Virus record (IMG/VR): IMGVR_UViG_3300035517_000038
Span: 1 to 64,000 of that record
DNA: 64,000 bases
Source: a virus
Taxonomy: Duplodnaviria; Caudoviricetes
Reading direction: 5' to 3' (one strand)
The notes under the pieces are model-generated. The model had not been told where the DNA came from. It saw only the letters and a list, made by a program, of their open reading frames with translations, and made no database searches. Below are positions 1 to 64,000 of the stretch, piece by piece. The number at the start of each line of letters is the position of its first letter. Positions within the stretch are counted from its first letter, which is position 1. A program made the position numbers and the translations under genes.

Positions 1-2168
1 CACATTGCCCACACAGATTTAGTCCATGCTTGATATTCATAAAAATTAAAAGCTTGTTGGTCAGTAGTATGTGCTACAGCAAAATTAGCAACTTGACTAT
101 CTGATTTAACATTAAAAGATTTCCACTCTGACTTATAAGATTCATCACCTTCTCTGCATATTCTAAAAGAATAATTACCAGCAGTTAAATTTCTAAGAAT
201 AACCTTATGAGTAGTAACAGCAGTATGGTTAGTAGTTAACCAATGTATCCTCTTATATACATCAATGAACTCTCTGACATTACCATCATCTTTATAATGC
301 GTTTCTAATGTAGAAGGGTCAATAGAATATATTGTATGTGTTTTACCGTCAGTATCTTTATACTCTAAATATTCATCATAATCACCAACAGAAATCCAGT
401 TAAAACATTTGGTTGCTCCAGTACCAGCATCAGTAGCTTGGATACCAAAAGTAATAGTTATTGCATTAGGCTTAGTTTCATCAAACGTGGTTCTAGTTCC
501 ATAAATAGACTTACCTTCTTTAGAAGACTTAGGCATAAATCTCCATTTATATGCCTTATCATAATAAGGATAAGCATCATCTCCAGTAGTGTCTAAATTA
601 ATATACGTAGCCAATGTACTAGATTTCTTTGAAGCATAAGCCTTTTGAGCTTGTGAACAAGGGTCAAGCGGGAAAGCTCTAGAGAAGATACAGCGTTTAA
701 TGTCTTCAGTAGCTTTAATCTGAATAGGGCTACCCCCTTCACCCATCACCGTACCACCTTTATTACCCAATACACCAAGTAAATCTATGTAACCTACAGG
801 AGTAGCAGTAGTTGAATAAGGATTAAGAGAACCTATTTTATCAAGTGTAACCCAAGAAGTGCCATTGTGGAATTTGCCTTCTTGAGAACATACTAAATAA
901 AAAGTACCGCCACCCTCTTCAAACTCTATAAGATTACCACTAGAGTTAAACCATTCTTGGTCATATGTAGGAACATCAATAGTTACATTAGAACTATAAG
1001 AACATCTTGCCCCTCTAATAAGGTAAGTAGAGCCTGCTTTAATAGTACCCTTAAGAGCTATGGATTCCCAAGAGGTTTTATCAGGGCCTTTATACAATAA
1101 GTAGATACCATTCAGTTGAGTATCTGAAGTAGACCCATTAGCAAGTTCTACAAAGTTATGTGAGCAAGCGCAGAAAGAGTTAAGCTTAGTTCCTACCCCA
1201 CCTAAGAAAACTGTGTTAATCTTCAGATAATCATTGATATAGGAACCATAAGTCTTAGCAGAACCTATGTTACCATCATAGTTACTATTAACATACCAAT
1301 GAATATCTCCAGATTGGTCAATCTCTAAATTATATTTTGAACCATTTAAAGATTCAAATTGTATTTTGTCAAGCGTAATATCACCTAACAATTCTTTTAA
1401 TTCTTCTTCTGTCATTGTATCATCTGTATCAATATTTCCTCCACCACCAGAGTTTACTATAAATGAGCCTTTGTAATAAACAGCAAAGGACATCAAATCC
1501 GTAATAAATATAGGCTCACCATCTATAAGATTATTTTTATTATTCATAAAATTAGTAGAGGTGTCCATCTTAATAGATATATTAGGAATAGTGCAAGCAT
1601 TATCAGGAACAATAGGCTCATACTCATCCTCAGAATCCCCTTCATCTGAACTAGAATCCTCAGGCTGTATTTGAGTATTAGAGGTAGACATCATCTGTGT
1701 CCTACCTCCTACCTTTGAATTACCTGCTACAGCACCATACTGAAGTAAATGGTTAAGAGCATCTACTTTCTTTCTAAGATAAGCAATCTCTTCTCTTAGC
1801 TCTGATAGATTACCTTCTTCATTAATTTCAGCATCCCCAGCAGGGTCAAACCACAAAGCGGTTTCATCGTCAGGTTCATTATAAGAAACTACCACATTAT
1901 CACCGCCAATAGGCACCCAAGTTTCTGTATCATTATAAACATATAATTCTTGAGTATCTTGAGCAAATGCTATAGTACCTACGGAATATTCGCCATCATA
2001 AAGTACATCCTTAGTAGCCACTACTATTACAGTGTCCGCTTCTTGTACTAATGGTAACCAAGAACCATTATTAAAATATAAGAGTTTATGGTTTTTAATA
2101 TTATGCCAAATTAACTCTTTATCTAGAGGTTCTCTTTTTGTACTTAATATACCTCTAAATTTTCTCAT
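1..2168 (-). CDS. Large protein with lamin-tail domain, purple-acid-phosphatase FN3-like domain and the start of a metallophosphoesterase domain (3' end outside window)
   Basis: Not in the ORF track because it runs off the edge. ATG at 2168 overlaps the portal stop (ATGA). Hand translation gives MRKFRGILSTK..., an LTD-like segment SHNFVELANGSTSDTQLNGIYLLYK...LKGTIKAGSTYLIRG, a PAP N-terminal-like segment PNAITITFG...CFNWISVG...HKVILRNL...YSFRI, then FAVAHTTDQQ (first metallophosphoesterase motif). Confidence 0.75.
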   Translation of the reverse strand, partial: MRKFRGILSTKREPLDKELIWHNIKNHKLLYFNNGSWLPLVQEADTVIVVATKDVLYDGEYSVGTIAFAQDTQELYVYNDTETWVPIGGDNVVVSYNEPDDETALWFDPAGDAEINEEGNLSELREEIAYLRKKVDALNHLLQYGAVAGNSKVGGRTQMMSTSNTQIQPEDSSSDEGDSEDEYEPIVPDNACTIPNISIKMDTSTNFMNNKNNLIDGEPIFITDLMSFAVYYKGSFIVNSGGGGNIDTDDTMTEEELKELLGDITLDKIQFESLNGSKYNLEIDQSGDIHWYVNSNYDGNIGSAKTYGSYINDYLKINTVFLGGVGTKLNSFCACSHNFVELANGSTSDTQLNGIYLLYKGPDKTSWESIALKGTIKAGSTYLIRGARCSYSSNVTIDVPTYDQEWFNSSGNLIEFEEGGGTFYLVCSQEGKFHNGTSWVTLDKIGSLNPYSTTATPVGYIDLLGVLGNKGGTVMGEGGSPIQIKATEDIKRCIFSRAFPLDPCSQAQKAYASKKSSTLATYINLDTTGDDAYPYYDKAYKWRFMPKSSKEGKSIYGTRTTFDETKPNAITITFGIQATDAGTGATKCFNWISVGDYDEYLEYKDTDGKTHTIYSIDPSTLETHYKDDGNVREFIDVYKRIHWLTTNHTAVTTHKVILRNLTAGNYSFRICREGDESYKSEWKSFNVKSDSQVANFAVAHTTDQQAFNFYEYQAWTKSVWAM

Positions 2169-4552
2169 TTGCTTGCAGTTTTATTGGATTTAGCAATTTG
2201 TTGTCTCTTTAAATCTGAATCAACTTTAAGCTTTTCTCTATCAAACTTAAGTCTTTCATCAAACTGTCTTATATTTTCAGCAAGCTTTGCTTTATCAGTA
2301 GCAGAAACTTCATCTATACCATCATCTACAGGCATCATCTTTGACATTGCATTAATATTGGCAATGATAACTTTAGTTTCATTATCACGCTGATTAAGCA
2401 TATCTTCTTGCTGCCTTCTTGCTTCTTCCTGCTGCATAAGCATCTGTTGCTGTTGTTGCTGCATTTCCATCTCTTGCTGTTGAGCTTGTTGCTGACTTTC
2501 TTTAACTCTTTTCTCAGAGTTTTCAAGCATCTTTCGCTTTTCAGAAAGAGAAGCACTGGAATACAGATTAAGCAAAGTTGAGAAATCAATAAGCTGATTC
2601 TGCATAGCAGCTTGAGCTAGTTGAGGAATAATCTGCTTCAACTCCTGTGTATCAGAACCATTATCTACAACAAGACCGTAGTCTGCTTCTGAAAATTCAT
2701 CACCATCAATTTCTACCATCTTATCTATACCATTGGGTAAGATATATTGGAATTTCTTTGAACGGCCCTTAAGAGCTATCTTAGCAGTTTCCAAGAAACA
2801 TTCTACAACTCTTTTTCTAATACTATCATGAGTAGCGAATAACCATTCTGTAATATGGGAAGATTGTAGAGTTGCTCTTTCTACACCACCTACAGTTTCT
2901 CTATTAGCTACCTGACCTTCTCTTTGTCTATTAATACCTGATACTTCTCCAATCTCAGTTTTAATATATTCAAGAATATTTACATACTGTTGTATAGAAT
3001 TACCAAGTTCCGCATTAATAGAACCTCTTGAGTTATTATTAAAAGCTGCTACTACCTTACCAGCAGCTGCACCAGTTTTACCCTCATTAAGGCTATCAAT
3101 AACAGCAATATGATTTACTTTAGCATAATGCATCCACTTAGCCACTGACCAACCACTAGGAATTTTAGAAAGGTCGAGTTCAAGAATAGTACCCCAGTTA
3201 GCTTCTATCAACTTATTAAGTCTATCATGAATAACATCATACAGATAAGAATAATTCTTCATCTTATCTACAAGAGAGAAAGGAGGTCTACCTTCAATAC
3301 CGTAAATAGAACCAATAATACCAAAGTGGCATCTAGAAGGATTAGAGAGTCTATTATACTGAATTACTCTAGGTCTCATGTTTACATAAACATTCTCACC
3401 TATCTTAGTACCTTCCCAAGCTTCATTAATCCAAAGAATCTTTTCTTCTTCACCTAGATTTTTATTACAAACATATTGCTCGGTTCTAAGTTTGAAAAGC
3501 TCCTCACCAGTTTCTTCATCATAGTATTTAATCCTCTTAATCTTTCTACGAGATTTCCAATAAACTCTAAGAACTCTGACATTACCAAATCTATCAAAAG
3601 GTGCTAAATAACAAGAGGTGTTATCTTGTCTAGCTAATGGATTCCAGAAGAAATCCTCTGCACTAGTCATCTCCTGATTTAATGCTGTAACTGCCACTTG
3701 AGAATTACGTTCATCTACATTGTCCATCTCATCTACTGTAGCACCTTGTTTATTAGCACCATTCTCAATATAAGCAGTGTCTTTATTAGTAAGTACATCA
3801 TAGAAAGTATCAATAACTCTACCAGGGTTCCAATAACTTTCTAAAATAACCAGGTCTGCATCCTCGATTCTATTAGAAGTACCAGACCTGTAGACTCTAA
3901 GAGAGTTAGGGTCTACTCTCTCTAATGTAGGCTCACCTCCTACAATATCTGTCTGATAAATTTCCTCACCGCATATAAGAGCATCAATAAAACCATTATT
4001 GAAAATAGAATCAAAATCATACTCTTTTTCATAATGATTAAGTAAGTAAGTGGCTCTCATCTCTCTAGCATCTTGCCAAGAGTATGTAAAAAAATCACTA
4101 AGCTTTTCAAGTTTAGCATTAAATTCATCCTCTGATTGGGAGGTATCTTGAATTTCTTGCTGTACTAAGGAAAACAGTTGAAGAGCTTTCTCATCTTCTT
4201 TTTCAGAAATAGCTGTAGGATTAGTGACTATAACTCTATAATCAAAACCCCTAGCCCTTTCCTCACCTATAAGAACATCCAGCTTAGAGTTCATTATGGG
4301 ATAGTGCTGTATTCTTTCAGGTACATAATCTACGTCTTTTACACCTTCAGGATTTACTACAAGTTGTAAATCTTTCATATGTAAAATACCATGATATAAA
4401 TCATAATTAATTTTCTTTTGATATGTGCTTTTTCTAACAGCATCTCCATCAAAAATAGATTGATTATCTACCCAATCTATTACAGACTTTCTCCATGTTT
4501 TACTCTTAGCTGAGAATGATAATTGTTGTCTGGGAAAACCTTTTGTTAACAT
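2165..4552 (-). CDS. Portal protein (crAss-like)
   Basis: 795 aa, directly downstream of the terminase; crAss-portal-like motifs (HYPIMNSKLDVLIGEE, WINEAWEGTKIG, GINRQREGQV...ETVGGVER); Gln-rich coiled-coil C-terminus. Confidence 0.9.
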   Translation of the reverse strand: MLTKGFPRQQLSFSAKSKTWRKSVIDWVDNQSIFDGDAVRKSTYQKKINYDLYHGILHMKDLQLVVNPEGVKDVDYVPERIQHYPIMNSKLDVLIGEERARGFDYRVIVTNPTAISEKEDEKALQLFSLVQQEIQDTSQSEDEFNAKLEKLSDFFTYSWQDAREMRATYLLNHYEKEYDFDSIFNNGFIDALICGEEIYQTDIVGGEPTLERVDPNSLRVYRSGTSNRIEDADLVILESYWNPGRVIDTFYDVLTNKDTAYIENGANKQGATVDEMDNVDERNSQVAVTALNQEMTSAEDFFWNPLARQDNTSCYLAPFDRFGNVRVLRVYWKSRRKIKRIKYYDEETGEELFKLRTEQYVCNKNLGEEEKILWINEAWEGTKIGENVYVNMRPRVIQYNRLSNPSRCHFGIIGSIYGIEGRPPFSLVDKMKNYSYLYDVIHDRLNKLIEANWGTILELDLSKIPSGWSVAKWMHYAKVNHIAVIDSLNEGKTGAAAGKVVAAFNNNSRGSINAELGNSIQQYVNILEYIKTEIGEVSGINRQREGQVANRETVGGVERATLQSSHITEWLFATHDSIRKRVVECFLETAKIALKGRSKKFQYILPNGIDKMVEIDGDEFSEADYGLVVDNGSDTQELKQIIPQLAQAAMQNQLIDFSTLLNLYSSASLSEKRKMLENSEKRVKESQQQAQQQEMEMQQQQQQMLMQQEEARRQQEDMLNQRDNETKVIIANINAMSKMMPVDDGIDEVSATDKAKLAENIRQFDERLKFDREKLKVDSDLKRQQIAKSNKTASK

Positions 4553-4588
4553 AATTCAATTCTCATATTTTTACATAAATTTAATATA

Positions 4589-4620
4589 CAAAACTAACAA
4601 AAAAATCCCACAAAACCAAC
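4589..4620 (-). promoter_or_regulatory. Bacteroidetes sigmaA-type promoter upstream of portal
   Basis: Minus strand GTTG-N20-TAGTTTTG matches the -33 TTTG / -7 TAnnTTTG consensus. Confidence 0.6.
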
Positions 4621-4664
4621 AGGTTAAGTAGGATTTTTTCACGTTCCAAAGCTTTTTACTATTT

Positions 4665-6905
4665 TTACTGCCAAGTTTCCCAAGCATCATTATAGTTATT
4701 AGTAAAGAAGGGGTCATTACTTCTTCCACTTCCTGTAGGCCTATCTTCTCTATTGTTATTCATATCACCTTGATATAGTATCATCTTTTCTTCCCTATAA
4801 AGCATAACCATACCCAAGGCTCTAACACGGTCAACATTTATATCAGGATTACACATGATAAGCTCTTTAATCAAAGCTCTATTCCTAATAAAGTAAAGAT
4901 TACTAACAGTAGTTTCTTTTTCCTCTTCACCATCCTTAATGATAGTCGGCACTGGTTTAAGCAACCAATTTCTAATAAGGTCATTGGCATAATTATTAAT
5001 AGGAAGAGTAGCATTAATGCCCTTAGCACTATTACCATAACCAGTAACCTTAATCAACTGCTTGTCTTTCAAATACTCAGGTGTATCAGCAAGTAAGTGT
5101 GTGCAGTTTCTCATACTGAAGTAGGAGAACAAGCCCTTTTTATTTTGCTCATACATACATTTAGCATTGTAAAATAAACATAAAGCTCTGACTAACTCAA
5201 AATTATCATCTGCATATTCTTGTCTACCTGTATATTCGGCTACTATTTTGTCTGTATATAAATCAAGAACAATAGTAGAAGTAAGAGACATAGTATCTGC
5301 AGCATCAGAGTCAACAGGGTCATGTCCTATAATATATCTATCAGTAGGAATTTGACCTTGAGCATTTCTTTCAGGCATTTGGAATATTTCAACAGCTCCC
5401 TTTACCTTATTATCTTTAGTTGGAAATTCCCTAATAGGTTCATCTCCAGTAGGATAGAATTTAGCTTCACCATTACTACCTATAGTAACTGTACCTGTTA
5501 ATACATCGTTGTATTCATTAGGATTAGCATCTAATTGATTAAGCCTTTCTGTTAAAGGAGTTACAGGGAACATATTACCCTTAGTACGCAAGATAGCTTC
5601 TTGTGGGGTAATAGGAATTTCAGCAATAGTCTTGGTGATAGCATTTATATCGCTGGAGTTATACTTTACCCTATATCTATCTGCTAATATCTCAAGTATA
5701 GCCTTGGTTACATCAGAGTTACCATCTTTATCATAGCACCCTTTTCTATTTATATAACCAGGAAAAAAGAATGTAATATTAGGTCTACCTTGCCCTTCTA
5801 AATCATAGACATTAGGCAATGCTAACATTCTATAACCATTGGGGTTATATACAATCTCAGCAGCACCAGAGAAGTCTGATTCATCATCACCAGCAGTACC
5901 AATGAGATACATTTGCCCGAATGAAAATTCACCTTCTTGAACAGAAGGAAGAAGAATCTGATAAAGTTCAAGCACATTCTTGAATGAACCAAACTCCTCA
6001 ATTACAATAAAATGCAAACGTTTACCACGGACTTTACCAGGGTCATCTTTTGCAGATACACCATATACTTCATTAAGAGTACCTCTTTCTGTACCCGTAT
6101 CCAAATCTTTATAACCCATTTTCCATACCATATCCTGCATAGAAGATTTTAATCTCTTATTAGGATATTGAGTATTCTGAGCTAGGAAGTCAATATACGC
6201 TTGGAATTTATTAAGGATACCATCAGAAGTTAAGAACTGTTTATTGTAAGCAGTTGCCATACATTTAACTTGTTCACATACATCTTCCGACTCTCCTAAG
6301 ACAAAGAGCCTTGCCATAATAGCAGCCATACTAAGAGACTTGGATTTACCACGAGAGCTAATCTCACAACCATGCTTACCCTCATTTCTAGCTTTCTCTA
6401 TATAATGGAGTCTCCAATAAATACCTTCCCAAAATTCAGGAAAGTCAATAACACGGGCACCCCTCTTAGACCCTTTAATAGTTTTAGTCTGCGGAATAGG
6501 ACAATAGTTCAAAAAGAAATATAAACTACCAGGCACCCATTCACCATCTGAAGGTCTTACATAACCTTCTCTGCATCTTCTAATCTCTTCCCAAAACCAT
6601 TTACCATATTCAGAATTAGGATTAGGATTAGGTCTCAGGTAGGTATAGCAACCATGCTCTTTATAAAATAATGCTGCAGGTCTAAAGTAATCCATATCCT
6701 CTAATATATGAGGGTGGGAAACATCTACTATAATTCTACCTTGCTCATCCCTTTCTAAGTCTTTAGCTCTAGGTCTTCCCTCACTAATCATATATTTAAT
6801 AAAGGGCGAGTTATTAGTAAAATTAAAGAACTGTTCTTGTACCTCATCAGGATAAGATAGCAATTGCAGTTCTTCAGGTGTTGATTGAAATTTATTATAC
6901 TCCAT
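4665..6905 (-). CDS. terL: Terminase large subunit
   Basis: Walker A-like SSRGKSKS, Walker B FIVIEEFG, coupling motif LIGTAG, RNase H-like nuclease YIIGHDPVD and C-terminal NVDRVRAL; adjacent to portal. Confidence 0.92.
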   Translation of the reverse strand: MEYNKFQSTPEELQLLSYPDEVQEQFFNFTNNSPFIKYMISEGRPRAKDLERDEQGRIIVDVSHPHILEDMDYFRPAALFYKEHGCYTYLRPNPNPNSEYGKWFWEEIRRCREGYVRPSDGEWVPGSLYFFLNYCPIPQTKTIKGSKRGARVIDFPEFWEGIYWRLHYIEKARNEGKHGCEISSRGKSKSLSMAAIMARLFVLGESEDVCEQVKCMATAYNKQFLTSDGILNKFQAYIDFLAQNTQYPNKRLKSSMQDMVWKMGYKDLDTGTERGTLNEVYGVSAKDDPGKVRGKRLHFIVIEEFGSFKNVLELYQILLPSVQEGEFSFGQMYLIGTAGDDESDFSGAAEIVYNPNGYRMLALPNVYDLEGQGRPNITFFFPGYINRKGCYDKDGNSDVTKAILEILADRYRVKYNSSDINAITKTIAEIPITPQEAILRTKGNMFPVTPLTERLNQLDANPNEYNDVLTGTVTIGSNGEAKFYPTGDEPIREFPTKDNKVKGAVEIFQMPERNAQGQIPTDRYIIGHDPVDSDAADTMSLTSTIVLDLYTDKIVAEYTGRQEYADDNFELVRALCLFYNAKCMYEQNKKGLFSYFSMRNCTHLLADTPEYLKDKQLIKVTGYGNSAKGINATLPINNYANDLIRNWLLKPVPTIIKDGEEEKETTVSNLYFIRNRALIKELIMCNPDINVDRVRALGMVMLYREEKMILYQGDMNNNREDRPTGSGRSNDPFFTNNYNDAWETWQ

Positions 6906-7465
6906 TAGCTAAGCTTTTTAAATCCATCATCAAGCAAGGTCTTTTGATTACCACCTCTTGCTCTACCCTCTTCCTCAATCTCTTTAGATACAATTCTTTC
7001 AGCCTCTATAACATCCTTCGATAATTGAGGAACCTGTCTAATAGCTTGAGTTATACTATTGATAGTATATTTAGGCTTGCCCTTATCATCTACTTCATAC
7101 AAGTCTACGTGCTCTAGAAAATCTGATAATTTATCAATTGCTACTTTAGTGCTTTGCAGAAGCTTATAGGAAATAGTGATAATATGCTTTTTATAAATAT
7201 CAATAGCATATTGTAAATCTTCATCAATTTCAAAATCTAAGGGAAGTCCTTCTTGTTTTAAAATCTCTCTCAGTCTTTCCTCTTCATCTACTATATAGCT
7301 GTAACTACTTCTAGGGTCTACTAGGAAATACATAATAGATAACTGCTGCATAAACTTTTCTTTATTCTTAGATTTATCAGCATTGTATAAATCCCTAATA
7401 GGTTTAATTAGGAAAGCCTCTTGTGTAGGCTTTATTTCATATTGTACGTATTCTACTAAATGCAT
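6905..7465 (-). CDS. Conserved crAss-like protein upstream of terminase (small terminase candidate)
   Basis: 186 aa helical ORF translationally coupled to terL; function inferred from position only. Confidence 0.5.
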   Translation of the reverse strand: MHLVEYVQYEIKPTQEAFLIKPIRDLYNADKSKNKEKFMQQLSIMYFLVDPRSSYSYIVDEEERLREILKQEGLPLDFEIDEDLQYAIDIYKKHIITISYKLLQSTKVAIDKLSDFLEHVDLYEVDDKGKPKYTINSITQAIRQVPQLSKDVIEAERIVSKEIEEEGRARGGNQKTLLDDGFKKLS

Positions 7466-7471
7466 ATAAAC

Positions 7472-7503
7472 AAAAATAAAGCCCAGCCTTAATAGGCTAG
7501 GCT
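7472..7503 (-). terminator. Intrinsic terminator
   Basis: Minus strand AGCCTAGCCT-ATTA-AGGCTGGGCT followed by TTATTTTT. Confidence 0.65.
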
Positions 7504-7508
7504 GTTAA

Positions 7509-7940
7509 TTAAACAATTATATCGGAAGCTGGCATTATGATAGAGGTTTTCTTAGGAATTTCAACCTCTTCCTCTTCATAATCAGTAATAACAAATTCAA
7601 TATCTCTATCTTCAATCAGAAGGCAGTCTGAACCATCTACAGTAACAAAATCAAAATTGTAACCCACAATAGGATTACCACCTTCAATATCTTGTCTAAT
7701 TGAATCTTTATCATATTTCTTTACAGCATATCTAGTAGGGTCAATAGCTACCAAATCACCAACATCAACACCTCTAACAGAGCTACCAACAGCAATGACT
7801 TTTTGATACTCTTTCAGTGTACCTTGTTGCTTATCAACTTCAATAATTGAACCATTGTAAGAATCTTCTTCATATTTCTCAGCAGTAGTAACCAGTTTAT
7901 TAAACATCGGCTTCACTGCCTTCACATTTATCATTTTCAT
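7509..7940 (-). CDS. GroES-like co-chaperonin
   Basis: VKPMFNKLV...GSIIE...KVIAVGSSVRGVDVGDLV...LLIEDRDIEFVI follows the Cpn10 pattern. Confidence 0.7.
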   Translation of the reverse strand: MKMINVKAVKPMFNKLVTTAEKYEEDSYNGSIIEVDKQQGTLKEYQKVIAVGSSVRGVDVGDLVAIDPTRYAVKKYDKDSIRQDIEGGNPIVGYNFDFVTVDGSDCLLIEDRDIEFVITDYEEEEVEIPKKTSIIMPASDIIV

Positions 7941-8199
7941 ATTTACTTCTTAACTTCTTTACATATTCCATCTGCCTCTTGGCTTTTCCTATTTTCTCGT
8001 AATCTGTATATAATTTACCTAATGATGGAATATTTATATTAGTTCGATACTTTTTAAATTCTTCTTCAGTAATGTTCCCCTTTAGAGGAAAATCTTCTAT
8101 ATAACTTTTGATAGTTCGCCAATAGGTATTATAAGTTTTTCTTATAATATCTACTGGCAACCCTGTATCTTTAGAAAGCTTTTCTAGTACGCTATTCAT
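7900..8199 (-). CDS. IHF/HU-like DNA-binding protein
   Basis: N-terminal helices LEKLSKDTGLPVDII followed by NINIPSLGKLY, resembling the HU/IHF 'v.i.gfG.F' strand; IHF-like genes are typical near the crAss terminase. Confidence 0.55.
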   Translation of the reverse strand: MNSVLEKLSKDTGLPVDIIRKTYNTYWRTIKSYIEDFPLKGNITEEEFKKYRTNINIPSLGKLYTDYEKIGKAKRQMEYVKKLRSKYENDKCEGSEADV

Positions 8200-8590
8200 T
8201 CTTCTTTAAATCCTTTATATCAAAGTATAACAGAAGCTGAACACAACCATTTTCCTCATTTATAGTGGGAATAAGTTTGGGATTAAGAACTCCATCAACT
8301 ACGATTTTGCTTTTCCTAAACTTACCCATAATAAGTTGAAAATGCTGCAAAGACATATTGCACTCTTGTCTTATCTTCTTCTTAGTATCCTCATTCATTA
8401 GGATAGTATTAAGAAGCTCCTCATCAAGAATCTTTTTAGAAAGCTCATATCTTGTTTTAAGAAAACAAGCGGCAATATCCATTTCTCTGTCAGTAAGATT
8501 ATGCACTGGTCTCAGGAAATCTAACCAATAGCGAAAGAAATTCTTTTCTAAAGAGGAGGGTATTCTAATAACTTTATCTACCCTCCCCAT
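8192..8590 (-). CDS. Hypothetical protein, possible winged HTH
   Basis: 132 aa ORF in the operon; LTDREMDI...KKIRQECNMS...MGKFRKSKIV is HTH-like. Confidence 0.55.
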   Translation of the reverse strand: MGRVDKVIRIPSSLEKNFFRYWLDFLRPVHNLTDREMDIAACFLKTRYELSKKILDEELLNTILMNEDTKKKIRQECNMSLQHFQLIMGKFRKSKIVVDGVLNPKLIPTINEENGCVQLLLYFDIKDLKKNE

Positions 8591-8592
8591 AA

Positions 8593-8868
8593 TTATTCAG
8601 CTTTTGTAGGTTCCTCAGTAGGATACATAATATCGCTGTATTCCTTAACTGCCTTATCTACTACATCAGCAGGGAATTTATCAGCCAACTTAATCAGCTT
8701 ATGCAGGAACTCCAATCTAGCATAACCCTGCTGGTTCTGCAGTTGTGCAATCTGTTGCTGCATTTGATTAATAATACCCTTAGCTCTTTCAAGTTGTTCG
8801 CTAGTTTGAGCAGCAATAGTTTCAAGTTCTTCGTAAGACAGCTTAGTCTTTTCTGTGTTCTCTTCCAT
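8593..8868 (-). CDS. Coiled-coil hypothetical protein
   Basis: 91 aa, tightly packed in the operon, Gln-rich heptads. Confidence 0.65.
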   Translation of the reverse strand: MEENTEKTKLSYEELETIAAQTSEQLERAKGIINQMQQQIAQLQNQQGYARLEFLHKLIKLADKFPADVVDKAVKEYSDIMYPTEEPTKAE

Positions 8869-8870
8869 AA

Positions 8871-9080
8871 TTAATTATTTAAATATTTAAATCCGTATTT
8901 ATTTTCATACATATCTTCCCATTTATCTATAGTAGTGGTCTCAATATTAGCATTACCACACTCATCACAAAATAATAAATCAGGAAGTCCAGCATCTTTA
9001 ATATTTAATGATAAACAATGTGTACAATAATACACTGGTTCATCATCATACTCAGGTTTTAACCTTCTCGGTGTTTCCAT
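8871..9080 (-). CDS. Small Zn-ribbon protein
   Basis: CxxC (CTHC) and CxxC (CDEC). Confidence 0.7.
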   Translation of the reverse strand: METPRRLKPEYDDEPVYYCTHCLSLNIKDAGLPDLLFCDECGNANIETTTIDKWEDMYENKYGFKYLNN

Positions 9081-9082
9081 AG

Positions 9083-9217
9083 TTAATCATCCTCGCAATA
9101 AATTAATTCGTAATTACTACTCTTGAAGATTTTAACAATAGACTCTTTTGCTATTTCTTTCTTATTCATCAGTCTAATCAATTCCCCAAGATTATCAGCT
9201 ACTAAATGTTTGTACAT
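9083..9217 (-). CDS. Small hypothetical protein (44 aa)
   Basis: Hand-translated MYKHLVADNLGELIRLMNKKEIAKESIVKIFKSSNYELIYCEDD; fills the gap between the promoter and the Zn-ribbon gene. Confidence 0.55.
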   Translation of the reverse strand: MYKHLVADNLGELIRLMNKKEIAKESIVKIFKSSNYELIYCEDD

Positions 9218-9240
9218 AACTGTTAAGTATTTTAGTTATA

Positions 9241-9272
9241 CAAAGGTAAGTAAAATATTTTAAACTACCAAA
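9241..9272 (-). promoter_or_regulatory. Bacteroidetes sigmaA-type promoter
   Basis: Minus strand TTTG-N20-TACCTTTG, a perfect consensus. Confidence 0.8.
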
Positions 9273-9276
9273 TATT

Positions 9277-10347
9277 TTAAGGATTATTTTTTAGAGCATC
9301 GGGGTGTTTTTCCAAGTAATTTTGCAGGAAATTTACAGCAGCATCATAAGCAGTAATACCAACACCTGATGCAATACCTATATATTTAGCAGTCTGTGGG
9401 TCATCTGTGATAAAAGAAGGGTGGCTTCTTATGTACCTCGCTTTCTTACGGGTAGGCATTTTTCTAATAATAGCCTTTCTGGCAGCTGCTGCTGCTGGAT
9501 TATAGGCATCTTTTGCAATTTTACTAGCAACTCTACCACCATAAAGGTCAGAAGCAAGACCAACACCAAAGTAAAAAGCATTTTCCCAACTAGGGTCATT
9601 TATAAGATTATCTGCATCCATAACTGTTCCTATTACTGGCATATAACTCATAGCTGTCTCAAAAGCTTCTTTATTTCTATAACCTTGACTAACATCATAG
9701 TCTTGTACATATTGTTGATAAGCTTCTTGATTTTGTTGTACATCTCCAGTAGTAGCTAAAGCAGCTCCTGCACCAACAGGTATATCAGGAGGCACAACGC
9801 CATCTAAGAAACCACCAGGTTCAAACTTTCTTTGATTACCAGGTTGCCTACTATAGAACTCAACATTCATACCATTTAAGTAACCCTCACCACTATTCTC
9901 CAAATACTCTCTAGTAGCTTTATAATTCTTCTTAGTAAATTCTGAAGGTTCATATACCCATCTACCACTACCACCATAATTCTCATGCCATATACCACCA
10001 GGAGTTTCTTCATTACTATAATCACTATCAGTAGAGAATGTAGGATGATTAGGCAGTTTAAACTTATCAGTAAAATGAGCCTCAGGGTCACCATTCAACA
10101 TCTTCCAAGCATACTCAGGGTCATACTCAAAAAATCCCCTATAATCATAAGTTGGTTCTGCAGCATCTATATCATTTTCAATACCAGGTCTCCACTTTTT
10201 AACAGCATTTATCCAATCTAAATACCCACCATCAGCATAAGTATGGTAAGCATTTCTAATTTCTCTTGGAGTAGTAATACCATTATTTACTGCTATCTGT
10301 ATATACTTAGCCCTTTCGGACATTGGTAATTTATCCCACTTAATCAT
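9277..10347 (-). CDS. Multi-domain hypothetical protein with (F/Y)xxGG motifs and pre-toxin-TG-like helices (probable virion/cargo protein)
   Basis: The start is probably MIKWDKL (10347, overlapping the upstream stop) rather than 10401. YADGG and FEPGG motifs delimit domains; MPVIGTVMDA...GVGLASDLYGG resembles PT-TG. Confidence 0.55.
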   Translation of the reverse strand: MIKWDKLPMSERAKYIQIAVNNGITTPREIRNAYHTYADGGYLDWINAVKKWRPGIENDIDAAEPTYDYRGFFEYDPEYAWKMLNGDPEAHFTDKFKLPNHPTFSTDSDYSNEETPGGIWHENYGGSGRWVYEPSEFTKKNYKATREYLENSGEGYLNGMNVEFYSRQPGNQRKFEPGGFLDGVVPPDIPVGAGAALATTGDVQQNQEAYQQYVQDYDVSQGYRNKEAFETAMSYMPVIGTVMDADNLINDPSWENAFYFGVGLASDLYGGRVASKIAKDAYNPAAAAARKAIIRKMPTRKKARYIRSHPSFITDDPQTAKYIGIASGVGITAYDAAVNFLQNYLEKHPDALKNNP

Positions 10348-10757
10348 AAGAAATGAAAATAAAAAGGTGACAATATAGTATAAGCTAAAGTCATATACCA
10401 CTTAGGTTCTCTCTCTAAATCAACACTGGCAGTATGAGACCTAAACAAATGTAACTCATATAGCAGATTGTGTGCTCGCCATTCATTCACCATACTAAAT
10501 ATGGTTCTACTTCTAATAGCCATATCTGGTTCATTACACACTTCTGCAGTAGTTTGATAACCTTTTAAAACTTCCTTCATCTCAGAAAGCTTTCCTACTC
10601 TATAAGAGTTATGTATATGAGTATTAGACTCAGATAGGTTAGCACATACCTGCTGATTCTCAAAATCATGACAACAAAACATAAACATATTTATATAAAT
10701 TAAAAATGCCCACAGAATACTATGGGCATATATTTTACTTGTAATCAACAAAATCAA
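10344..10757 (-). CDS. Hypothetical protein (start uncertain, possibly about 10688)
   Basis: ORF track; EWRAHNLLY motif. Confidence 0.55.
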   Translation of the reverse strand: MILLITSKIYAHSILWAFLIYINMFMFCCHDFENQQVCANLSESNTHIHNSYRVGKLSEMKEVLKGYQTTAEVCNEPDMAIRSRTIFSMVNEWRAHNLLYELHLFRSHTASVDLEREPKWYMTLAYTILSPFYFHFL

Positions 10758-11367
10758 TCATTAATATATCATGTGTAGGATTCTCAAAGAACTCCTGCAC
10801 AATCTTCTTATTATTCTTCTTAGCATAATACCAAGGATATAAATCATCTAATCTACTATCTCCTGAATAATGTTTACCAGGTATCTCTACAGAATTACAA
10901 GAAGCATACTTATCTAAATAAGTAAGTTTATCTTTGGTGAATACATAAGGCTCTTCCCAAGTACCTTTAACCCTAGATTCTTGAAAGTTAATATTAGGAG
11001 CAATTACTTTAAAATACTCACATAGGTTATAGAATCTATCTACACAACCATCATATTCATCCTTCTCTAACACCACTCTCACATAGATAGGGTCTTTGGG
11101 ATAAGACTCTGCATAATAGTCAAGCAATACTAAAGTATCATATACAGCTTGCCGCCCTCCCTCATACTTCATAAGACCATGAGCAAATTCATAATTACCA
11201 CTCTTGTCTATCCTGAGTCTTAAATCAAAGTATCTAACACCTAAAGCTAACTGTTGTTCAATGTCAACTCTCTGACATCTAGCAATAAACTTAAAAGGTC
11301 TCATCCACCAATGTTTAGCCTGTAAATAACTCATAGAGTTATGGCTACCAAGAATCGCTTTCTTCAT
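10735..11367 (-). CDS. PI-PLC X-domain phosphodiesterase (phosphatidylinositol-specific phospholipase C-like)
   Basis: GSHNS (catalytic His), CQ...IEQQLALGVRYFDLRLR and FAHG (second His) form the classic PI-PLC signature. Confidence 0.8.
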   Translation of the reverse strand: MKKAILGSHNSMSYLQAKHWWMRPFKFIARCQRVDIEQQLALGVRYFDLRLRIDKSGNYEFAHGLMKYEGGRQAVYDTLVLLDYYAESYPKDPIYVRVVLEKDEYDGCVDRFYNLCEYFKVIAPNINFQESRVKGTWEEPYVFTKDKLTYLDKYASCNSVEIPGKHYSGDSRLDDLYPWYYAKKNNKKIVQEFFENPTHDILMIDFVDYK

Positions 11368-11684
11368 GTTATCTTATCCTTATATTTATTAAATAGTTCT
11401 TGCATACATCTAGCTAACCACTCTACAAGAGGCTCATCATTGCTACACTGGTTATATTGACCTTCCGAGAGGATTACATGAGTTAACTCATGTAGGAGAG
11501 TCCTTTGTATCTCATCACTGCTATATGGTTTACCATTAGGTCTTTTAGTAGAAACATAGACAATATTATCACCATAGATAGTTTGTCCAAATGTAATAGT
11601 ACCATCTTCTGTTTGTATCTTATCTACAAACTTAACCTGCCAATTATTACCAGCAATTTTAATCTTAAAGTCTTTTGTAATCAT
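11364..11684 (-). CDS. Small zincin-like metallopeptidase
   Basis: TLLHELTHVIL (HExxH) with downstream DEPLVE; ATG at 11684 preferred over TTG at 11696. Confidence 0.65.
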   Translation of the reverse strand: MITKDFKIKIAGNNWQVKFVDKIQTEDGTITFGQTIYGDNIVYVSTKRPNGKPYSSDEIQRTLLHELTHVILSEGQYNQCSNDEPLVEWLARCMQELFNKYKDKIT

Positions 11685-11702
11685 ACTGCTACTCAAGTAG
11701 GG

Positions 11703-11768
11703 AAAAATAAAAGGATAGCTAAACGTAAGCCTTCTTCTAATGTTGTGCTTATCACATTTAACTATCCT
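11703..11768 (-). terminator. Long hairpin plus U-tract (terminator/attenuator)
   Basis: Minus strand AGGATAGTTAAATG..TAAGC-[16 nt loop]-GCTTA-CGTTTAGCTATCCT-TTTATTTTT. Confidence 0.55.
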
Positions 11769-11774
11769 GTGAGA

Positions 11775-11984
11775 CTATTCCACACTAATAACATTTAATG
11801 TGATTTCTTCTTTTCTTTTGTGTCTTCTTTTCTTCTTGCCTTTATTCTCTTCCGTATATATTCTTAACTTAGGAACCTTACAAGCCTCATCCTTCTGCCA
11901 CTCTCCTAGCAGAGTATCAGGATTCCTAAACACGTTTGCTACTCCATCGGAGTAATGAATGTAAAATACCATTTTCTCTTCCAT
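11775..11984 (-). CDS. Small basic hypothetical protein
   Basis: 69 aa, KGKKKRRHKRK patch; first gene of the leftward unit. Confidence 0.55.
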   Translation of the reverse strand: MEEKMVFYIHYSDGVANVFRNPDTLLGEWQKDEACKVPKLRIYTEENKGKKKRRHKRKEEITLNVISVE

Positions 11985-12012
11985 TTAAATTTAGACACAA
12001 TTATGAACTTTC

Positions 12013-12273
12013 TTAAATATCCACTTACTTATTTACCCTTAGATTATAAAGAGACCTAGTGATTTTTTACCCTTTTAATCACCCAGGCGGTAGATTCCTC
12101 TACCAATTATAAGTAGTTGTAGAAGGCGTTTATATATTATTAGTTCTTCTCTTATTTATCTCTAGCCCCAATTACCTCAGCCCTGTAGCTGGTATCCTTT
12201 ACTTTCCCAGATTGGCTTGGGGACTTCTACACCTACTTATAATCTCTATCTATGTAAATAAGTGGATATTTAA
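12013..12273 (-). ncRNA. Candidate ~260-nt multibranched structured RNA / 5' leader
   Basis: 15-bp perfect outer stem (12013-12027 / 12259-12273), 19/20-bp inner stem (12106-12125 / 12224-12243), and a GGAA-capped hairpin on the minus strand (12089-12104); lies directly downstream of the promoter at 12309-12340. Confidence 0.6.
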
Positions 12274-12308
12274 TACTTGCCACTCTCATACATCTTGTAT
12301 GTATGGTA

Positions 12309-12340
12309 CAAAGGTATGTAAAAAAATTGATATATGCAAG
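12309..12340 (-). promoter_or_regulatory. Bacteroidetes sigmaA-type promoter for the leftward late unit
   Basis: Minus strand CTTG-N20-TACCTTTG. Confidence 0.75.
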
Positions 12341-12379
12341 TGCTTAAGGAAAATACTTTATATAATGTAAGAATAGTTA

Positions 12380-12500
12380 TTGTTGAAATTTTTTTTAAAA
12401 TTTTCTGAATTTTTGAAATTTTTCTGTATTTATGGGAGAAGGGGATAGCCACCCGAACCCTCCCCCAGTTTTTGCAGCATGGGCACACGCCCCTCTACTG
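12380..12500. other. Strand-switch region with A/T tracts followed by a GC-rich patch (candidate genome end/pac or origin)
   Basis: Repeated AAATTTT tracts at 12386-12424, then GGGAGAAGGGGATAGCCACCCGAACCCTCCCCC; lies between the divergent late and early blocks. Confidence 0.35.
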
Positions 12501-12557
12501 CAAATTTCATGTTAAACATTTTCATGCCACGTGTCAGGAAATACACGCCCAAAAGCC

Positions 12558-12857
12558 ATGTCTACAGAAATGAAGACCCGCAACCCCAAATCAGCTATCG
12601 CTCTCATCAAAGCCGAAAAAGACGAAATCATCTTCGGCAAAAATAAGGCAGGCCATGGATGGTTTGCTTGCGGTAACACTGAAGGCTATGTTAGCCCGAA
12701 GGCTTACGCAGAACTCCTCAAGAAGGAAGACTGCGACCTCAACCAGCTTCGCGTGGTTGAGTGCCAAAAGCCTGGCGACACCAAGTGGGTACCAGTGATG
12801 CAAATTACTGGCGGCAACAATGTCGCAGGCCGTGTGGGCGCACAATATCTCGATTGA
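12558..12857 (+). CDS. First early gene, hypothetical, markedly GC-rich
   Basis: ATG at 12558 (track starts at GTG 12531); many C/G-ending codons, unlike the rest of the genome. Confidence 0.75.
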   Translation: MSTEMKTRNPKSAIALIKAEKDEIIFGKNKAGHGWFACGNTEGYVSPKAYAELLKKEDCDLNQLRVVECQKPGDTKWVPVMQITGGNNVAGRVGAQYLD

Positions 12858-12867
12858 GATATTGCGC

Positions 12868-13320
12868 TCCACACCTCCTATGGTAATCCCTATGCAGGCT
12901 GCAAAGTCTGCAATAGGGATTTAGGGGGAGGCTAAAGGTGTAGCAAAATAGCGCACATTAAAAATGTAGATAACTAAATTTAACAGGTTGAGGCCCTTAA
13001 GAACCTCTACTGTTTGTTGGTGTAGTAAGTTAATAACCAACCATTCTTTATAGAATCCTGCAGTAAATCCATAGAGAATGAATATGTTTTGTTAAGTGCA
13101 AACAACACTATAATCTGTTGTGACTTTCTGTCAAAAGGACAGTAATAAAAAACTCAATAACTTCCCAAGATGTTGAGGGCACCAGTTTCTTTATATGATT
13201 TATCAAAGAACCAGTAAGTTTAGAGGAGATAGACCTCACACTTTAAGTGGACTGAATTTCTAATAGTAATATTAGAGTGGGGAGATAAATTAGTAACAAT
13301 ATAAAGTTTTAGGTGTAAAA
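12868..13320 (+). ncRNA. Non-coding hairpin-rich region (candidate structured RNAs or regulatory array)
   Basis: No long ORF; successive stems include a GCAA-capped long hairpin (12885-12911), AACAG..GAGG/CCTC..CTGTT, GTTGGT/ACCAAC, CATTCTTTAT/ATAGAGAATG and ATTTATC...GATAAAT. Confidence 0.45.
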
Positions 13321-13353
13321 CACAAAATATTAATCCACTAAAACAAGAATAAA

Positions 13354-13449
13354 ATGGAAAACAAGAACAACTACAACACTGGCTCACTTTTCTTTATTGT
13401 TAATGGTGTACTCTATTCAGAGTGCCCGACTAAAGAGGACCTTCAATAA
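13354..13449 (+). CDS. Small early peptide (31 aa)
   Basis: MENKNNYNTGSLFFIVNGVLYSECPTKEDLQ preceded by an A-rich Bacteroidetes-type initiation region. Confidence 0.5.
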   Translation: MENKNNYNTGSLFFIVNGVLYSECPTKEDLQ

Positions 13450-13489
13450 GGTCCTCTTGCTAAAATATTAACACTAAATATCTAGAGAT

Positions 13490-13798
13490 ATGAAGAAAAA
13501 TACAATCATTGAGGTTGACCTTCTTGGTACAATCATCAAAACTGCTGTCTTAGATTCCTATGGCGTCAATGACAATGACATTGTATATTTGTGCTATGCA
13601 CAAAACAGACTCTTTAATATTATGGAGCAAAATGATACTCATTTAGACTATGATTCTGAAGAAGAATATAAAGTTATTCACACAGTTAATTACTGTTTGA
13701 TTAATACAGTCTGTGAGTATTGCACAATGCCTGAAATCGAAGAAAAGATTGAAGGTACTAAACCTGTTGAACGTATTATCTTAGGTATAACTCGTTAG
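13490..13798 (+). CDS. Hypothetical early protein
   Basis: ORF track, 102 aa, A-rich leader. Confidence 0.7.
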   Translation: MKKNTIIEVDLLGTIIKTAVLDSYGVNDNDIVYLCYAQNRLFNIMEQNDTHLDYDSEEEYKVIHTVNYCLINTVCEYCTMPEIEEKIEGTKPVERIILGITR

Positions 13799-13833
13799 AG
13801 TTATGCTTAAGGTAATAACTAAATCAATAGCAA

Positions 13834-14214
13834 ATGACTCAACAACAATTAGACATTAAAGCACTTAAAGAATTAAAAGCTATGCTGTTACAAACTGAAA
13901 ATACTCTCAACTATAAGCTTGAGAAAACACTTGTTCCTGGTGTTAAATTAGCTAATCTCTATGTAGATTGGGCTAATGTAGGAATGAATCCTATTGCAGT
14001 TGCTCATCTTTTCTTGAAGCAATTCAATCAGGTAATTGACAGAGATGGTGGAGGTTTCCGCAAGTCTCTTGGTCGTTTAAATAGTGAGGAAAAAATATAT
14101 ATCCGCACTTGGGACAATGACCTTCAGGCATTTGAAAACTTCTTCATCGAAAAAGACAAAAATGGTCTTACTCTCTATTCTGCAGTGCAAGACTATAAAA
14201 TTGTAAAACTTTAA
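13834..14214 (+). CDS. Hypothetical early protein
   Basis: ORF track, 126 aa. Confidence 0.7.
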   Translation: MTQQQLDIKALKELKAMLLQTENTLNYKLEKTLVPGVKLANLYVDWANVGMNPIAVAHLFLKQFNQVIDRDGGGFRKSLGRLNSEEKIYIRTWDNDLQAFENFFIEKDKNGLTLYSAVQDYKIVKL

Positions 14215-14226
14215 ACAAAGACAATT

Positions 14227-14538
14227 ATGAAAGAATACATTCTTACACCAAAGACCACTGAAGAGGTTGTTGCTATCTACAATGTAGACAATGACCTCTA
14301 TCTTCAAAGTACCACAAGACTGAACACTATTAATGCTATCATCAAAGCTATCAATGATATTACAAGTGTAGAACTTACAAAAGCCACACTTGTAGAATTA
14401 ATCAGAGATGCTAAAGTGGCAGCAGTGACTACAAATCTTGGTACTGGCTACTACAAACTTACTGTAGCAAAAAACAACACTTACATCAAATTCACTATTA
14501 CCTCAAATGTTAATGAGGTAGAGTGGAAACAAATTTAA
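14227..14538 (+). CDS. Hypothetical early protein
   Basis: ORF track, 103 aa. Confidence 0.7.
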   Translation: MKEYILTPKTTEEVVAIYNVDNDLYLQSTTRLNTINAIIKAINDITSVELTKATLVELIRDAKVAAVTTNLGTGYYKLTVAKNNTYIKFTITSNVNEVEWKQI

Positions 14539-14551
14539 ACTCCAATCAGAA

Positions 14552-14878
14552 ATGAAGAAAATTAAATCAAGCAATAAGCCTTTCATCGTGGTAGCCATTT
14601 TGGCTGCCATGATGTTTATTGGTACAATATCTGCATTTGCAGATGTAGTTCGTAATGGTGATACTTTTAAAGTAGAAGCCAAGAGTGATTCAGCGGATGC
14701 AAAGAAAACACGCTTTACTTGGGAAGATAAAGAGGGTAAAACTTATCCTATTTATGTTACCAAGAATGGTGCTTGCTATGTATATCGAATCTCCAAGAAA
14801 ACTGGTAAAGAGTATAAATACTATCTACCTAAAGAAGTTGGAGGTACAATTGTCAAAGAACTCAATATTAAACTATGA
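14552..14878 (+). CDS. Secreted/periplasmic hypothetical protein
   Basis: Signal-peptide-like N-terminus (basic stretch, hydrophobic stretch, AFA-D). Confidence 0.7.
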   Translation: MKKIKSSNKPFIVVAILAAMMFIGTISAFADVVRNGDTFKVEAKSDSADAKKTRFTWEDKEGKTYPIYVTKNGACYVYRISKKTGKEYKYYLPKEVGGTIVKELNIKL

Positions 14879-15150
14879 GCTGGGCAGAAGAACAAGCATG
14901 GTTTGGGTCTGAAGATATGATTCTTCAGGCCCGACAACGCTACTTTGAGTTATTAGAAGAAGGTATTTGGAAAACTCAGAAAGGTGAATATCTCAAAATT
15001 AGAGATATGGACACTAACCATATTAAGAATTGTATTAAATGTATATACAAATCTAATGGTAATTGGAGACCTGAGTATTTAAGACTCTTTGAAAATGAAC
15101 TCAGACGTAGAAAGTATGAAATAGTTATAAAACTCAAAATAACACTATAA
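14875..15150 (+). CDS. Hypothetical phage protein
   Basis: WKTQKGEYLKIRDMDTNHIKNCI motif; ATGA overlap with the upstream gene. Confidence 0.7.
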   Translation: MSWAEEQAWFGSEDMILQARQRYFELLEEGIWKTQKGEYLKIRDMDTNHIKNCIKCIYKSNGNWRPEYLRLFENELRRRKYEIVIKLKITL

Positions 15151-15785
15151 TGGCACAAGAAAATAAAACTATACAAGTAAATATAACCCTCGAACAAGCA
15201 AGAGAATGGGCACAAAGCGGCAATAAAACCCTAAGAGAACTAGCTGAAAGTAATTTCCCATACTATGATTTATTTCCTCATTTATATTATGAGAAAATTC
15301 AGTGTATGGGAGATGTACTGGATTATTTAGGTATTAAAAGAAGTGACTATCTACACACAATAGATATGCTCAAATATCTGAATGATGATACTCTTATACA
15401 TACATATAAGATAAATCTTATAGCTAAAGCTATTAATGGTAAAGATTGGGTTCCCTCTGACCTTGATGCTGTATATATTCCTGAAATTATCTTAGAAGTC
15501 TGCACTGAAGAATCTCTCCCTCAATTAAAAAAGAGGTATGAGAACTCCCATTATTTTATTTGTATCACTAAAGATGATAATTGGATTAATGGTAGAGAGG
15601 ATTTCAGATATGCTGTATTTATGCATACTGATAGACTTCAAGGTCATGCTAATATGGGAAGAAGTATGAATGGCAACCTTACTAATGAGATTTATTTTGA
15701 AACTCATGCTAAATTAGAACATACTTTTATGTACTTTGGCAGAGAATTATTTGACTTTTATAAAGGAACTGCACCTTTGAAATAA
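15150..15785 (+). CDS. Hypothetical protein
   Basis: 211 aa, TAATG coupling; ITLEQAREW...LRELA and IAKAING..W.P motifs typical of Bacteroidetes phage hypotheticals. Confidence 0.7.
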   Translation: MAQENKTIQVNITLEQAREWAQSGNKTLRELAESNFPYYDLFPHLYYEKIQCMGDVLDYLGIKRSDYLHTIDMLKYLNDDTLIHTYKINLIAKAINGKDWVPSDLDAVYIPEIILEVCTEESLPQLKKRYENSHYFICITKDDNWINGREDFRYAVFMHTDRLQGHANMGRSMNGNLTNEIYFETHAKLEHTFMYFGRELFDFYKGTAPLK

Positions 15786-15788
15786 TCT

Positions 15789-15820
15789 CAATTTATCGCA
15801 ATTTATCGCAAATTGCGATA
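15789..15820. repeat. 10-bp tandem duplication plus palindrome
   Basis: ATTTATCGCA x2, with an overlapping inverted repeat TATCGCAA-A-TTGCGATA just 5' of a tRNA. Confidence 0.6.
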
Positions 15821-15825
15821 TTCAA

Positions 15826-15897
15826 GCTCTCATAGTTCAACGGATAGAACAATGGTTTCCTAAACCATAAATAAGGGTTCGATTCCCTTTGAGAGTA
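15826..15897 (+). tRNA. tRNA-Arg(CCT)
   Basis: Acceptor GCTCTCA/TGAGAGT, anticodon arm ATGGT-TTCCTAA-ACCAT, T-loop GGTTCGATTCC; no encoded CCA. Confidence 0.92.
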
Positions 15898-15927
15898 CAA
15901 AATATTAATCACTTAAAACAAACAATT

Positions 15928-16257
15928 ATGGAAGCAAGAAAAAACCACTATTGGACAAAAGAAGAAAATGACATCCTAGTTAAGGCTATCATTAAACACC
16001 CTCATAATAGGTCTGCAGCCTTTAGAGAGGCTAATACCAAAATGCCTAATCGTAGCTTTAAAAGTATAGAAGCTCACTGGTATTGCATAATAGGTAATCC
16101 TCAACATAAAGAGTATGTAGGTACTCTATTTATGACTATCTCTAATAATTCTACATTGCTTAATCGCACAGTAGTTAGAGAAAACAGCCTTGTTACTCCA
16201 GTAGGAGTACTAACAAGAGTATGGACTGCAATCAAGAATCTCTTAAACCTTCATTAA
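15928..16257 (+). CDS. Myb/SANT-like HTH protein
   Basis: WTKEENDIL...MPNRSFKSIEAHW; the track start (15889) overlaps the tRNA, so ATG 15928 is used. Confidence 0.6.
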   Translation: MEARKNHYWTKEENDILVKAIIKHPHNRSAAFREANTKMPNRSFKSIEAHWYCIIGNPQHKEYVGTLFMTISNNSTLLNRTVVRENSLVTPVGVLTRVWTAIKNLLNLH

Positions 16258-16258
16258 T

Positions 16259-16471
16259 ATGGTTATCTTTGAAATTATTCTTTATACCTTCATTTGCATT
16301 GCTATATTTGCATTTGGATGGTCAGTGCTCCTTATGTATATTAAGGATGTATTCGCTTTACATAAACACCCTAAAGCAGCTGCTATTATACAATTGTTTA
16401 TGTTGACAACTCTTATATCATCTATTGTTTATTCAATTTGTTACCATTATAATATACAACTATGGAATTAA
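16259..16471 (+). CDS. Small two-TM membrane protein
   Basis: Two hydrophobic stretches. Confidence 0.6.
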   Translation: MVIFEIILYTFICIAIFAFGWSVLLMYIKDVFALHKHPKAAAIIQLFMLTTLISSIVYSICYHYNIQLWN

Positions 16472-16620
16472 TAGAAAAAGTATTCTATGCTCTCGATGAT
16501 GTTATTCTACATTCTTTAGGCGGAATCCTCTTATATTTTTTATTTGTAGCCCGCTCAAATGATATGAAGAAACTCAGAAATACTCTTGATGAGCTGAATG
16601 AAAATTTGAAAAAATACTAA
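16462..16620 (+). CDS. Small membrane protein (52 aa)
   Basis: Hand-translated MELIEKVFYALDDVILHSLGGILLYFLFVARSNDMKKLRNTLDELNENLKKY. Confidence 0.55.
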   Translation: MELIEKVFYALDDVILHSLGGILLYFLFVARSNDMKKLRNTLDELNENLKKY

Positions 16621-16625
16621 AAATA

Positions 16626-16781
16626 ATGGAATTAACAGAAGAACAACTGGATGCTCTATATGAGTCCCTCTTCGATGCTGAGAAACTTGGAAACACCGCT
16701 GCTATAGAGAAAATCTATAGGCGGTGTCTCCAATACTCAAATGGTCATGCTCTAGCAGAGTTGGCTAAAGAACTTATGTAA
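16626..16781 (+). CDS. Small hypothetical protein (51 aa)
   Basis: Hand-translated MELTEEQLDALYESLFDAEKLG...ELAKELM. Confidence 0.55.
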   Translation: MELTEEQLDALYESLFDAEKLGNTAAIEKIYRRCLQYSNGHALAELAKELM

Positions 16782-16803
16782 TTATTAAACAACTATCAAA
16801 ATT

Positions 16804-17106
16804 ATGGAAGAAACAAAAAAGAAAATTAATTGGAAATCAGTATTGCTTGATGCGGGATTTTATTTGGTAATGATTCTCATTGGAGTTAATGTAGGAAGCT
16901 GGATAACCCGAAGTTATTATTCCAAACAACATGAACAAGATGTAGAACTTCTCAATCTCTATAATGATTACTATGAAAGTAGTGCTCAACTTATTGGGGA
17001 TTTCATAGACAGTAATGACACTCTTGAATGTTCACCAAATAATTGGAATAATTGTTATTCCGCTTTTAAAAGCTTATATGAATATCTAAATGACGAAGAA
17101 CTATGA
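16804..17106 (+). CDS. Membrane-anchored hypothetical protein
   Basis: N-terminal TM segment. Confidence 0.65.
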   Translation: MEETKKKINWKSVLLDAGFYLVMILIGVNVGSWITRSYYSKQHEQDVELLNLYNDYYESSAQLIGDFIDSNDTLECSPNNWNNCYSAFKSLYEYLNDEEL

Positions 17107-17270
17107 AAACAAGAAAAGTAACATCCTCAGGAATTATTGTTGAGTTGCAGGATAAAACTGTAACTACTATATATGGAAAACACAACATTTGCATGACTAT
17201 GTTCCCTAATAGAGCTGCCGCTGTTAAGGAATTTAACAAACACCGACAAAGTAATAGTCATATACTTTAA
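17103..17270 (+). CDS. Small hypothetical protein (55 aa)
   Basis: ATGA overlap with the upstream gene; MKTRKVTSSGIIVELQDK... Confidence 0.5.
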   Translation: MKTRKVTSSGIIVELQDKTVTTIYGKHNICMTMFPNRAAAVKEFNKHRQSNSHIL

Positions 17271-17294
17271 AAAATGTTAAAAGACATTGGAACA

Positions 17295-17326
17295 TTTGCT
17301 ATTTTCAAACTTTTTGCATACCTTTG
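17295..17326 (+). promoter_or_regulatory. Bacteroidetes sigmaA-type promoter of the tRNA cluster
   Basis: TTTG-N20-TACCTTTG, a perfect consensus. Confidence 0.8.
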
Positions 17327-17329
17327 TAA

Positions 17330-17420
17330 TGCGAAAGATGAATAACACGTGTTTTGTTAGATGTCGGTGATGAACATATGTCACTTTACTGTTGAGAGAA
17401 TAGGAAAGTGATTATTTTAT
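17330..17420 (+). ncRNA. Candidate small RNA in the tRNA-operon leader
   Basis: Contains TTTGTTAGATGT, antisense to ACATCTAACAA upstream of genes at 22435, 23789 and 26087, plus a 3' hairpin TCACTTT-A-CTGTT-GAGAG-AATAG-G-AAAGTGA. Confidence 0.5.
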
Positions 17421-17494
17421 GGTTCAGTAGCTCAGTTGGATAGAGCAACAGCCTTCTAAGCTGTGGGTCATGAGTTCGAGTCTCATCTGAATCA
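17421..17494 (+). tRNA. tRNA-Arg(TCT)
   Basis: Anticodon arm ACAGC-CTTCTAA-GCTGT; D-arm AGCTCAGTTGGATAGAGC; T-arm GAGTTCGAGTCTC. Confidence 0.95.
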
Positions 17495-17590
17495 CTATCT
17501 TAATTTGTGTGGATTTTTTGTTTTATTTTTGTTTCATTTTTGTTGTTTGTATATTCTTCAGTCTGTGAAGATAGAAGAATATTTTTATAT

Positions 17591-17675
17591 GCCACCATGG
17601 TGAAATAGGTAGACACGAAGGACTTAAAATCCTTTAACTATTGCAGTTGTGTGGGTTCAAGTCCCACTGGTGGTA
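17591..17675 (+). tRNA. tRNA-Leu(TAA)
   Basis: Anticodon arm AAGGA-CTTAAAA-TCCTT, long variable arm, GGTTCAAGTCC. Confidence 0.95.
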
Positions 17676-17682
17676 CTAATTT

Positions 17683-17756
17683 GGTCCTATAGCTCAGTTG
17701 GTTAGAGCACCTGACTCATAATCAGGAAGTCCTTGGTTCAAGCCCAAGTGGGACCA
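17683..17756 (+). tRNA. tRNA-CAT, most likely Ile2 (lysidine-modified, reads AUA)
   Basis: Anticodon arm CCTGA-CTCATAA-TCAGG. The acceptor stem has C4-G69/C5-G68 (TilS determinants) and there are no initiator features. Confidence 0.85.
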
Positions 17757-17877
17757 CTTAGTTGTTATACAATCGTTATTGACAAGTTAAAATCGAAACT
17801 GTAGCTTGGGAAAGTGAAAGTTAAAACCTGTGTCCATAAGAGTATAATCGTCTTATGTACACATTAAACTGGGTTTT

Positions 17878-17906
17878 GGGATTCTCTATATGAGAATCCC
17901 TTTTTT
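17878..17906 (+). terminator. Intrinsic terminator ending the tRNA operon
   Basis: GGGATTCTC-TATAT-GAGAATCCC followed by TTTTTT. Confidence 0.8.
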
Positions 17907-17939
17907 ATGAATTTACCTTTTAAACAAAATATATCTATT

Positions 17940-18344
17940 ATGAACAAGTTAAAGAACTGGGCATTAGCTACTATTGTAGCTGTTCCCTTAACATTTGCTG
18001 TCTGTGGTATTCATTATTACGTTACTCATGAAGATTCTGCTACACAAGAGTCAACTTATGAAGAAACTGTAGAAGAAGAACCAGAGATTATTGACCTCAC
18101 TGACATTTTTGAAAGTATTTTGTCAGATTCCTTGAATTATGATACTCGCTATTATAATTATATAGAAGAATACAAGACTGTTGCCCATCTTGCTAAATAT
18201 ATGGCAGAGGAACAAAATGATTCTAATATAAATCTGGAAGTGTATAATCATTTCTTTATTGCTTATGGAGAAGAACTTGATACTATTAAAGTTCGAGATT
18301 TGATTCTTTATCGTTGTTTTCTAGAAGCAAAATATGGAGAATGA
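17940..18344 (+). CDS. Membrane-anchored acidic hypothetical protein
   Basis: Start probably MNKLKNW (17940); TM helix followed by an acidic domain. Confidence 0.65.
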   Translation: MNKLKNWALATIVAVPLTFAVCGIHYYVTHEDSATQESTYEETVEEEPEIIDLTDIFESILSDSLNYDTRYYNYIEEYKTVAHLAKYMAEEQNDSNINLEVYNHFFIAYGEELDTIKVRDLILYRCFLEAKYGE

Positions 18345-18567
18345 TGCTATTTTGATTATTATTGGAATGTTAGTCATATTTACAGTATGGCTACATTTCA
18401 AATTTAATAGTGTTAATACTACTATTAAACTCATTAATTATAAACCTAGTCTTAAAAATAGACAACAATTACTAAAAGACTTGATTAAGTATAAAGTAGA
18501 ACTTTTATTCTTAGTAATGAGTATTTTAGTATTAATATTTGTCTTACTTTGGATGTTATTAGAATGA
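18334..18567 (+). CDS. Two-TM membrane protein
   Basis: Two hydrophobic segments. Confidence 0.6.
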   Translation: MENDAILIIIGMLVIFTVWLHFKFNSVNTTIKLINYKPSLKNRQQLLKDLIKYKVELLFLVMSILVLIFVLLWMLLE

Positions 18568-18815
18568 GACATAATTATACTAAAAAAGAAGATGAGAGAA
18601 TTATGGAAGTTATGTGTGAACATCCTAATTCTCAAACAAGAGCCTTATATTTACTCTCTATGGAACTAAATAGGTATCCTAGCTCTATTTACAATAGATT
18701 TAAAAATCATCTGGACAATCCTGAGAGTAAACATTATATGGGTTCTACATATCTAGCAATTGCTAGAAGGTGTGCTAACTTAGATAAACGAATTTTAGAA
18801 TCAAAGAAACTATGA
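18564..18815 (+). CDS. Myb/SANT-like HTH protein (paralog of 15928-16257)
   Basis: YTKKEDERI...HPNS..RA...NRYPSSIYNRF...NPESKHYMG aligns with the 15928 protein. Confidence 0.6.
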   Translation: MRHNYTKKEDERIMEVMCEHPNSQTRALYLLSMELNRYPSSIYNRFKNHLDNPESKHYMGSTYLAIARRCANLDKRILESKKL

Positions 18816-19087
18816 TTTACGATTTACAATATTCAGAAGGTTGCTCTTTTTCTACTACTATCAATGGTAAAGAATTAGTAGACTTTACAGAAACACCTGA
18901 AGGAAAAGCAGAATTAAAGAAGCTAATCTTAGCTCTAGTAGAGAAAGTAGACGTTGATGTAGCTGATTTACAAATGCTTTTTATGGGTGCTCTTACTCAA
19001 ATTGGTACTTATGAAGATGAGGGATATTGTGAGCAATGTGGTTCAAGCAATTTCTCTTATAAAGCTAAATTTGAAGTAGATGACTAG
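18812..19087 (+). CDS. Hypothetical protein
   Basis: 91 aa acidic, CEQCG motif. Confidence 0.65.
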   Translation: MIYDLQYSEGCSFSTTINGKELVDFTETPEGKAELKKLILALVEKVDVDVADLQMLFMGALTQIGTYEDEGYCEQCGSSNFSYKAKFEVDD

Positions 19088-20279
19088 AGACCAGGTAACT
19101 GCAGAATTATTATCTGTAGGTTACAGGGATTATATACTAGAACTACCCACAGGAATGGGTAAATCCAAACAAGCTATTGAATTAATGCGTAAGTATTTGA
19201 GAAATAGAGAGGATTTGAAAGTGCTTATCCTAGTCCCTAGGGTAGTTCTAGTTAATAATTGGAAAGATGAATTAGCTAAATGGTATAAAGATTGTAAAAT
19301 CAATATACAAATAGCTTGCTATAAGAGTATAGAGAAATACGCAGGTAATTGGGATATGGTAATATTTGATGAAGCTCATCATCTTACAGATAGATGTATG
19401 GAAGCTCTTGAATCATTTACCATATATCATAATATATTCCTGTCTGCTACTCTTACTAGAGATATGAAGCAAGCTATCCAAAATAGATGCCCTGGAATTT
19501 ATACTTATAGAGTATCTATGAAGAAAGCTATAGAATCTGAAGTTTTACCTGAACCTACAGTTTATCTTATGCCTTTATTCCTAAATACTACTAGAATGAC
19601 TGAAACCATTATTAAGAATCCTAGAGGTAAAACTACTAAAGAGGTTACTTATGATGGTAGATGGGAAGCTACTAGAAATAAACATATTAAATATATTATT
19701 CATTGTACACAAAGCCAAAAGCATGAACATTTATGCTCTATGGTAGAATGGTACAAGAAGCAGTATATGACAACAAGGAATGAAGGTCTTAAACATTTAT
19801 GGCTTAGAGCCAGCTTGGATAGATTACAGTGGTTATCTAATATAAAAGTGAAATACAGTATTGATATTAACAATATGTGTATTAACAAGAAAATTAGAAG
19901 CCTAGTATTCTGTTCATCCATCGACCAATCTAACTTATTTCCTAAAACACACCCTATTAATAGTAAGAATAGTGTTAAGGATAATCAAGTGTACTTGGAT
20001 AACTTCAATAAAGGAGTTATCAATAATGTGACAGCTGTTAACTCTCTTAATGAAGGAGTTAATTTGGTTAATTGTCAAGTAGGAGTATTCAATACTATTA
20101 ATTCTTCTGAAATTATGACTATTCAGAAGATTGGTAGAATATTGAGACATCCTAATCCTATATTGATAATACCATACTTTAGCTCTACTAGAGAAGAAGA
20201 GCTTGTAGATAAGATGCTGGAACATTATAATAAGGATAATGTAAAGAAAATAATGAATATCTCACAAATTAAATTATGA
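19080..20279 (+). CDS. SF2 (DEAH) helicase
   Basis: LPTGMGKS (motif I), DEAHH (II), LSAT (III), LNEGVNL (V), QKIGRILR (VI). Confidence 0.9.
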   Translation: MTRDQVTAELLSVGYRDYILELPTGMGKSKQAIELMRKYLRNREDLKVLILVPRVVLVNNWKDELAKWYKDCKINIQIACYKSIEKYAGNWDMVIFDEAHHLTDRCMEALESFTIYHNIFLSATLTRDMKQAIQNRCPGIYTYRVSMKKAIESEVLPEPTVYLMPLFLNTTRMTETIIKNPRGKTTKEVTYDGRWEATRNKHIKYIIHCTQSQKHEHLCSMVEWYKKQYMTTRNEGLKHLWLRASLDRLQWLSNIKVKYSIDINNMCINKKIRSLVFCSSIDQSNLFPKTHPINSKNSVKDNQVYLDNFNKGVINNVTAVNSLNEGVNLVNCQVGVFNTINSSEIMTIQKIGRILRHPNPILIIPYFSSTREEELVDKMLEHYNKDNVKKIMNISQIKL

Positions 20280-20899
20280 TTAAACGAGTAACAATTGACA
20301 TCGACCTAATCACTAAGAAAGGATACAAAATTGATGACTATTTTGCTCTATTAGCTATGTACTATGGAGCTGAAATCAATTCTGACACCTATAAGCGCAT
20401 TACTCAAGAAGGGTATCTAGATTTTGATGCCTTAGATGAAGAATTGCCTATAGGAGCCAGGATTAATGACAATGGTAAAATTATGCTAGAAGATGTAATT
20501 CTAGACAGTGAAATCAAAGAAACTAAAGACACTAATAATGGTGTTGTAGACAGGTTCTCTTGGCTTGCTGACCAACTTAGAGCATTATATCCAGCAGGTA
20601 AGAAGCCTGGTACATCTTTCCAATGGAGAGATTCTACAGCTATTATTGCTAAGCGATTAAAGGCTTTGGTTGCTTCTTATAATTGTGAATTTACAGATGA
20701 GGAGGCTATTGAAGCTACTAAGAGGTATGTAGCATCATTTAATGGTAATTATCAATATATGCAGCTATTGAAGTATTTCATTAGCAAGAAAGTTATTATT
20801 GATGGTGCTGTTGAACCTAGCTCTCAATTGCTCTCTTATATTGAAAATGCTAATGATGTAGATTCTAGTAATACTACATGGACAGATACTCTTGTATAA
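20276..20899 (+). CDS. Conserved replication-region protein (possible initiator/helicase loader)
   Basis: LRALYPAGKKPG...YMQLLKYFI; located upstream of DnaB. Confidence 0.55.
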   Translation: MIKRVTIDIDLITKKGYKIDDYFALLAMYYGAEINSDTYKRITQEGYLDFDALDEELPIGARINDNGKIMLEDVILDSEIKETKDTNNGVVDRFSWLADQLRALYPAGKKPGTSFQWRDSTAIIAKRLKALVASYNCEFTDEEAIEATKRYVASFNGNYQYMQLLKYFISKKVIIDGAVEPSSQLLSYIENANDVDSSNTTWTDTLV

Positions 20900-21296
20900 T
20901 ATGAGATATAGAAAAAATGTACTAAAACATCCATTATTCAATAGATTTAAGGAGATGATGGTCGATATTAAGACATTTTCTCCTTATATTATAAAATTCG
21001 GTTTTCTTAAAGTAATAGAAGATGGCTCACTAAAATGGGAAATAGATATTTACCCTAATAAAAAGAAATTTAATAAAATGCCATCTAATATAGAGATAAT
21101 AAAGAATTTCACAGGTATTATTATTCCTCCTGATTATGTTTTAGAATATGATTCTGAGTATCCAAATATAAATCCTAATGTAGGCCATTTGGTATTTCAG
21201 CATGAAAATGATAAAACACAGAGAATGTATCTATTCTATTACCCTAGAACTGAATATACGAAATTTCACTTAATATGGGCATTAGAGAAAGAATAG
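20892..21296 (+). CDS. Hypothetical AT-rich protein
   Basis: 134 aa, overlaps both neighbours. Confidence 0.55.
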   Translation: MYNMRYRKNVLKHPLFNRFKEMMVDIKTFSPYIIKFGFLKVIEDGSLKWEIDIYPNKKKFNKMPSNIEIIKNFTGIIIPPDYVLEYDSEYPNINPNVGHLVFQHENDKTQRMYLFYYPRTEYTKFHLIWALEKE

Positions 21297-22429
21297 TAGA
21301 TAATCTACATGAGCGAAGAAATAGAATATTAGAAGGGAAGGTCAACTGTATTCCTCTACCATTTAAAAGATTTAAAGAAGAATTTCCAGGAATTGAGAAA
21401 GGTGTGTACTACCTGATTAGTGGTGGAACTAAATCAGCGAAGACTCAGATTACCAATTATTTATTTGTGTACAATACAATATTGTATATGTATTACAATC
21501 CTGGAGTTATTAAAGCCAAAATCAATTATTATCCTTTAGAAGAGACAGCAGAATCTATTACTCTTAGATTTATGGCATTTTTGCTAAATCACCTATTTAA
21601 GGTCAGGATTAGTCCTGTTGACCTTAAATCTACAAATAATGATAAACCAGTTGATTCTGCTATACTGGAGTTATTAAATAGACCACAATTCATAGAGATT
21701 ATGAATTTATATGAGTCTGTAGTAACTTTCTATGATGATAAAAATCCTTCAGGTATATATAAGAATTTCAAGAGATATGCTGAGTCACACGGTAAAACAT
21801 ATTATAAGACCTTTAAAACCAAAGATGATTTTGGAAATGAGGTAGAAAGGAAAATATTTGATTATTATGTAGCAGATGACCCTGAAGAGTTCTATTTTAT
21901 TATAGTTGACCATGTAAGCCTACTTGATTCTGAGAAGCATGGAGGTAGGTATCTAGACCTTCGAGAGACTATTTTAAAGCTCTCTGAATATATGATTATA
22001 GCTAGAAATAGGTATAATTATACTCCTGTAGTAGTACAGCAGCAATCTATTGAGACTAGTAATCTTGAAGCCTTTAAACAGGATAAAATTAGACCAACTA
22101 TGGCTGGTTTAGGAGATTCCAAGTACACAGGTAGAGATTGCTCGGTTATGCTGGGTATTACTAATCCTTATAGTTTTGAAAAACCTGAATACCTTAACTA
22201 TGATATTACTACACTCAAAGACAAATTTAGATGTCTAGAGGTAGTATTAAATAGAAATGGTAGAGCTAATGGTTTGTGTCCCCTGCTCTTTGATGGTGCT
22301 ATTAATGCATTTAAAGAGCTTCCTAAGCCTAATGACCCCAAGATTATAGAAATATACAATGGAGTCAAACAGAATAAAAATCTATTCTTTATTACATTTA
22401 AACGAATTTTAAAACCAAAAAACATCTAA
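21275..22429 (+). CDS. dnaB: DnaB-like replicative helicase
   Basis: Walker A-like SGGTKSAKT, Walker B IIVDHVSLL, VVVQQQ, PTMAGLGDS, LNRNG. Confidence 0.8.
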   Translation: MGIRERIVDNLHERRNRILEGKVNCIPLPFKRFKEEFPGIEKGVYYLISGGTKSAKTQITNYLFVYNTILYMYYNPGVIKAKINYYPLEETAESITLRFMAFLLNHLFKVRISPVDLKSTNNDKPVDSAILELLNRPQFIEIMNLYESVVTFYDDKNPSGIYKNFKRYAESHGKTYYKTFKTKDDFGNEVERKIFDYYVADDPEEFYFIIVDHVSLLDSEKHGGRYLDLRETILKLSEYMIIARNRYNYTPVVVQQQSIETSNLEAFKQDKIRPTMAGLGDSKYTGRDCSVMLGITNPYSFEKPEYLNYDITTLKDKFRCLEVVLNRNGRANGLCPLLFDGAINAFKELPKPNDPKIIEIYNGVKQNKNLFFITFKRILKPKNI

Positions 22430-22434
22430 CAATT

Positions 22435-23115
22435 ATGGCAAATGTATGCTTAATCATGGGTAAATCAGGTACTGGTAAATCTACTTCGATTAAAACCCTC
22501 GACCCTAAAGAAACTGTAATCTTTAATATTTTGCGTAAGCGTCTACCTTTTAAAGGTTCTAAATCTGTATATAATGAGCAGAATAAGAATCTGTTCTTGC
22601 TGGATGATTATGCGCAAATTGTAAATTTCCTCACAGCTATTGACAAAAAGGCTACTCATGTAAAGAATGTAGTTATTGATGATGCTACTTACATTATGCG
22701 TAAGGAATATTTCAAAACTGCAAAGCTTACTGGTTATGGTAAATATACAGATATGGCTGCACATTTTCAAAATGTGATTAATACAGCAGAATCTATGAGA
22801 GATGATGTAAATGTATTTCTCATTATGCACTGCGATGAAGTTATCTCTGATAATACTATTGTAGGTTATAAGCCTTCAACTGTAGGTAAATTGATTGACA
22901 GTTCTTATAATCCTGTAGAAGTAGTTCCTATTGTGCTTTTCTCTATGGTAAAGTTTAACGATAAAGGTGAAGCTACTTATGGTTTTGCTACTCATAAGTT
23001 CATGGATGGTCAAATTGAAATTCCTGCTAAATCTCCAGCAGATATGTTCGATGAAGATTTTATTCCTAATGACCTTGGTACAGTAGTAAAAGCTATGAAT
23101 GAGTATTATGGTTAA
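22435..23115 (+). CDS. AAA_24 / Sak4-like P-loop ATPase
   Basis: GKSGTGKST, VVIDD, C-terminal AKSP..MF...IPNDL. Confidence 0.85.
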   Translation: MANVCLIMGKSGTGKSTSIKTLDPKETVIFNILRKRLPFKGSKSVYNEQNKNLFLLDDYAQIVNFLTAIDKKATHVKNVVIDDATYIMRKEYFKTAKLTGYGKYTDMAAHFQNVINTAESMRDDVNVFLIMHCDEVISDNTIVGYKPSTVGKLIDSSYNPVEVVPIVLFSMVKFNDKGEATYGFATHKFMDGQIEIPAKSPADMFDEDFIPNDLGTVVKAMNEYYG

Positions 23116-23182
23116 ATAATCTTAAATATTTTAATATCCCGACTAAACTAACTAAATTTGTAATCCATTAATTTAAAACATT

Positions 23183-23734
23183 ATGAAAGAACTTAACAAA
23201 TCTGACAAAGTAGCTATCAAACGTATTGCTGGTATTCTCTATAACACTTGTGTTAAGAAGATGGAGAAAATTCAAAGTAAGATTGATGAACTGCAAAAAG
23301 AACTTGCAGAGCAACAAGAAGCTATGAATAAAATGGATACTGTTCCTTATTTGACCAATAGCACTTATAAAGCATTTGACCTTGTAGAACGTAAAGAGAC
23401 TCTTTCTCGCGATAATAATGGTAAAGAAGTTAAGGTTGTTACTTATGAGTTTAAGTATCCTGATACTATTTACCCTGCTATGGAAGCTCCTACTCTCACA
23501 ATTGATGAAGCTGAGGCAATGTCTCAAGATTTCCTTACTGGAGAAATTGTAGAAGAAGTAAATCAAGTAGAAGTAGCTCAAAAGGCAATTGAAGATGCAC
23601 AAGATGTGCAATTGCAAGCTGAACACTTTGCTCCTATGGCTCAAGTAGAGACTCCTGATGAAGCTACTGAAGTTCCTACTGTAGGTGAGGATACAACAGC
23701 TTCTACTGAAGAATCTTATAACCCCTTTATGTAA
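23183..23734 (+). CDS. Hypothetical protein, coiled coil with acidic tail
   Basis: 183 aa ORF, ends YNPFM. Confidence 0.7.
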   Translation: MKELNKSDKVAIKRIAGILYNTCVKKMEKIQSKIDELQKELAEQQEAMNKMDTVPYLTNSTYKAFDLVERKETLSRDNNGKEVKVVTYEFKYPDTIYPAMEAPTLTIDEAEAMSQDFLTGEIVEEVNQVEVAQKAIEDAQDVQLQAEHFAPMAQVETPDEATEVPTVGEDTTASTEESYNPFM

Positions 23735-23788
23735 TTTATTAATTTAACTATAAACATCTAACAATAAACAATTTAAAACTATATTATT

Positions 23789-24739
23789 ATGGCAATCTCA
23801 ACTGGTAAAAAGTCAACTGTAAATTCTTTCTCTTTCAAGCGTTATATTGGTATTGCACCTTGTAAAGTTCTTGCTGTTAATCCCAACAAGGCTAAGATGG
23901 AAGAACTCTTTGGTTCTGCTCCTGAAAATGAGCCTGTTTATGTAGGTAAGGATGAAAAGCTGAATGTTCCCACTGCACGTATTACATTTGTAGTACAGCC
24001 TATTGCTGATTTTGAAGTAGCCCCTATTTCTATTAGTTTCTTTCTTACTAAGTCTGCAATGATTTCTCAAGCAGGTAAATGTAAGGTTATTGACAAATAT
24101 GGTCGCACAGCTTGGGTGACTAAGGAAGAATTTACTGCAAAAGCTATTCCTATGTATTCTAATGGTCCTGCTCAATTGGATAAGGACTATAAGCCCTGCT
24201 ATATTGGTCAAGAAGAATTAGTAAAGTTCCTCATTAGCTATATGTGGATTGAGCCTATCAAGCTTTGGAATAACAATGAACGTAAGTTCTATGAAAACCC
24301 CAATAAGGATGCTTGCGAATGTTCTCTTGACAATATTGACAAGTATTTCAATGGTGACATTTCTGAGATTACAAAGTGTCTTGAAATTCAACCTGAGAAT
24401 ATTGTAGACATTTGCTTTGGTGTTCGTACTACTGAAGATGGTAAGCAATATCAAGCTTTCTTCAAGGAAGAATTTACTCGTGGAGGTGCTCGCTCTCATA
24501 AGAATATTGAACGTGCTCTTCAACAGGCTAAAGAACGTGGAGCATATGCTACTACTGAATATGCTACCACCGACTTTAAGGAGTATTCTTTCCAAGTAAC
24601 TGAATTTAAGCCTCAGGCAGAGAATGAGGTTCTTCCTGATTTTGCTCCTGCTGCTTCTGCTGTACCTGATTTTAGCACTCCCACAGCATCGGAGGACAAT
24701 CTCCCTTTTAACAATGCCTCTGAAGAAACTCCGTGGTAA
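23789..24739 (+). CDS. Probable single-stranded DNA-binding protein
   Basis: Lies between the AAA ATPase and primase; acidic flexible tail ending DNLPF...ETPW. Confidence 0.6.
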   Translation: MAISTGKKSTVNSFSFKRYIGIAPCKVLAVNPNKAKMEELFGSAPENEPVYVGKDEKLNVPTARITFVVQPIADFEVAPISISFFLTKSAMISQAGKCKVIDKYGRTAWVTKEEFTAKAIPMYSNGPAQLDKDYKPCYIGQEELVKFLISYMWIEPIKLWNNNERKFYENPNKDACECSLDNIDKYFNGDISEITKCLEIQPENIVDICFGVRTTEDGKQYQAFFKEEFTRGGARSHKNIERALQQAKERGAYATTEYATTDFKEYSFQVTEFKPQAENEVLPDFAPAASAVPDFSTPTASEDNLPFNNASEETPW

Positions 24740-24742
24740 TAT

Positions 24743-25726
24743 ATGATTTCAAGAGGTCGGTCATCTATAATGTTGGCTGATGTCTTAAAAGTTACTACAG
24801 AGGCTGAAATTGCTAACTATTACTTGGGGATTACCACTATACCCTGTGTAATAGTTAGCCCTCTAAGAGAGGAATCTAAACCATCATTTAGTATATATTC
24901 TAATGATGGGGTTAAAGTTCATTTCTTAGATTTTGCTACTAGAGAACGAGGTTCTATATTTGATTTATTATGTAAAATGTATCATATGAACTTTGCTGAT
25001 TTAATACCTATGATTTATAAAGATTTTAAATATAGGACTAAATCAGGAGTTGCTGGTGCCAAATCTGTTTTTAAAAGCATAGTTAACAAAGAGTGGACAG
25101 ATGTTAAAGTATCTGTTAGAGAATGGCAACAACATGATATAGAATACTGGGAATCATATGGAATATCTCTTGAGTGGCTCAAATATGCAAATGTCTATCC
25201 TATCTCTCATAAGATTATATTCAAAGGAAGTAATAAGTATTGTTTCAAAGCTGAAAAATATGCTTATGCTTTCGTTGAATTTAAAGAAGGAAAGACAACA
25301 TTAAAAATCTATCAACCTTTCAGTAAAACTTTCAAATGGTGTAATAAACATGATAAATCTGTAATCAGTTTATGGACTAAAGTACCTAGAGAAGCAGACA
25401 AAATTTGTATTTGTGCTTCATTAAAGGATGCTCTCTGTCTTTGGTCTAATACTGGCATACCTGCTATAGCTATACAAGGAGAAGCTATGAGTATGAGCAA
25501 AACAGCAATACAGAGTTTAAAGAATAGATACAAGAAAATTTATATCTTACTAGACAATGATACTGCTGGTTTGGAAAATGCTAAAAAGTTAGCTGAAGAA
25601 ACTGGATTTACAAATGTTGTATTACCTCCTTTTGAAGGTGGAAAAGACATTAGCGATTTATACAAAGTGTCTAACAAACAAACATTTCTAACAACTTTAA
25701 AACAATTATTTTATGGAAACTCGTAA
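24743..25726 (+). CDS. DNA primase (TOPRIM)
   Basis: N-terminal SPLREESKPSF..F.DF..G.IFD; TOPRIM motifs SLKDAL, ILLDNDTAG, KDISD. Confidence 0.85.
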   Translation: MISRGRSSIMLADVLKVTTEAEIANYYLGITTIPCVIVSPLREESKPSFSIYSNDGVKVHFLDFATRERGSIFDLLCKMYHMNFADLIPMIYKDFKYRTKSGVAGAKSVFKSIVNKEWTDVKVSVREWQQHDIEYWESYGISLEWLKYANVYPISHKIIFKGSNKYCFKAEKYAYAFVEFKEGKTTLKIYQPFSKTFKWCNKHDKSVISLWTKVPREADKICICASLKDALCLWSNTGIPAIAIQGEAMSMSKTAIQSLKNRYKKIYILLDNDTAGLENAKKLAEETGFTNVVLPPFEGGKDISDLYKVSNKQTFLTTLKQLFYGNS

Positions 25727-26021
25727 ACAAATTTATGCTCACATTGTTAATAACAATTTGCAAGAAGAAGTCAAAAAGGCTTATGGTCGTAATTATACTC
25801 AAGTAGGAAATGAGGACCTTTTGCGTATCTATGACCAACATATTATGAACAGAGCTTCTGAAACAAAGGCAAAGAAGGAAAATGTCAGTAAAAAGGATTG
25901 TAAATGCAATAGTGACCTTTTTAAAGTCCAATCCGCTCTTGTTGCTCTTATTTCTGAGCTTGTTATTGCGCGCAGGCTCAAGGCTGCTGATGCAGAAGCT
26001 ATTATGAATCTTTTGCAATAA
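25713..26021 (+). CDS. Hypothetical protein
   Basis: 102 aa ORF followed by a terminator. Confidence 0.7.
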   Translation: METRKQIYAHIVNNNLQEEVKKAYGRNYTQVGNEDLLRIYDQHIMNRASETKAKKENVSKKDCKCNSDLFKVQSALVALISELVIARRLKAADAEAIMNLLQ

Positions 26022-26028
26022 ATCATAA

Positions 26029-26063
26029 AGGCAGGGGATTAAATTCTCCTGCCTATTTAATTT
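26029..26063 (+). terminator. Intrinsic terminator
   Basis: AGGCAGGGGA...TCTCCTGCCT followed by ATTTAATTT. Confidence 0.6.
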
Positions 26064-26086
26064 CTAACATCTAACAAACCACTATT

Positions 26087-28279
26087 ATGATTATAAAACA
26101 AGAAACTGCAAACGAAGCACAAGTAATTGGTGACATTGAGAATAACAAAGTTGGTATTGACCGTGCTAACATTGATTTTATTGCTACTCTGTTAACTTCT
26201 AATCTTTATTCTAACCCATTTGAGTCTTTCTTGCGTGAAACCATTTCTAATGCATATGATGCTCAAGTAGAGGCTGGTAATCAAGATAAGAATATAATCC
26301 TGCTAATCCAAGACCATAAAGAAAATTCTAATGAACTGCGTATCTCTATTAGAGATTATGGTACTGGTATATCTCCTGAGAGATTTGACACTATTTATAA
26401 TAAGATTGGTAGCTCTACTAAGAGAGAATCTAATGATTATATTGGTGGTTTGGGTATTGGTAAATTTGCAGGATTATCTTTATCAGATGTAGTAGAAATC
26501 AATAGTTATTACAATGGTACATTGTATAGTTACTTGATGTATAAGAATGGTACAGGTATTCAAATTGATAAAATATCAGAAGAACCTACAGAAGGTGAGA
26601 ATGGTGTTGAAGTATCTGTAGTAATTCCTTATAATAGATACTCATATTCAGAGAACAACAAGAAAGCACAAGCTATTTATAATATGTGCTATTTTGAAAA
26701 TCTTGTTGCTATCTGTACTTCAGAGAAATTTCAATATTTCTCAGCTAAAGACTTTAATGAAAGGACTATTGTAGTAAAAGACAATTATAGTTTCTGTGAA
26801 TTACAATCAGATTGCATAGCACTTAAAGTAGGCAAAGTCTTGTATCCTACTCAAACTTATAATATGGATACTCCTATAAGTAAAGTTGCTATCAATATTC
26901 CTATTGGTTCTGTCACAGTAACTCCTAATAGAGAAAGTCTTATTTATACTGATGAAACATCAAAATTTGTAAATAATAAGTATGAAGCTGCTGTAAATGA
27001 TTTATGTAAAGATATAGCAAATGCTTATAAGAAAGAACTTACAAACTTGTATGAGCTTCAAAAGTTCTTTATAGACCAAGTTTTATATTATAATCCTTGT
27101 ACAGGTGAAATATCGAACAAACAAGTATCTAGGAAATATTATGAAAGAGTTGTAGATAATCTTGGTCTTAAAGATGAGGCTATAAAATTCCTCAGAGGAG
27201 GTTGGATGAATGATTTCGCTATTCCTATGTTGTATGTAATGCGTTATATTAAACTTGGGGATATTTGGAGTATGCCTAAAGGCAGTTATGCTATTCCTTG
27301 CTTCTTTACTAAGTGGCACACTACTTTTAATAGAATATTAATCTTAGATACTGATAAAATAAGTATCAGAACTAAAGCTTGGGCTAATGACCACTATAAC
27401 CTTACTAATACCGTAGTAATGCATATTGATGATGCAAGAGCTTATTTAAAGGCTGCTACTAAAACTCTAATAAGAAAGTATGGATATTCTGCAAGTATCA
27501 TAAGAGCTTACATCAAAGACTTTATTAAATACAATAAAAATCTCTATATCCTAAAAGAGTCAGATATTCCTGAAGATTTTAAAGTCACCAGGTCAGTATC
27601 AATAGCTAAAACTATTAAAACAAATGAAAATGATATTACGGTAGATGAATATGCGGGGAATAGTTATACCAGAACTAATTTAAGACTCTTTAAAAGAAAC
27701 CGTGCTAAAGATACAATTATATATGCTACAAGGTCTAAAGATATGCCTGAATTATTTTTAGCACACTCTAAAATATTTTATCCTAGTTCAGAACATCATT
27801 TAGTTTTTTGTGCTATCTCTAAAGATACTATCAATATTGTCCAAGACTGGAAAAATTGGATTTCTTTTGAGGAATTTATAAAGACTCCTAATAAATATAT
27901 CTCTAGAGTAATGGCAGCTACTGTAATTAGAGCACAACAATTACCTACCTATGCAGAAGCTATATTGAGTGATGAAGTTCGTAGGAAATTAGTATTAAGA
28001 CGTACTTTCCTTAGTAACAATTCTGAAGTTCTGCCTACCGCTCTCAAGGAATATTATACAGAAAGAAAATGGATAGATACTGAAGCAATTGCTTATTATT
28101 GGCTATCTGATGCTATACTGGAGTATATGAAGGCTACTGGTAAAGTAGCTAATGAGGGTCATAAGCTTCTCCAAGCTATTGCTATTGACAGCTTGCCTAA
28201 AGAAACTCTTGTAAAATTACCTGCTTATCTAATGCTTAAGAAAACTAGCAACGAAACTCTTAAAACTATTGTAAAATGA
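26087..28279 (+). CDS. rIIA: rIIA-like protein (GHKL ATPase N-terminus)
   Basis: LYSN...LRETISNAYDA, IRDYGTGIS, STKRESNDYIGGLGIGK; followed by rIIB. Confidence 0.85.
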   Translation: MIIKQETANEAQVIGDIENNKVGIDRANIDFIATLLTSNLYSNPFESFLRETISNAYDAQVEAGNQDKNIILLIQDHKENSNELRISIRDYGTGISPERFDTIYNKIGSSTKRESNDYIGGLGIGKFAGLSLSDVVEINSYYNGTLYSYLMYKNGTGIQIDKISEEPTEGENGVEVSVVIPYNRYSYSENNKKAQAIYNMCYFENLVAICTSEKFQYFSAKDFNERTIVVKDNYSFCELQSDCIALKVGKVLYPTQTYNMDTPISKVAINIPIGSVTVTPNRESLIYTDETSKFVNNKYEAAVNDLCKDIANAYKKELTNLYELQKFFIDQVLYYNPCTGEISNKQVSRKYYERVVDNLGLKDEAIKFLRGGWMNDFAIPMLYVMRYIKLGDIWSMPKGSYAIPCFFTKWHTTFNRILILDTDKISIRTKAWANDHYNLTNTVVMHIDDARAYLKAATKTLIRKYGYSASIIRAYIKDFIKYNKNLYILKESDIPEDFKVTRSVSIAKTIKTNENDITVDEYAGNSYTRTNLRLFKRNRAKDTIIYATRSKDMPELFLAHSKIFYPSSEHHLVFCAISKDTINIVQDWKNWISFEEFIKTPNKYISRVMAATVIRAQQLPTYAEAILSDEVRRKLVLRRTFLSNNSEVLPTALKEYYTERKWIDTEAIAYYWLSDAILEYMKATGKVANEGHKLLQAIAIDSLPKETLVKLPAYLMLKKTSNETLKTIVK

Positions 28280-29376
28280 AAATATTCAGACTAAAGAACA
28301 ATCTTATTATTAACTTTACAAATGGTACTTCTTACAGGAGTACAGATTGTACAGACAAGTTTTTTGCTTCACTAAAAGGAAGAACTGAGCAAGAGATTAA
28401 AGATATTGTTCAGATAGATAAATTTAGTGAACAGGAGATTATCTCAAGGCTCAAGGATTCTAAAATCCTTGAGCAAAGAGGTATGTCTATTATTATGCCT
28501 TCTGTATCTAGTGTAACTCTTCCTATGGATTTGGTTACCAAGATTCTTACAGAGGAGTTCTCAAATGGTAATGTTCAAAAGTATATTAACTTCTGGAAAC
28601 TTGTATCTCTTAATCCTGATGACCGAGTAAGAGCTAATATTTATTGGTTTCTTAAAAGATGGAATGTTGAAATTACTAACGGTGGTCTTTGTGTAGTATA
28701 TAGAAATGCTAATATCAAGACTCGTGGTAAAATCAATACTGATTTTGCTAAATGGATTATTGAGCAGTATTATGACATTAAGTATAATAAGAAAGAAAAT
28801 CCTGCTAATTATTTTGTAAATTCGCTAAGTTTTAATAACTTTGCAGAAACTTACGAGATTACAGATGACCCTGAAGATGAAAATCTTGCTTCATTGTACT
28901 ATGATATTGTCAATAATAAAGCTGATGTAGATACTTATACAGATGCTCATTCAGGTACTACTACTATTAAAATTGGAGAACCTGTACGTATTCCTAGAGA
29001 GGATTGTGATTCCAATCAAGAGAACTCTTGTAGTACAGGTCTTCATGTAGGAGGTAAAGGCTGGCTTAAACAAAACTATTTTGGTTATGTAGGCTTAGAG
29101 TGCTTGGTTAATCCTGCTAATATTGTAGCAGTTCCTACTATTGATGACTATGGTAAACTCAGATGCTGTGAGTATTATCCTGTAGGTATCATTGAGTATG
29201 ATGAGGATGGTGAAATTGTCGATAGAGCTTACTCTGTAGACTATGAGCTTGAAGTTCTCAAGGATTCTCTGTATGACGGAGTAATCAATAATGAAGATGG
29301 TAATCAATTTATCATTGAAACTAATTATATTTCTAGAGAAGATATTTATAATTCTTATACTAAACAAATTGAATAA
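28276..29376 (+). CDS. rIIB: rIIB-like protein
   Basis: FWKLVSLNPD, CSTGLHVG and VNPANIVAVP..DYGKLRCCEY match the T4 rIIB signature. Confidence 0.85.
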   Translation: MKIFRLKNNLIINFTNGTSYRSTDCTDKFFASLKGRTEQEIKDIVQIDKFSEQEIISRLKDSKILEQRGMSIIMPSVSSVTLPMDLVTKILTEEFSNGNVQKYINFWKLVSLNPDDRVRANIYWFLKRWNVEITNGGLCVVYRNANIKTRGKINTDFAKWIIEQYYDIKYNKKENPANYFVNSLSFNNFAETYEITDDPEDENLASLYYDIVNNKADVDTYTDAHSGTTTIKIGEPVRIPREDCDSNQENSCSTGLHVGGKGWLKQNYFGYVGLECLVNPANIVAVPTIDDYGKLRCCEYYPVGIIEYDEDGEIVDRAYSVDYELEVLKDSLYDGVINNEDGNQFIIETNYISREDIYNSYTKQIE

Positions 29377-29378
29377 TT

Positions 29379-29834
29379 ATGAAGAAAACTGTTGTTTCCG
29401 TAACTTCTAACAATCTTAATGATGTGCTCAAAACTCTCAGTGAAGCATTTGGCGTTGAAATTGGTATATTACCTCCTCCTGACTTTGGTCACGATGTTTT
29501 GGCTACTGCCCATGATTTTGACTACTATCATGAGTGTGTTGCTAATAAAGTTGGTATTAAGTCTTCTAATTTGAGGAATATCTTTGTTAAGATTGCTCCT
29601 CATTATATTGAAGGTGTAAAGCAATTCTATTATTGGGAAATTGCTTTGGATATGGATAATCATTATAAAGACCATATCCTTAATTCAAAGGAATTATGGA
29701 TGATTAATCCTCTGCGTCATACACCATATAAGATTGGTGATAGGGAAAATATTAAACAGATGTATAAATTTATTCCCCTCTTCCGTAGTAAGGAAGAATG
29801 TCAAAAAGCTATTGAAATTGTGTGTGGAGAATAA
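29379..29834 (+). CDS. Hypothetical protein
   Basis: 151 aa, C-terminal FRSKEECQKAIE. Confidence 0.65.
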   Translation: MKKTVVSVTSNNLNDVLKTLSEAFGVEIGILPPPDFGHDVLATAHDFDYYHECVANKVGIKSSNLRNIFVKIAPHYIEGVKQFYYWEIALDMDNHYKDHILNSKELWMINPLRHTPYKIGDRENIKQMYKFIPLFRSKEECQKAIEIVCGE

Positions 29835-30273
29835 GAAAATAAAAAATGCAACCTCTACTACAGTTGATGGTGTAGAATTTAAGTCCAAAATGGAAGCCAG
29901 GGTTTATCAAATCCTGGTTTCCGAAGGGCTTAATCCTGAATATGAATCAAAAACCATTACTTTATGGGAAGGGTTTACTCCTACAATACCTTATTATAAA
30001 AAAACTAAAGGCTCTTTAAACTATCTAGAGAAAGCTAAAGTTAGAAATATTACATATACACCTGACTTTTATTTCAACTATAATGGTTTAAATGTCTATA
30101 TAGAAGTTAAAGGTTTTGTTAATGATGTATTCCCTGTAAAAAAGAAAATGTTTAGGAAATACTTAGAAGAGAAAGAATCTCCTGCTATGGTATTTGAAAT
30201 ATATACATTAACACAGTTGAAGGATGCACTATTAAAGATTAAATCTTATGGCAGCACTCCTAGCAAGAATTGA
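29821..30273 (+). CDS. PD-(D/E)xK endonuclease (DUF1064/endonuclease I-like resolvase)
   Basis: VDGVEFKSKMEA, YTPDF, IEVKG; start uncertain. Confidence 0.75.
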   Translation, partial: CVENKKIKNATSTTVDGVEFKSKMEARVYQILVSEGLNPEYESKTITLWEGFTPTIPYYKKTKGSLNYLEKAKVRNITYTPDFYFNYNGLNVYIEVKGFVNDVFPVKKKMFRKYLEEKESPAMVFEIYTLTQLKDALLKIKSYGSTPSKN

Positions 30274-30526
30274 GGAGCTTTTAAAATATCTCCCAAAGAA
30301 AGACTATAAAATAGCTAATTACTACCTTTTAAACAGAGATTGGCAAAGTCTACTTGAAATTGTTAACTCTGACATCTATTTAGCTGAAAAACACCAAGCG
30401 AAAAATGATAACCCAGAATGGGAATCTATACAAGTAGATGAGTTACATGAACTTCGTGCTACTATAGAGGAGTTTGTGATTACTATCTATGGAGAATTAG
30501 ATTTCTATTCAGATTTAGAAGAATAA
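30248..30526 (+). CDS. Hypothetical protein
   Basis: 92 aa ORF. Confidence 0.65.
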   Translation: MAALLARIEELLKYLPKKDYKIANYYLLNRDWQSLLEIVNSDIYLAEKHQAKNDNPEWESIQVDELHELRATIEEFVITIYGELDFYSDLEE

Positions 30527-30527
30527 T

Positions 30528-31577
30528 ATGACAAAAAGTTTAAAAGACCTCGCCCTTCCTATTACTGAAGAAGAGTATAGAGCAGATGATGCTCTATCAT
30601 ATTCTACTTTAGCTAAATTTGATAGAGAAGGTTTTAACAATCTTGGTAAACTCTTTGATAGAGTTGAAACATCATCATTGACATTTGGCTCTGCTGTAGA
30701 TAGTATTCTAACTGGTGGAGATGAAGAGTTCAATGAAAGATTTATTGTGGCTGAATACATGGAAGAAGTTCCAGCAGCTATTTCTAATGTAGTACGATAT
30801 TTGTACAAAGAACATCCTGAAGTAGATAAACTTGCAGATATTTATGATACCTTTATCATAGAGGCTACAGAAACTCTGCAGTATCAGCTTAATTGGAGGC
30901 CTGAAACCAGGGCTAAAGTTATTAAGGAGAAAGGTTCAGAACTATTCCAGTTCCTTAAAATGGCTGATGGTAAGCAGATTTTAACTCAAAGTACATATAC
31001 TCAAGTAGTAGCAGCAGTAAATGCTTTACGAGAGTCTGAAGCTACCAAATTCTATTTTGCTGAAGATAATCCTTTTGAGAATGTTGAAAGGTTGTATCAG
31101 CTTAAGTTTAAAGGTAGAGACCCTAAAACAAATATCCCTTATCGTTGTATGATGGACTTATGTGTGGTAGACCACGATAATAAAATTATCATTCCCTGCG
31201 ACCTTAAGACTTCACACAAGCCTGAATGGGATTTCTATAAATCATTTGTAGAATGGAGATACCATATTCAGGCAAGGCTGTATTCCCGACTTCTGAAACA
31301 AGCTATTGAAAAAGACCCCTATTTTAAAGACTTTAAAATTGATAATTATAGATTTATAGTAGTCAATAAAGAAACTTTAACTCCTATGGTTTGGGTTTAT
31401 GAAAACACTCATACTGAAGGTACTGTTAAATATGGTCCTAATCAAGAATATGAGCAGCATGACCCCTATGCTATAGGTGAAGAGCTTACCTACTATTTAG
31501 ATTCACAACCTAAGACTCCTGTAGGTATAGAGCCTAATGATATAAACTCCATTGATTACTGGTTAAACAAAAAATGA
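30528..31577 (+). CDS. RecE/ExoVIII-like PD-(D/E)xK exonuclease
   Basis: EYRADDALSYS, FGSAVD, RCMMD...DLKTS, YHIQARLY. Confidence 0.8.
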   Translation: MTKSLKDLALPITEEEYRADDALSYSTLAKFDREGFNNLGKLFDRVETSSLTFGSAVDSILTGGDEEFNERFIVAEYMEEVPAAISNVVRYLYKEHPEVDKLADIYDTFIIEATETLQYQLNWRPETRAKVIKEKGSELFQFLKMADGKQILTQSTYTQVVAAVNALRESEATKFYFAEDNPFENVERLYQLKFKGRDPKTNIPYRCMMDLCVVDHDNKIIIPCDLKTSHKPEWDFYKSFVEWRYHIQARLYSRLLKQAIEKDPYFKDFKIDNYRFIVVNKETLTPMVWVYENTHTEGTVKYGPNQEYEQHDPYAIGEELTYYLDSQPKTPVGIEPNDINSIDYWLNKK

Positions 31578-31584
31578 ATAAGTT

Positions 31585-31896
31585 ATGCGTGACAACAAAG
31601 CCCTAGAATGGTTAGATAATAATGAACTCTCTTATAATATCTGGGAAAAGAAATATAGACACAATGAAGAATCTTTTGACGAATGGTTAAACCGAATTTC
31701 TAACAATAATGAACAACTAAAGGGAGCTATTGTTGCTAAGAAATTTATATTTGGAGGTCGTATTCTCGCTTCTAGAGGAGTAACTGATAGAAAGGTTACA
31801 TATTCTAATTGCTATGTAATTGCACCTCCTGAAGATAACTTAGAATCAATTTTTGAGTGTGGAAAAAAACTTGCAAGAACGTACTCTTATGGGGGT
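31585..31896 (+). CDS. nrdJ: Class II (B12-dependent) ribonucleotide reductase, exon 1
   Basis: FIFGGRIL, TYSNCYV; ends ...YSYGG. Joining to exon 2 restores GGGCGID. Confidence 0.9.
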
Positions 31897-32703
31897 GAAC
31901 ACACAGCAATGCTCCCTCACACAGTAATGTGTGCATAAAAAACTTAGTGAACCTACAGATGTAGGGTGTTAATTAAATATTAATTAGCTAACGGTGGACA
32001 TCCTTAAAGGACAATACCGTGCTTTATATGTATAATTATGGAAAGTATGATTCCAGAAAATTTAAGACCTATACCTGGATTTTTAGGCTACTACATTACT
32101 AATGATGGTAAAATATTTTCAAATAGAAAATATAAGAAATTAGTAAAAATAATAGGAAAAGAAGATAAAGACGGGTATATGGAAATAGGTTTATACAAGA
32201 ATAAAAAGAGGTATTTTAGAAGAATACATAGACTAGTATTAGAAGCTTGGAGTTCTAATCCTAATAACTACACACAAGTTAACCATATAGACGGTAATAA
32301 GAAAAATAATCATATTTCTAATTTAGAATGGTGTACTTGTGAGTATAATATAAATCATTCTTTTAAAGTTCTTAATAGAAAACCTACCATATCTACTAAT
32401 AAAAAAGTAATTCTTACAAATAAAAGAACTAACGAAAGTAAAATGTTCTTTAGTATAAAAGAATGTGCTAAATATTTAGGTATATCTTACGAGCATTTAG
32501 GTAGAATATTATCTACACAGTATGATATAAACAAAAGTAGAAAACTTAAATTTTACTCTATACAGTATGAAGTATAACGACTATCCCATAAGGGAGTACA
32601 TAGAAGGTGCAATTCCTACTATGGAAGTGCTAAGCCCCTGCTTGCAGGGTGAAGATATAGTCTATTCCCCTACTAAATATCGGGAAACCGAGGGTATTAA
32701 AAG
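31897..32703 (+). mobile_element. Group I intron in nrdJ
   Basis: P1 GGGGGU/GCUCCC with U.G at 31896; P10 CACAGC pairs with exon-2 GCTGTG; P7 GACTAT/ATAGTC; GGTGAAGATATAGTC; terminal G at 32703; splicing keeps the frame. Confidence 0.9.
32038..32577 (+). CDS. Intron-encoded HNH homing endonuclease (NUMOD4-HNH-NUMOD1 type)
   Basis: IPGFLGYYITNDGKI, IHRLV, VNHIDGNKKNNHISNLEW, C-terminal FFSIKECAKYLG. Confidence 0.9.
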   Translation: MESMIPENLRPIPGFLGYYITNDGKIFSNRKYKKLVKIIGKEDKDGYMEIGLYKNKKRYFRRIHRLVLEAWSSNPNNYTQVNHIDGNKKNNHISNLEWCTCEYNINHSFKVLNRKPTISTNKKVILTNKRTNESKMFFSIKECAKYLGISYEHLGRILSTQYDINKSRKLKFYSIQYEV

Positions 32704-34608
32704 GGCTGTGGAATTGATGTTTCAAAACTTGCTCCAAAAGGAGCCAAAATACATAATGCAGCAAATACCACTAGTGGTAGTACCTCTTTCATGGACTTCT
32801 TTTCCTACATTACTGGTCTCATTGGACAAGATGGAAGAAGAGGAGCACTTATGATTTCTATCTCCTGTGAGCATCCTGATGTAGAAGATTTCATCAATCT
32901 TAAGAGTGACCTTAATATTTGTACTAAGGCTAATATCTCTGTAAGGGTTACTGATGAATTTATGAAAGCTGTTAGAGATGATAAATACTGGGTATGCAGT
33001 TTCCATAGACCTGAATCTGATGAAACTATTCAGAAAATGTATAAAGCTAAAGATTTATTTAGACTCTTAGCTAAAAGAAACTGGGAAATGGCAGAACCTG
33101 GTATCCTCTATTGGGATAATATTACTAAGTACAATCTGCTGGATAAGCATAAAGACTTTGAATATGCAGGTACAAACCCCTGTGCTGAAGAACCGTTACC
33201 TGCAGGTGGTAGTTGTCTTTTAGGTTCTATAAATTTATCAGAATTTGTAAAAAAGCCTTTTACTTTAGAAGCTGAAATTGACTGGGATTCTCTTATTAAA
33301 ACCACTAGATTAGCTGTTAGGGAGCTTAATAATGTCCTTAATGAAGGCCTTGAACTTCACCCTCTGCAAGAACAACGTGACTCTGTTAGAGATTGGAGAC
33401 AAATAGGTCTTGGTATCATGGGTTTGGCAGATATGCTTATTAAGCTCAATAGAAGCTATGATAATGTTCAAGGTAGACAAGTAGCAGAGAATGTTATGCG
33501 AGTAATTTCCTCAACTGCTATTGGAGAATCTGCTAGATTGGCTGAAAAATATGGCTGTTTCCCTAAGTGTGATATTGACGCACTTACGGCTTCATCATTC
33601 TATAAGACACTGTTACCACATTTGAGTAATATTACTATTGAACGCATTAAGAAATATGGTTTATACAATTCTCAATTACTTACTTGTGCGCCCACTGGTT
33701 CTATTGGTACTATGCTTCAGTGTTCTACTGGTATTGAGCCTGTATTTGCTTTCAGTTATAATAGAACCACAAAATCTCTTCATGGGAAAGATGAGGTCTA
33801 CAAAGTATATACTAAAATAGTAGAAGATTACAAGAAAGCTACTGGTAATGAAGAATTGCCTAGCCAATTTATTGAGTCTAAGGATATAGCACCTCTTAAT
33901 AGAGTATTAATGCAAAGTGTTATTCAGAACTTTGTAGATGCTTCTATATCTTCAACTATCAATCTTCCTGAATCTGCTACTATTGATGAAGTAGAAGAGA
34001 TTTATATGGCAGCTTGGAAATTCGGGCTTAAAGGAGTTACAGTTTATAGACAAGGTTGCCAAAGAGAGGGTATTCTGAATGTAGAAGATAAACCTAAAAT
34101 TGTGTCAGAATCTTCAGCACCTAAGAGACCTAAGACTCTTGTAGCAGAGAATCAAGTTGTGGTAGTTAAGGGTGAGAAATATCTAATCTCTGTCGGATTA
34201 TTAGATGAGAAGCCTTATGAACTATTTATTACTAAATTAGGTAGGACTGTACCTAAAGAATGGCATTTCTTTGGTAAAATTATAAAGATAGCTAAAAAGC
34301 ATTATGCTTTAGAGTCAATGTATTGCTGCATTGACCATCTTGGGCATGATAGTACTCCTGAGATTAAGACTTCTGCTCTTTATATTTCTATGCTCCTTAG
34401 ACATGGTGTTGATATTAAATTTATTATTAAAACAAGCAAGAAGGTAAATAATCTTGTAACCTCCCTGAGTGCTGCTATTACTAGAGTATTATCTAAGTAT
34501 CTTCCTAAAGAAGTTACAGGAGATAAATGCCCAGAGTGTGGAGAAGCTCTTATTAATGAAGGAGGTTGTATTCATTGTCCTTCTTGTGGTTGGAGCAAAT
34601 GTAGTTAA
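32704..34608 (+). CDS. nrdJ: Class II ribonucleotide reductase, exon 2
   Basis: GRRGALM, TNPCAE (thiyl Cys), APTGS, GLKGVTVYR, C-terminal TSCPD-like domain and Zn ribbon. Confidence 0.92.
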   Translation, partial: GCGIDVSKLAPKGAKIHNAANTTSGSTSFMDFFSYITGLIGQDGRRGALMISISCEHPDVEDFINLKSDLNICTKANISVRVTDEFMKAVRDDKYWVCSFHRPESDETIQKMYKAKDLFRLLAKRNWEMAEPGILYWDNITKYNLLDKHKDFEYAGTNPCAEEPLPAGGSCLLGSINLSEFVKKPFTLEAEIDWDSLIKTTRLAVRELNNVLNEGLELHPLQEQRDSVRDWRQIGLGIMGLADMLIKLNRSYDNVQGRQVAENVMRVISSTAIGESARLAEKYGCFPKCDIDALTASSFYKTLLPHLSNITIERIKKYGLYNSQLLTCAPTGSIGTMLQCSTGIEPVFAFSYNRTTKSLHGKDEVYKVYTKIVEDYKKATGNEELPSQFIESKDIAPLNRVLMQSVIQNFVDASISSTINLPESATIDEVEEIYMAAWKFGLKGVTVYRQGCQREGILNVEDKPKIVSESSAPKRPKTLVAENQVVVVKGEKYLISVGLLDEKPYELFITKLGRTVPKEWHFFGKIIKIAKKHYALESMYCCIDHLGHDSTPEIKTSALYISMLLRHGVDIKFIIKTSKKVNNLVTSLSAAITRVLSKYLPKEVTGDKCPECGEALINEGGCIHCPSCGWSKCS

Positions 34609-34609
34609 T

Positions 34610-34807
34610 ATGTCTGGATGTTTATATGCACAAGCAGGTTCTCAATTTTGTGAAACTTGTCCCATGCTTGCTGAATGTCAAGAAGCCGAACTACAAGCAG
34701 ATAAAGAAGATGCTGCTTATTGGCTTCGTCAGAAAGATATTGCTAAAAAATACGCAGAACAGCTAAATAGAGAAAGGCAAAATATGAAAGATTTATTATG
34801 GAACTAA
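34610..34807 (+). CDS. Small Cys-rich hypothetical protein
   Basis: ATG at 34610 (MSGCLYAQAGSQFCETCPMLAEC...); the track start at 34469 overlaps nrdJ. Confidence 0.55.
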   Translation: MSGCLYAQAGSQFCETCPMLAECQEAELQADKEDAAYWLRQKDIAKKYAEQLNRERQNMKDLLWN

Positions 34808-35043
34808 AAGATACAATCAATTGGATGGCCTCTAATAATTACAAAGAGAGGTTTATTGCTGAATATCAGCAATTGAAAATTCGTATTCACAGTTTAGAGA
34901 AGCTACTGGAAGATTGGTCAAAAGGCAAGTTGGAATTTCAACCAACTTGCCCTAAAGACCTTCTTAAAGAACAATTATGGAGCATGAGAGAATACAGAAA
35001 GTGTTTAAGAAAACGTGCTCTTATTGAAAATATTAACCTTTAA
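34798..35043 (+). CDS. Conserved small phage protein
   Basis: YKERFIAEYQQLKIR...L..QL..M.EY..CL..RA..E.I.L, a common phage family motif. Confidence 0.7.
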   Translation: MELKDTINWMASNNYKERFIAEYQQLKIRIHSLEKLLEDWSKGKLEFQPTCPKDLLKEQLWSMREYRKCLRKRALIENINL

Positions 35044-35056
35044 AATTGATTTAAAT

Positions 35057-35596
35057 ATGAAAATTAAAATAAAACTTCTTGACGGTCAACAGATTCCCGC
35101 AATTATTAAAAAGGGAGATTGGATAGACCTTAGGGCTGCTGCAGATATTGATTTTAAAGCCCCCAGTTTAAATGAAGAATTTATCAAATGCAAGAGAAAT
35201 GCTGATAAATTAGAGTGTAATAATGTATTATTTCAATATGCATTGATTCCTCTTGGTGTATGTATGGAACTTCCTAAGGGTTATGAGGCTATCCTTGTAT
35301 CTCGTAGTAGTACCCCTAAGAAATATGGTATTATGATGCCTACAGGTTTTGGTGTCATTGATAATTCATACAATGGAGACTCTGATGAGTGGATGATGCC
35401 TGCTATCTCTCTTAAGCCTACATCTATTAACTTTGGTGACCGCATTTGCCAATTCCGTATTCAGCTTTCTCAAAAGGCTACAATGTGGCAAAAGATTAAG
35501 TGGTTGTTTACCAGTAATATTAAATTTAAAGTTGTAGAAACTTTAGGTAATACTGATAGACAAGGTATTGGTGAAGGTACCGGACACAATGACTAA
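35057..35596 (+). CDS. dut: Trimeric dUTPase
   Basis: WIDLRA, SRSS, GVIDNSYNG, GDRICQF, RQGIG; ATG at 35057. Confidence 0.9.
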   Translation: MKIKIKLLDGQQIPAIIKKGDWIDLRAAADIDFKAPSLNEEFIKCKRNADKLECNNVLFQYALIPLGVCMELPKGYEAILVSRSSTPKKYGIMMPTGFGVIDNSYNGDSDEWMMPAISLKPTSINFGDRICQFRIQLSQKATMWQKIKWLFTSNIKFKVVETLGNTDRQGIGEGTGHND

Positions 35597-35622
35597 TTAC
35601 TAATCAAACTTAATTTATTCAT

Positions 35623-36090
35623 ATGATTCTGACATCTATTTCTATAGGTGTTTCTATTGTGCTTGCTACTATTTTAGTAGCAGGCACTTTTAAGAAATAC
35701 AAATACACATACAATTTCGCAAAAAACTTTGAAACCTGTGGTCTTATTGTTATGCCATTTTATAATAATGGTAATCAATATAACTTCATTATAGACACTG
35801 GAGCTTCTCAATCTCATATATCATCCACTGTGGCACCACTCATTAGAGGTGCTCGAAGAAAAGAATGTTATAATATCTTTGGTATTGGCAATGAAACTAT
35901 AGAAGAAGCTATTATTACTACTCTCAGATATAAAGATAAAGTCATGAATGTTAAGGTGTATCCAGCAAAAGCTCTTGATAATAGCTTTGTTCATGTTAAA
36001 ATGCCTGTTCATGGTATTCTTGGTAGTGATTTTATTATTAAAAATAAAATAGTTATTGATTCTACTAAACAAACACTTATATTTAAATGA
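35623..36090 (+). CDS. Membrane-anchored retropepsin-like aspartic protease
   Basis: N-terminal TM helix; FIIDTGASQS and GILGSDF motifs. Confidence 0.8.
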   Translation: MILTSISIGVSIVLATILVAGTFKKYKYTYNFAKNFETCGLIVMPFYNNGNQYNFIIDTGASQSHISSTVAPLIRGARRKECYNIFGIGNETIEEAIITTLRYKDKVMNVKVYPAKALDNSFVHVKMPVHGILGSDFIIKNKIVIDSTKQTLIFK

Positions 36091-37588
36091 TATATTTAGT
36101 AACTAATTCACAAACACTATTTAAATCAGACTTATATGAAGTTATTTCTGTAGAAAAAGCATTAGATATACTAGATTCTAAAGAACTTTGGCAATTAGAT
36201 ACTGAAACTAATGGTAGAAATTGCCATATATGCAAGCTATTATGCGTACAATTTGGTAATAAATCTATAGATACTCAAATAGTAGTAGACTGTGAAACTA
36301 TAGATATTAAGCTATTTAAGAGCATCTTGGAAAGTAAATTCTTTGTACTACAAAATGCAAAGTTTGATTTACAGTTCTTCTATTCAATAGGTATTATCCC
36401 TAGAAGAGTCTATGATACTATGATTGTAGAGCAGCTTATATATCTAGGATACCCAACTAAAAAAGAAGACCCTTATAATGGTATCTCTTACAGCTTGAAA
36501 GATATTGCAGATAGAAGATTGGGAGTAGAGATTGATAAATCTGTCAGAGGGGAGATTACTTGGAGAGGTCTTGATGATGTTGTTATAGAGTATGCTGCTA
36601 ATGATGTAGTATATTTGGAGGATATTATGCACTCTCAAATGCAAGAGTGTAAAGAGAAGGGATTAGTGATAGCTGCTAAATTAGAATGTGAATTTACGCC
36701 AGCTATTGCATATTTAGAGTGGTGTGGGATTAAGTTGGATGAGAAAAAGTGGAAAGCTAAAATGTGGAATGATACTCTGGAAAAAGAGAAAGCACAGAAG
36801 GAGCTTGAAGCTTTTATTATAGAGTGTTCTGAAAAAGGTTATAAGAAAATACCAGCTGACTCATTCAAAAAATATGTATATGTAAATTTACAAGGAAGTT
36901 TATTTGATGGCTTTGATACCACTCCTAAAGTAAATATTAACTGGTCTAGTCCTAAGCAGGTTATTGAACTTGCTAAATTGCTTGGCTTTAATACTGTGAC
37001 TCAGGATAAGAAATCAGGAGAAGATAAAGATTCAGTAGTGGAGAAATTATTAGGCAAACAGAAAACTGTGTGTCCTGAATTTCTTAAACACTATTTCAAT
37101 TTTAAAGAGCATGAAAAAGTTTGTGCCACTTATGGACAATCTTATTTAGATGCTATAAATCCTATTACAGGTAGAATACACTCTCAATTTAGAGCTATTG
37201 GTACTAAATCAGGAAGAATGGCTTGTGGTTCTAATTCCCAAGATACAGACCTAGCTAAATTAAAAGGAATAAAAGACAAAAAGAGGTGTGTATATGTACA
37301 ATTGCAGAATCTACCTGCTGATGATGCTACTAGAGGAGCCTTTGTACCAGAGGATGGGAATTTAATGTGTTCCTGCGACTTTAGCGCCCTTGAGAGTCGC
37401 TTGGGTGCAGATATTTACAATGAACAAGCTATGCTTGATGAATTTTTACATGGTGGTGGAGATATGCACTCTCTATGTGCTAAGATGGTATTTTCTAAAG
37501 AGTTAGAAGGTATAGAAGTAAAAGATGTTAAGCATGAAAGACCGGATTTAAGAAAGAAAGTTAAATCTGTGGAGTTTGCAAAGCAGTT
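36087..37588 (+). CDS. polA: DNA polymerase family A, exon 1
   Basis: 3'-5' exonuclease motifs LDTET, NAKFD, YAAND; polymerase motif A CDFSALESR; motif B RKKVKSVEFAKQF is interrupted. Confidence 0.92.
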
Positions 37589-37610
37589 TGATTAATATTT
37601 TACTAAATTA

Positions 37611-37642
37611 CTTGTATAATTCAAATATTTATTATAATTTTG
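37611..37642 (+). promoter_or_regulatory. Intron-internal Bacteroidetes-type promoter
   Basis: CTTG-N20-TAATTTTG, ending 20 nt upstream of the endonuclease ATG. Confidence 0.65.
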
Positions 37643-37662
37643 TGTGTAAATATAAAAAAAAT

Positions 37663-38412
37663 ATGGATACAGAAAATTTAAAAATAGATTATTTGAAAGG
37701 ATGTTCTATTAAAGAACTACAAGAGAAATATAAATTTAAAGGTGTAGGTACTTTGTATTATTATCTAAAGAAATTAGGTATTAATAATAGAGGCAAAATC
37801 AAACACTATGAAAATCCTTTTCTGAAAGAATCTAAAGAAAGAGATTATTGGTTAGGTTGGATATTCAGTGATGGTTGTGTAGTAAATACACCTAGAAATA
37901 AATTTGTGTACTTAGCTTGTTTGGATTTTGATATACTATTAAAATTTAAAGAGTTTTGTGGAGATAGAGCAAAACTTAATAAGTTTGAATATATTACTCC
38001 CGTTTCTAAAGAAAAAAGAGTAATGTATAAAGTAGTAATCAATTCTACAGAACTTGTACAATATTTTAGTGAAATACACCACATCTCTGGAAATAAGGCT
38101 AGTACCTTAAACCCTGATATAGAAATTAATTGGGACTTATTAAGAGGTGCTCTTGATGGTGATGGTTCCTTTAAAAAGGGTGTAGTATTAACTAGTAATA
38201 GTAAACAATGGATATATAAAGTATCTGAATTTTATAATTCCTATAATATACATTATACTATAGTAAAAGACACTGCTTATAGATTAGGGGTTTATAAAAA
38301 AGAGGATATTAGAAAAATCTATAAATACTTGTATAGTAATACTAATTTATATCTAGCTAGAAAAGAAAGAGACTTATACAGACTGGCTAAAGAGGAATCT
38401 TTAGAAAAATAG
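37663..38412 (+). CDS. Intron-encoded LAGLIDADG homing endonuclease with N-terminal HTH
   Basis: Two motifs, YWLGWIFSDG and LLRGALDGDG; ATG at 37663. Confidence 0.85.
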   Translation: MDTENLKIDYLKGCSIKELQEKYKFKGVGTLYYYLKKLGINNRGKIKHYENPFLKESKERDYWLGWIFSDGCVVNTPRNKFVYLACLDFDILLKFKEFCGDRAKLNKFEYITPVSKEKRVMYKVVINSTELVQYFSEIHHISGNKASTLNPDIEINWDLLRGALDGDGSFKKGVVLTSNSKQWIYKVSEFYNSYNIHYTIVKDTAYRLGVYKKEDIRKIYKYLYSNTNLYLARKERDLYRLAKEESLEK

Positions 38413-38631
38413 ATTGGGTGAATTGCTGGAAAGCTAAGTAGTAATATATGCTAATCAGCAGCCAAGCACACCTTTAACAAAGTGTGAAGGTTCAGAGACT
38501 AATAGTTGAAACTCAGGAATGAGAATATAATACTAACACGAGTGCCCAACACCTAGAACAGGTGAAGATATAGTCCGATACTCTTTAGAAATAAAGAGAA
38601 TTAAAGATTAAATACTTTAATGTAACAATTG

Positions 38632-39262
38632 TGGAGGCTCTAGTAAGGCAATATCAGAATCTTTAGGTTGTAGTGTGGAAGAAGCAGATGTATTCTCTAA
38701 AGCTTATGATGAGGGTTTTAAAGGTGTAACTGCTTTCGCAAAAGAAGGTTCTAAGAATGTGCGTAAAAATGGTTATGTTCTTATTTGCAAATATACAGGA
38801 CATAAGATGTGGTGGTGGGACCACAATGAATGGTTAAAAAGGCAGAAGAGTTTTACTACCGAGTTTTGGGATAAATATAGAACCATTAAACAAGAATGGA
38901 GCTCTAAACCTCATTCTCCTCTTGAATCTCCCCCTAAAGAATTATCTCTAGTTAGGTATCATTTTGCTGCTGCTAGTAAATGGGATAGAATGGCACTCAA
39001 TGCCCCAACGCAAGGCTCAGGCATTATAATTTTGAAAGATGCTATGATTCAGCTATTTAACTATATTGTAGAGAATAATTATTTTGGTGTGATTAAACTC
39101 TGTGATTTAGTTCATGATGAAGCAGTAATAGAATGTCCTAAAGATATGATGTCTTGGGTACACCCAATGCTGGAAAAGATGATGCTTGATTCTGCGGCTA
39201 AATATTGTAAAGCTCTTCCAATACCAGCAGTAGGAGAAGTAGGAGACCATTGGATTCATTAA
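38632..39262 (+). CDS. polA: DNA polymerase family A, exon 2
   Basis: RMALNAPTQGSG and motif C LVHDE. Confidence 0.92.
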
Positions 39263-39275
39263 AAATTCTTAAATT

Positions 39276-39307
39276 ATTCATCTATTAAATTATTTTATAT
39301 AACTTTG
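39276..39307 (+). promoter_or_regulatory. Possible Bacteroidetes-type promoter
   Basis: -7 element TAACTTTG; the -33 position is a weak match (ATTC). Confidence 0.45.
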
Positions 39308-39454
39308 TATGAGTTTCGTAAAACCATTAAAAGTTAGTGATTCACTGACTATAGATACAGTTACTATTAGTAAAGATTATTATGATTACTTACTAAGATG
39401 TGACTCTTATATAACAAAACATAAAATTAAAATTAAACAACCCAAAATAAAATT

Positions 39455-39961
39455 ATGATAACAAATAATAATATTAGAACATACAGAGCCACTAAGGTTA
39501 TGTATGTTAATAATCAAGTATTTATGAAGCCTTCGGATATTGTAACTGTTTATCCTGAAGGTACTGTTATTAACCACACAACTGCCAAAATTGCAAAAGA
39601 TGATGGAGAATGTCGAAGGTTATTACTTACAGGTGACTGGGCAGATGCTTTATATGAGTATGCACCTATGGTTGTTGACAAAGAAAAAATAAAAACTACT
39701 ACTCAAGTAGAGGATAAGGTTAATAAGCCCAGTCACTATACTTGGTTAGCAGATGCTTTGAAGAAAAGGTTTAAAGTAGATATTAATCCTATTCATATTA
39801 TAGAATTGTTCAACTTTAATCGTGGTAACATTCTTAAATATACTGTTAGAGCAGGCTATAAAAAGGAAGAAGGCTATGATGATAAAGAGAAAGAAATTGA
39901 AGACTTGAAAAAGGTTATATTTTACGCTAATCAAGAAATAGAAAGGATAACAAATGGCTAG
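39455..39961 (+). CDS. DUF3310-family protein
   Basis: DKVNKPSHY...FNRGNILKY..RAG.K...EDLKKVIFY. Confidence 0.8.
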   Translation: MITNNNIRTYRATKVMYVNNQVFMKPSDIVTVYPEGTVINHTTAKIAKDDGECRRLLLTGDWADALYEYAPMVVDKEKIKTTTQVEDKVNKPSHYTWLADALKKRFKVDINPIHIIELFNFNRGNILKYTVRAGYKKEEGYDDKEKEIEDLKKVIFYANQEIERITNG

Positions 39962-40124
39962 ATATGCTATATGCAGTAATTGTGACAGGCTCTATAGATA
40001 TGAGCCTGTTACTACAATGGAGTATGGTAATACTATCACTACTGTAAAGTGTGAACATTGTGGTTTTGAAGTTAAAACTACTAGAAGCCATATGCATGAG
40101 GGTTCAGACTCTCTTGGAAAATAA
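39954..40124 (+). CDS. Small Zn-ribbon protein (56 aa)
   Basis: Hand-translated MARYAICSNC...KCEHCGF... Confidence 0.6.
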   Translation: MARYAICSNCDRLYRYEPVTTMEYGNTITTVKCEHCGFEVKTTRSHMHEGSDSLGK

Positions 40125-40154
40125 TCAATCTTAATTAACTATTCACCGATAAAA

Positions 40155-40403
40155 ATGAAGAAACTACTTAAATTTGAAGCCTCATGGTGCAATCCCTGCA
40201 AGGCTATGGACAGTGTGTTAGAACAAGTGAAAGACCTCTTTGAGATTACTCATATAGATATAGAAGAAGAGGATTCTCATGAGCTGGTATTAGCTTATAG
40301 AATTATGTCAGTGCCCACTATTATCATTCTTGATGAAGTAGGTGATGTAGATGCTCGTGTGGTTGGTACTTGCACTGTTGAACATTTAAAAGGATTAGCA
40401 TGA
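40155..40403 (+). CDS. Thioredoxin-like protein
   Basis: WCNPC active site; cis-Pro motif SVPT. Confidence 0.88.
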   Translation: MKKLLKFEASWCNPCKAMDSVLEQVKDLFEITHIDIEEEDSHELVLAYRIMSVPTIIILDEVGDVDARVVGTCTVEHLKGLA

Positions 40404-40579
40404 GTAATAAAGCACAATATCTGTTTGAAGTACAGAAAGCTATTAATGAAGCTATAAGTATTTACACCTGCTATAGAAATGAAAGTGCAGGATTAATTAA
40501 TACAAAGACTTTAGAAAAGCTTAGAAAAATTAAAGATACTATTGTCAAAGAACAGAATAAAGCATCTAAATTAAAATGA
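40400..40579 (+). CDS. Small hypothetical protein (59 aa)
   Basis: ATGA overlaps on both sides; MSNKAQYLFEVQKAINEA... Confidence 0.55.
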   Translation: MSNKAQYLFEVQKAINEAISIYTCYRNESAGLINTKTLEKLRKIKDTIVKEQNKASKLK

Positions 40580-40788
40580 AGAATAGAAAAGAACATAAAG
40601 ATTTGTATAAAGTCTGCTACTCCAGTAAGGATGGTCAGATTGCAGATAAGGTTATAAAGCATATAACAACCAATAATATACAGGAGGCTGCTAAATTAGC
40701 GGAAGAACTGCTTCCTAAGAATTGTGGTTGGGTTTCTAAAATAGAGTTCGAGAAACAGGTAGTGACCTATCATTATGAATTTTCATAA
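40576..40788 (+). CDS. Hypothetical protein
   Basis: ORF track, 70 aa. Confidence 0.6.
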   Translation: MKNRKEHKDLYKVCYSSKDGQIADKVIKHITTNNIQEAAKLAEELLPKNCGWVSKIEFEKQVVTYHYEFS

Positions 40789-40797
40789 AATAAAGAG

Positions 40798-41091
40798 ATG
40801 AATATAGAAGATATTATTAGAGATATTAACTCTGAGAAATTTGTAGATATTTATGACGCTAGTAATTATCTGGAAAATGAATATCTTGGCAAACGTGTAG
40901 CAATAAATTTAGATGTAGATAAACATAGGTGGTATGAACTTTCTACAACAGTATATGCAATAGATGACATTTATATAGGCTTACGAGGAATTTCTGATAT
41001 TTATTCAGAAACTATGGATTATGATGGCTTAGACTATGTAAAAGCATTTGAAATGGAACCTGTACAATCAATCACTTATAAAGCAAAATGA
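40798..41091 (+). CDS. Hypothetical phage protein
   Basis: VDKHRWYELSTTVY motif. Confidence 0.65.
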   Translation: MNIEDIIRDINSEKFVDIYDASNYLENEYLGKRVAINLDVDKHRWYELSTTVYAIDDIYIGLRGISDIYSETMDYDGLDYVKAFEMEPVQSITYKAK

Positions 41092-41939
41092 AGATAGTAA
41101 ATCCGGAAATTAGAGCTGTACTCCAAAAATCTGGTTTACAGGGTATGTATGAACAAATAGAGAGAGCTGCTAGAGTTTGCTATAAATCAGAAGGTCTTAC
41201 TAAGTATGATGAAAATGGCAACTCTACTACAGCTGAGGAGTTTGTAAATAAGATAGTCAATGTCTACAAGCATAGGTCTGTGGCAGAGCATGGTACTATA
41301 TACCTTAAGATGCATAGCTATAATCAGATTGTACAAGCCTACATGAACAACCCCTATAGCAGAGTAGTAGAAATTGGGGATTTCTCTAATATATCTAAAT
41401 ATTATGAACGTACTTATTATATAACTACTAACTATAGAGTCATAGTAGAACATGGTTGGTATGATGACCTTAAATATATGTGCGAGCCTACAGAATATCA
41501 TGTACGTAGGCAAACTTATAAGATTATAGCCCAAATATCTATCACTAGAGAGCTTAATAGGCACAGATGCTCTTCTATCTCAGAAATGAGTACTCGCTAT
41601 TGCGATTTCTCACAAGATAAATTTGATAAAGAGTTATCATTTTGTAAGCCTGTATGGTGGAATGAGAATAATTTAAACCAAAATTGTACAGATAAATGGT
41701 CTAAAGAAGATTGGTTTATGTATTCTTGTAAGGCATCTGAGACTGCTTATTTAAATATGAGAGAATTAGGTGCTACTCCTGAAGAAGCAAGAGAAGTTCT
41801 TTTGCTTGATACTATGACAGAGGCTTATTATACAGCTTTTGAAGATGATTGGAAAACTATTGTTAGTATGCGCACAGCACCTACTGCACATCCTAATATG
41901 GTAGCAATATTAAACGGAATTAAACATTTATATCAATGA
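41088..41939 (+). CDS. thyX: Flavin-dependent thymidylate synthase
   Basis: AARVCYKS, HRSVAEH, RELNRHR..SISEMSTRY, PEEAR.VL, AHP. Confidence 0.9.
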   Translation: MKIVNPEIRAVLQKSGLQGMYEQIERAARVCYKSEGLTKYDENGNSTTAEEFVNKIVNVYKHRSVAEHGTIYLKMHSYNQIVQAYMNNPYSRVVEIGDFSNISKYYERTYYITTNYRVIVEHGWYDDLKYMCEPTEYHVRRQTYKIIAQISITRELNRHRCSSISEMSTRYCDFSQDKFDKELSFCKPVWWNENNLNQNCTDKWSKEDWFMYSCKASETAYLNMRELGATPEEAREVLLLDTMTEAYYTAFEDDWKTIVSMRTAPTAHPNMVAILNGIKHLYQ

Positions 41940-42292
41940 GTTTAGATATTTATCTTTTAAAAAGGAAAGTAGAAGCAGATTCTGCAGAACTTCTTTCACC
42001 TGATGATGTCCTTTATGAGGCAAACATAACCCATAATCTGGGTAAAATGGCTACAGAACTTGATATTTACCAAGTTCTTTGGCGCATGGAAGAAACTGAT
42101 GTACTACAAGCTAAAGACCTATATCCCTATATTAGGAAAGCTATCATAGAAATGATAACCTATCCTGAATACTATAAAAAGTTTGATAGTGATAATGGTT
42201 GGGGTACATTCAAAGACTTTCTTCCCTGGCTGAGTAAATTAATAGTAGCATTAGACCAATATCCTGAATCATATTTAGCAACATCAAGATGA
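41936..42292 (+). CDS. Conserved phage hypothetical protein
   Basis: MSLDIYL...NITHNLGKMA...NGWGT motif. Confidence 0.7.
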   Translation: MSLDIYLLKRKVEADSAELLSPDDVLYEANITHNLGKMATELDIYQVLWRMEETDVLQAKDLYPYIRKAIIEMITYPEYYKKFDSDNGWGTFKDFLPWLSKLIVALDQYPESYLATSR

Positions 42293-42429
42293 CTGTAACA
42301 ATAACTTGTCCTTTTTGTGATATTACTATGGATTTAGACCCATATGAACACAAACGCTGCCCTAATTGTGGGCATAACATAGAGTCTCTTCTAGATGAGG
42401 AGGCTATTCTAGAATTTCTAGAGGAGTAA
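42289..42429 (+). CDS. Small Zn-ribbon protein (46 aa)
   Basis: Hand-translated MTVTITCPFC...RCPNCG... Confidence 0.6.
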   Translation: MTVTITCPFCDITMDLDPYEHKRCPNCGHNIESLLDEEAILEFLEE

Positions 42430-42433
42430 CTTT

Positions 42434-42478
42434 TAAGGGGAATCTTAGGCGAAAGCTTAGGGTTCCCCTTATTTTTTT
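42434..42478 (+). terminator. Intrinsic terminator ending the replication block
   Basis: TAAGGGGAATCTTAGGC-GAAA-GCTTAGGGTTCCCCTTA followed by TTTTTTT. Confidence 0.85.
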
Positions 42479-42497
42479 ACAGGAATACATTTATATA

Positions 42498-42529
42498 GTT
42501 GGTTATCAATATTATTTTACTTATCTTTG
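42498..42529 (+). promoter_or_regulatory. Bacteroidetes-type promoter for the virion RNAP operon
   Basis: GTTG-N20-TATCTTTG. Confidence 0.75.
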
Positions 42530-42559
42530 TAAAAGAATTTATTTAATTATTTACTAAAT

Positions 42560-45500
42560 ATGTCTAAAATATATTGTTTATTCCCAACTCCTGATATTAT
42601 CCAGTTGGGTAAATCAGTAGGTATTACACAACCTGTAATAGCTGCTAATACAATAGCAGCTTGGCAAACTAAGAATAGTCAGCCTGGTGTACTACCTTCA
42701 TTAACACAATTGAGTGATTATATGAAAGACTCTGCTAAAGAAAGAGAAGCTCTTGCATATGCTTTACCTTTCTATGAAGAGAATACTTCAGAAGATAGTA
42801 GGGGAGGCTCTGTAGATATTCAAGTAGGAGAAAATGGTCTTGTTACAATGTCTCTTGCTAAATTTAAGCCTGGGCAGAATATAGATGACTGGATAGATTC
42901 CTTTGGTTTATTTAGTACATCAGATAAAATAGCTATTGTAGATGAGGAAAGTGCTTATGCCTATACTTTATTTCTTAATAAAGAAATAGTGCAAAGAGGT
43001 TTGGATAAAGGTATTTTATTTAGAGATGCTAAAAATCCAAACTCTGAATTAAAAGCTATACATAATAGAGCTATTACTAGATTAAATAAATATAATGAAG
43101 AGGTTAGAAAAATAGGCATAATAGCTAAAGATAATAGAACTAAGCAAGTACAAGAAAGAGAATCTTTATTAGATATAGTTAATGGTAAAGGTCAAAACCA
43201 AGATGTATCTGACAATAGTAATGAAACTATAGATATATGGTCTAACCAAGGAAACGCACAAGATTTAAGTAATATGGCCCCTAGGCCTTTTGTTCATGCT
43301 TTTAGAGGGCAAGAGATGAAATTTGATAATGTAGAAAAAGCTTTCCACTTTGCAAAAATGGAGGGACTGCTTTCTACATTGGAGAATCTAATGTCTAGCA
43401 CTCAAAATGAGGACATAAAGAAAGCTTGTGCTAAAGCTATTGAAGAAGTTAGAGCAAAGATGGTTAAAATCCGTGATGCTAAAAATGGCTATAAAGCAAG
43501 AGAATATGGTAATGAAAGAATTACTAGTGAGAATAGAGATGTTAATATCGCTATAACAGATTATTTTGCTCAAGTATGGAATAAAGGCAAGGCTAGAGAG
43601 AATCACTTTAATCTAATGCGAGAATCTTTTTTGCAAAATCCTACAGCCGCACAAAGATTGGTCAACACTGGTAATGCTAAACTTACTCATGATTTAGGAC
43701 AAAATTGGGCAGTGCCTTTTGCTGAAGATATTACAAAAATTAGAGAAGAGCTTAAACAATTATATAAAACACAAAGCCAGCAGCATATAGAAGCTTTAAA
43801 TAAATTAAGCTCTACAGGGATGGTAGCTACTGGCACCAAGAGTCCTATTAGAGGAGCTTCTCATGTTAAGGATATTACAGAAAGAAAACAAACTAAATAC
43901 AGCAGATTAGCAGCTGCTTTTACCCCTCAGCAATTAACTGCTAGATATGAAAAAATTGCTAGAGATTTTAGTCAGAAGGTTTCTGATAAAGTAGAAGAAC
44001 TTATAGCAGAAACAGAGGAGAAGGTACAAAGTGGAGATATAAATGAAGCTTTGCAAGCAAATGCTACACTTAAAATGCTTAAAGACCCTGTTCAAGGTAG
44101 AAGAATAGCTATTGAGAAATTAACCTTTAATGCTATATATAAGGAACTCATGCAGGATTATAAGGATATGCTGGAAATGGCTAAAGAAGATAATAATGCA
44201 GAGTTAGTTCAAAAATATCAAGATATAGTAGATAACTTTGAAGCTCTCTTTGACAATGCTTGTGTTATTATTGAGAAACTTGAGAACCTCAGAATTACTA
44301 CACAAGATGTTGTTGAGCATACTGGTAATGAGAAAGTAAATGCAATTGCTGCTGCTATAGAAGAGGCTACTGCAGAAAAACAATTAGAGGAAGATGATAA
44401 CTCAGATGATGAAAGCGGTAATAGAGCTACTGGTAATGATGGTTGGTCTTATAAAGCTAAGTTTGTAGACCCTTATGACTCTATCAGTGCTAAGACTAAA
44501 GCAGCTCTTACAGACATTAAGAGAGTTATATTTGATGGAGTAGATGAAGATGGTAATGTAAAAACTACAGAAGTCTATGATGACTTAGGAGAAGTAAGAT
44601 ACTATGACAACACTTACATACATGGTGTTCTCCTACATGAGTTATCTGGTATTATCACTCCTTCAGAATATATGATTAGGGATAAAGAAACTGGGGAGGT
44701 GTCATTCCCAGCTTTAGAAAAATTATCCTCTAAATATCCTTGGGTATCTCAGGTTATTGATAAACTTAAGGCTGATGAAACTCTGGCATCTACTTTCTAT
44801 AATGACCTTAGAAAAGAGAGAACGGACTTTTGGAAACATAAAGTTGTAAAGGTAGCTAGAAAAGATGGGGGTTTTGATTATATATGGCAAACAATGTCCA
44901 TTAATAATTCTGTAACTCAGGATTCTGTAATTGATACTATTCTTCAAAACTTTGACTCTGGTAATGTTTTAACAACTCTGAGTTTATATAATACAACAGG
45001 AGAAATAAACACAGAGAATATAGATGAAATTCTTAAAATAGCTGCGGCATTAGAAAATGATGCCTCATCTACAGAAGATACAGAAGATTTACTAGAACTT
45101 TTAGATACTTTTAAAAATCTTATGGCTTCTATAGGAGTAGAAATAGACAATGCTTATGCATATGCTATTATACAGGATAAAGTTCTTTTTCCTGAGGTTA
45201 TGGAAGCATTTAAGGATTTAATAAAAGAAGCTAAAGAATGGAAAAAAGGAAAGCATTTCCCGACTACTGCTCTAAAGCTATTTAAAAATTTTACTGATAA
45301 ATTAGGTTATGTGGAAGATAATGTACCTGCATTATCTACTAGAGAAGGTGATAAAAGTTTACCAACATATTCTGCCCCTAATTATTTAGAAACTATCTTT
45401 AAAAGACTAAAGAGTGATGAAGTAAGATTATCTACATTAGCAGAAGAATTTATGAAATATGATTTCTTCTACGATAAAGAGAATAAGAAGTGGAAATCAG

Positions 45501-48500
45501 GTTGGTTAGAAATATTCTCAGGCGAAGATAAGACTGTTAATATTAGAGAGGTTATGGCTAATTTGAGCATAATGTCTTTAGATAATATTAATGGTAAAGA
45601 GTATGATGATTGGACAGCACCAGAAATCAAAAGTATGTTCTTCCAGCAATATTTAGCAGCTGGTGATAAATTTGCGTGGTACAATACTCCTATATATTCT
45701 GACTCTACTACAGTTAATTTTATTAGGATGGTGAAATATACATCAGATAGTAAAGGCACCTTCAAAGAGAAGTTATTACCCAAATTCAATACTCTAGTAA
45801 GGCAAGAGTTAGGTAGAATATTGCAGGTAGAAAAGAGAAAAGCCCTTATAGAAGAGGGTAAGGTGATGGCTATTCAGAATTTTGACAAGAATGGTGATAA
45901 ATTTTTCTTTTTACCTAAACTCAATGACTATAAAGTAGGAGAGGTTAGCTTCCTGGATGCTATAAGAGCAGCTAAAGATGCAAATGATAATGCAAAAGTA
46001 GATGCTATTATAAATGAAGCCATTATGGAGATAATGGAGGAAGATTTTAAAGAATTTTACACAACTCAAGACATTCATGCTGTAACTGATGTCAATGGTA
46101 ATATTATTATAAAAGAGGATGGTAAAGCTCTAGAGAATAGCCTTTATTATATAGCTGTAAAAGAATTAGAATCTAGAAATCTATTACCTAAAGTAGAACC
46201 TAAAGCGGTAAACAAGGAAGGATTATCAAAGAAGGAGATAGAACAAGCAGAAGAAGCTGCAAAAGAAGAAGCTGAAGAAGAAACAAGAAAACGTATAAGT
46301 GCTGCTGTTGATGAACTTATAGAAGAATATTTCTGGAATAGCTGCTATGCAACCTCTCAGATTATTGAGATTACTGTTACTGACCCTGCGTTCTTTAAGA
46401 ATGATAATGGTGTAGACTTCCAAAAGCGCTTTAAGCAAATCTTTGCTGCTGGTACTAAGTTAAATACTCAATCTAGATATGGTAAAACTCATGAATTAAC
46501 AGTGTATCTTGCAGATGCTATCCAAACTACTGCTACTATGGGTAACCTTAGAAAAAATTTGGATACTGCTGTTAAAGAAAGAAGAATGACTAGAGAGCAA
46601 GCTGATGATATTATTGAAGCAATGCTCAGTATAAATGCTACAGATGCTCAGGCTTATAGAAACCTGGAATCTATGAGGTCTCTATTAGATATGATGGGTA
46701 AATGGGATGAGGAAACCATGAGTCCAGCATTTGAAAGACTGAGAGAGGGTACATATACTAAAGAAGATTTTGATATAGTATGGCAAACTATTAAACCGTT
46801 TGTATTTGCTCAAATAGGTAAGCCTGATGGTTTAGGTGGTATGCTGAAAGTTGCTCATCAGAATAAAAACTCTGAGTTTCTTATTCTCTCATTGTTTAAT
46901 ATGATTGGTAACTCCTATAGCACATCGCCTAAGATGAGAGCTATAGACCAGTTTATGCATGAGAATGGTATTGATGTTGTACAATTTGAATCTGCTGTTA
47001 AAGCAGGTGGTCAAGGTATTATAGATATATCACACTCCCCTCAAAAGCTTAAAAAAGCTCTTAAAGATGGTGTTATAGAGTTTAAGAGTGGTAAGGAAAA
47101 ATACTCATTCAGTATTAACGGTGCTACTACTTTCGGAGGAAAGAATGGTATCAAGGCTATGATGGATGCTAAACTTGTTAAAGGAGAAATTACACAGGAA
47201 GTTTATAATGACTTTATAAAGTACTTTGAGCCTTCACAAGTAGAAGTTTATCAGATGCTTAATGCAGCTGCTAAACAAGGTCCTAATATGCAAACTGACC
47301 CAAATGCTCCTGGCTATGGTTTAAATATGGAGGTTGTTCATGCTATTCCTTATGATAACTTTGTAGTACAGCAACCTACACCTGAGCATTTATTTGATAC
47401 TACTGCTGTTTTTGGCTCTCAGTTTAGAAATCTTATTACTGCTGACTTACCTGATAATATTTCTATAGAAGTTAATGGTATAAAGATTGAAGGTAAAGAT
47501 GCTGTATTAAAAACTTTCCAAAATGCTATTATTGAAAATTTATTAGATGCCTATCAAGAGGTAACTGATAGATTTGCTACTATAGAGGATTTACAAGAAG
47601 CTATATTAAAAACTGTAAAAGGTAATCCTAAATATGGTAGAGAGTTCTTAGAGGCTATGGAAATTGTAACTGATTCAGAAGGTAGAAAATCCTTTAATCT
47701 TCCTATGCATACTCCAGGTATGGCTACAAAGATGGAGGAGATTCTAAATGCTATGTTTAAAAATGCAATTGCTAAACAAAGTATTAAGGGCGGTAATGCT
47801 ATCCTTGTTTCTGACTTTGGTTTTACAAATGAGCTTGAGGTAATAAGAGATGAAGAAACTGGTGCTCTTGTAGAAGTAGAGTGCTATATGCCTTGGTATT
47901 CTAAAAAGAAATTTGGTGCATTTTTAACTAAAAAGACAGACCCTAGAGGTAATATTATAGAAACCCTCGATATAGAGAAACTTGAGAAAATGGCACCTGA
48001 CCTACTGGAGTTAATAGGTTATCGTATTCCTACTGAAGGTAAGTATTCAATGGTGCCTTTGAAAATTAAAGGTTTCTTACCTCAATCTCAAGGTTCTGCT
48101 ATCATGTTACCTGCTGATATTACTAAAATCGCAGGTTCGGACTTCGATGTTGACAAACTTTTTATGATGTTCCCTGAGTTTAAATCTTTCTCATATAATA
48201 AAGGTAAAGCTCTTAAGGACTATAAAAAGTTATTAGGAGCTGATAAATTTAACAAAGCAGCTGCTTCTATAATTACAGAAAATGCTGAAGTTGCTGAAAA
48301 AGTAGAGAAAAATTTAGATAATCTAATGTCTCTTTCTGAAGAAGAATTAGATGCTATAGATTATAAAGACCCTGATTTTAAAAAGTGGTTTAAGGAGCAT
48401 GAAAAAGAATATGAATATAAGAATGAATATGGAGACCCTGCTCCCAGATTAAAGAAGATAAAGGCTAAGACTACGGAAGCTGAAAAGATGAATAAACAAC

Positions 48501-50983
48501 AACGTAATAATATGTTGTTAGATATTTCAAGAGCCATCCTAAAAGACCCTAAAATATCTGAGCATTTTAATTCTCCTGGTAACTTTGATACTGTTAAAAA
48601 GGCTGCAAGAACATCAAGAATTTTAAATAGTAAGAAGTTGATAGAATCTCTTAAAGAAATGCTGACAGTAAATGATGTAGCACCTACCGAAAGAGAGATG
48701 GTAAAATGGTTACATAAAGCAGATTTAAAAACTGTTGATGACTTTTTGGAAAAATACACACCTAAAAGAAGCTTACTTAGTCCTAGTACATTTATGTACT
48801 TCCATGCTCAAAATATGACTGGTGGTAAACTCATAGGTATGTATGCTAATAATACTACAATACAAGCAAAAACTCAAGGTAAATATGCTGAATTAAGAGA
48901 ACAGTATTGCTTCACTATAAATGGTAGAGATATAGATAGTATCACAAAGCCATATATAACTATGCCTGATGGTACTATAATGCGTATCTCTAAAAACTGT
49001 GCAGAGTTTTCAGCAGCCTCTGTGGATAATGCTAAAGACCCTGTATTAGCAGACTTATTACAAGATACTGAGACAGCTCCTATTACTTCTACTATGCTTA
49101 GAATGGGTATGACTATTGATGAAATTGGTACTATATTTGCTAATCCTTATGTGCAAATACATCTTATAAATGGTGCAAAATTTGTTAATTCCCTGTATGC
49201 ACAGGAAATGGTGGCAGGGGAAACGTATATGACTGCTACTGGTAAAAGTACATACTACAATACAGAGGATATGCAGACTTCTATAATTAGTTTTAATAGG
49301 GGCAATTTAAATTATTCACCGGAAGAGTTATCAGATGAAGGGCTGGAAGAATTAGGACATTTGTATAATGGCTATAAACTCTTCTTACAAATAAGTAAAG
49401 TAGCTCAAACTGTTAAAGATATGTCTAAAGTGCAAAGAGCAGACTCTCCTAATGGTGCTATACAGAATACTGTAGCAAAAGCTATAATTCAGCAAAAAAG
49501 AGTAACAGCTTTTCAATTACTGGATAACTTTGAAAAAGAAGCTGTACGTAAAAATAAAAAACTTTTAGACCCTACGCCTGTTGTCGGTTTTATTAATTTA
49601 CTGCCTGAAAATAATGTAGGAAGGGCATTAAGCAGTAAAGAAGAGTTGAGAAACAAATTTAGAAACTCAAGTATGCCTATGTTGCAAGCTTTTTATTCTT
49701 TAGGTATAGATTTTGGTCTTGCTAATATTGCTAGATATTATGCTCCAATATCAGGAGGTGCTACATATGCTATAGACTTGTTATTTAAAAATGCTAAAAA
49801 TTATAAAGTAGGTGAAAAAGTTTTAGATAGATTCTTAAAACAATCTACTATATATTATCTAAGTAAAACTAAATTTTTTGGTGATGACCCTGAATCAGGA
49901 CAAACTTACAAAGAAAAAAGAGCATATTATCTAAATGAGTACCCTCATGAATTTAAAAAACTAAGACAAGAGCACCCGGAGCTTAATAATAATGAAGCTA
50001 TAAAAGCTCTATGGGTAAATGAAAACATTGATGAAGATACTGGTATTCCTATGGGAGCTACTATTGAGATGAGAAATGCATCTAAAAAAACTAAAACCAG
50101 CAGAATGATGCTTATGAACGCTTTTGATGCTTTATTTAATTCTAATGAGAAAACATCCGGAATTAGTGATGCATTAGCTGTTCAAGTAGCTACTGACTTA
50201 TTTGCATATGCTTACTATAAGTATGGTCTTGGTTTTGGTGCTAAATCCTTTGGTAATTTCTTCAGTCCTTTCTTCTATAATCAATTTAGTGACATAGTAA
50301 ATGATTTAAGATTAATGGATAGAAATTATGATATGACGGAAGCTTCTAATTACTATTACCAATTTATGGTTCAAAATGCTCCTGATATATTACCTACTTT
50401 CCAAGGTGGTATTAATAGTAAATTTGTATCAGGTGTTTTAGATTCAAAAGGTGAGGCTATTGAAGGTATGGTTAAAGTACCATTAGGTAAAGTATTTAAT
50501 AAATACGATGCTAATAGTATAGTACACCAGTATATTTGTGTTACAGATAATACTTCAGATGTATATCTATTTTCTGATATGTTAGAGTTAGAAGAAACAG
50601 ATGGTGCAGGTAACAAGATAAAAGTTAAATATGCTGCCTATGATAAAATAGGTTCAGTTGAGTCAAGCTCTTTTGTCTATGATGCTAATTCTGACCATAG
50701 AAAGTTAGTAGACGATTATGCAGATGAGGAACTTAATGCAGGTCTAGAAGATTTTGATTTAGATGAGGTTAGGGAATTAAGAAGAGCAGCAAGAGAAGAA
50801 TCTGAAGAGTCGGAAGCTCCTGTGGAAGATTTTGAAAAAGAAGATAAAGACTCTAGAAGACAAAGACTGGAAGATACTGATTTCGGAGATTATTCAGCAG
50901 TAGAAGAAGATGATGATGACACAGCCTCTGAAAATTATGACCCTCAAAAAGGCTTGGAAGCTGCTGGAGAAAAAAAATGTTAA
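42560..50983 (+). CDS. Virion-packaged two-barrel RNA polymerase (phi14:2 gp66-like) with N-terminal NADAR-like domain
   Basis: 2807 aa; catalytic GSDFDVDK (48140-48154), GYRIPTEG, TDAQAY, SVDNAKDP; a hallmark of Crassvirales. Confidence 0.9.
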   Translation: MSKIYCLFPTPDIIQLGKSVGITQPVIAANTIAAWQTKNSQPGVLPSLTQLSDYMKDSAKEREALAYALPFYEENTSEDSRGGSVDIQVGENGLVTMSLAKFKPGQNIDDWIDSFGLFSTSDKIAIVDEESAYAYTLFLNKEIVQRGLDKGILFRDAKNPNSELKAIHNRAITRLNKYNEEVRKIGIIAKDNRTKQVQERESLLDIVNGKGQNQDVSDNSNETIDIWSNQGNAQDLSNMAPRPFVHAFRGQEMKFDNVEKAFHFAKMEGLLSTLENLMSSTQNEDIKKACAKAIEEVRAKMVKIRDAKNGYKAREYGNERITSENRDVNIAITDYFAQVWNKGKARENHFNLMRESFLQNPTAAQRLVNTGNAKLTHDLGQNWAVPFAEDITKIREELKQLYKTQSQQHIEALNKLSSTGMVATGTKSPIRGASHVKDITERKQTKYSRLAAAFTPQQLTARYEKIARDFSQKVSDKVEELIAETEEKVQSGDINEALQANATLKMLKDPVQGRRIAIEKLTFNAIYKELMQDYKDMLEMAKEDNNAELVQKYQDIVDNFEALFDNACVIIEKLENLRITTQDVVEHTGNEKVNAIAAAIEEATAEKQLEEDDNSDDESGNRATGNDGWSYKAKFVDPYDSISAKTKAALTDIKRVIFDGVDEDGNVKTTEVYDDLGEVRYYDNTYIHGVLLHELSGIITPSEYMIRDKETGEVSFPALEKLSSKYPWVSQVIDKLKADETLASTFYNDLRKERTDFWKHKVVKVARKDGGFDYIWQTMSINNSVTQDSVIDTILQNFDSGNVLTTLSLYNTTGEINTENIDEILKIAAALENDASSTEDTEDLLELLDTFKNLMASIGVEIDNAYAYAIIQDKVLFPEVMEAFKDLIKEAKEWKKGKHFPTTALKLFKNFTDKLGYVEDNVPALSTREGDKSLPTYSAPNYLETIFKRLKSDEVRLSTLAEEFMKYDFFYDKENKKWKSGWLEIFSGEDKTVNIREVMANLSIMSLDNINGKEYDDWTAPEIKSMFFQQYLAAGDKFAWYNTPIYSDSTTVNFIRMVKYTSDSKGTFKEKLLPKFNTLVRQELGRILQVEKRKALIEEGKVMAIQNFDKNGDKFFFLPKLNDYKVGEVSFLDAIRAAKDANDNAKVDAIINEAIMEIMEEDFKEFYTTQDIHAVTDVNGNIIIKEDGKALENSLYYIAVKELESRNLLPKVEPKAVNKEGLSKKEIEQAEEAAKEEAEEETRKRISAAVDELIEEYFWNSCYATSQIIEITVTDPAFFKNDNGVDFQKRFKQIFAAGTKLNTQSRYGKTHELTVYLADAIQTTATMGNLRKNLDTAVKERRMTREQADDIIEAMLSINATDAQAYRNLESMRSLLDMMGKWDEETMSPAFERLREGTYTKEDFDIVWQTIKPFVFAQIGKPDGLGGMLKVAHQNKNSEFLILSLFNMIGNSYSTSPKMRAIDQFMHENGIDVVQFESAVKAGGQGIIDISHSPQKLKKALKDGVIEFKSGKEKYSFSINGATTFGGKNGIKAMMDAKLVKGEITQEVYNDFIKYFEPSQVEVYQMLNAAAKQGPNMQTDPNAPGYGLNMEVVHAIPYDNFVVQQPTPEHLFDTTAVFGSQFRNLITADLPDNISIEVNGIKIEGKDAVLKTFQNAIIENLLDAYQEVTDRFATIEDLQEAILKTVKGNPKYGREFLEAMEIVTDSEGRKSFNLPMHTPGMATKMEEILNAMFKNAIAKQSIKGGNAILVSDFGFTNELEVIRDEETGALVEVECYMPWYSKKKFGAFLTKKTDPRGNIIETLDIEKLEKMAPDLLELIGYRIPTEGKYSMVPLKIKGFLPQSQGSAIMLPADITKIAGSDFDVDKLFMMFPEFKSFSYNKGKALKDYKKLLGADKFNKAAASIITENAEVAEKVEKNLDNLMSLSEEELDAIDYKDPDFKKWFKEHEKEYEYKNEYGDPAPRLKKIKAKTTEAEKMNKQQRNNMLLDISRAILKDPKISEHFNSPGNFDTVKKAARTSRILNSKKLIESLKEMLTVNDVAPTEREMVKWLHKADLKTVDDFLEKYTPKRSLLSPSTFMYFHAQNMTGGKLIGMYANNTTIQAKTQGKYAELREQYCFTINGRDIDSITKPYITMPDGTIMRISKNCAEFSAASVDNAKDPVLADLLQDTETAPITSTMLRMGMTIDEIGTIFANPYVQIHLINGAKFVNSLYAQEMVAGETYMTATGKSTYYNTEDMQTSIISFNRGNLNYSPEELSDEGLEELGHLYNGYKLFLQISKVAQTVKDMSKVQRADSPNGAIQNTVAKAIIQQKRVTAFQLLDNFEKEAVRKNKKLLDPTPVVGFINLLPENNVGRALSSKEELRNKFRNSSMPMLQAFYSLGIDFGLANIARYYAPISGGATYAIDLLFKNAKNYKVGEKVLDRFLKQSTIYYLSKTKFFGDDPESGQTYKEKRAYYLNEYPHEFKKLRQEHPELNNNEAIKALWVNENIDEDTGIPMGATIEMRNASKKTKTSRMMLMNAFDALFNSNEKTSGISDALAVQVATDLFAYAYYKYGLGFGAKSFGNFFSPFFYNQFSDIVNDLRLMDRNYDMTEASNYYYQFMVQNAPDILPTFQGGINSKFVSGVLDSKGEAIEGMVKVPLGKVFNKYDANSIVHQYICVTDNTSDVYLFSDMLELEETDGAGNKIKVKYAAYDKIGSVESSSFVYDANSDHRKLVDDYADEELNAGLEDFDLDEVRELRRAAREESEESEAPVEDFEKEDKDSRRQRLEDTDFGDYSAVEEDDDDTASENYDPQKGLEAAGEKKC

Positions 50984-50998
50984 TAAAAAATTTAATAT

Positions 50999-53900
50999 AT
51001 GGCATCATGTACTTATGCCCCTAAAAAGGGCGCAGATTTATTCTATGCTCTAAAAAAAGAGCTTGGATATAATAAAGCCTGGGATGTAATTGGTATTATT
51101 AATAACCCTAAATTTAAGCAGGATTTTGCGGATACTCTCACTTTAGATAGTGAGGGTATCCCTACCCTTGCTTCTGTAATGGGTAATAAATATATACAAG
51201 GATTTCTAGGTATAGATAACACTGCTAAAATGCTACAACGAGAATACTCAGCTGTAGAAGATACTATGAGTAATTATAAATCAGCATTAGAACAGGCTAA
51301 ATTGTTTAATACTACAAGTGAGCATAAGAATAATTTCACAGCAGTAGTAAAAAATAAAGATGGTAAACTTAGAGTTACTATCTTACCTAGAACTGAAACT
51401 GCTTTAGAAGAGTTTAAAGACCAATATGCTGCACATAGCCTTAATAGGCAATTAGAGACCATTCTAGAGCCTGTAGGTATTACAGTGGGAATGTTATCAG
51501 AAGCAGAAATAAAGGCTGGTAGAACGGGCGTAATTAACTTTGCAGCTGCTAATAGAATGGCTCAAGATACTATATCTATGATTAGAGTAGCTAATAATAG
51601 ACAAGGTTTTGAAGCTCTTAGTGAAGAATATTCACACTTACTTGTAGCTGCCTTTAAAGATACTCCTCTATTAGAGAGGTTGATTAATGCTCTTGCAAAG
51701 GATGAGGAAGCCCTTAGAGTTATTCTTGGTGATGAATATGCAGATACTGTAAATTTCCAAGATGGAGATATGGCTCTTGTGGCTGAAGAAGCTGTAGGTC
51801 AATTATTGAGAGAGCACTTTGCTCAAAAAGTTGGGAGTAAGTCAGCTTTAATTAACCGCTTTAGAGATTTTGTACACTCTAAATATAAGGGTATGGATGA
51901 ATCAGATGTAGCCCATGCTATAGTAGAGTCTGAATCTGTGCTCAGTAGTTTAGTACAAAAAATGCTTGAAGGTACTCTAAAAGTTGACCCTGCTAAAATA
52001 GAAACCAGAATGGTGCAGCTTAATTCTTTAGCTGATAGATTGGACAGGAATATGGAACTACTAAAACATATGAAAGTTCAAGAGGTAAAACAGGCTCAAT
52101 TATCAGGTACTAGAGGTACTAGTGATACATTGCATAAAATTAATGTAGCTTTAAATAATTCTACAGATATTGCAGCACAAGCTGTAGGATTTACTGAATA
52201 TAGTATGGAGGCTCTTAAGGCTTTTACAAAGGCTCAGGGTTTATTAAATTCTATTGATAGAGGAATATCAACACAAGATACATTTAGAGATTTAAGACAG
52301 GTAGAGGCTACTATTGGTAAATACGGTAAATTTATAAAAGGGCTTAATGATACAATAAATGAGGAAAAAACATTAAGACAAGAGCAATTTGAAGTAGAAA
52401 TAGATGATGAGGGTAATCCTGTTTATACTCCATTAGACCCTGAAGATGTGTCTATGTTTGCTGAACCTATTCCAATTCTTCAGGATGATGGTACTTATGA
52501 ATATATAAATATGTATGAGGTACTCTCAGCTCTTAATGATATTTCACAAAGAATTGCTTCAGAATTTGAAGCAAAGTCTTTAAGCTCTTTTGCTAGTTTC
52601 TTAGAACCTGTATTAGGTACAGAGGTTACTACAGAAATTGGTAAAAATGCTGGTACTGGAGTATTGGTTACCGATTTATTAAAAAGAGCTTCTAATGATA
52701 TATCATTCTTTGATAGATGGTTGGACTCTATGGGACAGTCTAGAGACCCTATTCTTAATGCTTTTGATGAAATAGTCAAAAGGCAAAATGAGGAAGCTAA
52801 GGATAAAGCACAAGGTCTTATTAGAAGATTACAGAAGATAATGCTCGATGCTAAAGATAAAGGTATCACAGATTTTGATTGGATGTTTGAGAAACTCTCT
52901 GATGGTAGCCTTAGTGGTGATTATATTAGTGAGATTAATAGAAATCAATACCATAAAGAGAGATTAGAGATGGAAGCTGCTCTAGAGGCTAAATATGGCA
53001 GAAATCCTAAAGGCGAAGAATTAGAAGCTAAAAAGAGAGAAAGAGAAGCCTGGCATTTAGAACATTCTAAAAAGTCATTTGGTAGATGGCGTATTAATGA
53101 ACGTAAGTATGAAAATGCTGCTTATAAGGCACTGTCTAAAGACCAAAGAGAGATTCTTGATAGATTATTAGCTATCAAAGAAATTGCTGATAAATTATTA
53201 CCTGCAGCTAAAGTAGATAAGCTTAAAGCTGTACAAATGCGTAGAATGGGTAATAGTAGAGTATTAGATTCATTAGCACATCCTAGTAGAATTTGGGAAA
53301 ATATTAAGGAAGCGGTTGCTGAAGAATTATTAGATAGAAACGATGATAACCTTACTTTTGGTGAAAACAATAGAAGAGGTTTAAAAGATTTCTCAGGTAA
53401 GGAATATATGGAATTACCTGCTCTTTATACTAATAGGTTAGAAAATCCTAATGACCTTAATAGAGATGTAATAGGCTCTCTTATGGCTTATGTAGCTATG
53501 GCTTGCAAATATGAAGCTATGAATGAAGTAGTAGATGCCTTAGAAGTTGGTAGAAGTATAGTAAATAAAAGAGAAGTACAGAAAACTGTAGGTAATCAAC
53601 CTATGGTGGAGAAATTAAGTAATGGTTTTGATACAGTGACTGCAAAAATCTTACAAGATGGAAAGACAAATATGCAAGCCAAACTTGATGACTTTATGGC
53701 TTCACAAGTGTATAATAGATTATTAAAAGATTATGGTACATTTGATGTATTTGGTCAGAAGATTAATAAGAATAAAGCAGTTTCATTACTTCTTAAATAT
53801 TCTTCATTAGCTCAATTAGGGTTCAATGCTCTTGCTAACTTAGCCAATGTAACTCAAGGTGTGGCTATGCAGAATATAGAAGCTGCTGCAGGAGAGTTTT

Positions 53901-55039
53901 TCAATGCTAAAGAGTTAGCTAAAGCTGATGCTGCATATGGTAGAATGATTACAGGCTATCTTTCAGAGTTAGGTAGCAGAGTCAAAACTAACAAACTGTG
54001 GTTATTTGACCAAGCTATTGACTTTAAAGGTGACTACTTCAAGGATATGAAGCACCAAGATATGCGCAAGTTTGTACAAAGAGTATTGGGCAAAGAGCTT
54101 GCGTTTATAGGTCAAGAGGCTGGTGACCATTGGTTATATAACAGAACAGCTATAGCAATGGCTATGAGAACTAAGGTTAATGTTCCTGGTAAAGGGGTAA
54201 TGTCATTGTGGGATGCTCTAGAGTATGAATCTCCTAGTGGTATTAATGATTCTAGAATTAAAGAATGTAGACTACCTCAAGGTACTACTTTTGTAAAAAC
54301 AGGTGAAACTGCTAGTCTTAAGAGATTTGGTAGAGAAGTTCTAGAAATAAACCAAGAACTTTTTGGTATCTATAATGAAGAAGATGCCAATGCTGCTAAT
54401 AGAGTTATAGGTGGTAGATTGGTAATGCAGTATAGAAAATACATGAGACCTCTGTGGAATAAGAGATTTGGAGAATCTAGAAAATCTCTTATAACTGGTA
54501 GAGAGTACGAGGGTTTCTATCGTTCACTGTTTAAATTTGCATCAGCAGTAGCAAAAGAGAAAAGTTGGAAAAATAACTCTTTCATGTTAAATGCTACTGA
54601 ACATCAAAAGAGGAATTTAAGAAGAGCAGTTATGGATATTTTACAATGGGCAGTTATGGCAGCATTAGCTAATTTCTTAGAATGGCCTGATGATGATGAT
54701 AATTATATTTTCCAATTGACAGAATATCTAGTTAAAAGATTAAACAGAGAATTAGGTATGTTTGCTTTATCTCCTATAATGTTCCAAGAGTGGTACAACA
54801 CTATAACAGCCCCTGCAGCAACTTTATCTGTTGTAAAACAAGTTGGTATATTTGTAGGTTCATTAGTTAATCCTGTTAGCTGGATGGATGAAATAGAACA
54901 AGGTAGATATAAAGGTATGACTCAAGTAGGAAAAGCAGCGTATCTGTTACCTATTCCCTATTTATCTTACTACAGACAATGGGATAAATTCTATAATAGA
55001 CTTGATGAAATGTCAGATTACTATACTAGGTCTAGATAA
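50999..55039 (+). CDS. Large virion (ejected cargo) protein
   Basis: 1346 aa, follows the RNAP; degenerate zincin-like EEYSH; helical, with hydrophobic C-terminal segments. Confidence 0.65.
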   Translation: MASCTYAPKKGADLFYALKKELGYNKAWDVIGIINNPKFKQDFADTLTLDSEGIPTLASVMGNKYIQGFLGIDNTAKMLQREYSAVEDTMSNYKSALEQAKLFNTTSEHKNNFTAVVKNKDGKLRVTILPRTETALEEFKDQYAAHSLNRQLETILEPVGITVGMLSEAEIKAGRTGVINFAAANRMAQDTISMIRVANNRQGFEALSEEYSHLLVAAFKDTPLLERLINALAKDEEALRVILGDEYADTVNFQDGDMALVAEEAVGQLLREHFAQKVGSKSALINRFRDFVHSKYKGMDESDVAHAIVESESVLSSLVQKMLEGTLKVDPAKIETRMVQLNSLADRLDRNMELLKHMKVQEVKQAQLSGTRGTSDTLHKINVALNNSTDIAAQAVGFTEYSMEALKAFTKAQGLLNSIDRGISTQDTFRDLRQVEATIGKYGKFIKGLNDTINEEKTLRQEQFEVEIDDEGNPVYTPLDPEDVSMFAEPIPILQDDGTYEYINMYEVLSALNDISQRIASEFEAKSLSSFASFLEPVLGTEVTTEIGKNAGTGVLVTDLLKRASNDISFFDRWLDSMGQSRDPILNAFDEIVKRQNEEAKDKAQGLIRRLQKIMLDAKDKGITDFDWMFEKLSDGSLSGDYISEINRNQYHKERLEMEAALEAKYGRNPKGEELEAKKREREAWHLEHSKKSFGRWRINERKYENAAYKALSKDQREILDRLLAIKEIADKLLPAAKVDKLKAVQMRRMGNSRVLDSLAHPSRIWENIKEAVAEELLDRNDDNLTFGENNRRGLKDFSGKEYMELPALYTNRLENPNDLNRDVIGSLMAYVAMACKYEAMNEVVDALEVGRSIVNKREVQKTVGNQPMVEKLSNGFDTVTAKILQDGKTNMQAKLDDFMASQVYNRLLKDYGTFDVFGQKINKNKAVSLLLKYSSLAQLGFNALANLANVTQGVAMQNIEAAAGEFFNAKELAKADAAYGRMITGYLSELGSRVKTNKLWLFDQAIDFKGDYFKDMKHQDMRKFVQRVLGKELAFIGQEAGDHWLYNRTAIAMAMRTKVNVPGKGVMSLWDALEYESPSGINDSRIKECRLPQGTTFVKTGETASLKRFGREVLEINQELFGIYNEEDANAANRVIGGRLVMQYRKYMRPLWNKRFGESRKSLITGREYEGFYRSLFKFASAVAKEKSWKNNSFMLNATEHQKRNLRRAVMDILQWAVMAALANFLEWPDDDDNYIFQLTEYLVKRLNRELGMFALSPIMFQEWYNTITAPAATLSVVKQVGIFVGSLVNPVSWMDEIEQGRYKGMTQVGKAAYLLPIPYLSYYRQWDKFYNRLDEMSDYYTRSR

Positions 55040-55051
55040 TTAAATAGGTTC

Positions 55052-55092
55052 AATAAAAAGGGAGGCACCAAACGGTGTCTCCCTTATTTTTT
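55052..55092. terminator. Bidirectional intrinsic terminator
   Basis: A-tract, AAGGGAGGCACC-AAAC-GGTGTCTCCCTT, T-tract, between convergent genes. Confidence 0.85.
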
Positions 55093-58000
55093 TTACATTC
55101 TACACTTAAGGAAAGTTTCTTTCTCTAATAGAGTCATCTTTTCAAAATCTTCTATAGTCATACCTCTTTCCTTAAGATAATCCATAGATTCTCTAGCTTG
55201 AGCATTGAGTTTAGCATGATTGTAACTTTCTAATTTTTCTTTGAAAGCACTTCTCTCAGCTATTTCTGCTTTCTTTGCATCAAGCATATTCTGAAGTTGT
55301 ACTCTTCTTTGTAAGAGTTTTGTACTTTCCTTATTCATAGCAATACCTAATTTATTTACAGATGTCCATATCTCATACCTACCTCTACACTCATCTACTT
55401 GAGTTATATCTTTATATTCCTCAGGTATAGCATTTTCAGCAGCATCAGGTGTTAAGAATCCATCTCTATAAATAACATAGCCTTTTCTAAGTTTGGCTTT
55501 AGGGTCTCTTTTGAGTTTCTCATAAGCAGCTCTCAATCTATTGTTGCTTTCTTTTATTTTATCTCTTGTAGAAGATATTTCATTCTCTATATCTTTAATC
55601 TCTTGTTCTAATGCTTCTTCTTCACTCATGGACCTTCTAAGAGTTTGTTCTCTACTCTGTTGATTTCTATTTATAGTTATAGCTTTAGAATCATATATAA
55701 TATGATGGTCGGCATTACTAAAACCAGAATGGTGCATAGCCCCTACATAACCGCCTTTAGCTACTAATAATTTAGTAACATCTGCTTGAGCTTTTCCAAC
55801 ATTAGAACCTGCAGAGCCTTTATCTAAATATTCTATAGATTGTAAACCCTCAAGTATTCTAATCTTGTCCATGGTAGTTTCTGCAGTATTATAAAGATTA
55901 TCAAAAATATCTTGAAGCTCTTTCGGTGTCATATTTTCACCCTTAGTACCTAACAGAGATTTACCATTAACTCTTGGCTCATTACCAGAAAGTGTCATAT
56001 GAGCTATAACTCTTTGATATTGCTCACTATTCTTTATTTTAGGTAGTAAAGAATATTTTATACTATCTAAAATTGACAAAGTTTCTGCATCAGGGGCAGT
56101 ATCTAATTGTAAAAATTTACCATTAGCATTTATACTAATACTGTAAGTATTACCACCATGCAAAGATTTTAATAAACTTTCTGCAACTGTTACAGCTTCA
56201 TCAATATTAGTAAAGAACGCCTCAGTTTCTTTATTAGCTTCTACAAATTTATTATATTTTTCAGAAAGTTGTCTAGCTAAGTTATTTAACTGTATTGTTT
56301 CTTTATTTTCTACAATTTTACCTTTGCTATATACACCTTCACTAAAAGAACTTTTAATAGCTTTTATCTCTGCTTTAAGTTTATCTGCATTAGTTATAAG
56401 TCTTCTGATAGTACCTAAAATACCCTTTGTTTTCTGAATACTAGCTAACTTATATTGTAAACTTTCTAAACTATCAATTCTCGAAGATAACCTTTCAACT
56501 AAATCAACAAATTCTTTAAAACTTTGAGTATCCTGCTGGAAAAATTTAGTCAAACGTTCAAAAAGTCTTGTATTCTTTTCTCCAAGATTCTGCCCTAATT
56601 TGATAGTAGCTGAGAATGTATTTAAAGCATCTACCATATCAGCTACAGATAAATTAGAGCCAGAACTTTCAAAAAGAGTGAAAGCTTTTGGTAAATACTC
56701 TCTTAATCTAGTAGCCAATGCTCTAATCCTGTACATCTGCGCTTCCACTTTACTACCAGTAAAATAAAAACCTGACGTATATGCAGTATTACCCTCACCT
56801 GTAAACAAGAAATCTGTACTAAACTCATCTATAGCAAAAGCTCCTGTACCATGATAAGTATTAATAGTATTAGTAGCTTTACTCTTATTAGCAAACTTAC
56901 CTTTTCTAATATTTCTGTAGAGTTTATTAAGTTGAGCCTCTTTACCAAATAAAGTTTTAACAAACATCTTAAGTTTACCCCAAAGTTTTCTAAAACCTTT
57001 TTGATTCTCCAGTTGCTCATAGTTCTGCATATACCTTCTAAAGCCCTCTGCAAGCTCTTCCTCAAGCTCTAATTCAGACTTCTGACCAAATACCCTAGCA
57101 GCTTCTTCATAAAGGTCTGAAAGCTCTCTATCGCTTAATAAGGTTTGGGATACATAGTGGAAAGCCTCATGATAAGCAGTACCCCTACTAGAGTTTTTAG
57201 CAAGATACACAACACCATCTTTAAACAATCCCCATACTTTATCTCCATTAGCAAGAGTTGATAATTGTGTTACACTCTCCACTAATCTAAGAGCATCTTC
57301 ATGAGCTAATTGAGGGAGCATTTGTTGTACTCTTGCAACCTCTGCTTCTATATCAGTACCTTCATAGGCTTCATCAGAAGACTCTCTCCTGAGTTTTGAA
57401 GATTTTTCATAAGCCTCTCTTGCTTTCTTTTGAATATCCTCCTCAGACATACTGCTATTAATAGTAGCATCATATGTAGCAAAGAATCTATTCTTCATAG
57501 TATTATTGAGTTTAGAAACAGCAATAACTATATCTTGAGGAACTTTATAGAAAGTTAACTTTCTAGTAGCATTTATCTTACCTCTAAGACTCTTAAGTGC
57601 TTCATTATAAGCATCTTGAGTATCATCTTTCTTAGCTTCTGCTGCTTTCGCTTTCTCTTTCTCTGCTTTCTGCTTAGCTCTTTCAGCTGCAATATCCATA
57701 GAGAAATCAAAATCATCAGCAGAAAGAACTTCACCACCATCATCATCTGTAGCAGCTTCATCTGCTGCAGGAGTAGTAGTCTTTAACTCTGTAGCAGCTT
57801 TCTCTCTGCTGGCTACTACAGTAGCATATGCAGAGTTTACAGAGTCTATAATATCTTCATCATACTTAATCTTGGTTACATCTATATTAAAATGTTCAGC
57901 GAGCTTATCATATAAAGCATCTGTAAATTCAGTACCTTCTAAGTTTTCTAAACCTTTAGATAATTCATCTACAACATTAACAAAATTAGGGTCATTAAAT

Positions 58001-61000
58001 ATAGTATTTCTGACTGATAAAGTATGACTAAAGCTATTAAATTCATCTGCACTATTGCTATCTCTAGGTTCTTCTTTAACATATTTAAGAGAAACTTGAG
58101 CTTCTGAAAATCCTTCAGCTGTACCTGCATTTACATCCACAATTATAGCACCACCGTCTATAGTATAAATAGCTACATAATTACCACTAACACCAGCAAC
58201 AGTATCAGAGAACTCACTATCACCTCTAGGAGATTTAATAGTAATAGTTACTACAGAATCTTTAGTTAGCTTAGAAGCATTATCCGCAGTAATAGCAGAA
58301 CCCGAAGGTATTACATTATTAGAGTTTTTCTTATTTTCTTGTCTCTTTTTAGCCTCATCTATATACCTTTGAAGCATCTCTTTATATTTAGCTTTATCAG
58401 TTTGTTTCTGTAAAACTTTAAGAGCTTTATGAACTTCAGGCATCTTGCTATATAAATACTGCTCTACTTTACCAGTGGTAGCATCTGAGAGTTTATTCCA
58501 ATTAGAGAGAAGTTCAAAGATTGCTTCATTATTAGATTTTATCAGATTAACAGCTTTAGTTTTTTGGAGGTTTTTAGCATTTTCTCTAATATTTTTAATA
58601 GTTTCTCTATAAGCTTTTAAATCACTCTCTTTAAGATTCTCTAATTCAGTTTTTAATACTGCAGGTATTATAGAGTCATTATTAAGAAGCTCTTCATCAG
58701 TGATATTAATATCATCTAACCTAGCTAATTTTATAGCAGCTTCTAGTAATCTTGTAGTATTAGAGGTTGATGTTGTAGTGGTGGTAGTAGTTTCCTTTTC
58801 TACATTAAACTCATCAAAGAGTTTATTTTTTGTAGCAGGGTCTACTTTAAGATATTGTATAGCAATATTTGTAGCATCTTGCACAGTGAGAGTACCATTT
58901 TGAACAGCTTGCTGTACTTGAGCCATGAACTCTATAAGATTTACATTAGCCTTAGTCTTATTACCGTTGTTGTTAATAGCTCTCACTAATTCCTCTCTAG
59001 TAGAGTTAGCTCTAAGTATAGTTTGTCTTATTCTGAGAACAAGGGATTTAGCTAATGCATAATTTAAATCTCCGCCATCATTTGAAGAATCCTCATTAAG
59101 AACAAACAAACCTCCAGGAACTTCACCTTCTTTAAGTAATCCAGCTTTTCTAGCAATTTCATTACCTATTTGTTTAGCTTCTACTACTTTTTTACCACCA
59201 TTAAGATACTCAGCACCTACTCTACCCTCTGCATTACTTTTGTCAATGCCACTGTCTAAACCTTCAGTATCAATAGCATCTGTAGGACTGCTAATAGGAG
59301 TACCAAAAGCTTCAGAAGGTATTTTATCAGCTTCTTGTCTAGCAGCATCTACAGCAGCTCCTAAGCCTTCTGTATTAGCTTCAGCAGGAGCACTTTCTAC
59401 TTTAGGTGCTACAAACTTCTCTTCTTTAGTATTAAATCTACCCCAAGGAGTATCATATTCTTTTTGACCATTTAAACCATGCTGAATACCATAAGCCTTA
59501 GCCCTTAATATTGCATGATTAGGTTTTGTAGGGTCTAAGAGTAAGTAATCATTACCAACTGCATCCCAGACATAATAATCACCATTCTCTATCTTTACTC
59601 TTGTATTAGCGTCTACATCAACATGAGTAGCAGTGCTGGTTCTTTGATTAGGATTAGTACCTATAGTCTTGGGGGCTTTGGCTTTCTTCTCTTGACCATC
59701 TATAATAGGATTGAGAACAAACCAATCATCTACTGTGTGATTAGCTCCAGGTCTCATATTAGTGAAAGCTACTTCACCAATCATTCTATTATAATTGACC
59801 TCTTGACCATTTACTGTGATAGTATTATTAATATGCTCTCTTGCTACTCTAATAGAAGGGTTGTGCTTTTTTATAGCCTCCATTATAATATCAGCTCTGG
59901 TGTTAATACTAGCACTTTCTAAACTAGCCCATGCTATTTTTTCACCATTTCTAATACCTAAGAGTTTACCATCTTTTGAGAATGTTATAATACCCTTATC
60001 ATGATTAAGATTTAATAAAGCTCTGAGTCTATCTTGAGCTTCATGAATATCCTTTTTATCTGAATTTTGACTTAAAGTAGCCATATATTCGGCAACTTCT
60101 CTTACTGCTTTATAGATAAGAGAGCCTTCAGAAATACCTAACCATCTAGGCATAGAGAAAGGTACAGGCATATAAGCTCTTAAGTCACTAGAAGTAGGAA
60201 GTAACAGATAGGGAGTACCTGCAGGAGCAGTACTACTTTCAGAAGTTCTCATTATTGTAGACTGCAGTTTAGGGTCTCTAGACTTTTTAGAGTTAGCAAC
60301 AACAACAGGAGATTGACCATTAGAAGTTGAGAAACCAATCATGAAATCATTCTCAGTAGATTGACCCTGAGAATTGGTATTATCCATAATCTGATTTAAA
60401 GACACTGACCTTTTATTTGTTGTAAAATCAGGTTTACCTACCATAATTTTAGCTATGGTAGATTCTCCACCTACAGGAACTAAATCGCCTTCTACAGATT
60501 CTTGCTTTTCATTATATTCTTTTACTGCTTTTCTTGTAAACTCTGCTAATCCTGGGTATCTATCTGTTTCTATAGGAAGGTCACCGATAACTTCACCACT
60601 ACTATTTACAATAAGAATTACAGGAACACCTGCAGATTTAGATAACTCTTTACTTATAGCAAAAGTAACCTTAGGTCCTTTAGCTCTATCATAAAAACCA
60701 GTTTTAGCTCTATCAAATACACCTACTTTCTCTAAAAACTCATATACTGCTTTATAGATAGGTTTCTTCTCATTAGAGTTATCAAGGGTCATCCAATAAG
60801 GTGTTCTATCACCACCTCTCTTTCTATGTATTGGGTATTCAGTAGTAGCAGGTCTCCAATAATTTAAAGTACCATTAGCAGCTTTAAGAGGTAAAGCTCC
60901 AGTAGCAGCATCTTCATCAGCTTGTGCTTGAGAGTTAGTTATCTTATCATCATTATGTATTTTATCTATTTCCTCACCTAATAATTCTTCAGGAATAGAT

Positions 61001-64000
61001 TCAACACCAGTGACTTCTTCTTGAGTAGCTTGCTCACCACCAGTAACTATTTCAGGTTTAGTGCTTGTTGGTAATTTTAAATCAGCTATATCTTCAGTAG
61101 TTAAACTGGCATCTACGAATTTAGGAATGTGTTTACTAAAAACTATATATAAATCTTTAATATAATTATTAGAAAATAAGTCACCATATTTTCTTTGTAT
61201 AGTCTTTTTTAGATTATTATTAGAGACTTTTTGAGCTAAAAGTTCTACTATATTATTTAGCATTTCTCTAATTCTAACCTCTTCTGCCTCTGTTATTAAT
61301 CCCTGTTCTTTAGCCGCTCTAATATCATTATTAACAGCTTTAATAAATGCATCATAAGCATCTGTACGCTGTATAGCATTAACAGGTGCAGGCTGTTCTA
61401 CAGGGTCTGTAGCAGATGGTTTTTCTTCTCCTAAGACCTCAGCACCAACCCTACCTTCTACAGGGCCTCTTTCTACAGTTCCTGGTACATTTTCTAAAAG
61501 CTTTTCAGTTGCTTTTTCTTCATCTAGAGCTTCTCTAATAGCAGTTTTAGCTTTATCTAATCTTTGACCCATAAGAGCTTCTATCTCTTCCTCAGTCATA
61601 GAAGGGTCTAAAGCCCTATTAGGAAGATTTTCAAAGTTATTAAAAGCCTCTCTATCTAAGTCATCTAAATCTTCTATAGCTTCAGAATTTTTAAGACCTT
61701 CTAATAATAAAGCTAAAGCATCTTGGTGAGTTTGCTCATCTATTTGTCCTCTAGCTCGCATATCATCTAACCTCTTCTTAGAATTTTTAGCTTTTTCAAG
61801 AATCTCTTTTGCTTTTCTAGACCTTTTAATAGCCTCTTGTTTTTCTGTAGAAACATTACCAGTAGTATCATCAAAAGCTTCATCACCCATTTCTACAAAT
61901 TCATCAAAGGCGCTGGTGTCTATATCTTCCCAACTTTCTGAATTATCAATAACCTCATTGATTTTTTCATTTACAGATTGAGATGCTGCTTTATTTACTT
62001 TCTCTTCTTCTGTCTTATTCTCCTTTTCTGTAGCTGTATCTTTCTTAGTTTGCTCAATATCATCTTCCAGCTTATCTAAATTCTTTGAATACTCTTTGAC
62101 AGTATCTGAAAATAGTTTAGTAGCTTTAGAGAGTGCCTTCATATCTTCAAGTTTTTTAAGAATATCCTTATATTCAAACTCATCAAATATAGCACCATTG
62201 TGTTCTAAATATTTTGCAATACCGTCTCTAAAATCATCCCATTTCTCATCTGATAATTTTCTATTAGCCCTTGATGCAGTACCCCTAAGAAGACTTTTAA
62301 ATTCTTCATTAGCGAATTTTATTTGGGCAATAGTTTTGTCTAACTCTGGGTCTTTAACACCCTGAGCCTCTAAAACCTCCCTATACCTTTCAAGCTCTTG
62401 TACTTCTTCTATATTATTATCTAATATAGGCTTCAAAGCTTTTTGTACTTCGTCACCCATTTGGTCTATTCTCTTTTCCCAATTAAGGGCTTGTGCTCTA
62501 AGGAAAGCAAGATAATTAGCTTGGTCATTACTTAATCTATCACCTACGCTATTATCCACCCAGCTTTTAGAATCTAGATAAGCATCTACAACTTCCCTCA
62601 TCTGTTTAGAGTTCTTTTGTAGAATATCTACAGCCTTCTGCTGACCTTCTTCAGTATTAATATCTATACCTGCAAACTGCCCTTCATTATATTCTTGTAT
62701 CTCTCCAGGAGTTAATAATTTTCTAGATAATTTTTCTGCTCTTTTATTAAGCACATTCTGTTGTTTTATGCTTAGAGCTTTTTTATTATTATTAAGAAAA
62801 TTATATATAGTATTAAGTTCCTCTTTAATAGCTTCCCTTTGTTCCTCAATAGTAACAGTTCTAGTATTATCTTTAACAATCTCGGCTAATTCTTCAGGGG
62901 ATGCTTGGTCAGCACTATCTAAGAAATCTAATATAGTATAAAAGTCATCAAGTCTACCAGCGTCTGAGAACATTTGAACACCACTAAACATTGAAGCAAA
63001 TTCAGCATCCTTGAAAGCTTTTTCATCACCTACTTCTAAAGCAGCTTTTTGTAAATTACTAAAGAAGTTTATTCTGTTTATACCTTTAAAATTATTTAGA
63101 TTCTTGGGGTCTTGTATCCACTCATTTAACTTTCCTACTATTTTCTCAGCCCTTTCCTCATTTTCTCTTATATTTTGTAACTCCTCTCGTACACCACCTT
63201 GCATACGTAACCCCCATTTACCTTTCTGTTTACTGATAATAGGTACACCAGTAAGACCAGTAACACCACCTATAAGAAACTCAAACCAAGAATTAGAGTC
63301 TTTGACATTGGCATCAATACCATTTATAATGGAGTTCATGTAGCTAAGAGTTTCTAATTCGGCATCTTCATCTATATTACTTTTGTAATAATTCATTACA
63401 TCAGTACCATAATAATCAATATTGATTTTACCAGCAGCACCCTGACTCCATTCCTCATTAGCTTCTCTTAAAAATGGTTTTACAGTAGATTTTAAAAACT
63501 TCTCACCTTTCCCCATTTTATCTACGTTATAGGAACCTTTGGCAAGTTGTTTAGCAAATTCTTCTGCATCGACAGCAGTGCCTGCCTCAGCAGCTTTTGA
63601 TGCTGCTCCTTTAGCAGCTTGTTTTACAGAAGTCCTTTCACCTTGAGAATTTACATAAGAAACACCTTCAATTTTAGATAATGGTTTCCAACCTCCGACC
63701 ATAGCTTTACCAAAAGCAAAATAGTTAGAAGTAGCAAGAATACCAATATTCATAGCAAATACACCATTACCAACTTTAATAGCATCTTCTTTAGCTCTTT
63801 GCATAGCTTTATCATAAGCATCGTTAGCCTCCTTTTTAGCTATGCTTCTAGCATTATTTACTCTACTAATATAATCGGCATTAAGTTTATCTAGTTCTTT
63901 TTTTCTAGCTTGTTCAGTAGGATTAACAAAAACACCATCACCATTGTTTACCAAAGTTTGAGGCATTTTGTCATATCTTTCATTAATCTCTTTGTACTTT
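55093..64000 (-). CDS. Giant polyvalent virion protein with zincin (MPTase-like) and ART-like domains (5' end outside window)
   Basis: More than 2957 aa, frame open to the window edge; HEAFH at 57157-57171 with downstream EEELAE; YHGT...F...GEG..AY..GFYFT at about 56755-56856. Confidence 0.75.
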   Translation of the reverse strand, partial: KYKEINERYDKMPQTLVNNGDGVFVNPTEQARKKELDKLNADYISRVNNARSIAKKEANDAYDKAMQRAKEDAIKVGNGVFAMNIGILATSNYFAFGKAMVGGWKPLSKIEGVSYVNSQGERTSVKQAAKGAASKAAEAGTAVDAEEFAKQLAKGSYNVDKMGKGEKFLKSTVKPFLREANEEWSQGAAGKINIDYYGTDVMNYYKSNIDEDAELETLSYMNSIINGIDANVKDSNSWFEFLIGGVTGLTGVPIISKQKGKWGLRMQGGVREELQNIRENEERAEKIVGKLNEWIQDPKNLNNFKGINRINFFSNLQKAALEVGDEKAFKDAEFASMFSGVQMFSDAGRLDDFYTILDFLDSADQASPEELAEIVKDNTRTVTIEEQREAIKEELNTIYNFLNNNKKALSIKQQNVLNKRAEKLSRKLLTPGEIQEYNEGQFAGIDINTEEGQQKAVDILQKNSKQMREVVDAYLDSKSWVDNSVGDRLSNDQANYLAFLRAQALNWEKRIDQMGDEVQKALKPILDNNIEEVQELERYREVLEAQGVKDPELDKTIAQIKFANEEFKSLLRGTASRANRKLSDEKWDDFRDGIAKYLEHNGAIFDEFEYKDILKKLEDMKALSKATKLFSDTVKEYSKNLDKLEDDIEQTKKDTATEKENKTEEEKVNKAASQSVNEKINEVIDNSESWEDIDTSAFDEFVEMGDEAFDDTTGNVSTEKQEAIKRSRKAKEILEKAKNSKKRLDDMRARGQIDEQTHQDALALLLEGLKNSEAIEDLDDLDREAFNNFENLPNRALDPSMTEEEIEALMGQRLDKAKTAIREALDEEKATEKLLENVPGTVERGPVEGRVGAEVLGEEKPSATDPVEQPAPVNAIQRTDAYDAFIKAVNNDIRAAKEQGLITEAEEVRIREMLNNIVELLAQKVSNNNLKKTIQRKYGDLFSNNYIKDLYIVFSKHIPKFVDASLTTEDIADLKLPTSTKPEIVTGGEQATQEEVTGVESIPEELLGEEIDKIHNDDKITNSQAQADEDAATGALPLKAANGTLNYWRPATTEYPIHRKRGGDRTPYWMTLDNSNEKKPIYKAVYEFLEKVGVFDRAKTGFYDRAKGPKVTFAISKELSKSAGVPVILIVNSSGEVIGDLPIETDRYPGLAEFTRKAVKEYNEKQESVEGDLVPVGGESTIAKIMVGKPDFTTNKRSVSLNQIMDNTNSQGQSTENDFMIGFSTSNGQSPVVVANSKKSRDPKLQSTIMRTSESSTAPAGTPYLLLPTSSDLRAYMPVPFSMPRWLGISEGSLIYKAVREVAEYMATLSQNSDKKDIHEAQDRLRALLNLNHDKGIITFSKDGKLLGIRNGEKIAWASLESASINTRADIIMEAIKKHNPSIRVAREHINNTITVNGQEVNYNRMIGEVAFTNMRPGANHTVDDWFVLNPIIDGQEKKAKAPKTIGTNPNQRTSTATHVDVDANTRVKIENGDYYVWDAVGNDYLLLDPTKPNHAILRAKAYGIQHGLNGQKEYDTPWGRFNTKEEKFVAPKVESAPAEANTEGLGAAVDAARQEADKIPSEAFGTPISSPTDAIDTEGLDSGIDKSNAEGRVGAEYLNGGKKVVEAKQIGNEIARKAGLLKEGEVPGGLFVLNEDSSNDGGDLNYALAKSLVLRIRQTILRANSTREELVRAINNNGNKTKANVNLIEFMAQVQQAVQNGTLTVQDATNIAIQYLKVDPATKNKLFDEFNVEKETTTTTTTSTSNTTRLLEAAIKLARLDDINITDEELLNNDSIIPAVLKTELENLKESDLKAYRETIKNIRENAKNLQKTKAVNLIKSNNEAIFELLSNWNKLSDATTGKVEQYLYSKMPEVHKALKVLQKQTDKAKYKEMLQRYIDEAKKRQENKKNSNNVIPSGSAITADNASKLTKDSVVTITIKSPRGDSEFSDTVAGVSGNYVAIYTIDGGAIIVDVNAGTAEGFSEAQVSLKYVKEEPRDSNSADEFNSFSHTLSVRNTIFNDPNFVNVVDELSKGLENLEGTEFTDALYDKLAEHFNIDVTKIKYDEDIIDSVNSAYATVVASREKAATELKTTTPAADEAATDDDGGEVLSADDFDFSMDIAAERAKQKAEKEKAKAAEAKKDDTQDAYNEALKSLRGKINATRKLTFYKVPQDIVIAVSKLNNTMKNRFFATYDATINSSMSEEDIQKKAREAYEKSSKLRRESSDEAYEGTDIEAEVARVQQMLPQLAHEDALRLVESVTQLSTLANGDKVWGLFKDGVVYLAKNSSRGTAYHEAFHYVSQTLLSDRELSDLYEEAARVFGQKSELELEEELAEGFRRYMQNYEQLENQKGFRKLWGKLKMFVKTLFGKEAQLNKLYRNIRKGKFANKSKATNTINTYHGTGAFAIDEFSTDFLFTGEGNTAYTSGFYFTGSKVEAQMYRIRALATRLREYLPKAFTLFESSGSNLSVADMVDALNTFSATIKLGQNLGEKNTRLFERLTKFFQQDTQSFKEFVDLVERLSSRIDSLESLQYKLASIQKTKGILGTIRRLITNADKLKAEIKAIKSSFSEGVYSKGKIVENKETIQLNNLARQLSEKYNKFVEANKETEAFFTNIDEAVTVAESLLKSLHGGNTYSISINANGKFLQLDTAPDAETLSILDSIKYSLLPKIKNSEQYQRVIAHMTLSGNEPRVNGKSLLGTKGENMTPKELQDIFDNLYNTAETTMDKIRILEGLQSIEYLDKGSAGSNVGKAQADVTKLLVAKGGYVGAMHHSGFSNADHHIIYDSKAITINRNQQSREQTLRRSMSEEEALEQEIKDIENEISSTRDKIKESNNRLRAAYEKLKRDPKAKLRKGYVIYRDGFLTPDAAENAIPEEYKDITQVDECRGRYEIWTSVNKLGIAMNKESTKLLQRRVQLQNMLDAKKAEIAERSAFKEKLESYNHAKLNAQARESMDYLKERGMTIEDFEKMTLLEKETFLKCRM

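Follow-up and report, generated by a model that had tools for sequence, protein, structure and literature searches.

The 5′ leader of a tRNA-Arg/Leu/Met operon in a crAss-like phage is a candidate small base-pairing RNA, a reading to which we give, on the evidence of the sequence, a probability of about 0.5. It is put first because two phages carry different words in this leader, and these words are joined only by a common property, namely the complementarity of the same leader segment to the start of the same gene, rIIA.

The operon is located on a crAss-like contig of 104,923 bp with a G+C content of 33%, the first 64 kb of which constitute the window, i.e., the whole stretch of DNA that was analyzed. 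An exact direct repeat of 127 bp is present at both termini (genome positions 1-127 and 104797-104923), which indicates a complete genome of 104,796 bp that was either assembled circularly or is terminally redundant. Judged from its gene order and its relatives, the phage belongs to the Crassvirales, and the nearest named record is the Steigviridae phage cr128_1. Crassvirales are the most abundant human gut phages; to our knowledge, no trans-acting regulatory RNA is known from them, and little is understood of how their genes are timed to be expressed early, in the middle or late.

The + strand block from 12.5 to 55 kb contains small early genes, four tRNAs and the replication block. In the latter, the genes are arranged in the order DnaB-like helicase (21275), Sak4-like ATPase (22435), two unknowns, primase (24743), a 102-aa unknown, rIIA (26087) and rIIB (28276). 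The first-pass annotation of this DNA had called the products of ORFs 22435 and 26087 an AAA ATPase and rIIA, and both calls hold, the former being a Sak4-like/AAA_24 ATPase. The product of ORF 23789 had been named SSB. This name is unverified, since an SSB signal was absent in PHROGs, Pfam and PDB sequences, and the product is referred to here as a 316-aa protein whose family is not recognisable.

Complementarity between the tRNA operon leader and gene starts

A pattern search placed a Bacteroidota-type promoter of the tRNA operon at 17295-17326 on the + strand, with a -33 TTTG and a -7 TACCTTTG separated by a 20-nt spacer. The consensus for the primary sigma factor of Bacteroidota consists of a -33 TTTG and a -7 TAnnTTTG, ∼19-21 nt apart, and besides TTTG-N20-TACCTTTG the search found only one other full match between genes in the genome. 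The transcript is expected to start near 17332. The candidate regulatory RNA would thus correspond to the ∼89-nt 5′ leader of the operon (17332-17420, + strand), with a presumed RNase P cut at 17420/17421. On the same strand, the leader is followed by tRNA-Arg(UCU) (17421-17495), tRNA-Leu(UAA) and tRNA-Met(CAU) (together 17591-17757) and the intrinsic terminator that closes the operon (17878-17900). Both the host-type promoter and the leader up to the tRNA at 17421, written there as tRNA-Arg(TCT), are as the first-pass annotation had described them.

Within the leader, the seed TTTGTTAGATGT (17353-17364, + strand, ∼+22 to +33 of the leader) is complementary to a 12-mer of start regions. It is unpaired in the centroid fold of the leader and predicted to be largely unpaired overall. 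The hairpin that had been noticed behind the seed is present at 17380-17412 on the + strand (17379-17413 in the match to the covariance model R1, see below) and is composed of a 7-bp outer stem, an internal loop, a 5-bp inner stem and a GAGAG loop. In the predicted fold it ends 8 nt upstream of the 5′ end of tRNA-Arg, and a terminator scan did not classify it as terminator-like. Because the hairpin stops at this distance from the tRNA, the 3′ end of the leader would be set by RNase P.

Several further features were observed in this part of the operon. A palindrome of 10 bp without mismatch (17344-17353), centred on CACGTG, adjoins the seed; the genome has only three CACGTG sites, two of which lie in intergenic control regions (17344-17353 and 12528). 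A GTCACTT segment of the leader can pair either with an upstream GGTGAT or with a downstream AAGTGAT, resulting in mutually exclusive hairpins (17366-17371, 17380-17386 and 17406-17412), and in relatives these two alternative hairpins are separate elements. A mini-ORF of ten codons (17338-17370) starts ∼6 nt past the expected transcript start, and its AGA codon, which lies inside the seed, is read by the tRNA-Arg(UCU) encoded just 3′. A leader-peptide attenuator was rejected, since the mini-ORF has no counterpart in the aligned leader of the relative L003 and the hairpin does not resemble a terminator. The spacer between tRNA-Arg and tRNA-Leu (17496-17548) contains 58% T and 5% C, and is thereby a mirror image of the A/C-rich start regions; locus L114 also has a T/G-rich spacer of this kind.

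The 11-mer ACATCTAACAA occurs exactly four times in the window, at + 22422, + 23754, + 26067 and - 17354, the last position being the inverted copy in the leader, and exactly four times in the whole genome. This count on both strands agrees with the first-pass annotation, in which no other exact copies had been found by eye, and the coordinates given there for the leader word and for the three sense copies before 22435, 23789 and 26087 are correct. The three + copies are identical over 12 nt (AACATCTAACAA), and 2, 24 and 9 nt separate them from the respective start codons. Copy 1 (22421-22432) covers -14 to -3 of the start of the Sak4-like ATPase (ATG 22435); it overlaps the DnaB-like gene and includes the stop codon of that gene. 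For the 316-aa protein (ATG 23789), copy 2 (23753-23764) spans -36 to -25, and for rIIA (ATG 26087), copy 3 together with its extension (26066-26082) spans -21 to -5. At the rIIA site, 15 of 16 nt pair with the leader when 17349-17352 are added to the seed, as had been proposed. Directly 5′ of the rIIA start region lies a terminator hairpin (26029-26054, + strand), and the same layout is found in L003.

In addition to the exact copies, two degenerate copies with the core TCTAACAA at 25670 and 25687 are located on the + strand at 25667-25694, before the ATG at 25713 of the 102-aa protein. The first of these (25667) is wobble-compatible with the seed, in line with its earlier description. Overlapping partial copies are present at 26059-26077 and at 25667-25694. 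The core was identified nine times on the + strand, with five of the nine at most 45 nt upstream of four neighbouring starts. One seed is therefore complementary to three exact targets of 11-12 nt and to the 9-nt core, all at most 45 nt upstream of starts and all within a 4-kb block. A copy that matches the motif in 10 of 11 positions (29403-29413, + strand) covers +25 to +35 of the gene after rIIB (start at 29379), and is the only one-mismatch copy on the + strand within the + gene block. The target start regions are unstructured by prediction.

The first-pass annotation had estimated ∼0.1 chance copies of the 11-mer per window. The rarity of the motif is borne out in that only 0.03 copies per window are expected in shuffled sequence and that its occurrence in three start regions is unusual, but the shuffle figure overstates it, because 177 different 11-mers, mostly in coding sequence, reach at least four copies in this AT-rich genome. 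ACATCTAACAA is the only one among 4239 start-region 11-mers that is common to three start regions. The complement of the 11-mer was obtained in 17 of 20000 composition-matched shuffled leaders. With dinucleotide-preserving shuffles, at least three start regions were matched by words of at least 11 nt in ∼0.1% of the trials, so that the three matched by the leader compare to 0.08 expected (P 0.001); like the other P values, this one is weakened by hidden multiple testing, since the motif was found by eye. The rIIA start region of the window was matched by shuffled leaders (at least 11 nt) in 0.33% of the trials.

The 11-bp AU-rich duplex has a weak to modest energy of -12.3 kcal/mol, which becomes -16.7 kcal/mol with the rIIA extension. 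Interaction energies between leader and start regions had been suggested as a check in the first-pass annotation, and here the claim gains nothing: for the whole leader against the phage start regions, the energies are no better than those of shuffled leaders. A wobble-tolerant seed pattern was uninformative, with 61 matches genome-wide.

The orthologous leader of L003 and the leaders of distant relatives

L003 is the closest long relative of the window phage, with a Sak4-like ATPase that is 77% identical, and it is the only relative with an orthologous leader. The loci L004 and L153, which originate from a second sample, are identical to L003 where they overlap and are counted with it as one lineage. 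The tRNA-Arg(UCU) operon of L003 has a homologous promoter (TTTG..TATATTTG) that is colinear with the window promoter, and the two leaders align without gaps from the -33 box to a common TGTCGG. In this alignment, the pairing segment of the window corresponds to positions 23-38 of the first 41 leader nucleotides. In L003, leader positions 22-32 are the exact reverse complement, over 11 nt, of the rIIA ortholog around its start codon, from -9 to +2. By-hand extension of the computed duplex to leader positions 17-36 results in a match of 19 out of 20, including one G·U wobble; the single mismatched position is the start codon G. The rIIA orthologs of the two phages are 40% identical over 730 aa and have the same terminator-spacer-ATG layout. 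Eight of the 14 leader positions common to both pairing segments differ between the window and L003, the target words differ as well, and, counted from the start codon, the pairing is displaced by 5 nt. As in the window leader, the L003 seed is unpaired in the predicted centroid fold.

The L003 leader word is the longest word antisense to the rIIA start region in the 20.7-kb locus, and shuffled L003 leaders reach 11 nt on this region in 0.47% of the trials (P 0.0047). A second 11-nt word of the L003 leader matches the gene that follows rIIB, in its start region at -26 to -16; two start regions are thus matched, compared to 0.15 expected (P 0.015). The window ortholog of this gene carries the 10/11 motif copy at +25 described above. 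The joint probability that both orthologous leaders match the rIIA ortholog is ∼1.6e-5, or ∼4e-4 if any shared gene is allowed. Co-variation of seed and targets among relatives, which had been named as a check in the first-pass annotation, had a positive outcome in the one lineage covered, L003, where the complementarity to rIIA is kept with different letters. Going by the alignment, this is a complementarity that was re-created on a homologous leader segment in a single lineage, and not pair-by-pair covariation. A 9-nt word antisense to the rIIA start region was also observed in non-coding sequence at L003:3395-3403, immediately in front of a further GNRA hairpin.

When IMG/VR, metagenome contigs and GTDB genomes were searched with proteins as seeds, the best reachable genome had 80% ATPase identity; ATPases matching that of the window were identical (P0001, P0002), 87% identical (P0003) or 77% identical (P0004-P0016). 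The 12-mer is kept in none of the ∼140 related loci, and a search with a 17-nt leader word gave chance matches only, in unrelated coding DNA. Over 57 distinct tRNA leaders of relatives, complementarity to start regions shows no general excess (8 observed versus 6.4 expected). Leaders of the L011/L014 type have a small hairpin and a GNRA hairpin in common with the window leader, and no multi-target complementarity to start regions was detected in them. In rIIA-centred loci of distant relatives, the longest word in eight leader/rIIA pairs is 8 nt, and in the next rIIA lineage (G003) the tRNA leaders are not orthologous to that of the window. No paper on crAss small RNAs or on GNRA-capped hairpins was found in the literature.

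Two observations on these relatives are added. Before the tRNA leaders of a different crAss lineage, the block GGTAATTTGATTnTTTTTAGGTAA is conserved (L011:4010-4060, L014:703-750, L016, L035, L082, L085, L103 and L107); it is a candidate promoter outside the TTTG/TAnnTTTG pattern. In the four DNA runs X1-X4, which are labelled as freshwater metagenome, fragmented contigs are 85-99% identical to positions 16001-30000 of the window; no RNA run was among the sequencing runs listed for this stretch. Therefore, close relatives are not confined to gut samples, from which most of the related IMG/VR loci come.

Proposed function and rival explanations

In the proposed mechanism, host RNA polymerase would start at the Bacteroidota-type promoter, and the RNase P cut at the tRNA 5′ end would free an RNA of ∼89 nt, the 3′ end of which would be capped by the hairpin. 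The unpaired segment at ∼+18 to +33 would pair with the single-stranded, Shine-Dalgarno-less start region of rIIA. Conserved targets would be rIIA and the gene that follows rIIB, and in the window phage they would be joined by the Sak4-like ATPase, the 316-aa protein and probably the 102-aa protein. Pairing would most likely block ribosome loading once transcription by the host polymerase (middle transcription) runs. In the model crAss-like phage phi14:2, host-type promoters are middle or late and are often located before tRNA genes (bioRxiv 10.1101/2020.03.07.982082). By analogy, the leader RNA would come after the earliest transcripts and could shut off their translation. We infer in this way that the leader accumulates and pairs in the cell, and also the sign, direction and timing of its effect.

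The interpretation of the leader as an antisense RNA had already been put forward in the first-pass annotation. It is strengthened by the promoter, the unpaired seed, the 3′ hairpin, the unstructured targets and the rIIA complementarity of L003, but the related leaders of distant relatives are without such complementarity. Two further points count against a leader-derived RNA: copy 2, at 25-36 nt upstream of the start, is placed at the edge of the ribosome footprint, and 5′ leaders are usually short-lived.

The main rival, which is judged unlikely and yet deserves a real share of the probability, is coincidence helped by complementary base composition, as the leader contains 23% G and 9% C and the start regions 41% A. 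The 12-mer would then be only a sense-strand element of start regions, either an A/C-rich landing pad for ribosomes that was copied, or a handle for an RNA-binding repressor of translation, and the leader would be an ordinary pre-tRNA leader. Its antisense copy and the L003 match would both result from the chance meeting of U/G-rich leaders with A/C-rich starts. Indeed, A/C-rich words (AAACAA, TTAAAAC and CAA repeats) are general in the start regions of the window and of L003, some 11-nt complement in some start region is present in 18% of the shuffled leaders, and 35 places in the genome match at least three start regions through different AT-rich words; the unremarkable duplex energies and the missing enrichment over the 57 leaders point in the same direction. 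What coincidence leaves poorly explained is that one seed has three targets (P ∼0.001) and that both orthologous leaders fall on the rIIA ortholog, with the low joint probability given above. The same complementarity would also be expected if the effect ran in reverse, with abundant early mRNAs binding the pre-tRNA leader and tuning tRNA maturation or leader decay, or if the leader titrated a factor off the mRNAs. The seed adjoins the structured part of the leader that is conserved in relatives, which would suit such a role; nothing in the sequence requires it, however, and targets at start regions are the classical site of translational repression, so that a sponge or reverse effect is regarded as improbable.

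The alternative named in the first-pass annotation, a protein-binding site present in both orientations, would correspond to an operator for a phage protein at +20 of the tRNA promoter and before the replication and rII genes. It would account for the two orientations, and the leader copy is adjoined by the perfect 10-bp palindrome. In L003, however, leader and rIIA are matched through a word other than that of the window, and the second target through yet another; such different words in two phages argue for pairing of nucleic acids and not for the site of one protein. Moreover, the four copies are identical over 11-12 bp with no likeness beyond, which is atypical of protein sites, copy 1 is located in coding sequence, no promoter is visible at the + copies, and the motif is absent from all other relatives. 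A DNA site of this kind is considered highly unlikely. The copies could also have no present function and be left over from a short intergenic cassette that was locally duplicated, inverted or recombined. The motif is lineage-specific and its partial copies at 26059-26077 and 25667-25694 overlap, as relics might do, but the similarity ends sharply at 11-16 nt and the independent complementarity in L003 would be left unexplained, and little probability is assigned to this origin. Other explanations were rejected: a promoter or MotA-like box, given the variable distance to the starts (2 to 25 nt) and the terminator that precedes copy 3; replication iterons, given that the copies are scattered across 9 kb; an invertible segment flanked by the inverted repeats, since its products would be nonsensical; and a boxA-like antitermination element, which agrees with the consensus in 7 of 11 positions and would be on the wrong strand in the leader.

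The preferred reading, a base-pairing RNA derived from the leader, has partial counterparts in known systems. 3′ETS-leuZ, the 3′ trailer of the E. coli glyW-cysT-leuZ tRNA operon, is likewise a by-product of tRNA-operon processing that regulates through base pairing; it sponges other small RNAs, whereas the phage 5′ leader would pair directly with mRNA start regions. The kind of regulon and the timing logic would be those of T4 RegA, a protein repressor with a loose sequence preference that stops translation of early genes, including rIIB and replication genes, at their initiation regions. In the phage studied here, the recogniser would instead be an RNA with exact complementarity. In Bacteroides, a member of a phylum without Hfq, small RNAs of the GibS/MasB type also pair through an unpaired seed with Shine-Dalgarno-less start regions. 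Unlike the phage leader, they are stand-alone chromosomal genes with their own terminators, and are neither phage-encoded nor tRNA leaders. Phage-encoded small RNAs, some of them co-transcribed with tRNAs, comprise the small stable RNAs of the T4 tRNA cluster, which have no known targets, and lambda OOP and P22 Sar, which are cis-antisense to one gene; in contrast to OOP and Sar, the phage leader would act in trans on several genes.

More speculatively, and with rather low confidence, a fixed scaffold consisting of the host-type promoter, the GNRA-capped hairpin and the RNase P-defined 3′ end might be combined with a freely evolving 5′ segment that co-evolves with the starts of rIIA and other early genes. 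Such leaders would form a new class of programmable regulators of the clade. They would be a side product of tRNA maturation and, in hosts without Hfq, would take as RNAs the part that the protein RegA has in T4; the hairpin would be the dock of an RNA-binding protein. If the leader acts as proposed, phage tRNA operons do more than supply tRNAs, and an RNA-based analogue of the T4 translational shut-off of rII and replication genes would exist. Seed and compensatory mutations would, in addition, make it easy to test, in a phylum that departs from the E. coli model in translation initiation as well as in RNA regulation.

A family of GNRA-capped hairpins in crAss-like genomes

Hairpins of a common two-tier layout were identified in the window and in its relatives, in which a 1x1 internal loop separates an outer stem (6-10 bp) from a 4-bp inner stem that is capped by a GNRA loop. 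The inner stem is usually GUCU/AGAU with a G·U pair, and the loop is mostly GUGA. Among 18 distinct copies, 94% of the cells pair, compared to 54% in shuffles and 38-47% in slid controls, and all 12 pairs vary on both sides (covariation); these figures are inflated, because the seed copies were picked by folding. A covariance model of the two-tier hairpin (R1), which was built in this analysis, gave 27 matches in relatives, all on the transcribed strand. Thirteen of the 27 abut a tRNA 5′ end, and the remaining matches are located after ORFs, often with U tracts. In a plain pattern scan, the hairpin was found 62 times on the + strand and 4 times on the - strand. About half of the copies lie 4-9 nt upstream of tRNA 5′ ends. 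Since the hairpin is placed a few nt before RNase P sites, the RNA upstream of the cut would keep a structured 3′ end, which fits a stable leader.

In the tRNA operon of the window, a canonical copy with a GUCU/AGAU stem and a GUGA loop is located before tRNA-Leu (17549-17584, + strand, R1 41 bits) and ends 6-8 nt before the tRNA. A third, weaker hairpin lies in the operon trailer (17792-17827, + strand, R1 16.8 bits, E 0.31). The leader hairpin is a weak match to the model (R1 13.4 bits, E 2.5) and, by its structure, appears to be a diverged relative of the GNRA-capped family. No match for the leader or the hairpins was obtained in Rfam at E up to 1. The boxB hairpins of lambdoid nut sites are also short, have a GNRA-type loop and are repeated on the transcribed strand of early regions. 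The likeness concerns the hairpin only; unlike boxB, the crAss hairpin is two-tier, has a conserved G·U pair and a 1x1 loop and is often situated 4-9 nt before tRNAs, and neither an N-like protein nor a boxA partner was identified for it.

Independently of how the leader is read, the family of GNRA-capped hairpins provides a new and well-supported RNA motif with which crAss-like genomes can be annotated. Further copies were identified on the transcribed strand of L003 (2452-2487, 2888-2923, 3345-3380 and 3415-3450), of L040 (8 copies) and of many other loci, and the motif is nearly absent from one bacterial genome that was checked. Strong matches to the hairpin model were observed on contigs C13, C48 and C395 of G002, a metagenome-assembled genome labelled Clostridium sp. 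that is the record of L144. These small contigs are probably crAss-like phage contigs that were binned into a bacterial genome.
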